DNA from: a virus | Lineage: Duplodnaviria > Heunggongvirae > Uroviricota > Caudoviricetes | Virus record (IMG/VR): IMGVR_UViG_2711768010_000004 | Coordinates: 1-4,386 of that record | Length of the DNA stretch: 4,386 bases | Strand: one strand, 5' to 3' | Part shown: in pieces, positions 1-4,386 of the stretch | How the letters are laid out: every line of letters starts with the position of its first letter | How positions within the stretch are numbered: the stretch's first letter is position 1 | Position numbers and translations under genes: made by a program | Notes under the pieces: model-generated | Databases searched by the model: none | The model's input: the letters and a program-made list of their open reading frames with translations, nothing else | What the model was told of the DNA's origin: nothing

Positions 1-60
1 CTCTCGTCTGGGGAATATCTCCCCGGCAGCCTTCAGGGAAAAATATCATCAGATGGCTGC

Positions 61-414
61 TTAAAAAAAGAACAAATGGTAGTGTCCGCTATTGCCAGTA
101 CACCTCAATTGCTCTGCGGCTTCGCTCAGAGCTGGCGTATGTTCCCGGCCTACTGATTCACACAGGTAATCAACGAAACCGGACACCAGTTTTCGTTCGC
201 GAGGCGTGATCGCCCCACCGACCGGAGTCCAGTAATCGAAACCCAGTTGCAGGAGTTTGAAAAAACGCTTGTGGAATGCGTAGTTACACACACGCTTAAA
301 GTCTGCGTGTATCCACTCACCTATTTTGATTTGATGCAGAAAATCGCAACTCTCCGGCGTCGCCGGGAGAAGTAATCCGGAAGAGGTTTGTTTGACCAGT
401 TGTATATGTGCCAT
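61..414 (-). CDS. Hypothetical prophage protein, 117 aa (MAHIQLVKQTSSG...HYHLFFF)
   Basis: Track ORF 61..456 begins at a TTG (454-456) that overlaps the upstream stop. An in-frame ATG at 412-414 is preceded by GGAGA with a 6-nt spacer, so I place the start there. No family recognised. Confidence 0.45.
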   Translation of the reverse strand: MAHIQLVKQTSSGLLLPATPESCDFLHQIKIGEWIHADFKRVCNYAFHKRFFKLLQLGFDYWTPVGGAITPRERKLVSGFVDYLCESVGREHTPALSEAAEQLRCTGNSGHYHLFFF

Positions 415-452
415 CGGCTTTCTCCGGTGGCACGGTGTTACACAGCAGGAGT

Positions 453-740
453 TCAATCCTGCTCAAGATTGTAGATGAGTTTATTCTTCAGCAAAAGCAG
501 AAAACCAGCCTTAAAACCAATCTCTTTCAAAACCCGTAATGATGTGACAAATTCGTCCTCACGCAAAATAAAACCGTCCGTCAGAAGTCCATTACAAAAA
601 TAAAATAACACAGCACCGCTCTTCCTTTGTTGAGATTGCAAACATCTAATGCGGCAATGGCTGACAATCGCTCCATTCTCAACGCGCACAGCATAGAGGC
701 CATTTTCACTAAAAATTTCACGCAATTCTTCGATTTTCAT
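453..740 (-). CDS. Hypothetical prophage protein, 95 aa (MKIEELREIFSENGLYAVRVENG...)
   Basis: ATG start at 738-740 and TGA stop at 453-455. Weak GGA-type RBS about 8 nt upstream. Sits downstream of a predicted promoter and the hok terminator. No family recognised. Confidence 0.45.
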   Translation of the reverse strand: MKIEELREIFSENGLYAVRVENGAIVSHCRIRCLQSQQRKSGAVLFYFCNGLLTDGFILREDEFVTSLRVLKEIGFKAGFLLLLKNKLIYNLEQD

Positions 741-821
741 CTTCAGAATCCTTCCAGATAAATAGCTCTCCCCTGTTCGGGGTCCATCCCTCTTCTCCCT
801 GCGCGCTACTTAAGTGAGTCG

Positions 822-849
822 ATTCTATCTGCGAAGGTGCGCGAATCAA
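822..849 (-). promoter_or_regulatory. Candidate sigma70 promoter for the two small downstream ORFs
   Basis: Minus strand reads TTGATT (plus 844-849), a 16-nt spacer, then TAGAAT (plus 822-827). It lies just 3' of the hok terminator and about 80 nt upstream of the ATG at 740. Sequence match only. Confidence 0.3.
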
Positions 850-857
850 ATTCACCG

Positions 858-914
858 GAAATAAACAACAAAAAACCCGCCGAAACGCTGAGAGATCACA
901 GCGATGGGCGGGTT
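858..914 (-). terminator. Rho-independent terminator ending the hok transcript
   Basis: Outer stem 874-881 pairs with 907-914 (AACCCGCC/GGCGGGTT). Inner stem 886-890 pairs with 899-903 (CGCTG/CAGCG). On the minus strand this is followed by TTTTGTTGTTTATTT. Confidence 0.45.
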
Positions 915-953
915 AAGTGCGGGTGCGTTGAGGATGCCTGACACATCAGAGGT

Positions 954-981
954 GGGCGGGGATGGGATCAGCTCCCCGCCC
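954..981 (-). promoter_or_regulatory. Stable stem-loop in the hok 3' UTR (possible fold-back/stability element)
   Basis: Perfect 9-bp inverted repeat GGGCGGGGA (954-962) and TCCCCGCCC (973-981) with a 10-nt loop, starting 9 nt after the hok stop. No U-run follows, so it is not itself a terminator. Hok-family mRNAs are known to carry structured 3' ends. Confidence 0.4.
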
Positions 982-989
982 GGTCACTC

Positions 990-1145
990 TTACTTCCTGG
1001 ATTCGTAGTCTACGAAGACAGCGACCTCCGTCTGGCCGGTTCGGATTCGTACCTCACAGAGGTCTTTCCTCGTTACCAGTGCCGTCACTATGACGGTTAA
1101 ACAGATGACGATCAGGGCGATTAACATCGCCTTTTGCTGCTTCAT
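990..1145 (-). CDS. hok: Hok/Gef-family small membrane toxin, 51 aa (MKQQKAMLIALIVICLTVIVTALVTRKDLCEVRIRTGQTEVAVFVDYESRK)
   Basis: ATG at 1143-1145 preceded by AAGGAG, TAA stop at 990-992. The translation is nearly identical over most of its length to chromosomal HokD/Gef as I recall them, with a hydrophobic transmembrane core and the conserved RKDLCEV motif. In the track it is fused to the upstream gene only because of read-through across the N run. Confidence 0.9.
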   Translation of the reverse strand: MKQQKAMLIALIVICLTVIVTALVTRKDLCEVRIRTGQTEVAVFVDYESRK

Positions 1146-1167
1146 AGCCTGCTTCTCCTTGCCTTTC

Positions 1168-1208
1168 NNNNNNNNNNNNNNNNNNNNNNNNNNNNNNNNN
1201 NNNNNNNN
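1168..1208. other. Assembly gap (41 N)
   Basis: Run of n characters. It hides the stop of the QueH-like gene and the hok leader region where mok and sok would lie. Confidence 0.99.
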
Positions 1209-1853
1209 GATAAGAGGGCGTCCCTGAGATTTGCGGTGTAGATTGGTATCGCGCAGAGAATACACACAGCCACAATATTCCTGCTGATAGAATTTTTCGC
1301 GCTTGCTGATTTCAATCATACGGGACGAGCCGCCCTGCTTGCGCCAGTTATAATCCCAGTACACCATGCCCGGATAATGCGCGACGGCTCGCCGCCCACA
1401 GTCGTTAACCTGCTGCATATTTTTCCAGCGTGAAATGCCCAGTGAACTGCTGATCACACTGAAACCATTTTCAGCGGCGTACAGCGCTGTCCGCTCAAAA
1501 CGCATGTCAAAACACATGGTGCAACGGATCCCTCGTTCGGGCTCCCATTCCATTCCTTTGGCTCGTTCAAACCAGTTGTCTGTGTCGTAATCAGCATCAA
1601 TAAACGGCACGCCGTGTTGTTCAGCAAAGCGAATATTCTCATCCTTACGAATTAAATACTCTTTCTGAGGATGAATGTTCGGGTTGTAGAAAAAGATGGT
1701 GTAGTCGATTCCCGAGGCCTGAAGCGCCTCCATCACCTCACCGGAACATGGAGCACAGCAAGAGTGCAGTAGTAGTTTGTTTGCCCCGTTTGGGAGCTCC
1801 AATTTGGGCCGTTTGAAATCAGCAACTGTCATAAATATGTTTATTGGGGTCAT
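1209..1853 (-). CDS. queH: QueH-like epoxyqueuosine reductase homolog (DUF208), 3' end incomplete in gap
   Basis: The translation carries the DUF208/QueH signature cysteines: HSCCAPC, RCTMC and YCGCVYS. At least 215 codons are visible, consistent with the usual QueH length. ATG at 1851-1853 (alternative ATG at 1830-1832); neither has a strong Shine-Dalgarno. Confidence 0.8.
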
Positions 1854-2000
1854 AAAAATATCAAAGAGTGTAGCATTAGAACGGGGCTATCGGAAACAGA
1901 TGTGTGACTGCTCCCCGCCCTTTCGGGTGGTCTCCTGATGATTTGAGGGTGCAGAAATCCCTCCGGTTAAGGATTAAATTTTTAACAGTGCTAAATTTAA

Positions 2001-2357
2001 TTATTCAGTTCTGGATTTTGTCGCCCTGCGTATCCGCGCTTTCGCGTTACGCTCAATCTGTATCAGCTTTTCTATATTTCTCCGCCTTTCCTGTTCCTCC
2101 TGGCGCAATAGCCTTACATCATCTGCCAGTCTGGTTTCTCTTTTTGCCACAGAGAGCATCCAGTCAAACGGCTCCACAACCGCACCGCAGATTTTACAGC
2201 GGACCTGACGCTCTTTTTCGTCAACCCGTACAGAGGCGTGATGGCAATATGGTCTTTCCGATGGCTCATAAAGAAAATTAACCTGATTACGAGGGTCATC
2301 CTCTTTTACCGGAAATAAAACGATATTGCTTAACTCATCTTCTGGTTTTATTTCCAT
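2001..2357 (-). CDS. Hypothetical Zn-ribbon protein with basic coiled-coil C-terminus, 118 aa
   Basis: ATG at 2355-2357 preceded by AAGGAGAGG, TAA stop at 2001-2003. Carries a C-H-H...C-x-x-C cluster (PYCHHASVRVDEKERQVRCKICG) and a K/R/E-rich tail. An alternative ATG at 2412-2414 abuts the upstream stop as TGAATG and would add 19 residues. Confidence 0.55.
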   Translation of the reverse strand: MEIKPEDELSNIVLFPVKEDDPRNQVNFLYEPSERPYCHHASVRVDEKERQVRCKICGAVVEPFDWMLSVAKRETRLADDVRLLRQEEQERRRNIEKLIQIERNAKARIRRATKSRTE

Positions 2358-2414
2358 GCTCCTCTCCTTTGATGCGAATGCCAGCGGTAATTGAAGCCTG
2401 ATAGCTAATTTCAT

Positions 2415-2837
2415 TCACAGTATCGCCTCCTGAAAATTACCCTGATAGAAAGCCAGTACACGCTGCATAGCTTCGCTCTTCCGGCACTCGCGACAGATTA
2501 TATTCAGGCGCCTGTCGTAGCGGCGTATTTCTCCGTCAGGTAATGACCAGATAAGGTCCGGATCAACAACAACCGGTTTCCTCACCTTTACTCTCGAGAG
2601 TTTTTTGCGGGCGCTTTGCCAGTCCTTGCGAGCCTGTTCAGACGGGAATAAGCCGTAGCCAGAATTATATACATCACCACTTGCGACCAGTTCTATGCAT
2701 AAGCGACCGACAGACGCACGACTGATACCTGTTTCATCTGACAACTGCCGAATCGTGACCCGACCGTCCTGATGCACGAGTTCCACAATTCGCGTCTTCA
2801 GTTCTTCCCGCTGTTCGGGAGTAAAAGGTTTCGCCAT
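2415..2837 (-). CDS. Winged-helix (HTH) DNA-binding protein, 140 aa, unknown function
   Basis: ATG at 2835-2837 is preceded by AGGAGG in the 14-nt gap after the DnaC-like stop. The N-terminal segment VTIRQLSDETGISRASVGRLCIELVASGDV looks like a winged-HTH. Stop at 2415-2417. Confidence 0.65.
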   Translation of the reverse strand: MAKPFTPEQREELKTRIVELVHQDGRVTIRQLSDETGISRASVGRLCIELVASGDVYNSGYGLFPSEQARKDWQSARKKLSRVKVRKPVVVDPDLIWSLPDGEIRRYDRRLNIICRECRKSEAMQRVLAFYQGNFQEAIL

Positions 2838-2851
2838 AAATCCTCCTGAAA

Positions 2852-3598
2852 CTACTTAACAACCCTCGAATGGCTAACATTCGGACGCCAGCTCTCCCAG
2901 TTAAAATTCACCCAGCGCCCGCCGTTCATGACCATGCGATCCATCACCCGCTCGCCGAGCAATGTTTTCATCACCTCATAGTTCAGGTTTGTCAGCATCC
3001 CCACGCTGCGCATCGACGCTGTCCGGCGATCAACAATCTGGTGCAGCACCACCTGCTCGTTTTTCGTCTCGCGCTGAATGCCAATTTCATCAAGAACCAG
3101 CAGATCCACTTCGCACAGCTCCCGCAAAAATTTTTCGCCTGACTGCCCGTCGTCATAGCTGGCGTGCAGGGCGCTCATAACATCAGCCACGGTAACCACA
3201 ATCACTGTCTGACCGTCTTTCAGCAGGCGATTCCCGATAGCTGCCGCTAAGTGATTCTTCCCGGTACCAGGTTTTCCGCTGAACGCAAAATTTGTACACC
3301 CGGTCATCAGTTCATCGGCGATGGATTTCGCCTGGCTTAACGCGTATCGCTGGCCGTCGTTCTGCACCTGGTAATTCGCAAACGAGCATTTACGGTGCAA
3401 CGGCTGGATGCCTGAGCGATTCAGAATTTTTTCCACCCGCAACTGGCGATTCAGGCGGTTGATCTCCTCGCTACGTTTCTGGCCTTCAGCAAGTTGCCAC
3501 TCGCGCCACTCCGCTACCGTTCTGAATGGGGCGGTTACATGTGGCGGGGTCAGTCGGCGGATGCGTTCCAGAACGCCGCCTGTCGCAATATTTTTCAT
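2852..3598 (-). CDS. DnaC-like AAA+ helicase loader / replication protein (YdaV-like), 248 aa
   Basis: Walker A (SGKPGTGKNHLA) and Walker B (LLVLDEIG) motifs are visible. I recall the sequence as very close to the Rac prophage YdaV replication protein. ATG at 3596-3598 lies 6 nt after the upstream gene's stop. Confidence 0.9.
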   Translation of the reverse strand: MKNIATGGVLERIRRLTPPHVTAPFRTVAEWREWQLAEGQKRSEEINRLNRQLRVEKILNRSGIQPLHRKCSFANYQVQNDGQRYALSQAKSIADELMTGCTNFAFSGKPGTGKNHLAAAIGNRLLKDGQTVIVVTVADVMSALHASYDDGQSGEKFLRELCEVDLLVLDEIGIQRETKNEQVVLHQIVDRRTASMRSVGMLTNLNYEVMKTLLGERVMDRMVMNGGRWVNFNWESWRPNVSHSRVVK

Positions 3599-3953
3599 GG
3601 TCCGTTACCCCCTGAAGCCTGGCGGGATCGCACTGTCCGGCAACGAGACGGTGTTAACCTGTCGGAGCAACGTCTCAGGCCGAACACCTTTCGGCGCGAA
3701 CAGGCCCTGGTATTCATTGGCGATGCTGTGTCGAATCACCTGCTCAGGTGTAAAACCCTGCTGACGGAATTTTTCCAGTTCCCGTATCGCCCCGTTAGCG
3801 CCCTGCTCCGTTCGAATCGGTTTTCGCAATGCCTGTCTGAACCGGACCCACTCATGCCAGAGTGTTTCCGGCAACCAATCGGGCAGCTCAATAGCCTCCG
3901 GCTCGAATTTTTTAGACGCTCGTTTTTGGCGAGGGGGAGATCAGTATTTAGAT

Positions 3954-3971
3954 CTTCCTCTTCCTCTTCCT
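3954..3971 (-). repeat. (CTTCCT)3 hexamer repeat encoding a six-glutamate acidic tract
   Basis: Three tandem CTTCCT units on the plus strand, read on the minus strand as GAG GAA x3 in the middle frame of the initiator gene. Confidence 0.8.
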
Positions 3972-3973
3972 CT

Positions 3974-4016
3974 GGTAACGCTTTTTGATCCGTTTGTGTA
4001 ACGCTGGCAGCGTTAC
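3974..4016. repeat. Iteron-like GTAACGCT 9-mers: one direct copy plus a 19-bp palindrome
   Basis: GGTAACGCT at 3974-3982. GTAACGCTG at 3998-4006 is mirrored by CAGCGTTAC at 4008-4016, giving the palindrome GTAACGCTG-G-CAGCGTTAC. Confidence 0.7.
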
Positions 4017-4281
4017 CTTTTCGTTTCAGTTCGCGTATTTTTGTTACTCGCTCGTTTGTAACCGCCCGTTTTTTTTAGAGCTTTTTCCGTTATGACGTTC
4101 AAAGTTAGGTAGAGAAAGCCCTCCGTCATTTTCGACCAGCCATCCAACCTGAATTAACGCATCAGCAAAACCAGACATAAAAGTGATGCGATCTATTGCA
4201 CTTTTTGTAACGCCGCGAGCGTTACAATCTGCATTACCGTCTATCATTTGTTGATCCGCCCATGCCCAGAAGCGAATAACC

Positions 4282-4386
4282 TGAGGTAGCCTGAGTTTAA
4301 CGGACACTCCTTCCTGAAATAGAATGGCATCAGAAGGAGCTAATAATGAGCAGAAAAACCCAACGTTACTCTAAAGAGTTCAAAGC
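4282..4386 (+). mobile_element. IS3-family insertion sequence, left end (IS600-like), partial
   Basis: A terminal TG at 4282 opens TGAGGTAGCCTGAGTTTAACGGACAC, an IS3-type inverted repeat. About 60 nt inside is an AGGAG RBS and an ORF opening MSRKTQRYSKEFK, which I recall as the IS600 OrfA N-terminus. The rest of the element is outside the window. Confidence 0.55.
4346..4386 (+). CDS. IS3-family transposase OrfA, N-terminal 13 codons only
   Basis: ATG at 4346 with AGGAG 7 nt upstream. The RYSKEFK motif is typical of the IS3-family OrfA HTH region. Truncated by the window edge. Confidence 0.5.
   Translation, partial: MSRKTQRYSKEFK

Follow-up and report, generated by a model that had tools for sequence, protein, structure and literature searches.

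A very probably complete hok/mok/sok type I toxin–antitoxin locus of the hokW-sokW subtype in a lambdoid prophage remnant

The window (the whole stretch of DNA that was analysed, 4,386 nt) is a piece of a lambdoid prophage in which every gene lies on the minus strand. This prophage is heavily degraded, with a replication gene that is split and cut and a DUF1367 gene that is cut, and both the window and a public prophage contig of the same lineage, L017, retain a remnant of ~4.4 kb between two IS600 copies. The IS600-bracketed fragment contains queH, the hok/sok region, and a few replication and nin genes, and the two IS600 copies are directly oriented. The features of the window are as follows, with those of the hok locus grouped at the end.

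1-107: 3' end of IS600
61-414, minus strand: DUF1367/NinB-like gene, truncated
453-740, minus strand: phrog_340 protein, 95 aa
1209-1853, minus strand: queH (epoxyqueuosine reductase), the upstream neighbour of hok, with its C-terminus inside the gap
2001-2357, minus strand: zinc-ribbon protein
2415-2837, minus strand: DUF977/Ren-like protein
2852-3598, minus strand: DnaC/IstB-like ATPase
4283-4386: 5' start of a second IS600, in the same orientation as the other copy
1168-1208, no strand: 41 consecutive N in place of 247 nt (L017 11755-12001 = L002 3969-4215)
1159-1164, plus strand: −35 box TTGCCT of the sok promoter; its 17-nt spacer enters the gap, and the −10 box TAACCT lies inside it
1155-1160, minus strand: hok Shine-Dalgarno (SD) sequence AAGGAG, 9 nt before the ATG, where homology to K-12 hokD begins
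990-1145, minus strand: hok toxin coding sequence, intact, 51 aa plus stop (MKQQKAMLIALIVICLTVIVTALVTRKDLCEVRIRTGQTEVAVFVDYESRK), which is also the 3' part of an in-frame mok
954-981, minus strand: perfect 9-bp hairpin directly after the hok stop, GGGCGGGGA/UCCCCGCCC (973-981/954-962), with a 10-nt loop
934-946, minus strand: dcb-like box AUGUGU.AGGCAU, predicted to pair with the mok AUG region/Sok target AUGCUU.GCACAU (in the gap)
921-933, minus strand: fbi (fold-back inhibitory) element CCUCAA(C)GCACCC, predicted to pair with tac, GGGUGCUUGAGG (in the gap), over 12 bp with one bulge
869-914, minus strand: intrinsic terminator of the hok mRNA, made of a compound hairpin and then U6, located from folds and alignments

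The Hok protein matched the Pfam family HOK_GEF (PF01848) over the whole 42-position model (E 4.3e-23, 81 bits, cut-off 22) and the PHROG family 'MokW-like host killing' (3e-32), and the ORF has the form of a small Hok/Gef membrane toxin of ~50 aa. In an NCBIfam search, the Hok subfamily scored 55 bits, below its 73-bit cut-off, the HokA model was likewise sub-threshold, and the HokD-specific model gave no match. Hok was identical to HokW at 50 of 51 positions and to K-12 HokD at 46 of 51, and was 44% identical to the Hok of plasmid R1. R1 hok also has the same AAGGAGAAG..ATG layout as the locus described here. A first-pass annotation had called a hok-family toxin locus with an intact ORF and ribosome binding site, and the Pfam match and the AAGGAG sequence at 1155-1160 bear this out.

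That annotation had also read the 9-bp stem-loop and the terminator as the structured 3' end of a hok mRNA. Both were recovered in our folds, along with the fbi element at 921-933, which it had not named. The 9-bp stem formed both when the 3' region was folded by itself and within the full-length mRNA, and it is kept among relatives through two-sided changes (GGCGAGGGA/UCCCUCGCC in HannyBb and E. coli 042 versus GGCGGGAGA/UCUCCCGCC in K56-43). By analogy, this stem-loop probably protects the 3' terminus of hok mRNA once the latter has been processed (truncated). In R1, substitutions that weakened the last stem-loop of Tr-hok abolished toxicity, which was attributed to greater susceptibility to 3'-5' exoRNases (PMC9841398). 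The terminator consists of an outer stem (AACCCGCC/GGCGGGUU) and an inner stem (CGCUG/CAGCG), and alignments revealed a 23-nt insertion in its loop that HannyBb, K-12 hokD, and other relatives lack. A simple generic terminator scan returned 0 matches at the locus because the loop is longer than 8 nt. The visible 127-nt 3' region folded with a z-score of −4.6. The hok ORF and its 3' structures are real rather than chance occurrences.

The decisive 5' half of the locus lies outside the window and was read from L017, a public contig of the same lineage, rather than in the source molecule itself. An exact search of IMG/VR with the unusual terminator variant of the locus returned 26 prophage contigs. 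Scans of the genome_contigs collection with the IS600 junction and with this terminator variant each gave 0 matches, so that collection lacks the source genome. Both window flanks were found in 20 of these, separated by 247 nt in 18 (including L017) and by 261 nt in 2, and the fill was identical across those contigs apart from a single SNP in L018 and, in L021 and L033, a 14-nt tandem duplication that falls in tac. The nearest complete genome, E. coli FDAARGOS_944 (L002), showed 100% identity to the window on either side of the gap and had 247 nt in place of the 41 N. L017 carries both IS600 junctions of the window and gave two exact matches to it: 199 nt to the left of the gap, and 200 nt within the degraded, lineage-specific replication gene, where L002 does not match. 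Once 247 nt replace the 41 N, L017 is collinear with the window, and by this sequence match it can be taken as effectively the unmasked window. Since the difference between 247 and 41 is 206, which is no multiple of 3, the N run keeps neither the length nor the reading frame of the sequence it replaces.

On the hok strand, the fill runs 5' to 3' from the last 14 queH codons through the hok promoter and the +1 site with tac to the segment that is tac's metastable partner, then to the ucb/anti-SD box, the region of the Sok terminator hairpin, and finally the SD (GAGG) and ATG of mok. The opposite strand carries the Sok RNA (71 nt) and the −10 box of its promoter. The earlier proposal that a mok/sok region was hidden by the gap was therefore correct, as the fill in L017 and L002 holds the mok start, the sok −10 box, and the body of Sok. 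Gap coordinates below are those of L002, in which the hok sense is the minus strand; L017 is identical there. An Rfam search of the window (E<=1) gave no match because the leader is masked by N. In L002, model RF01794 ('sok', modelled on the hok-sense strand) matched positions 4116-3941 over its full length (1-157) with 117 bits (GA 59) and an E-value of 9e-28, and L017 gave the same result. The structured hok leader/sok region is thus present in L017 and L002 and masked in the window. RF01794 also matched 933W hokW, HannyBb, PPompW gef, a Rac-like hok, K-12 hokC (118 bits), R1-type hok (89 bits), and the three QueH-hok loci examined (L005-L007, 3/3), with no match at K-12 hokD.

A promoter scan identified a promoter-like site for hok between queH and hok, TTGATT-18-TAGAAT (L002 4152-4123). 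Six nucleotides past its −10 box, the sequence GGGUGCUUGAGG starts at the predicted +1 (L002 4116); it lines up both with the 5' terminus of the Rfam model and with the beginning of R1 hok mRNA, GGCGCUUGAGG. The queH stop codon also falls in the gap (L002 4176-4174), 58 nt before the hok mRNA +1, and queH is outside the toxin–antitoxin system. As a scan of relatives found no terminator between queH and hok, read-through transcription from queH into hok is possible.

The mok ATG (L002 4003) is inside the gap and has GAGG upstream of it at 8 nt. It shares the hok reading frame, which gives a 70-aa product that consists of MLCTCRLASYMPKGKEKQA followed by Hok. Both mokW of 933W (MLNTCRLASYVPKGKEKQA followed by HokW) and K-12 mokC are likewise in frame and have their stop codon in common with hokW and hokC, respectively. 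The locus thus has a mok leader frame overlapping hok, with an SD predicted to be under Sok and anti-SD control. For mok, the first-pass annotation had pointed to a second frame, ORF 1054..1275, while warning that its apparent start was unreliable across the N run. The warning was justified, but the frame is not mok: in the gap-filled sequence it is closed, reading ATG TAG GTT AGC and then offering no ATG, GTG, or TTG, and we rejected it. The part of this ORF upstream of the gap is meaningless because it was read across 41 N, with a 206-nt shortfall not divisible by 3. Separately, in a Rac-like relative with one inserted nucleotide, mok is annotated out of frame, as in R1.

Closing the gap and searching the plus strand around 1150-1250 for a sok promoter, as had been suggested, located its −35 box at 1159-1164 and the remainder within the gap. 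The predicted Sok corresponds to L002 3995-4065 on the plus strand (71 nt), is identical at 64 of 71 positions to the 71-nt sokW annotated in 933W, and folds so that ~15 nt at its 5' end stay single-stranded ahead of a long hairpin and a U-tail. The −10 block (sense-strand TAGGTTAG) is invariant among this locus, 933W, and HannyBb. As deduced from primers YO-421/422 of Takada et al., TAGGTTAG is the block mutated in their promoter-less sokW construct. This 'pro-less' construct lost protection (Takada et al. 2021, PMC8621323). The sok promoter has a poor consensus, with 4/6 and 3/6 matches, and fails a generic sigma-70 scan. Homology to sokW points to a Sok gene that has a promoter and a terminator of its own and is complementary to the mok start.

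We then considered the folding of the predicted hok mRNA of 446 nt. Its minimum free energy (MFE) was −189.6 kcal/mol against a shuffle mean of −137.9 (z = −8.4), and the centroid was the same as the MFE structure. Pairing of tac (mRNA nt 1-12) with fbi was present in both. The tac/fbi duplex had an energy of −21.1 kcal/mol, compared to −13.6 +/- 2.0 for shuffled 3' UTRs, and 3 of 2000 shuffles were as good. The fbi element is invariant in 8 relatives, and aligned close relatives showed no tac/fbi covariation, a comparison that is uninformative because the columns are invariant. R1-type hok makes the same end pairing through different but still complementary sequences, GGCGCUU/AAGCGCC, and covariation support for tac/fbi comes from this comparison with R1 only.

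The predicted fold contained further pairings. The mok SD region (GAGG) pairs with the ucb/anti-SD box GCCCCAG (nt 56-62), and the hok AUG pairs with codons 43-46; the mok and hok starts are both buried in the full-length fold. Two helices, 114-119/377-382 and 121-126/370-375, involve the box at 934-946, which may be called 'dcb' by analogy with the R1 model (PMC9841398). In nascent RNAs of 35-50 nt, tac forms a hairpin with the segment immediately downstream, the counterpart of the R1 metastable structure, while the first 70 nt fold as a tac/ucb stem; alternative tac hairpins are thus predicted alongside the end pairing. The unconstrained MFE of 3'-truncated mRNAs contained the metastable tac hairpin and not the tac/ucb stem. 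In RNA trimmed to the 9-bp hairpin, an enforced tac/ucb conformation was 2.7 kcal/mol above the MFE. Truncation raised the mean unpaired probability of the mok/Sok-target region modestly, from 0.24 to 0.35, which is not strong evidence.

As modelled, these RNA features match the published R1 model element for element (PMC9841398). In that model, a full-length mRNA locked by tac/fbi is trimmed at its 3' end and refolds, which is followed by mok-coupled translation of hok, Sok binding, and RNase III cleavage (PMC9841398). The sequence elements, their homology, and the predicted pairings were established in this analysis, and from R1 hok/sok and hokW-sokW we infer by homology the transcript ends, processing, toxicity, and biological role of our locus. 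A weak promoter in the masked stretch would produce a hok mRNA of ~446 nt, the 5' end of which (tac) would be clamped to fbi at 921-933. With the anti-SD box holding the mok SD and both the mok and hok starts buried, the full-length mRNA would be neither translated nor bound by Sok. Slow 3' trimming to the 9-bp hairpin at 954-981 would take off fbi, and its loss would let the 5' end refold as the tac/ucb stem, exposing the mok SD and AUG. Ribosomes translating mok would then continue into Hok, since the two share a frame, and give the 70-aa extended product. Hok would act as a small inner-membrane toxin. Sok, presumed to be an abundant, unstable 71-nt antisense RNA, would pair with the mok start region, block translation, and trigger cleavage of the duplex. 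If Sok synthesis stopped, through loss of the element or transcription shut-off, cells would be killed or lysed.

Among known systems, the closest is hokW-mokW-sokW of the Stx2 phages 933W and Sp5 (PMC8621323; AF125520), with 50 of 51 Hok residues and 64 of 71 Sok nucleotides in common. From the mRNA +1 to fbi the two loci are 91% identical, with the same tac, fbi, sok −10 block, and in-frame 70-aa mok, and both reside in lambdoid prophages. They differ in position, since the present locus lies between queH and the gene at the rem position in the nin region, whereas that of 933W is near the genome end by a YgiW-like gene. Our Hok differs from HokW by E50R. The seven changes between Sok and sokW are in the single-stranded 5' tail, and they are mirrored in the mRNA because Sok is a cis-antisense RNA. 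The loop of the post-stop hairpin is larger here than in hokW, and past fbi our locus has the terminator with the 23-nt loop insertion while 933W diverges. Expression of HokW has a toxic effect that sokW, transcribed from its own promoter, neutralises; this protection depends in part on RNase III and Hfq, and after mitomycin C treatment hokW-sokW contributes to lysis and to the release of phage (PMC8621323).

Two further known systems share features with this locus. K-12 hokC(gef)/mokC/sokC, whose HokC is a different paralogue and which has IS186 immediately downstream, also has an in-frame mok with a common stop codon, and the leader peptides are similar (MLNTCR... against MLCTCR...). Plasmid R1 hok/mok/sok (parB) has the same layout and tac/fbi pairing, a GAGG mok SD masked by an anti-SD box, a Sok antisense to the mok start, AAGGAG as the SD of hok, and, at the 3' end, a hairpin and then a terminator. 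It differs in its Hok (44% identical), in its tac and fbi sequences, and in a mok that is out of the hok frame and ends inside hok. R1 hok/mok/sok is plasmid-borne, with proven post-segregational killing.

The first-pass annotation had held that a complete toxin–antitoxin system and a hokD-like gene could not be told apart here, a question that the public sequence settles. A hokD-like orphan would be a hok deprived of sok, mok, and its 5' regulatory RNA, expressed only by read-through from queH, as K-12 hokD is from relBE. The RefSeq label of the identical protein is 'HokD', the window by itself has no sok or mok sequence and no Rfam match, and relatives have no terminator between queH and hok, all of which could be read in favour of an orphan. 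K-12 Qin hokD (relF) also shares with our locus the same 3' UTR, including an orphan fbi box and the terminator, and an equivalent lambdoid prophage position, upstream of rem/DUF1367-type genes. However, K-12 hokD aligns only from AGGAGAAGCAGGCUAUG (the hok SD) onward, with relE ending 71 nt upstream, and it has no promoter, tac, ucb, mok start, or sok because relBE abuts hokD; it also has no RF01794 match. By contrast, all 21 gap-filled contigs examined that have the window flanks, L017 with its identical IS600 junctions among them, carry a complete leader and sok, with a promoter lying between queH and hok, and the protein is nearer to HokW than to HokD. The locus is therefore not a truncated hok of the hokD/relF type: with a full 5' regulatory region and its own promoter in L017, and with hokD homologous only from the SD, we consider the orphan reading extremely improbable. 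Instead, the locus looks like the intact form from which K-12 Qin hokD was truncated by relBE. This reportedly agrees with Pedersen and Gerdes (1999).

Two other explanations accept the L017 sequence but question what it means for the source molecule or for function. The content of the gap might differ in the source molecule, where an IS insertion or rearrangement that broke the assembly could have disrupted the system. The N run is 41 and not 247, so it is no length-preserving mask, the genome is IS-rich, and K-12 hok loci are often struck by IS elements, such as the IS186 next to hokC. A simple IS insertion, however, predicts adjacent flanks in relatives, yet 247 nt are missing, and L017, which has both IS600 junctions and the lineage-specific variants of the window, has a plain 247-nt fill; we regard disruption as highly unlikely. 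It is less easily dismissed, though still rather unlikely, that the locus is complete in sequence but a silent passenger in a decaying prophage, making too little mRNA or processing it too slowly to kill, as is reported of chromosomal hok loci of the K-12 type. The surrounding prophage is degraded, with its two IS600 brackets, split and cut replication gene, and cut DUF1367 gene. Decay of such loci does occur, as seen in an APEC O1 relative with a stop at hok codon 4 and in the two contigs with the 14-nt duplication in tac, and the chromosomal hokA/B/C loci tested did not confer post-segregational killing (bioRxiv 10.1101/2025.08.07.668861). Against this, every known element is intact, namely the promoters and terminator, tac, ucb, and fbi, the SD and ATG of mok, and the SD and ORF of hok; ~20 contigs have the identical sequence; and the 91%-identical hokW-sokW is active (PMC8621323). 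Collectively, these findings suggest that the locus is very probably a complete type I toxin–antitoxin module, hok/mok/sok, of the hokW-sokW (lambdoid prophage) subtype in a prophage remnant.

Genes of the hok family are enriched in prophages (bioRxiv 10.1101/2025.08.07.668861), and prophage hok/sok loci of this subtype are already known, having been annotated in 933W, characterised in Sp5, and catalogued in surveys. Lysis genes were absent from the ~4.4-kb IS600-bracketed remnant in both the window and L017, so the phage-release role known from Sp5 is not directly applicable. The options that remain are stabilisation of the remnant (addiction), phage exclusion, or no role. An intact hok/mok/sok might be the reason that the 4.4-kb fragment persists although the remainder of the prophage has gone, acting as an addiction cassette against IS-mediated deletion, and the IS600-bracketed fragment could also move as a composite transposon with a toxin–antitoxin system and a queuosine-pathway gene aboard; we consider this proposal unlikely.

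For the annotation of such loci, an N run may alter both length and frame, so ORFs that span one are meaningless. The RefSeq name 'HokD' obscures the antitoxin and regulatory RNA that are retained here, unlike in K-12 hokD. The locus probably shows the intact ancestor of the truncated K-12 hokD.

Both ends of the window lie in insertion sequence IS600, and the corresponding copies were located in L017, an IMG/VR prophage contig collinear with the window.

Window 1-107: 3' end of IS600, in the same orientation as the copy at the other end
Window 4283-4386: 5' start of a second IS600 copy, in the same orientation as that at 1-107
L017 7461-8617 and 13105-14261: IS600 regions of this contig

Since the two copies share one orientation, the prophage fragment at 108-4282 lies between direct repeats of IS600. 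Both IS600 junctions of the window are present in L017, while other IMG/VR prophage contigs have a single junction in common with it, the left one in L019 and the right one in L022 and L035. A replication-initiator-like gene that is whole in E. coli FDAARGOS_944 (L002 6612-7400, 789 nt) has lost its 5' end to IS600 in the window, where it is broken into separate ORFs (3605-3874 and 4044-4307, within the region 3605-4282), and a DUF1367/NinB-like gene is likewise truncated by IS600, at position 108. The prophage in the window is decaying.

Within this fragment, hok is flanked by two features on the minus strand.

1209-1853, minus strand: queH, epoxyqueuosine reductase (Pfam, 1.6e-65; phrog_3217)
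822-849, minus strand: promoter-like site TTGATT-16-TAGAAT

The queH gene, a phage-carried gene of the queuosine pathway, lies directly upstream of hok inside the prophage, and several E. coli prophages likewise have queH next to hok (L005-L007). The promoter-like site, with hexamers identical to those of the hok promoter candidate, directly follows the hok terminator and lies upstream of a 95-aa phrog_340 ORF (453-740); in K-12 Qin, the position of this ORF is taken by rem.

A 14-nt tandem duplication (AGGCTATCTGCTTC) was found in the otherwise identical contigs L021 (5370-5670) and L033 (4267-4567). It falls where the 5' end of the hok mRNA forms tac and the metastable hairpin, and should alter the predicted refolding switch. 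A sister locus, the queH-hok locus of E. coli APEC O1 (L006), illustrates decay: codon 4 of hok is changed from CAA to TAA, and RefSeq annotates a shorter Hok/Gef protein with an internal start.

In the window, CUACGAA (1002-1008, minus strand) spans the Tyr47 codon (UAC) of hok and, by sequence, resembles the UACG motif of A-to-I editing by TadA. In hokB, such editing turns a Tyr codon into one for Cys, and it reportedly does so in other hok mRNAs as well (bioRxiv 10.1101/2025.08.07.668861). Judged by eye, the stem flanking CUACGAA in the window hok appears weak.

Compared with the window locus, the Rac-like phage MN652886 (L009) carries a 1-nt insertion (AAAGG-T-CAAGG) just 5' of the hok Shine-Dalgarno sequence that shifts mok out of the hok frame; as in plasmid R1, the annotated end of its mok lies within hok. 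In contrast, mok is in frame with hok in the window locus, 933W and K-12 hokC. The frame relation between mok and hok therefore varies within the family.

Follow-up and report, generated by a model that had tools for sequence, protein, structure and literature searches.

A queH gene carried on lambdoid prophages of Escherichia coli as a probable cobalamin-independent epoxyqueuosine reductase

Introduction

The biosynthesis of queuosine (Q) is completed at position 34 of tRNA-Asp, tRNA-Asn, tRNA-His and tRNA-Tyr, where the reduction of epoxyqueuosine (oQ34) to Q constitutes the last step of the pathway. The de novo synthesis of vitamin B12 lies beyond E. coli, and BtuB, its B12 receptor, is also exploited by phages and colicins. 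In work by Zallot et al. from 2017, DUF208 genes are said to have complemented an E. coli queG mutant with restoration of Q, and Acinetobacter baylyi reportedly loses Q only when both genes are deleted. In E. coli the last step of Q synthesis is cobalamin-dependent and proceeds via QueG (PMC4646009; PMC11841063), which is one of the four cobamide enzymes of this species (PMC11841063), and QueH represents an iron-dependent alternative (PMC9508795). In S. aureus the two enzymes, QueG and QueH, are redundant, use different cofactors and follow different expression patterns (PMC13443448). With regard to viruses, a survey of 2019 reported QueA, QueG and QueH to be absent from all those analysed (PMC6884629), and in the literature we found no paper that takes phage-borne QueH as its subject and none that describes a queuosine-specific enzyme as being widespread in E. 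coli as cargo of temperate phages.

Here we consider a stretch of viral DNA of 4,386 nucleotides, referred to as the window, which corresponds to positions 1 to 4,386 of the IMG/VR record IMGVR_UViG_2711768010_000004 (Caudoviricetes). An earlier note, made from the sequence alone, had recognised in it a QueH-like gene immediately upstream of a hok toxin gene and had interpreted it as an auxiliary tRNA-modification, or 7-deazaguanine-related, function carried by the phage. We argue that prophage queH is probably a captured, self-expressed, B12-independent epoxyqueuosine reductase, and we weigh this reading against three alternatives as the evidence bearing on each is presented.

Results

The window, whose recognisable genes are all encoded by the minus strand, represents the early-right arm of a lambdoid prophage of the Rac/Qin kind and of the E. 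coli/Shigella type. The intact prophage locus of E. coli FDAARGOS_944 (hereafter L001), with 99.5% identity to the window, served as reference relative. In the direction of transcription, a ydaU-like replication initiator gene (3605..4282) is followed by ydaV, encoding a DnaC-like helicase loader (2852..3598; NCBIfam PRK12377, E 8e-154; DnaC, E 1.7e-91), by a gene for a DUF977/Ren-like exclusion protein (2415..2837; Pfam DUF977, E 1.1e-33; phrog_142) and by a small hypothetical gene with a zinc-ribbon-like product (2001..2357; RefSeq WP_001343130.1; phrog_1621, E 5e-56); on the far side of queH and hok stand a gene for a 95-aa hypothetical protein (453-740) and a DUF1367 gene (108-414) truncated by an IS600 end. 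The small hypothetical protein is 118-137 aa long, has a weak match to Zn_Ribbon_TF that stays under the cutoff, and is encoded directly upstream of the spacer that precedes queH. The earlier note had described this spacer as 147 bp long and next to the replication genes; its length becomes 168 bp once the queH start is placed at 1832, and its real neighbour is the small hypothetical gene, then the DUF977 gene and only then ydaV.

Both extremities of the window consist of IS600 sequence on the plus strand. The end of one copy occupies positions 1..107 (megablast match to 'IS3-like element IS600 family transposase'), homology to L001 beginning at 108, and the left end of a second copy, with the start of its orfA (MSRKTQRYSKEFK), occupies positions 4283..4386 (megablast), homology to L001 stopping at 4282. 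The 5' end of the ydaU-like gene is cut off by IS600, and relative to L001 this pseudogene lacks 10 bp at 3931 and has 2 extra bp at 4069-4070, both changes shifting the frame. Because of these two indels and of the truncation by the IS, the window is a decayed, IS600-bounded prophage remnant: the location in a lambdoid prophage proposed at first was right, the prophage here being a remnant. Across positions 1209-1853, queH is 100% identical in DNA to the copy in L001, and the exact protein is found in RefSeq as WP_012421537.1, 'epoxyqueuosine reductase QueH' (FDAARGOS_944).

In the window queH (1209..1832, minus strand) comprises residues 1-208 of 221, the remainder falling within a run of 41 N (1168..1208), an unsized gap or mask whose flanks are both identical to L001. 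This run stands in for 247 nt of L001, which contain the last 13 queH codons with the stop, the hok promoter, the sok RNA and the start of mok. The C-terminus of QueH in L001 reads KIGQLHYGKEEKE, giving a complete protein of 221 aa, and sok is matched within the L001 stretch that corresponds to the N run (Rfam RF01794, 117 bits vs. a cutoff of 59); the hok leader and sok are accordingly described from this identical relative, the window having N there. The actual distance between queH and hok is 227 nt and, as the earlier note had it, queH is directly followed on its own strand by hok (990..1145, minus strand; Pfam HOK_GEF, E 4.6e-23; RefSeq hokD in L001), which is of the hokD type and encodes the toxin of a type I toxin-antitoxin module. 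At the other end of queH, a start at 1853 had been assumed, whereas the start is most likely the ATG at 1832: this is the RefSeq start, the Met aligned with it also begins the Erwinia orthologue, and the upstream ATG (1851-1853) reads ATT in one natural allele. No obvious Shine-Dalgarno sequence was seen before the ATG at 1832.

Membership in the QueH family, for which the earlier note had suggested an HMM search, is supported by a match to PF02677 (DUF208) with an E-value of 1.6e-65 and 220.9 bits vs. a cutoff of 23.5, extending over model positions 1-174 of 175. No NCBIfam model matches QueH; the name assigned by PGAP must consequently stem from another rule, and this result is no evidence against membership. 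Among solved structures, T. maritima QueH and its mutants are the sole sequence matches (7lc5, E 4.5e-22). The AF2 model of the protein reached a pLDDT of 73 and a pTM of 0.75, and its best matches in the PDB according to Foldseek are 7lc7, 7lc5, 9d86, 9deu and 9dco (E 3e-11, prob 1.0), the TM values for the QueH entries being 0.65 on the query and 0.75-0.81 on the target; TtuA/LarE-type PP-loop sulfurtransferases come far behind, at E about 1e-5. Confidence in the model is moderate overall, and in the Cys-bearing loops the pLDDT drops to values below 50, which is not surprising where a metal site is predicted with its cluster left out.

The protein was also aligned with 150 family representatives (clusters at 50% identity) together with the T. 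maritima sequence. Cys25, 26, 104, 107, 187 and 189 (221-aa numbering) coincide with six cysteines of T. maritima QueH, and these six columns hold Cys in 95-140 of the 150 representatives, the remaining rows being mostly gapped. The conserved cysteines pointed out at first are intact, and all metal-ligand cysteines are in place in the alignment with T. maritima QueH; those of the CC-x-P-[C/D], C-x-x-C and C-x-C motifs we take, after Li et al. 2021, to be the ligands of a [4Fe-4S] cluster and of an adjacent iron. Position 29, the equivalent of T. maritima D13, is a Cys in the window protein. The idea that the replacement of Asp13 by Cys marks an enzyme that is inactive or has diverged was considered and rejected, since Cys is the family majority (114 Cys vs. 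5 Asp among the representatives); CCAPC is the typical motif of the family, and the crystallised CCAPD is a minority form. The titles of the PDB entries indicate that C9S and D13N mutants have been studied, 9dco being D13N. Judged by its sequence and by the fold match of its predicted structure, the window gene is a bona fide queH orthologue with intact ligand cysteines.

That queH is borne by phages, as previously proposed, is confirmed by an isolated phage, by 188 IMG/VR viral contigs holding a close relative of QueH, and by the prophages of E. coli, where queH DNA was detected in 995 of 5426 complete genomes, near full length in 985 and annotated as 'epoxyqueuosine reductase QueH' on every one among the matches listed. 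The one isolated carrier in the GenBank phage collection is Escherichia phage HannyBb (97.7% identity), whose queH is labelled 'hypothetical' and sits between a Ren-like gene and hok, as it does in the window; the PHROGs family of QueH, phrog_3217, is recorded as of 'unknown function'. The exact protein occurs on at least 1000 contigs and already bears the name QueH in RefSeq, so the locus is less new than the earlier note implied, and its 90% protein cluster also includes entries from Shigella, Enterobacter and Klebsiella. The gene call itself is routine, family, reaction and annotation all being known already. The carriage of queH by temperate phages, on the other hand, runs against the claim of 2019 that viruses lack QueA, QueG and QueH. 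The statement that E. coli-type hosts use QueG proved correct: queG (K-12 query) was present in 5426 of 5426 E. coli genomes at an identity of at least 95%. Every queH carrier therefore owns both reductases, and QueH is a second enzyme with a different cofactor need.

The nearest relatives outside E. coli, with 79-87% identity, are the QueH proteins of Erwinia, Photorhabdus, Providencia, Proteus, Gibbsiella, Pantoea and others. The gene of an Erwinia sp. (86% identity) lies between purL and glrK-glrR-glnB and that of Providencia (84% identity) beside tmcA and purC, both of them core, non-phage contexts. Between prophage queH and its chromosomal orthologues the synonymous sites are saturated and the proteins are about 85% identical, which points to an old capture and to a strongly constrained protein; moreover, that housekeeping orthologues are still 86% identical speaks in favour of the substrate having stayed the same.

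The prophage gene is found within a cassette with discernible boundaries. A block of about 70 nt upstream of the gene (1833..1903, minus strand), comprising the 5' UTR and a candidate promoter, travels with queH in nearly all carriers (7-allele alignment), and in most carrier genomes homology to the window stops at query position 695, i.e., at window position 1903. The recombination junction between the cassette and the upstream phage backbone occupies positions 1904..1935 and overlaps a GC-rich hairpin (CCCCGCCCTTTCGGGTGG); prophages without queH match the window from 1915 or from about 1960 onward, and the exact join of the window was found in two genomes only. In PEC399 both flanks are kept and an unrelated 108-aa ORF takes the place of queH; by comparison with such prophages the junction falls at 1904-1914. 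The gene is thus present or absent between conserved phage flanks, many other prophages carrying a different small ORF or nothing at this site. The usual upstream neighbour is the DUF977 gene, as seen in 75 of 79 informative loci from a viral sample made up of the best 80 loci selected by protein similarity.

Within the upstream block, the nonamer TGCTACACT (1867..1875, minus strand), 34 nt upstream of the ATG, is an extended -10-like motif composed of TGn and a -10 hexamer with four of six positions matching, and is the candidate promoter of queH. It lies at 34-35 nt in all 80 of the viral loci, which were picked for protein similarity, and is found in each of the 7 alleles aligned, even in that from Mali, which is divergent and loses its upstream homology at this very point. 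In chromosomal Erwinia the same nonamer stands about 31 nt upstream of queH and is followed by a similar ATAAACnTATTT ahead of the ATG. The sharing of this non-coding motif despite saturated synonymous sites suggests that the phage took queH together with its native promoter. The candidate rests on comparative conservation: in a consensus scan the stretch ahead of queH gave no sigma-70 promoter above the threshold and the interval from queH to hok gave no terminator, the sole minus-strand promoter call near queH falling directly past the queH stop, at the expected hok promoter. Riboswitches of the preQ1 or cobalamin type were considered for the spacer as well, and an Rfam scan at E 0.01 returned sok only.

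These signals bear on an alternative in which queH would be an auxiliary gene of the lytic phase, silent in the lysogen and transcribed only after induction by read-through from pR, so as to complete Q on host tRNAs and to have the NAU/NAC codons of phage late genes decoded well. Such a role would be in line with the orientation of the gene in the early-right operon, where it has replication genes on one side and the Q antiterminator on the other, with its presence in a viable isolated phage and with a consensus scan that called neither promoter nor terminator around it. Nevertheless, queH is intact and 100% identical in an IS600-bounded remnant with a broken replication initiator, where no selection for a purely lytic function would be expected although the decay may be recent, and the extended -10 motif is conserved and common to chromosomal Erwinia queH; tRNA pools are, in general, also slow to turn over in comparison with a lytic cycle. 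A lytic-phase role fits less well than that of a captured gene with its own promoter, and we regard it as unlikely.

Downstream of queH the surroundings are more variable. The survey of queH-hok co-occurrence that the earlier note had recommended found the two genes contiguous in 741 genomes and adjacent in 64 of the 78 informative viral loci, in which hok lies 227-241 nt past the queH stop (399 nt in one locus). A cytosine methyltransferase and an NgoMIV-type endonuclease are located downstream of queH in 13 of these 78 loci, and in one an IS separates queH from hok. Among individual strains, Kiwa was found downstream of queH in TOE51 (KwaA, E 1.3e-101; KwaB, E 2.8e-159; PADLOC), a restriction-modification system in the O157:H7 strain Z1831 and a DUF1971 gene in a Mali strain, and the first 150 nt or so of the hok leader are retained in the Kiwa and restriction-modification insertions. 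As the downstream partner is swapped among hok, restriction-modification and Kiwa, queH is at the edge of a variable addiction/defence slot, and although it is often paired with hok, the association is one of position. A functional operon of queH and hok was consequently rejected, and with it the functional link that had been implied: immediately past the queH stop come a promoter for hok itself and sok, and elsewhere hok is replaced by other systems.

The coding sequence is under strong purifying selection. Pairwise comparison of seven alleles from E. coli prophages and phages, a small sample, gave dN/dS values of 0.025 to 0.094 with dS up to 0.45. The 221-aa ORF was intact in 80 of 80 viral loci, and the 18 DNA alleles of these loci gave only 5 proteins, both figures being biased by the choice of loci on protein similarity. 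This matters for a second alternative, in which queH would be neutral cargo retained through its linkage to the hok/sok addiction module or to a restriction-modification system. The frequent adjacency of hok in complete genomes and viral loci, with restriction-modification or Kiwa in its place otherwise, and the persistence of queH in a decayed prophage are what such a linkage would produce. Linkage, however, cannot account for selection on the amino acids, and the low dN/dS contradicts neutral hitch-hiking with hok; furthermore, 985 of the 995 copies are near full length, the ligand cysteines are all kept, and queH stays put while its downstream partner varies. We hold this explanation to be quite improbable.

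The proposal that queH serves a 7-deazaguanine modification of phage DNA with an anti-restriction effect, or some other function in phage-host conflict, is very improbable: although the same slot holds Kiwa, NgoMIV-type restriction-modification and hok/sok, and preQ0-derived DNA bases are known in phages, QueH had no match in PADLOC at E 0.01 in the search that found KwaA and KwaB in TOE51, it is 86% identical to housekeeping orthologues, the known DNA deazaguanine pathways run without an epoxide intermediate and no dQ was found in phage DNA in the 2019 survey (PMC6884629), and the annotation lists include no DpdA/TGT-like protein, FolE, QueC, QueD or QueE in 27 kb (43 features) of L001 and no DpdA/TGT-like or preQ0 genes in the 12.7 kb of HannyBb inspected. 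The 7-deazaguanine-related part of the first interpretation hence finds no support.

Discussion

Taken as a captured and self-expressed reductase, prophage queH would have the following history. A lambdoid phage would have acquired it from the chromosome of an Erwinia-like member of the Enterobacterales, taking along some 70 nt of the native upstream region and, within it, the extended -10 promoter, and the gene would now circulate as moron-type cargo in a slot that follows DUF977 and separates the replication module from the nin/Q region, beside hok/sok, restriction-modification or Kiwa. Its product is predicted to be a cobalamin-independent Fe-S reductase converting oQ34 into queuosine in tRNA-Asp, tRNA-Asn, tRNA-His and tRNA-Tyr. 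QueG needs B12, which E. coli cannot make, so a lysogen that expresses QueH from the promoter of the gene itself could finish queuosine without cobamide, and it would do so where cobamide is scarce or its uptake has been lost, which is where we infer a benefit. Of the first interpretation of the locus, the QueH family, the carriage by a phage, the QueG-bearing hosts and the adjacency of hok have stood, the tRNA-modification role is plausible, and the deazaguanine role and the functional link to hok find no support.

The selective benefit is a conjecture, since no phenotype separating oQ from Q was found in the literature, and we know of no difference in decoding between the two nucleosides. 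We advance, tentatively and as a rather doubtful possibility, that phage-borne queH is the first example of a tRNA-modification enzyme specific to queuosine being spread through lysogeny, a lysogenic-conversion gene with a captured native promoter that would uncouple the final step of Q synthesis from cobamide in about 18% of E. coli. If this were true, the payoff would be expected in B12-poor niches or after the loss or repression of BtuB, and the strong purifying selection on an oQ reductase that is redundant would mean that the step from oQ to Q matters for fitness. About one fifth of E. coli genomes hold two non-homologous oQ reductases with unlike cofactor needs and, should the prophage copy work in lysogens, the Q status under B12 limitation would vary with the prophage content of the strain. 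The presence of a queuosine-specific enzyme on temperate phages seems to have gone unnoticed, its PHROGs family and the HannyBb gene still bearing uninformative labels, and the strong selection on a seemingly redundant enzyme provides a handle on the physiological weight of the conversion of oQ to Q.

Compared with known systems, the window protein resembles QueH as already described (DUF208, PF02677, COG1636; T. maritima, PDB 7LC5/7LC7) in the full-length Pfam match, in the six cysteines and in the fold, and differs in that this copy resides on a lambdoid phage or prophage and not at a core chromosomal locus. The crystallised T. maritima enzyme has CCAPD whereas the window protein, known here from its sequence and a model, has CCAPC. 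Two oQ reductases within one cell are, according to Zallot and colleagues in 2017, reportedly also a feature of Acinetobacter baylyi ADP1. Likewise, S. aureus has two such enzymes with different cofactors in one cell (PMC13443448). In both of these organisms the two genes are chromosomal, whereas in E. coli QueH arrives by lysogeny and varies among strains. QueG (yjeS; B12 and Fe-S) co-occurs with QueH in every carrier, and QueH is predicted to act on the four tRNAs that QueG modifies and to catalyse the same reaction; QueG is, however, not homologous to QueH and requires cobalamin (PMC4646009), and in E. coli queG is core (5426/5426) whereas queH is accessory (995/5426).

Among phage genes, the 7-deazaguanine clusters (DpdA with FolE/QueD/QueE/QueC, phage 9g type) belong, as queH does, to the phage-encoded queuosine/7-deazaguanine repertoire. 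These clusters end at preQ0, preQ1 or G+ derivatives and act on DNA, whereas the window locus encodes QueH alone, with no transglycosylase. A likeness also exists to the morons of lambdoid phages (bor, lom and the defence and addiction genes of the slot), which are likewise single genes present or absent between conserved flanks; queH shares with them a slot that also hosts hok/sok, restriction-modification and Kiwa, and has a candidate promoter of its own. It departs from the usual moron in that its promoter is a candidate only and no terminator was detected at queH, and in the nature of the cargo: lambdoid morons are surface, virulence or defence factors, whereas queH encodes a housekeeping tRNA-modification enzyme.

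The prophage carried in the window is defective. Relative to the intact prophage of E. coli FDAARGOS_944 (L001), to which the window is 99.5% identical, its ydaU-like replication initiator gene (3605-4282) lacks the 5' end and bears a 10-bp deletion at 3931 together with a 2-bp insertion at 4069-4070, while queH, hok, DUF977 and ydaV are all intact. Both extremities of the window consist of IS600, an insertion sequence of the IS3 family, with the end of one copy at 1-107 and the start of a second, in the same orientation, at 4283-4386; a 4.2-kb prophage fragment is bracketed by two IS600 copies, which truncate the DUF1367 gene as well as the ydaU-like gene. The window looks like a short draft contig with repeats at its ends, as is typical of Shigella or of IS-rich E. 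coli.

An unsized run of 41 N (1168-1208) occupies the place of 247 nt in the intact prophage (L001 11754-12000), and the entire hok regulatory leader, i.e., the promoter, the sok RNA and the mok start, falls within the replaced segment. hok/sok leaders are multi-copy elements of E. coli: 4731 of the 5426 complete genomes searched give matches, at a median of two places per genome, and this repetition may have caused an assembly break or masking at the N run.

The slot downstream (3') of queH is occupied by hok/sok, by the Kiwa genes (KwaA/KwaB), or by a Dcm-type methyltransferase paired with an NgoMIV-family endonuclease; these variants are found in related loci L004 (3196-4835), L012 (1764-3774), and L044 with 12 similar loci. 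In the Kiwa and restriction-modification versions the hok leader survives over its initial ~150 nt, as if these systems had replaced hok through recombination within that leader. A GC-rich hairpin (CCCCGCCC-TTTC-GGGTGG, 1910-1935), better paired on the plus strand, could be a hotspot of recombination or what is left of a terminator. Its position coincides exactly with the changeover in homology between prophages with and without queH.

In the intact relatives, phage-borne tRNA genes for Ile, Arg, Thr and Gly follow downstream of the Q region (L001 9060-9370; L003, another related locus, 1943-2195). None corresponds to a queuosine tRNA (Asp, Asn, His or Tyr), and therefore QueH does not serve phage-encoded tRNAs in these relatives.

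Matches to QueH in the GenBank phage collection (H67-H90) include homologues with 31-51% identity in 18 'Bacteriophage sp.' contigs that come from human faeces and lack annotation, and likewise in a small number of 'phage' records from Staphylococcus and Listeria, and one at 79% in each of two 'Acinetobacter phage MD-2021a' records of 330-380 kb. Some of these may be genuine phage cargo in other hosts, and others resemble bacterial sequence deposited under a phage label. The labelling of QueH differs between phage and bacterial resources, an annotation gap: the corresponding PHROGs v4 family, phrog_3217, is labelled 'unknown function', and queH of the isolated Escherichia phage HannyBb (L009 5980-6666) is annotated as a 'hypothetical protein' starting at the upstream ATG.

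Follow-up and report, generated by a model that had tools for sequence, protein, structure and literature searches.

In phage lambda the early rightward operon has the gene order O-P-ren-ninB, with ren placed directly after the replication genes. The Ren protein (96 aa) counteracts Rex exclusion; it carries a winged helix-turn-helix (wHTH) at the N terminus and the motif ECRxSxAMxRVLAxY at the C terminus. Small zinc-ribbon proteins, including those of the TFIIB type, are built on a zinc knuckle of two strands and a CxxC turn, and the ribbon of the TFIIB type has four Cys ligands. Here we compare with these systems two small genes of a viral genome, in a window of 4,386 nucleotides (positions 1 to 4,386 of IMG/VR record IMGVR_UViG_2711768010_000004). 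The setting is a degraded E. coli/Shigella lambda-like (lambdoid) prophage, in its early rightward operon. A first-pass annotation of this DNA had noticed two tightly spaced small genes behind a DnaC-like gene, at a position typical of ren/nin-type accessory genes. Both ORFs were confirmed on the minus strand, and so was the position, with gene 1 following the helicase-loader gene directly as ren does in lambda. The genes and signals are as follows.

2852 to 3598, minus strand: DnaC-like helicase loader of the ydaV type, last gene of the replication module and upstream neighbour of gene 1.
2415 to 2837, minus strand: gene 1, Ren-like protein of 140 aa (DUF977, 'LygF'), assigned with DUF977, phrog_142, hhalign and AlphaFold2.
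2358 to 2414, minus strand: spacer of 57 nt between gene 1 and gene 2, conserved in its leader part (2358-2386) and context-dependent in the rest (2387-2414).
2412 to 2414, minus strand: alternative start ATG of gene 2, unsupported.
2001 to 2357, minus strand: gene 2, 118 aa, PHROG 1621, delimited with phrog_1621, PGAP, homologue starts and codon analysis.
1209 to 1853, minus strand: QueH, epoxyqueuosine reductase, a cargo gene and the downstream neighbour of gene 2 (Pfam QueH, E = 2e-65).

The DnaC-like protein matched NCBIfam PRK12377 (E = 8e-154), phrog_50 (E = 1e-82) and Pfam IstB_IS21, and its gene is annotated as ydaV in a 99.7%-identical record. Its stop codon lies 14 nt from the start of gene 1, and the gene order in the window (O-like, DnaC-like, gene 1) parallels that of lambda. 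No minus-strand promoter or terminator was predicted by a consensus scan of positions 1700-3000. Gene 1 and gene 2 would be two independent accessory genes, transcribed by read-through from the replication genes. Of 80 IMG/VR loci with a gene 2 at least 97% identical, 12 had QueH on its downstream side, and other gene 2 loci are without QueH. The explanation as a whole, in which gene 1 is a ren homologue and gene 2 an independent mobile cassette for a zinc/coiled-coil adaptor, has in our judgement a little better than an even chance of being correct.

Gene 1 had been described as a wHTH protein without a recognised lambdoid function. The wHTH was confirmed, as HTH_24 (26.0 bits, cut-off 21.9) and HTH_IclR (23.1 bits, cut-off 22) both scored above the Pfam cut-off, and in the AlphaFold2 model residues 7-63 form three helices and a beta wing with pLDDT > 90. 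The second part of the description did not hold, since the profile comparisons identify gene 1 as the ren gene of this prophage, a homologue of lambda Ren. Gene 1 matched Pfam DUF977 (PF06163) over model positions 1-134 of 134 (E = 1e-33, 116.5 bits, cut-off 22.1) and phrog_142, 'Ren-like exclusion protein', over residues 1-139 (E = 2.7e-44). The best PHROG match of lambda Ren is also 142 (E = 1.6e-41), and hhalign of the Ren-like profile against lambda Ren gave 95.5% (E = 1.4e-8) over 90 columns, covering the wHTH and the C-terminal motif. This motif reads N-I-I-C-R-E-C-R-K-S-E-A-M-Q-R-V-L-A-F-Y in gene 1 and matched lambda Ren in BLASTP (E = 3e-7). Lambda Ren itself did not match the DUF977 model at E up to 1, so that PHROG membership and profile comparison are the basis for relating gene 1 to Ren. 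Gene 1 is longer than lambda Ren (140 aa vs 96 aa) because its HTH and C-terminal motif are separated by an inserted basic helix and linker of about 45 residues; residues 66-92 of this helix and linker have a net charge of +6. The recognition helix of the HTH differs sharply among Ren-like alleles.

By homology, the gene 1 protein would act with the phage replication proteins, and it may allow phage growth in cells with a Rex-type exclusion system, as reported for lambda Ren. A role in superinfection exclusion or anti-defence had been suggested for both genes. By analogy with Ren it is plausible for gene 1 only, and gene 2 gave no support for it. Searches with gene 1 returned only weak, generic wHTH matches from PADLOC-DB (E at least 0.0017) and only generic wHTH and Z-alpha matches from PDB sequences (E about 0.005). 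As a candidate orthologue of gene 1 we considered YdaW of E. coli K-12, which we take to be the protein encoded after ydaV in Rac, and rejected it (BLASTP E = 0.054, over 37 HTH residues only); YdaW gave no alignment with gene 2. The name 'LygF' is used for DUF977 proteins in Salmonella and phage annotations, and it occurs in two genome announcements for Salmonella. It presumably derives from the Salmonella Sdf region and, as we assume, implies no function. Literature searches on DUF977, LygF, the locus tags, zinc proteins of the nin region and small terminases of zinc-ribbon type found nothing on the protein of either gene. Gene 1 offers nothing new beyond the recognition that DUF977/'LygF' proteins are long Ren homologues, a link that is useful for annotation.

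Two starts had been considered for gene 2, and the ambiguity is real. The long ORF (2001-2414, minus strand) encodes 137 aa, its upstream ATG forms a TGAATG junction with the gene 1 stop codon (2412-2417), and an internal ATG is found at 2357-2355. The conserved leader and its Shine-Dalgarno sequence favour 2357 over 2414. The strong Shine-Dalgarno sequence AAAGGAGAGGAG lies at 2359-2370, with its AAGGAG core 6 nt 5' of the ATG, and the 29 nt directly 5' of this ATG, Shine-Dalgarno included, were nearly identical in all 90 contexts examined. Farther 5' the sequence varies among the 90 contexts, and the ATG at 2414 is often GTG or GTA, or is trailed by in-frame stops. The phrog_1621 profile match begins at M20 of the long ORF, PGAP annotates the 357-nt form, and homologues from other genera have their first Met at the corresponding position. 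From these comparisons we assign the start to ATG 2357, not 2414. With this leader of 29 nt and a strong ribosome-binding site of its own, gene 2 is a self-contained cassette, probably mobile, which would recombine into several positions in phage early regions.

The protein of 118 aa was divided into three parts.

2310 to 2336, minus strand: motif E-L-x-N-[VI]-[VIL]-x-F-P, gene 2 residues 8-16, defined by conservation in homologues.
2187 to 2246, minus strand: predicted zinc knuckle C38-x-H40...C54-x-x-C57 on a beta-hairpin, gene 2 residues 38-57, from conservation and model strands.
2007 to 2171, minus strand: single long helix, gene 2 residues 63-117, in the predicted model.

The first-pass annotation had read gene 2 as a CHH...CxxC cluster with a basic coiled-coil tail, and both elements were recovered: the cluster is C38-H39-H40...C54-x-x-C57 in the 118-aa numbering, the tail is one predicted helix, and the net charge over residues 91-118 is +8. 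Among 36 relatives (26-71% identity to the window protein) C38, C54 and C57 were invariant and H40 nearly so, while H39 was unconserved, and the model places strands at 43-46 and 51-54. The helix covers 55 residues, with mean pLDDT of 78-97 in 10-residue blocks and > 90 from residue 81 on, in a model that is a monomer with a pTM of 0.38 and leaves the N-terminal 30 residues unmodelled. Its last third is basic and almost invariant (K-L-I-Q-I-E-R-N-A-K-A-R-I-R-R). In 20 enterobacterial homologues the invariant residues span L84 to R110, and in the wider family E102, N104 and R108 were nearly invariant (at least 90%). Residues 1-35 are acidic (net -5) and predicted to be disordered (pLDDT < 50), and they contain the motif of residues 8-16. 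In the 20 homologues E8, F15 and P16 of this motif were invariant and L9 and N11 nearly so, and the motif is still recognisable in distant relatives. The protein is probably a zinc-stabilised coiled-coil adaptor and likely dimeric, zinc binding and dimerisation being predicted from these features. Its target, a conserved nucleic acid or protein, would be bound through the invariant basic helix, and a second partner would dock to the N-terminal peptide.

Gene 2 belongs to PHROG 1621 over its full length (E = 5e-56, profile positions 1-120 of 134). Examples from this PHROG and the related PHROGs 8538 and 4865 are ArgO145 gp17, 933W ST933Wp77 (L0139), Enterobacter phage Tyrion gp50 and Serratia phage Parlo gp33, and hhalign of gene 2 with the 933W, Tyrion and Parlo proteins gave 99.5-99.9%. 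These proteins have the CxH...CxxC knuckle and the ERNAKxR helix in common with gene 2. Every annotated member of the family is labelled 'hypothetical protein'. The family comprises 1,470 clusters at 50% identity (E up to 0.001) of very different GC contents, and gene 2 was present in 1,679 of 5,426 complete E. coli genomes (31%). Across genera L98 and R108 are each encoded by six different codons and R92 by five with the amino acid invariant, and such synonymous variation at invariant residues indicates selection on the protein. On this and the preceding sequence evidence, gene 1 and gene 2 are both real genes rather than chance ORFs. Gene 2 is a common phage gene that belongs to an orphan family without a characterised member, and the statement that it has no known lambdoid function was right for this gene.

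Profile and structure searches had been proposed as a check. For gene 1 they contradicted the view of an unfamiliar protein by identifying it as Ren-like, and for gene 2 they gave generic zinc-ribbon and helix matches only. No family was found for gene 2 in Pfam, NCBIfam or PADLOC and no relative among PDB sequences. The sole Pfam signal of weight for the family was the TFIIB zinc ribbon (PF08271), at 21.1-21.5 bits and below the cut-off of 29. Foldseek of the gene 2 model against the PDB gave E = 0.35 at best, for the TFIIB N-terminal domain, with only generic zinc ribbons and long helices found, and the best match in a BFVD fold search had E = 0.21. Gene 2 shares the two-strand knuckle and CxxC turn with TFIIB-type and other small zinc-ribbon proteins, but its predicted ligands are Cys-His-Cys-Cys instead of four Cys, and the 55-residue helix after the knuckle is absent from the TFIIB ribbon, NinF and the DksA/TraR-like Orf73. 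Profile comparison with all lambda nin and exo-xis proteins was negative apart from the knuckle of NinF (hhalign 66% over 21 columns). We rejected membership of the DksA/TraR family (no Pfam match at E up to 0.1; hhalign with the DksA-like protein of 933W 5-11% over 11 columns) and relationship to lambda Ea8.5 (hhalign only 7%) or to Ea22 (hhalign 0.2-1.9% with lambda Ea22 and 0.1-0.3% with 933W Ea22).

Instead of standing alone, gene 2 could be the partner of an ead/Ea22-like coiled-coil early protein, and its copy in the window a leftover after loss of that partner. In ArgO145, 933W, Tyrion and E. coli prophages gene 2 or its relative overlaps the 3' end of an ead/Ea22-like gene, starting in its last 10-80 nt or so, and in Tyrion the overlap is seen with a relative of only 33% identity. 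Read in another frame, the conserved leader of 29 nt forms the 3' end of these Ea22-like ORFs. In fusion proteins (P0007, P0042 and P0121) Ea22 and gene 2 are joined in frame, although such fusions could be recombination accidents at shared 'EIKP' codons. We also counted in favour of this partnership that ea22 has been reported to favour lysogeny (PMC7093339, PMC10834534). Against it, the window has no Ea22-like gene, most relatives outside E. coli have no Ea22-like neighbour, and gene 2 has no sequence relationship to Ea22 of lambda or 933W, so that gene adjacency and the fusions are all that connects the two. On balance we consider the partnership unlikely, if worth keeping in mind.

Another theme in the genomic contexts of the relatives is the boundary between early and late genes. 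Q antiterminators of three unrelated Pfam families accounted for 17 of the 27 distinct downstream neighbours of gene 2 relatives, and a relative in Serratia also lies directly upstream of a Q antiterminator. For six of nine long-form proteins whose contexts were read, 0-4 small genes lay between the gene and, 3' of it, the large terminase or an unrecognised large ORF at that place. Some relatives adjoin SSB/DnaB or lie among early genes, and the gene 2 of the window, right after ren and far from Q, does not follow the boundary theme. It is conceivable, with a somewhat smaller probability than the Ea22 partnership, that the family is a new, widespread class of phage factors at the early/late boundary. 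Its long forms would be an unrecognised zinc-ribbon small terminase or a partner of the terminase. The short enterobacterial forms are without the C-terminal extension; they would act as regulators or competitors and use the same invariant basic helix on DNA, RNA or a conserved partner (such as Ea22-like proteins or the late-gene machinery).

A narrower version ties the family to packaging or the late switch, the long forms being an unrecognised small terminase or terminase accessory and the short form a truncated derivative that binds the same type of DNA or partner. In some long forms (175-196 aa) the stop codon overlaps the start codon of the large terminase gene, which follows directly, and others are separated from it by one to four small genes. 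Small terminases in general resemble the layout of the long forms, which have an N-terminal domain of nucleic-acid-binding type, a long oligomerising helix and, in the long forms only, a C-terminal extension. The enterobacterial forms often border the late region, just 5' of Q. However, 36 family members gave no match to terminase families in Pfam or PHROGs, and in lambdoid phages with gene 2 a separate small terminase is encoded elsewhere, e.g. Terminase_2. In the window gene 2 belongs to the replication/nin region between the Ren-like gene and QueH, some relatives sit in replication modules, and a position as last early gene would explain the adjacency to terminase equally well. We regard the link to packaging as improbable.

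The same low probability is given to the reading that the two genes, wHTH and zinc-ribbon, make up a single dedicated module whose role is superinfection exclusion or anti-defence. Its attraction lies in the classic accessory-gene site, in the label 'exclusion protein' that PHROGs gives to the Ren family, and in the Ren-like gene being adjacent to gene 2, with a constant spacer of 57 nt, in 42 of the 80 loci. Salmonella, too, has a DUF977 gene on the upstream side of a gene 2 with 56% identity, at a distance of 2.2 kb. In another 27 loci, however, DUF4406 and Ea22-like genes are inserted between the two, and the Ren-like gene is absent from 11 (two of which had < 1 kb of upstream sequence), so that the view of a gene pair was not upheld. 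Across the same loci the Ren-like proteins had 53-100% identity as compared to 97-100% for gene 2. Ren-like DNA was detected in 3,617 of the E. coli genomes, about twice as many as have gene 2, and in other genera gene 2 is flanked by NinG, RusA or DUF1364 on one side and by Q on the other and has no Ren gene next to it. Neither protein had a meaningful PADLOC match. A deeper pairing of a wHTH gene with gene 2 was considered as well, as a LexA_DNA_bind wHTH is encoded one or two genes 5' of long forms, and was rejected, these proteins being unrelated to Ren (hhalign 2-3%). An obligate or dedicated pair is thus not supported by the locus comparison.

That gene 2 is a spurious ORF, or that a DNA or RNA element is what is conserved, has a negligible probability. 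In its favour are the shortness of the gene and an antisense ORF of about the same length (1904-2281, plus strand), but the free synonymous variation around invariant amino acids effectively refutes this reading, the homologous clusters extend over widely differing GC, and the synonymous codons together with the absence of an Rfam match speak against an embedded element behind the conservation of the C-terminal helix, which was rejected.

Overall the locus is an ordinary lambdoid accessory region holding one well-defined orphan family. Under the preferred reading, with gene 2 as an independent cassette, its product would act late in the early phase, near the time when the phage switches to late gene expression or packaging. 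The importance of gene 2 is modest: it is under strong purifying selection, yet has neither a Pfam model nor a solved structure. The four predicted zinc ligands, the invariant helix and the N-terminal motif make it easily testable by mutation. The family occurs in Shiga-toxin phages (933W, ArgO145 and Sakai VT2) as well as in phages of distant high-GC hosts, and as a conserved early gene of lambdoid phages gene 2 probably touches the lysis-lysogeny decision, late gene expression, replication or packaging.

The window is a piece of a lambdoid prophage in decay, of E. coli/Shigella type, since it has a near-identical E. coli prophage counterpart and an IS600 sequence at both edges. A prophage of E. 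coli FDAARGOS_943 was 99.7% identical to window 1860-2900 (1,041-nt query spanning genes 1 and 2), and window 1-107 and 4282-4386 were 100% identical to IS600 ends annotated in the same genome. Two IS600 elements flank a 4.2-kb prophage fragment, truncating a DUF1367/NinB-like gene at one edge and an O-like replication gene at the other. In FDAARGOS_943 the same genes are annotated as ydaV, DUF977 family protein, hypothetical protein (357 nt), QueH and hokD, and the locus adjoins a cI/cro-type switch and Rac-like early genes. Every gene in the window was found on the minus strand in the ORF listing:

About 3605-4307, minus: O-like replication initiator, disrupted (Pfam/PHROG/NCBIfam assignment)
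2852-3598, minus: DnaC-like helicase loader (Pfam/PHROG/NCBIfam assignment)
2415-2837, minus: gene 1 (DUF977, PHROG 142)
2001-2357, minus: gene 2 (PHROG 1621)
1209-1853, minus: QueH, epoxyqueuosine reductase (Pfam E = 2e-65)
990-1145, minus: hokD (family assignment)
453-740, minus: phrog_340 ORF (family assignment)
61-414, minus: DUF1367/NinB-like gene, truncated (family assignment)

The O-like gene is broken into two ORFs (3605-3874 and 4044-4307, minus strand). Compared to the intact 783-nt copy in FDAARGOS_943, a T8 run replaces T6 and a stretch of GGGGGAGATCAGTATTTAGATC-type repeats has small indels (window about 3935-3950 and 4067-4074), the result of either pseudogenisation or an error in sequencing. 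QueH and hokD are separated by a run of 39 N at 1170-1208, where a related record has about 227 nt, and because of this run the mechanical ORF list joins the two as one 287-aa ORF (990-1853). QueH, the next gene downstream of gene 2 and itself followed by hokD, is prophage cargo carried by only 12 of 80 related loci. Rfam gave no family match across the window and detected no Sok-type RNA there.

Judged by profile and position, gene 1 is a Ren homologue and hence a known kind of gene. Its protein matched Pfam DUF977 (E = 1e-33) and PHROG 142, 'Ren-like exclusion protein' (E = 3e-44), which was likewise the best PHROG for lambda Ren taken from the lambda record (E = 2e-41). The C-terminal motifs of gene 1 and lambda Ren, NIICRECRKSEAMQRVLAFY and NLVFKECRQSAAMKRVLAVY, aligned in BLASTP with E = 3e-7, and a profile built from ten Ren-like alleles matched lambda Ren with 95.5% probability, spanning both the winged helix-turn-helix (wHTH) and the C-terminal motif. 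Gene 1 differs from lambda Ren in an extra basic insertion of ~45 residues. It directly follows the helicase-loader gene, as in the O-P-ren order of lambda, in which Ren is the function by which the phage escapes Rex exclusion. The wHTH proposed in the first-pass annotation was borne out by Pfam HTH_24 and HTH_IclR, both exceeding their cut-offs, and by the AlphaFold2 model, with three helices and a wing at residues 7-63 (pLDDT >90), a helix at 67-82 and a poorly modelled C-terminus. That annotation had also guessed the kind of locus correctly: gene 1 occupies the lambda ren position, and the locus is an ordinary lambdoid accessory region. Its view that both genes lack a known lambdoid function therefore fails for gene 1, but stands for gene 2, whose family is uncharacterised. 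Some phage records name the gene 1 protein 'LygF', which we take to be a Salmonella locus label without assigned function. K-12 YdaW was first suspected as an orthologue and rejected on comparison.

Among Ren-like alleles the wHTH recognition helix (gene 1 residues ~33-53, window 2680-2740) differed sharply, for example SRASVGRLCIELV, TRYLMSVLARELV, GWHSVRRCLVDVL and SKTAIRRLSGALA (loci compared: L020, L029, L034, L082, L083, L133, L143, L165), unlike the C-terminal two thirds, which are conserved. By megablast, the C-terminal part was present in 3,617 E. coli genomes and the full allele in only 87. This divergence suggests diversifying selection, or module-specific recognition of a partner or DNA.

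For gene 2, two starts had been proposed, and both ATGs are present: one in the TGAATG junction at 2412-2417, and an internal one at 2357 behind a strong Shine-Dalgarno sequence (AAAGGAGAGGAG, 2359-2370). The ATG at 2357, which predicts a product of 118 aa, is favoured over the one at 2414 on four grounds. The PHROG 1621 profile starts at the 2357 methionine, and the NCBI pipeline annotates the 357-nt form in FDAARGOS_943. Homologues from Klebsiella, Kluyvera, Serratia, Erwinia, Salmonella and others start at the equivalent position, with M-T-T-E-T-E. Across 90 genomic contexts, the 29 nt 5' of the 2357 ATG, Shine-Dalgarno included, are nearly constant and the sequence upstream of them varies from one context to another; many contexts have GTG or GTA in place of the 2414 ATG, and others have intervening in-frame stops. 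Positions 2358-2414 thus form a non-coding spacer between the genes.

The CHH...CxxC cluster and basic helical tail described for the gene 2 protein are present. Among relatives down to 26% identity to the window protein, C38, C54 and C57 never vary and H40 hardly does. In the AlphaFold2 model an acidic, disordered N-terminus precedes four ligands on a small beta-hairpin and one helix at residues 63-117, with C-terminal blocks at pLDDT >90; the net charge is -5 for residues 1-35 and +8 for residues 91-118. When 34 distinct homologues were aligned by codon, residues that are invariant proved to be encoded by several synonymous codons (six each for L98 and R108, five for R92, four for A105). What keeps the C-terminal helix conserved is therefore selection on protein, this codon variety ruling out a DNA or RNA element as the cause, and gene 2 is a genuine protein-coding gene. 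An antisense ORF of 125 aa (1904-2281, plus strand) overlaps it and is most likely a shadow ORF, because codon-level conservation supports the minus-strand frame.

By profile matching, gene 2 falls in a family that is catalogued but uncharacterised. Its best match was PHROG 1621 (E = 5e-56), with weaker ones to PHROGs 8538 and 4865, each labelled 'unknown function'. No family in Pfam, NCBIfam or PADLOC, all three searched, covers it, and the sole Pfam signal of any weight was a sub-threshold TFIIB zinc-ribbon match. In a search of 1.8 billion cluster representatives, 1,470 clusters matched the family profile at E <=0.001, including forms of 160-196 aa with high-GC-type composition. The family signature runs from C-x-H ... 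C-x-x-C through D-P-F-D to a long helix ending L-K-R-x-E-R-N-A-K-x-R-I-R, and the N-terminal motif is N-[VI]-[VIL]-x-F-P. Gene 2 was found in 1,679 of 5,426 complete E. coli genomes, in up to 5 copies per genome, and was always annotated 'hypothetical protein'. Deposited phages with gene 2 include Stx2a phages, among them ArgO145, and many Stx phages, 933W (ST933Wp77/L0139) and VT2-Sakai included, have a distant paralogue. In some E. coli prophages gene 2 is accompanied, 0.6-2.5 kb downstream, by a distant paralogue (131 aa, 'MKNEVDNVITLVQP...', 25-29% identity), in several cases just upstream of a hok gene (loci L043 4973-5302, L044 6793-7125, L065 5059-5304; also L125, L127 and L128). L021, L032 and L066 each have two near-identical copies of gene 2.

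Relatives of gene 2 recur in three genomic positions. The first is right behind, and overlapping, an ead/Ea22-like gene, in ArgO145, 933W, E. coli prophages and Enterobacter phage Tyrion, whose relative is only 33% identical. This arrangement and the in-frame Ea22::gene 2 fusions (database homologues P0007, P0042 and P0121) are consistent with a gene 2 protein that acts as an Ea22 partner. In the second position, seen in Kluyvera, Klebsiella, Erwinia, Pantoea, Photorhabdus, Phytobacter and Serratia, the relative is the final nin-region gene, with the Q antiterminator directly downstream. Of 27 distinct, partly interdependent downstream neighbours, 17 were Q, from three unrelated Pfam families (PF06323, PF03589, PF06530), three NinB, one DUF1133 and one Hok. 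The third position, upstream of the large terminase, is that of long-form relatives, read in metagenomic high-GC phage contigs for nine proteins (162-196 aa) along with the short P0398 (114 aa). Six of the nine stand 0-4 small genes before the large terminase or a large unrecognised ORF in its place, two of them with overlapping stop and start codons. These two positions would suit a late-switch or packaging factor; the other three long forms precede an HNH endonuclease, end an operon beside an integrase gene, or lie beside SSB and DnaB, and P0398 sits among early genes. Long forms of 175-196 aa immediately or almost immediately before the large terminase (L189 6001-6561, L186/L187 6001-6561, L191 4001-4540, L195 4001-4528, L192 4001-4540) occupy the usual small-terminase site. 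A LexA_DNA_bind-type wHTH gene, unrelated to Ren, often stands one or two genes upstream of long forms. The common thread is that gene 2 relatives are early-operon genes, often the last before late functions. In the window, by contrast, gene 2 lies directly behind ren.

The two genes had been described as a linked pair. Among 80 IMG/VR loci whose gene 2 shares at least 97% identity with that of the window, sorted by where the nearest Ren-like gene stands, it was directly upstream with the same 57-nt spacer in 42, upstream at 0.5-1.2 kb in 24 and at >1.2 kb in three; none was found upstream in 11, two of which had <1 kb of upstream sequence. Pairing is thus frequent but non-obligatory, and membership of a two-gene exclusion module is an unlikely rival reading for gene 2. 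Ren-like DNA is roughly twice as widespread in E. coli as gene 2 (3,617 genomes). Across the 80 loci, identity to the window was 53-100% for the Ren-like protein and 97-100% for gene 2, so that a recombination boundary separates the two, some 29 nt ahead of the start of gene 2. The inserted genes are a DUF4406-like and an ead/Ea22-like one, the final codons of the latter overlapping the gene 2 start. Together with P0022, P0041 and P0098, the Ea22 fusions belong to a set of in-frame fusions of gene 2 to neighbours, the partners being the Ea22-like N-terminus, DUF1133, DUF977 and DUF4406. The junction in the Ea22 fusions is a common 'EIKP' sequence, which points to short-repeat recombination at cassette edges.

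Both genes are intact in the window, a simple consensus scan predicted no promoter or terminator between them, and gene 2 has a strong ribosome-binding site of its own. The gene 2 protein has a hairpin with four conserved metal ligands, a long helix and a basic end that is invariant. It would bind zinc and may pair via the helix, since V81, L84, I95, L98, A105, I109 and A112 show heptad-like hydrophobic spacing. The invariant basic segment would hold a conserved nucleic acid or protein, and the conserved N-terminal peptide may dock a second partner. The first-pass observations were thus confirmed with the start corrected, and their interpretation was partly right. What is of real interest here is the gene 2 family: it is tightly conserved and widespread, yet absent from Pfam and unstudied.

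Follow-up and report, generated by a model that had tools for sequence, protein, structure and literature searches.

We found in the window (the whole 4386-nt stretch of DNA that was analysed) a remnant of a phage replication-initiator gene, and consider it very likely that this region is a genuine, multiply hit pseudogene belonging to a Rac-like lambdoid cryptic prophage of Shigella sonnei. The remnant is interrupted by two indels and by an insertion sequence (Table 1), and a functional initiator cannot be made from it. A first-pass annotation, made from the letters alone, had described a gene passing through three successive minus-strand frames here, and re-reading the sequence gave the same: frame 1 (the frame of 4307) reads ...GKSSKKNGRLQTSE*, frame 2 (that of 4305) reads ...KKRAVTNERVTKIRELKRKGNAASVTQTDQKALPEEEEEEDLNTDLPLAKNE..., and frame 3 (that of 4306) reads ...PPRQKRASKKFEPEAIELPDWLPETLWHEW...GFRG*, the gene ending in the TAA stop at 3605-3607. 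Outside the two indels the remnant is 98.1% identical to the intact gene of Escherichia coli FDAARGOS_944 (L001, 3897-4685), with a net loss of 8 bp (687 in the window vs. 695 in the intact gene). By megablast, 681 complete E. coli genomes have a near full-length match, and these matches span 695 bases, not 687. The differences from intact orthologues disrupt the frame and, judged from their recurrence among assemblies, are fixed in the population.

Table 1. Features of the initiator remnant and of its surroundings, by window position
Feature	Position	Strand	Remarks
Second IS600, right end	1..107	+	same orientation as the IS600 at the initiator gene; cuts DUF1367 gene (108-414, minus strand) at codon 102
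ydaV	2852..3598	-	DnaC-like helicase-loader partner, intact, 248 aa; IstB_IS21 1e-19, Bac_DnaA
Replication-initiator remnant	3605..4281	-	nt 105-789 of a 789-bp, 262-aa gene; now in three frames
C-terminal domain coding remnant	3608..3886	-	residues 170-262; common to K-12 YdaU, homologue of DnaT C-domain
Surviving TCCCCCT	3932..3938	-	second frame break; junction of 10-bp deletion
(GAGGAA)n hexamer repeat	3953..3973	-	in-frame, poly-Glu; 3 units in window
Half-sites flanking the 3998-4016 dyad	3975-3981 and 4043-4062
Dyad GTAACGC-N5-GCGTTAC	3998..4016	.	gene nt 368-386; candidate initiator-binding site
A8 run	4069..4076	-	first frame break; A6 in intact orthologues, hence +2 insertion
Dyad GTAACGC-N5-GCGTTAC, second copy	4207..4225	.	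gene nt 161-179
GGT target-site duplication, one copy	4279..4281	-	gene nt 105-107
IS600 (IS3 family), left end	4282..4386	+	terminal TG, inverted repeat, orfA ATG at 4346

The two frame breaks were aligned to three intact 789-bp genes, those of FDAARGOS_944, COL60J and 'phage Rac' MN652886. The annotation had placed them at an A8 and a C5 run (the latter at 3933-3937), both of which are there, and had noted that one base added to each run closes the frame, which is arithmetically true. It had read them as one-base deficits in homopolymers, and this diagnosis does not stand: relative to the intact orthologues the lesions are an insertion of two bases (A6 to A8) and a deletion of ten. The one-base repair worked because +2 and -10 are frame-equivalent to a one-base deficit. 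The repaired ORF is accordingly right in frame but wrong in peptide, giving SSKKKRAV... and DLPPRQKR for the true SSKKRAV... and DLPLNPPRQKR; the true protein across both breaks reads ...GKSSKKRAVTNE...DLNTDLPLNPPRQKRASKK.... A frame that closes on one added base need not mark a one-base error, and it was the intact orthologues that changed the diagnosis here.

The ten bases missing from the window are TCCCCCTAAA, lost between two 7-bp TCCCCCT direct repeats; intact genes read TCTCCCCCTAAATCCCCCTCG at the site where the window reads TCTCCCCCTCG, and one of a conserved pair of C-tracts is thereby taken out. Such a loss between direct repeats suggests slippage during replication. The A-run is A9 in one S. 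sonnei lineage. The nearby (GAGGAA)n repeat numbers three units in the window and in S. sonnei FORC_011, six or seven in other S. sonnei, and 2, 3, 4 or 8 in E. coli; this polymorphism might be useful as a VNTR marker, or it may come from collapse of the repeat in short-read assemblies. Other frameshifts of the same gene were seen: E. coli 2013C-4974 (L005, 1397-2214) has lost one base of the first C5 tract (C5 to C4) and is labelled 'frameshifted' by PGAP, and L017 (9475-10270) has an inserted G 30 nt 3′ of the C-tracts. The C-tract stretch of the initiator gene seems to be a recurrent mutational target. Neither of the S. sonnei indels, nor the IS600::gene junction described below, was found in any complete E. 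coli genome of the collection.

Similarity to the intact gene ends at 4281/4282, where an IS600 end begins (TGAGGTAGCC...); the window itself ends within this element. The sequence past 4281 matches 'IS3-like element IS600 family transposase' annotations in thousands of E. coli records and is 100% identical to an annotated IS600 end. In S. sonnei FORC_011 and other complete genomes the element is 1264 bp long with ends TGAGG...CCTCA, and its ORFs orfA and orfB carry PF01527 and rve. Its assignment to IS600 follows from this identity, the TG...CA ends, the length of ~1.26 kb, the orfA/orfB pair and a 3-bp target duplication. The second GGT copy lies beyond the element, outside the window, adjoining the first 107 nt of the gene; in L018 the flanks read ...GGGAAGGT, IS600, GGTTATTCG.... 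These first 107 nt stand directly across the element in complete genomes, where they are called as a 41-aa ORF (344 contigs). The insertion is a simple transposition, and the annotation's claim that an IS interrupts the gene is borne out by the IS600 end and by the missing 5′ part on its far side. IS-driven pseudogenisation (by IS1, IS600, IS2 and others) is a general phenomenon of the Shigella literature. The S. sonnei initiator gene is a typical case, with the same 3-bp duplication, the same bounding of prophage fragments by IS elements and the same assembly breaks, and we see no difference from that pattern.

Could the lesions instead be artefacts, the frame breaks being homopolymer errors of a draft and the IS junction a misassembly, with the gene intact in the real genome? 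The annotation had offered sequencing error as an alternative, and some features of the record speak for it: the draft scaffold has a gap of 40 N, as the annotation had said (at 1169-1208, corresponding to 247 bp in the complete genome), both window ends lie in a repeat, and both breaks touch homopolymers. Yet what separates the window from intact genes is a gain of two bases (+2) and a loss of ten (-10), not single bases, and at the junction the IS is flanked by the canonical 3-bp duplication, the absent 5′ part of the gene lying across the element. The window is moreover 100% identical, over 3178 + 1167 nt, to the complete genome CP010829.1, that of S. sonnei FORC_011 of lineage IIIc (PMC5447701), and its sequence recurs in seven other records of more than 0.9 Mb. 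A chimeric 87-aa ORF (4044-4307) starts in IS600 and ends just past the A8 run, and is therefore diagnostic of both. Contigs with this ORF number 492, its copies bearing S. sonnei names such as FORC11_0721. In the assembly collection it is recorded in 481 blocks, for the most part on contigs of 2-5 kb, and also in 14 blocks with contigs above 1 Mb. Because exact copies were looked up, the counts are selected for A8, the share of S. sonnei with other run lengths falling outside them. All 12 of the 12 IS-bearing loci that were fetched have A8 together with the deletion. Since complete chromosomes and hundreds of contigs that stem from independent projects have the identical sequence, we exclude sequencing error and misassembly for practical purposes and give the artefact reading next to no probability. 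The lesions are thus fixed mutations and not draft errors, fixation being judged from the many independent assemblies.

The gene had been called a replication initiator in the annotation, and this is upheld both by profile and by position. Along its whole length the intact 262-aa orthologue matches PHROG 2509, 'replication initiation protein' (E 1.2e-89; residues 1-262, profile positions 1-277 of 277), and the gene order is repressor-cro-ydaT-initiator-dnaC-like ydaV. With PHROG 678, 'replication initiation O-like', the match is confined to residues 77-236 (7e-26). The N-terminal domain is 33-70% identical in annotated initiators of viable phages, among them TL-2011b, epsilon15, Xanthomonas CP2 and Olaya, phiPSA1 and Raharianne. 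For the C-terminal domain (residues 170-262) the matches are to the DnaT C-domain (PDB 2ru8_A, E 9.5e-5; 9zbt_D, E 3.2e-4); NCBIfam DnaT scored the intact whole protein at 16 bits, below its cut-off of 201. No Pfam family matched the intact 262-aa orthologue at E<=0.01, nor either of the fragment ORFs.

The label YdaU/DUF1376 that the annotation had attached fits one part of the protein only. In BLASTP against the K-12-type 285-aa YdaU, the C-terminal 124 aa are YdaU-like (101/124 identical, 81%) and the N-terminal 138 aa have no match. We dropped the DUF1376 (PF07120) label, since the intact orthologue has no PF07120 match and its N-terminal half is unlike K-12 YdaU; PF07120 is carried by the K-12-type 285-aa protein in L011. 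The intact protein is built of a phage-initiator N-domain, a Lys/Glu-rich linker and a DnaT/YdaU-like C-domain. By analogy to lambda O and P, it would bind an origin, and the loader YdaV would serve it to bring in the host helicase; this biochemical role is proposed from sequence similarity and gene order.

Several known systems share parts of this arrangement. In the K-12 Rac prophage, ydaU takes the same place, between ydaS/ydaT-like regulators and the DnaC-like ydaV, and iteron-like repeats are likewise present in its linker region together with an A-rich stretch and twin C-tracts, whereas its N-terminal 138 aa are unrelated and the S. sonnei allele belongs to PHROG 2509, not PHROG 6451. 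The initiator gene is a mosaic, as are lambdoid O genes. The Rac genes ydaUVW were still described as 'without determined functions' in 2023 (PMC11014345). The initiators of TL-2011b, epsilon15, Xanthomonas CP2 and Pseudomonas phiPSA1 share the N-domain at the identities given above, and the same in-gene layout of dyads and a polypurine repeat, but those genes are intact in viable phages whereas the S. sonnei copy is a chromosomal pseudogene; the RefSeq note for epsilon15 gives an HHpred match to 2ru8 (DnaT) for the C-terminus. The resemblance to lambda O/P lies in a two-domain initiator followed by a helicase loader, and in binding-site-like repeats and a purine-rich stretch in the linker region. 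In lambda the origin, ori-lambda, lies within the O gene. The S. sonnei gene is nevertheless not homologous in sequence to lambda O, Pfam gave no Phage_rep_O match, and the loader is DnaC-like, not P-like. Finally, the C-terminal 93 aa match the C-domain of E. coli DnaT and the gene order mirrors dnaT-dnaC, while the N-terminal half of the initiator is unrelated to DnaT.

Three allele states were found in S. sonnei. The first has A9 and the deletion without IS600 (example L016; 59 contigs named S. sonnei, counted by its own YdaV variant), the second has A8 and the deletion without IS600 (example L021; 159 contigs), and the third has A8, the deletion and IS600 (the window and FORC_011; the 492 contigs above). 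The 113-aa ORF of the second state is SS53G_2911 of S. sonnei 53G, of lineage II; the exact 222-aa ORF of L016 was absent from the protein collection. L016 and L021 are assigned to S. sonnei by the names of their proteins. In 53G-type S. sonnei the A8 run and the deletion are present without the IS, and therefore the frameshifts preceded the IS and the gene was already dead. The annotation had argued from the IS that the gene is inactive; by the same genomes the IS is not the primary hit. Parsimony over the three states, rather than a tree, makes it likely that the deletion came first, drift of the A-run second and the IS last. Under this scheme the 10-bp deletion, which is present in every S. 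sonnei copy examined, would have arisen by replication slippage between the TCCCCCT repeats; the A-run would then have drifted from A6 to A8 or A9; and in the FORC_011 lineage (IIIc) only, the 1264-bp IS600 would have entered codon 35/36 with a 3-bp GGT duplication, cutting the promoter and first 107 nt away from the rest of the gene. The three states together with the 3-, 6- or 7-unit hexamer repeat are possible simple lineage markers in S. sonnei.

In L016 (10277-11023), of the A9 lineage, YdaV has a Pro to Leu change in its Walker A motif (GKPGTGKN to GKLGTGKN) as well as a D to E change, which suggests that the loader gene is decaying too in that lineage. The ydaT-like gene upstream of the initiator in S. 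sonnei (L006 to L013, ~8273-8578) encodes 101 aa vs. 140 aa in E. coli, and may be truncated or frameshifted too.

The window consists of a 4.17-kb segment of prophage with a direct copy of IS600 at either end, and short-read assemblies end at its limits because the segment lies between two collapsed IS600 repeats. The second IS600 has no target duplication (flanks AAT/GTT), and in complete genomes an integrase fragment lies beyond it; this end is a rearrangement junction. The complete genomes place the prophage beside modCBA, with several further IS elements, the integrase fragment and inverted lysis genes, in agreement with the annotation's verdict of a defective prophage. Among the other genes of the segment are an intact hokD toxin gene (990-1145), queH (epoxyqueuosine reductase; 1167-1832) and a Rem-family gene (453-740), whose proteins, where readable, are identical or nearly so to those of the E. 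coli orthologues. The N gap corresponds to positions 12667-12913 of S. sonnei FORC_011 (L018); queH loses its last ~13 codons to it, and the rest of the gap is sequence upstream of hokD. As sok/mok are expected upstream of hokD, the hok/sok regulatory region probably lies within this gap; a search of the whole window with Rfam at gathering thresholds returned nothing. Some S. sonnei draft scaffolds, L011, L014 and L015 (CXFB01, CXFX01 and CXFC01), have the IS600::gene junction joined directly to a second Rac prophage of K-12 type (DUF1376 ydaU and ydaV) with duplicated blocks, and look like scaffolding artefacts across IS600 copies.

The pieces of the gene might still be used, through -1 ribosomal or transcriptional slippage on the A8 run or through expression as small proteins in their own right. 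Candidates for such proteins are the 87-aa N-terminal piece read out of IS600 and an 89-aa DnaT-like C-terminal ORF; one thing that fragments of this kind might do is titrate the origin of a related phage on its entry. In favour, A_AAA_AAA belongs to the classical slippery sequences, neither dyad site is damaged, ydaV downstream is intact too, and many annotations list the fragment ORFs as genes. Slippage on A8 cannot rescue the C-terminal domain, however, since the 10-bp deletion has no slippery context; in the window's lineage the IS has removed the promoter and first 35 codons; the TTG start of the 89-aa ORF was picked mechanically; and the A-run has drifted in length from lineage to lineage (A8, A9), as it would if unconstrained. 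We consider continued use of the pieces very unlikely and retain the reading as a pseudogene.

The middle of the gene has an architecture resembling a replication origin. The 7-mer GTAACGC occurs six times in the window vs. 0.45 expected, five of the six within the remnant, and perfect GTAACGC-N5-GCGTTAC dyads occur twice vs. none expected. The dyad at 3998-4016 has a half-site on either side, and on the 3′ side of the downstream one follow ACC(A/T)AGAG, a polypurine repeat, an AT-rich patch and usually twin C-tracts, the polypurine repeat being (GAGGAA)n in enterobacteria and a 5-nt (GAGAA)n elsewhere. The whole spans 3925-4062 and 4205-4227 of the window, and gene nt ~65-480 of L023, L024, L025, L028, L029, L031 and L032. 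The arms of these 7-N5-7 dyads are clade-specific: GTAACGC arms with other spacers occur twice each in the genes of TL-2011b, Klebsiella phi3.2, Olaya and CBW1004C, GTCCGC dyads twice each in those of epsilon15 and phiPSA1, and GTAGACG dyads twice in that of Raharianne; the K-12-type gene has TGTTCAAACA repeats of its own, an A-rich stretch and C7-TAAAT-C7. Two dyads with the same arms were found in 8 of 11 family genes vs. none of nine control genes, and were reproduced by codon shuffling in 0-4 of 500 trials per gene. A mere repeated peptide motif was rejected as an account of the dyads, the codon phases differing between copies in TL-2011b and the Klebsiella phage. These differing phases, and the 5-nt period of the polypurine repeat in five phages, argue for constraint at the DNA level. 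Our literature search found no description of the gene's lesions or of this architecture within it.

The small S. sonnei lesions all lie in or next to this architecture: one C-tract is deleted, the repeat number is variable, and the A-run alters the spacing of the dyads. We propose tentatively, and short of thinking it probable, that the middle of the gene is the prophage origin and that the origin's own repeats provide a mutational route by which the replication module of trapped prophages would be silenced. Going further, the clustering of lesions might reflect selection for silencing the initiator or origin of a prophage that cannot excise, avoiding lethal 'replicative killing' in situ, aided by the mutable repeats that form the in-gene origin. 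Replicative killing by trapped lambda prophages is established. All three lesions fall in the 0.68-kb remnant, and indels in the 4.17-kb segment are confined to the initiator; the five other complete genes have no indels and 0-1 amino acid changes relative to E. coli (ydaV, hokD and the Rem-family gene unchanged, DUF977 and a 118-aa gene one residue each). The frameshifts of the same gene in E. coli 2013C-4974 and L017 are independent, and the lesions sit in the conserved origin-like architecture. Selection could, however, have acted on the first hit only, later hits being neutral anyway; mutability alone (homopolymers, direct repeats, an IS hot spot) may explain the clustering; and three events are a tiny sample. 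We judge selection on the whole an unlikely explanation of the clustering, though one to be taken seriously, and the first hit may have been favoured through harm from in-situ replication of a trapped prophage.

As a pseudogene broken by an IS and indels, the S. sonnei initiator gene is ordinary, already sequenced and annotated, and it is a minor finding in itself: another decayed prophage gene in a species with known genome decay. The origin-like architecture is the sole point of the case worth pursuing. It recurs in initiator genes from enterobacterial phages to those of Xanthomonas, Ralstonia and Pseudomonas, and if it does mark origins, these could be annotated in many phage genomes.

Follow-up and report, generated by a model that had tools for sequence, protein, structure and literature searches.

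A candidate replication origin embedded in the initiator gene of a Rac-like lambdoid prophage

The results described below suggest, with a probability that we put at roughly 0.6, that positions 3953–4237 of a 4,386-nt stretch of prophage DNA (the whole stretch analysed, referred to as the window) are the cis-acting core of a Rac-like lambdoid prophage origin, located within the sequence that codes for its own initiator. Comparative sequence analysis establishes that the repeats in this segment function at the DNA level and co-evolve with the initiator, being independent of the reading frame, concordant within each genome, co-variant with the initiator clade and restricted to the initiator gene. 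It is very likely that they are cis-acting sites read by the initiator, and we infer that the initiator binds them, that unwinding takes place at an adjoining polypurine tract and that the segment has origin activity. This co-evolution of iteron and initiator makes a lambda-style intragenic origin the best reading. Phage origins that lie within the gene of their own initiator are a well-known kind of element; the origin and the site grammar of this initiator family are, as far as we found, undescribed in the literature.

The window and its broken initiator gene

The window is 92–98% identical to Rac-like lambdoid prophages of E. coli and Shigella, and in the matching prophage records the counterparts of its initiator are annotated ydaU, 'hypothetical protein' or 'replication protein O'. 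Its genes lie on the minus strand and comprise, from right to left, the end of IS600, the initiator remnant and the DnaC/IstB-like loader gene, to the left of which follow a DUF977 gene, a zinc-ribbon gene, a QueH-like gene, a hok-like toxin gene and a DUF1367 gene. The loader gene, annotated ydaV in homologous loci, is the partner and immediate downstream neighbour of the initiator gene. The features to which the text refers are as follows.

4283–4386, plus strand: left end of IS600 (IS3 family), which truncates the initiator gene and took away the upstream non-coding palindrome
4231–4237: degenerate direct half-site GTAATGC (coding strand), 12 nt from the distal palindrome
4207–4225: distal palindrome GTAACGC-N5-GCGTTAC, perfect, 19 bp, in the part coding for an N-domain loop
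4069–4076: run of eight T, two more than the T6 of intact homologues; a frameshift lesion (alignment columns 400–401)
4043–4062: GTTAC and GTAAC 5-mers, rejected as sites, the synonymous positions of codons 108–114 being unconstrained (1.3–1.8 bit)
3998–4016: linker palindrome GTAACGCTGGCAGCGTTAC, perfect, 19 bp, GTAACGC-N5-GCGTTAC; core of the candidate origin and proposed site of an initiator dimer
3975–3981: terminal half-site, GCGTTAC-C on the coding strand, directly adjoining the polypurine tract
3953–3973, minus strand (the coding strand): GA-rich polypurine tract, homopyrimidine (TCTTCC x3.5) on the plus strand, encoding EEEEEE
3939–3954: GATC pair (GATCAGTATTTAGATC), then the remnant of a C-run repeat (TCCCCCTAAATCCCCC), minus 10 bp here, just past the polypurine tract
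3605–4282, minus strand: initiator remnant, YdaU-like, a pseudogene whose frames unite only by alignment to intact 262-aa homologues
2852–3598, minus strand: helicase-loader gene, ydaV-like, intact, encoding a DnaC/IstB-like AAA+ protein (Pfam IstB_IS21, E = 1e-19; also Bac_DnaA)

In the window the initiator gene has decayed to a pseudogene, interrupted by IS600 and twice frameshifted. Positions 4283–4386 are 100% identical to copies annotated 'IS3-like element IS600 family transposase', the homology of the initiator to intact loci stops at about 4282 in the alignment, and the first 35 codons together with the upstream spacer have been replaced by the insertion sequence. Besides the T8 run, a 10-bp deletion at about 3937, by which TCCCCCTAAA (coding strand) was lost, constitutes the second frameshift. 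Gone from the window are thus the upstream palindrome, the initiator reading frame and 10 bp adjoining the tract; still present are both palindromes (distal and linker), the terminal half-site and the polypurine tract. The GATC/C-run element is common to the window allele and the K-12 ydaU allele, and it is there that their homology begins. Since the initiator is dead in the window, the candidate origin could fire only with a related initiator supplied in trans, and the site in the window is probably a relic of the candidate origin. The prophage is IS-ridden and holds a decayed copy, so that for the window itself the finding is a modest one.

The first-pass annotation had described the gene as initiator-like and compared it with gene O of phage lambda. 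The assignment to a replication initiator family stands (PHROG 2509), with the qualification that the gene is a pseudogene here, whereas a relationship to lambda O found no support. An intact 262-aa homologue matches PHROG 2509 'replication initiation protein' from aa 1 to 262 (profile positions 1–277, E = 1.2e-89), which is its sole full-length match, PHROG 678 'O-like' covering aa 77–236 only; searches of Pfam (E ≤ 0.01) and NCBIfam returned no family, including no Phage_rep_O. The C-terminal 93 residues (aa 170–262) resemble the C-domain of DnaT (PDB 2ru8, E = 9.5e-5; also PDB 9zbt) in an alignment that includes the terminal motif PDSxIPPGFRG. An AlphaFold (AF2) model built from a 30-sequence alignment (mean pLDDT 68) comprises a helical N-domain with a β-hairpin (aa 16–91), in which aa 61–80 are the predicted recognition helices, a disordered stretch (aa 96–160) and a three-helix C-domain. 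Foldseek comparison of this model with the PDB gave no significant match (best E-value 0.37), and the weak top ones are all winged-helix regulators. The N-domain may accordingly be described as winged-helix-like, on the strength of a moderate-confidence AF2 model, and the predicted architecture has a disordered linker joining a winged-helix-like N-domain to a DnaT-like C-domain, with the loader encoded by the adjacent gene. In the AF2 model the residues encoded by the linker palindrome and the terminal half-site, like the acidic tract, all lie within the disordered linker, and the distal palindrome encodes a low-confidence loop (aa 49–60). The initiator is the only gene common to 18 diverse loci, and its family is currently annotated just 'hypothetical', 'primosomal protein I' or 'replication protein O'.

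Conservation and co-variation of the sites

The half-site GTAACGC occurs six times in the window against 0.45 expected, with five of the six copies falling within 3975–4225, and the full GTAACGC-N5-GCGTTAC is present in two perfect copies against none in 200 shuffles; numbers so far beyond shuffles and expectation exclude chance. A 19-bp palindrome inside the initiator gene had been reported from the first reading of the sequence and is indeed perfect; the accompanying direct repeat, taken for a 9-mer, is an 8-nt sequence (GTAACGCT) with copies at 3975–3982 and 3998–4005, and a (CTTCCT)3 repeat is present as described, at 3954–3971. That reading had overlooked the distal palindrome and the degenerate half-site beyond it, whose counterpart in phage 666R9 (position 9207) is a perfect GTAACGC. 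The inverted GTTAC/GTAAC sequences that it had counted among the half-sites do exist, at 4043 and 4058, but the third-position entropy there (1.3–1.8 bit) sets them outside the element, and of the T-rich runs listed as an origin feature one (4069–4076) is the frameshift mutation, such runs lying outside the element. Intact homologues carry one more perfect palindrome, the third, which is non-coding and lies in the spacer, 14 nt ahead of the start codon. In phage vB_EcoS-666R9 (ON470614.1) an intact module made up of the upstream palindrome, the initiator and a ydaV-like gene occupies positions 9000–10600. The palindromes of two complete phage genomes are confined to the initiator gene, and a search of the repressor/cro operator region found none there. 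The linker palindrome and the CTTTTCGTTT that follows it (plus strand) were also flagged as terminator-like, a candidate that was rejected as such matches are no commoner than in shuffles. A search among plasmids for a natural mini-replicon yielded two phage-like circles only.

Whether the repeats are conserved at the DNA level beyond what coding requires, a check that the first-pass annotation had proposed, was examined across homologues, with the outcome that the half-sites are kept and the synonymous positions frozen. The sample consisted of 27 genome loci and 4 phage or plasmid loci, ranging from Enterobacterales to Betaproteobacteria and including metagenome bins of Planctomycetota, Saccharibacteria and Ignavibacteria. 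At both positions in the gene the 14 specified bases show 0–1 mismatches in most sampled loci, while the N5 spacer varies freely; for the linker palindrome, 0 or 1 mismatches were counted in all four phage or plasmid loci and in the majority of the 27 genome loci, and the distal palindrome is kept at +148/+160 in homologues. The loci keeping the half-site bases share only 36–70% protein identity and 50–72% nucleotide identity. In a 25-sequence codon alignment the third-position entropy is 0.54 bit for the 8 half-site codons versus 1.53 bit for the 121 other codons (Mann–Whitney p = 3.8e-6), and against the same background the terminal half-site codons A135, L136 and P137 have 0.66, 0.25 and 0.54 bit. 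The amino acids themselves are freer than the bases: the residue before Asn varies among Cys, Gly and Ser with a codon that always ends in GT, the residue before Val varies (mainly Ser or Gly, also Cys and Asn) with a codon ending in GC in most sequences, and in codon 54, within the distal palindrome, the third position is invariant and the residue is again Cys, Gly or Ser. The linker palindrome is even read in a different frame (NVTRTALQ versus GNAASVT) in three loci, namely those of Enterobacter phage BUCT554, of a Klebsiella phage and of an E. coli plasmid-like circle.

Bases kept despite divergence, frozen synonymous sites, the shift of frame and the existence of a non-coding copy together exclude coding constraint as the cause. 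When the proteins are aligned, a peptide xNAxxVT does recur and enteric homologues share the acidic tract, as would be expected if the repeats were a by-product of coding (an NAxxVT peptide repeat and an acidic tract) or of chance; this account, to which we assign practically no weight, is refuted by the other-frame reading, the frozen synonymous sites, the non-coding copy and the failure of any shuffle to match the counts.

The sites in the linker follow a common grammar. In 26 loci, one to three direct half-sites at 12-nt spacing are followed 12 nt on by an inverted half-site, the last inverted half-site comes 11, 12 or 23 nt further, and the array ends with CC and a GA-rich purine run; CGTTA(C/G)C adjoins this run in 19 of the 26. 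In the window the run corresponds to 3953–3973, on the plus strand a homopyrimidine stretch of 21 nt that contains the (CTTCCT)3 repeat and is the longest of the window. The tract is the most purine-rich 24-nt window of the entire 3–8 kb locus in 23 of 25 homologous loci. The peptide that it encodes is EEEEEE in enteric members and PEKRR, PREEKRRE or PEEEEEE elsewhere, the same (AGAGAAG)n DNA being read in other frames, and this conservation across frames indicates that the tract, too, is under selection at the DNA level. At the level of the DNA, conservation of the tract holds across reading frames as well as initiator specificity classes, and it may extend across unrelated initiator N-domains. 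When the 23-nt polypurine tract was used as the sole query in a scan of viral contigs, at least 120 contigs were retrieved, 110 of which were listed with enough upstream DNA; among these listed matches the initiator N-domain is encoded directly upstream of the tract in 86 of the 110. It is proposed that the tract serves as the unwinding or helicase-entry site. The AT-rich stretch expected of a lambda-type origin was looked for as an unwinding element in the region and was absent, AT content being 53–60% with the GA-rich polypurine tract instead, an observation that counts against an origin. As to helix stability, the region falls only in the least-stable 2–3% of 40-nt windows of two phage genomes and of the window.

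The same layout, that is, a 12-nt half-site lattice adjoining a GA polypurine tract, plus a distal palindrome, is common to several clades that differ in the half-site itself: GTCAC..GTGAC in a Vibrio phage, GTAGACG..CGTCTAC in Ralstonia phage Raharianne, and GTCCGC-N7-GCGGAC in epsilon15 and phiPSA1. Among the viral contigs listed, the array classes are GTCCGC, GTAACG, GTCACG, GTAGAC and GTCCCG, and a distal palindrome of the same class lies 240–335 nt upstream, in the part coding for the N-domain, in 53 of 81 non-identical loci among those matches. Copies within one genome thus share one half-site, which differs between clades, and the combination of the two argues for a single sequence-specific reader co-evolving with the initiator. 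The ydaU gene of K-12 provides a further case. Its linker repeat RTGTTSAA has six of its seven copies inside the gene (0/200 shuffles), four of them within 68 bp of the linker, and a search for the same repeat in the window gave 0 matches. The N-domain of K-12 YdaU belongs to DUF1376 (E = 2.7e-26), a family not matched by the intact homologue, and an hhalign comparison of the window initiator family with K-12 YdaU aligned the C-terminus only, with no N-domain homology. Initiator modules are exchangeable, K-12 ydaU combining another N-domain and another repeat with the same linker position and the same C-domain.

Proposed mechanism and competing explanations

In the predicted mechanism, the winged-helix-like N-domain of the initiator would bind the 7-bp half-site GTAACGC, as a dimer on the two 19-bp palindromes and, in the initiators of relatives, as an oligomer on half-site arrays with 12-bp spacing. 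The duplex would likely open at the GA polypurine/polypyrimidine tract adjoining the last half-site, and the DnaT-like C-terminal domain may then recruit host DnaB together with the DnaC-like loader that the phage encodes in the neighbouring gene. Auxiliary or autoregulatory roles are probable for the distal palindrome and the upstream non-coding copy. The first-pass proposal of an origin of lambdoid place and style is supported as regards place, the sites lying in the linker of an initiator gene beside its loader and co-varying with the N-domain across clades in the manner of lambdoid iterons; as regards style it needs correction, there being neither an AT-rich tract nor tandem 19-bp iterons, and the 4043–4062 sites and T-runs having been excluded.

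The strongest alternative, which we nevertheless consider unlikely, is that the sites are operators only, through which the initiator or another regulator autoregulates transcription by roadblock or looping, the true origin being elsewhere. The lac operators O1, O2 and O3 are the model for looping among spaced sites, and the site spacing of about 190–220 bp would allow it here. Perfect dyad-symmetric 19-mers, one copy of which lies directly upstream of the Shine–Dalgarno sequence in intact loci, and the missing AT-rich element agree with this explanation; perfect palindromes with a copy beside the ribosome-binding site are also typical of operators, which counts against an origin, as does the distance of about 200 bp between the main sites, unlike lambda's tandem iterons. 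However, the upstream copy is found in only about half of the loci, whereas the intragenic palindromes are nearly universal; 12-nt direct half-site arrays adjoining a polypurine tract conserved at the DNA level are not operator features, and that tract by itself marks the initiator family among the viral contigs listed. Placement in an inter-domain linker, moreover, mirrors known intragenic phage origins (PMC7466680).

Each palindrome could also fold in the message as a hairpin with a 7-bp stem and a 5-nt loop (single-strand fold z-scores −2.9 to −3.4), the complementarity of the arms survives the changes from clade to clade, and one copy lies beside the ribosome-binding site, so that control of translation, RNA processing or stability of the initiator mRNA was considered. 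We regard it as improbable, because within a clade the stem is invariant over great distances and the loop free, the reverse of typical structured RNA; separate hairpins need no common stem, yet the copies in one genome share it; conservation extends to direct half-sites without a pairing partner and to the lone terminal half-site; and the polypurine tract would be left without explanation. Still less probable is that the segment is module-junction DNA, kept as recombination homology between the N- and C-terminal modules of the initiator with no role in initiation. A 43-bp stretch (3945–3987) is nearly identical between otherwise diverged genes, the C-terminal modules past the tract differ (DnaT-like, 376-aa variants and others), and the homology of the K-12 and window alleles begins just past the tract, all of which would suit such a junction, but it would not explain why the half-sites are clade-specific and agree between the linker and a distal site some 200–330 nt away, nor why there is dyad symmetry and a lattice of 12 nt; if a conserved origin recombines, this would follow from the conservation and not bring it about.

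A variant of the origin hypothesis, tentative and in our estimation rather unlikely, assigns the GA polypurine tract itself, the most unusual of the features, the role of the actual initiation element of a large phage-origin family, where opening would be strand-asymmetric, by an R-loop or otherwise, instead of starting from an AT-rich unwinding element. A purine-rich RNA transcribed from the initiator gene would form a stable hybrid with the pyrimidine template, and the lattice-bound initiator would set its DnaT-like single-strand-binding C-domain on the displaced strand, to be followed by DnaB loading. If true, this would be a phage form of PriA/DnaT-type R-loop loading, made sequence-specific through fusion to an origin-binding domain. 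Should the intragenic origin proposed here be confirmed, an origin would be defined for the initiator family of many temperate and some virulent phages, found in Rac-like E. coli and Shigella prophages, epsilon15-like Salmonella phages, and phages of Xanthomonas, Ralstonia, Pseudomonas and Vibrio. It would furnish a rule for finding the origin and its specificity class, namely a half-site lattice ending in ACC and then (AGAGAAG)n, and a natural series of initiator/site specificity swaps useful for studying the evolution of recognition. It also raises the question of what role a polypurine tract plays in place of an AT-rich unwinding element.

Comparison with known replication systems

The candidate origin is worth comparing with that of phage lambda, which lies in the middle of gene O and consists of iterons and an AT-rich tract (PMC7466680). 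Both are located within their own initiator gene, in the segment for the linker between a DNA-binding N-domain and a loader-recruiting C-domain, both have dyad-symmetric sites of about 19 bp with an asymmetric strand composition beside them, and in both the N-domain and the sites swap as a unit between alleles, the C-domain being matched to the loader (PMC7466680). In contrast to the four tandem 19-bp iterons of lambda, the window family has palindromes that stand singly and 7-bp half-sites arranged on a 12-nt lattice; further copies are found some 200 bp off and upstream of the window-type initiator gene, and a GA polypurine tract stands where lambda has an AT-rich block. The partner is a DnaC/IstB-like AAA+ protein and not lambda P, and the initiator is not Phage_rep_O but carries a DnaT-like C-domain.

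The replication modules of Eru-type Stx phages were considered as a counterpart and rejected, as they consist of different genes (PMC8044961). Rac itself has been reported to have an active origin, oriJ (PMC3945230). In the accessible literature we found mention of the existence of oriJ only, with no nucleotide-level map of it and no origin placed in ydaU/DUF1376 genes. The K-12 Rac module, whose origin oriJ was defined genetically, has the same order of a ydaT-like gene, the initiator gene and ydaV, flanking DNA more than 90% identical to that of the window, the same DnaT-like C-terminal domain, and a repeat cluster at the same linker position, followed by the GATC/C-run element. The difference resides in the DUF1376 N-domain and the RTGTTSAA repeats of YdaU, neither of which the window allele has.

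In iteron plasmids of the pPS10, R6K, F and P1 class, the origin combines direct repeats, read by a winged-helix Rep protein, with an AT-rich region and DnaA boxes, and autoregulation goes through an inverted repeat close to the start of the Rep gene. The proposed winged-helix-type initiator, with repeats and an inverted repeat near the start of its gene, is reminiscent of these plasmids, a resemblance to be taken as a lead only. Unlike them, the window family has no Rep_3/RepA-type family match, 7-bp half-sites on a 12-nt lattice versus iterons of about 19–22 bp, sites inside the coding sequence, and neither an AT-rich region nor AT-rich 13-mers. Finally, compared with E. coli DnaT (primosomal protein I), the C-terminal 93 residues are alike and the N-terminal two thirds unrelated; the window family fuses the DnaT-like domain to a putative sequence-specific origin-binding module.

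Variants of the palindrome and the A-rich flank of its linker copy

The palindrome GTAACGC-N5-GCGTTAC, which the YdaU-like initiator gene carries in its linker, at the core of a candidate intragenic origin, and again at a distal position, has both arms altered symmetrically in three homologous loci from Planctomycetota and Enterobacteriaceae (L023, L026, and L029). CTAACG..CGTTAG replaces GTAACG..CGTTAC in both copies of the palindrome in L023 and L029, and the single copy found in L026 reads GTAATGC..GtATTAC. These variants resemble minor shifts in specificity inside the GTAACG class. On the + strand, antisense to the initiator gene, the linker palindrome followed by CTTTTCGTTT (3998-4026) was flagged as terminator-like; terminator-like flags, this one included, were no more numerous than in shuffled sequences. 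On the coding strand, A-rich sequence lies 5' of the palindrome in many homologues, so that the arrangement of palindrome and A-rich sequence is a recurrent one.

The polypurine tract and its neighbors

The GA-rich polypurine tract that encodes the acidic run of the linker is not confined to loci with a detectable N-domain of this initiator family, its exact 23 nt being present, among the matches listed, in some viral contigs that lack one (L045, L054, L068, L084, L092, L146, and L156; also L058, L064, L073, L090, and L144). Since other short repeat arrays lie directly upstream of the tract in these contigs, the tract may be common to the origins of unrelated initiator families. Within the family, proteins P0011-P0058 (376-380 aa; E. 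coli and Salmonella) are 93-99% identical to the window allele across the N-domain, the linker sites, and the acidic tract, and carry directly after the tract, before the DnaT-like C-domain, an insertion of about 115 aa (…PKPFPSGREFRDF…GRIDIVVTDRNG…). On the 3' side, the tract is followed immediately by a further element:

3931-3954: GATCTAAAnACnGATC, then (T)C5-TAAAT-C5; also in the intact homologous locus L001, the K-12 Rac locus L004, and other loci

This element, which includes a pair of GATC (Dam) sites at a spacing of 12 nt, is common to the K-12 and window alleles and stands precisely at the start of their homology. It may be kept at either the DNA or the protein level, since distant homologues encode the peptide KDPP..NPP at this position.

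The IS600 end and the hok-like region

4283-4386: left end of IS600 (IS3 family), orfA starting at 4326 (MSRKTQRYSKEFK)
990-1145, minus strand: hok-like type I toxin ORF, beginning MKQQKAMLIALIVICLTVIV
1169-1208: 40 consecutive N (masked bases or a sequencing gap) between the hok-like and QueH-like ORFs

IS600 interrupts the initiator gene in codon 35 or 36, and the 100% identity of its end to IS600 copies across many E. coli genomes suggests an IS-rich Shigella or E. coli host. The QueH-like (epoxyqueuosine reductase) ORF borders the N-run on the side opposite the hok-like ORF, and ORF calling merged the two into a single ORF of 287 aa because of this run; their counterparts in L001 are annotated as hokD and QueH.

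Comparison with K-12 ydaU

The K-12 Rac allele, ydaU, carries a repeat of its own, (C)AGRTGTTSAA(ACA), distinct from that of the window, with copies at 3406-3477, 3625, and 3710 of L004. Four copies, one of them inverted, fall within 68 bp of the linker, and two additional copies lie in the part coding for the N-domain. By virtue of this array, the repeat cluster of ydaU is a candidate for the position of oriJ, the reported Rac origin.

Follow-up and report, generated by a model that had tools for sequence, protein, structure and literature searches.

Positions 4282-4386 of the window, by which we mean the whole stretch of 4,386 nucleotides that was analysed, almost certainly represent the left end of IS600, an insertion sequence present here as a complete, apparently intact copy of 1264 bp, which entered the replication-initiator gene of a defective lambdoid prophage of Shigella sonnei by simple insertion at codon 35/36 and thereby duplicated the trinucleotide ACC. 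When aligned with an E. coli O26 copy that bears the PGAP label 'IS3-like element IS600 family transposase', this segment corresponds to IS600 positions 1-105 with 100% identity and with neither a mismatch nor a gap (megablast E = 1e-47); 3113 records match the left end at an identity of at least 99%. The first-pass annotation, which had placed an IS3-family (IS600-like) left end at exactly these positions, was thus right with respect to the coordinates, the term 'left end' and the family. The features of the junction are as follows:

4282-4386, plus strand: IS600 left end, comprising the left inverted repeat, a promoter-like site, a ribosome-binding site and the first 13 orfA codons
From 4282, plus strand: left inverted repeat, TGAGGTAGCCTGAGTTTAACGGACACTCC
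4297-4302 (TTAACG) and 4320-4325 (TAGAAT), 17-nt spacer, plus strand: promoter-like site directed inward to orfA; a consensus match only, with coordinates converted from locus L003
4334-4339, plus strand: AAGGAG, ribosome-binding site
4346 (IS position 65), plus strand: ATG start of orfA, with 13 codons up to the end of the window reading MSRKTQRYSKEFK
4279-4281, no strand: left copy of the target-site duplication ACC; the right copy, outside the window, immediately follows the right end of the IS

To the left of the IS, the window matches an uninterrupted prophage gene of E. coli FDAARGOS_944 (L001) with 98.3% identity. This match ends with ...GAATAACC at position 4281 and is gone from 4281/4282 on, and the first base of the IS is T4282 (TGAGGTAGCC...). 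Because this T is common to the target and the IS, the boundary was set at 4281|4282 by taking the other junction and the duplicated ACC into account. Only the first 105 nt of the IS lie in the window; the full length of the element, the duplication and the far flank were read from other assemblies with identical sequence. These were found by an exact look-up of the chimeric 87-amino-acid open reading frame described below, which led to 481 blocks of public assemblies; three of the loci (L003, L004, L012) are 100% identical to the window outside a run of N.

In L003, L005, L006, L007, L009 and L010, the locus reads ...GAATAACC|TGAGG-IS600-CCTCA|ACC|TTCCCTAATG..., and the uninterrupted E. coli target reads GAATAACCTTCCCTAATG. 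The presence of ACC on both sides of the element, viewed together with the uninterrupted E. coli target, indicates a simple insertion with a 3-bp duplication, as is expected for the IS3 family. The IS lies antisense to the initiator gene, with its left end and transposase start head to head with the 3' part of the gene, while the first 36 codons, ydaT, cro and cI have been displaced by 1.27 kb to the other side of the element. Rightward extension, by which the full IS, the target-site duplication and the displaced 5' end were sought, recovered all of these in the same six loci; both the predicted IS3-family transposase and the continuing reading frame (orfA, extending to 100 amino acids) are present within the 1264-bp element of the window-identical assemblies.

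The IS600 copy in these window-identical assemblies is 1264 bp in length and 99.8% identical to the E. coli O26 copy, from which it differs at three positions (789, 873 and 980); the closest full-length copies in the plasmid collection reside on Shigella sonnei plasmids (99.9-100% identity), including pSS046. Its two reading frames, orfA (100 amino acids) and orfB (272 amino acids), are both open, and a slippery site, AAAAAAAG (A7G), is present at IS position 316; the E. coli O26 copy carries the PGAP remark 'programmed frameshift'. OrfB matches the NCBIfam IS3 family transposase model (transpos_IS3) with 334 bits against a cut-off of 160, and the HTH_Tnp_1 and rve domains are present in the reading frames of the element. 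The terminal inverted repeats are imperfect and have TG...CA ends (TGAGGTAGCC... versus TGAGGTGTAC..., the reverse complement of the right end); they have their first six nucleotides and the core CGGACACT in common. The TG...CA ends, the orfA/orfB arrangement with its A7G frameshift site, and the 3-bp target duplication are all in keeping with the IS3 family.

The name IS600 rests on the PGAP annotation of near-identical copies, and the present element is 99.8-100% identical over all 1264 bp to annotated copies from E. coli and from S. sonnei plasmids, with nothing of substance that would set it apart. According to ISfinder, elements sharing more than about 90-95% identity are considered the same IS. 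Judged from its sequence, this IS600 copy is complete, and its reading frames and ends appear to be intact. IS600 belongs to the IS3 group of the IS3 family and was first described in Shigella sonnei. Neither the element nor this type of gene disruption is new, and the insertion site is present in published S. sonnei genomes. Its movement would have followed the route of the IS3 family, in which -1 frameshifting would yield an OrfAB DDE transposase, and the element would then transpose by a copy-out-paste-in process through a circular intermediate.

The target of the insertion and its immediate neighborhood in the window comprise the following features:

3605-4281, minus strand: 3' remnant of the initiator gene (codons 36-262), delineated by alignment to the intact 262-amino-acid FDAARGOS_944 gene, three-frame translation, and matches to PHROG 2509 and PHROG 6451
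4044-4307, minus strand: chimeric 87-amino-acid open reading frame (predicted), consisting of a GTG start and the first 8 codons read antisense from the IS600 left end, initiator residues 36-105, and 9 out-of-frame codons
2852-3598, minus strand: ydaV, encoding a DnaC/IstB-like helicase loader (Pfam IstB_IS21, E = 1e-19; the RefSeq homologue from E. coli is ydaV)

The interrupted gene consists of 262 codons, is located between a ydaT-like gene and ydaV, and is split at codon 35/36. That the IS had inserted into an initiator gene, as proposed in the first-pass annotation, is borne out by the intact homologue, for which a full-length match to PHROG 2509 'replication initiation protein' (E = 1.2e-89) and a partial one to PHROG 678 'replication initiation O-like' were obtained; RefSeq has a homologue under the name 'phage replication initiator YdaU family protein'. 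The fragments in the window match the PHROG 2509 profile at positions 34-102 and 193-277, so that the remnant begins at profile position 34. On the basis of these matches and of gene order, we regard the remnant as that of a lambdoid replication-initiator gene at the position of ydaU and lambda O. Its role as an initiator, namely origin binding and recruitment of the helicase loader, is putative and follows from the location of the gene upstream of the DnaC-like ydaV.

The gene order corresponds to that of the lambdoid O/P module in its ydaU/ydaV type, as found in Rac-like and related prophages: cro, ydaT, initiator, and a DnaC/IstB-like loader. The initiator itself differs from the Rac YdaU protein, which possesses a DUF1376 domain (seen in L008). 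No Pfam family was detected in the intact 262-amino-acid initiator at E <= 0.01, DUF1376 (PF07120) included, and no NCBIfam family either. A different initiator family therefore occupies the same position; the copy in the window is a pseudogene of this type.

IS600 is one of three lesions in the initiator gene and not its sole lesion, since two additional frameshifts were found. One of these stems from a 10-bp deletion between positions 3931 and 3932 that removed one AGGGGGATTT copy between AGGGGGA direct repeats, and the other from a run of T8 instead of T6 (two extra T) at 4069-4076. Both are common to all S. sonnei loci that align across them. It is because of a frameshift that the chimeric reading frame ends after 87 amino acids; the 5' piece of the gene constitutes a 41-amino-acid reading frame of 36 native residues followed by 5 residues read from the IS. 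The initiator gene also contains a (TCCTCT)n hexamer repeat at 3953-3973, which encodes an acidic EEEEEE linker. The long-read assemblies L005, L006, L007 and L009 have a version of this repeat extended by 18 nt, and L010 has yet another version, reflecting either copy-number variation or a difference between assemblies.

Further downstream, two additional genes of the minus-strand cluster are relevant to the possible consequences of the insertion:

990-1145, minus strand: Hok open reading frame (the RefSeq homologue from E. coli is HokD)
1209-1853, minus strand: gene for the epoxyqueuosine reductase QueH, situated between the replication genes and hok; RefSeq records the same gene in the E. 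coli relative

Since ydaV is located directly downstream of the disrupted initiator gene, any polar effect would reach it first. A transcript that starts at the early rightward promoter would need to pass through 1.26 kb of untranslated antisense IS, and it is therefore plausible that the insertion is polar on ydaV and on the genes that come after it. Such polarity would be of little consequence in a prophage already reduced to a rearranged remnant, whose initiator gene is frameshifted at two other places and whose hok gene has a promoter-like site of its own. The earlier suggestion that the IS may silence hok along with the rest of the operon is therefore unlikely to hold. In L003, a promoter-like site (TTGATT-18-TAGAAT) is present within the hok locus at 13163-13192; the numbers of promoter-like and terminator-like sites did not exceed the shuffled expectation in either scan, and single sites of this kind are only suggestive. 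On its 3' side, the site borders a region (L003 13199-13374) that matches Rfam sok in full length (RF01794; 117 bits, gathering score 59); this region lies upstream of the hok reading frame and then extends into it. The hok and sok genes are known to have promoters of their own.

The same part of the window contains a run of 41 N at 1168-1208, which corresponds to 247 nt (L003 13100-13346) in the otherwise identical assemblies and covers the 3' end of the QueH gene and part of the hok/sok control region, the promoter-like site included. A 287-amino-acid reading frame at 990-1853 is an artefact in which QueH and Hok are joined across this run.

A second copy of IS600 is found at the opposite end of the window, where it adjoins a truncated gene:

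1-107, plus strand: last 107 nt (positions 1158-1264) of the second IS600 copy, recognized by identity with L002 3668-3773; same orientation
61-456, minus strand: DUF1367 gene, truncated by the second IS600 copy

This second copy is full length in L003 (14407-15670). It is flanked by AAC and ATT and hence lacks a target duplication, and on the far side it borders on a phage integrase fragment that neighbors modCBA. The missing duplication and the integrase/modCBA neighborhood indicate that the present flanks resulted from a rearrangement, and it is likely that this rearrangement at the second copy was IS-mediated. The window therefore represents the unique 4.17-kb segment between two IS600 copies, together with about 105 nt of the repeat at each end. 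Short-read assemblies typically break at repeats such as IS copies, and the longest contig carrying the chimeric reading frame measures 2-5 kb in 397 of the 481 blocks. The two copies hence explain why the window stops within the IS: it is the stretch that separates them, bounded by breaks typical of short-read contigs, and it is probably such a contig in its entirety.

A window that begins and ends about 105 nt inside IS600 has the appearance of contig ends collapsed at a repeat, and this could raise the suspicion that the IS end is an assembly artefact, i.e., that a repeat overhang was joined to the prophage contig while no IS is truly present at the site. However, contigs of 0.98-4.86 Mb from several independent assemblies have this junction as well, together with a complete IS and the matching duplication, and the exact chimeric reading frame is present on 492 contigs, so that an artefact of this kind is hardly credible. 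A further explanation views the IS boundary as a true loss, in which the genome of the window itself was deprived of the 5' end of the initiator gene and of the early promoter region by an IS-mediated adjacent deletion. The first-pass annotation had likewise described the native 5' end as lost and the early promoter as presumably lost with it. This explanation draws on L004 (GCA_965230885.1), a locus that is 100% identical to the window and from which the 5' fragment, ydaT, cro and cI are absent, and on the exact 5' fragment being present on fewer contigs (344) than the chimeric reading frame derived from the 3' part. Yet in six of the ten places read, the six loci listed above, the duplication and the 5' end are found directly beyond the IS, and L003 represents nine further similar places. 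Beyond the IS, L003 continues with the 5' fragment, ydaT, cro and a cI-like repressor gene at 99.7% identity to the E. coli prophage. In most assemblies, the native 5' end is accordingly displaced rather than lost, its first 36 codons directly following the IS and the 3-bp duplication, and the cro/cI region is found further beyond the IS. Moreover, L004 itself retains the same left junction, which argues that the original event was a simple insertion and that the deletion occurred later; the flank in L004 is a secondary adjacent deletion next to the IS. We thus consider it unlikely that such a loss shaped the window's own genome, and retain simple insertion as the preferred explanation.

One may also ask whether the insertion is functional, either because the left end provides an outward promoter or start for the chimeric reading frame and the genes from ydaV to QueH, or because the pair of IS600 copies turns the 4.17-kb segment into a composite transposon. 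A GTG start codon 26 nt inside the IS does read out into the initiator remnant, and two full-length copies in the same orientation do bracket the segment; but the chimeric reading frame stops after 87 amino acids, and the segment is found in one genomic context only. A scan for promoter-like sites detected no outward promoter at the left end of the IS, the sole site pointing inward to orfA. With respect to a composite transposon, the outer flanks, AAC and ACC, do not constitute a duplication, and the right-hand copy has its own ACC/ACC; the two copies consequently did not arrive as one unit. A functional insertion of either type is, in our view, very improbable. There is likewise only a slight chance that the IS600 pair around positions 108-4281 (the truncated DUF1367 gene, Rem, hok/sok, QueH, DUF977, ydaV and the initiator remnant) acts as a composite transposon or permits the segment to loop out by IS600-IS600 recombination. 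If this were the case, the hok/sok-QueH module would be mobile or unstable within S. sonnei.

Three loci (L008, L011, L012) were left out when the genomic context was assessed, as they are scaffolds with runs of N and mixed prophage copies in which other sequence or N follows beyond the IS. At L004 7723-8765, the right end of IS600 abuts a truncated copy of another IS3-family element (junction CCTCA-GTGAGCTGCC); the partial IS600, DUF1391, cI, cro, ydaT and the initiator 5' end are missing from this locus. Just upstream of the displaced initiator 5' end in L003, a 1-bp deletion at position 8194 relative to FDAARGOS_944 frameshifts the ydaT-like gene and is another sign of decay in the same operon.

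The assignment of the prophage to Shigella sonnei follows from the names given to its products. The exact chimeric reading frame and the exact 5' fragment are both named as S. sonnei proteins (FORC11_0721; SS482266_0802, strain 4822-66) and are found on 492 and 344 contigs, respectively; on its 492 contigs, the chimeric frame is called as a gene under the name 'putative bacteriophage protein [Shigella sonnei]'. From these matches, the sequence is taken to be a decayed prophage remnant of S. sonnei. All Shigella species show an expansion of five insertion sequences, of which IS600 is one (Hawkey et al. 2020, PMC7373316). The notion in the first-pass annotation that IS600-like elements are typical of Shigella therefore stands as far as the host and this expansion are concerned, but the element is also widespread in E. 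coli: of 5426 complete genomes, 3060 contain a match to the left end and 1614 a full-length copy. IS600 by itself is consequently not diagnostic of Shigella.

The junction, in contrast to the element, was found in none of the 5426 complete E. coli genomes. A scan of species-representative genome contigs did not detect the 39-nt junction either, and Shigella presumably has no separate representatives in that set. The junction GAATAACC|TGAGGTAGCC does not occur in the complete E. coli genomes, and the chimeric reading frame that it creates is found on 492 contigs bearing the name S. sonnei; it might be of use as a lineage marker. Beyond annotation, the insertion matters little: it explains where the window ends, as contigs break at IS600, it marks an S. 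sonnei prophage remnant, and it adds one more documented gene disruption by IS600 in a genome already known for IS expansion.

The locus as a whole resembles the IS-driven pseudogene formation and prophage decay described for Shigella (PMC7373316), given the frameshifts in ydaU and ydaT, the IS-flanked rearrangement, and the adjacent deletion in one assembly. Within 20 kb, L003 contains six IS copies or fragments: three of IS600, one IS2-like element (a label based on the reading of its two open reading frames), one member of the IS110 family, and another member of the IS3 family. The third IS600 is a partial copy (positions 1-712) at L003 6380-7091, about 1.7 kb beyond the full copy, where it adjoins the IS3-family and IS110-family elements.
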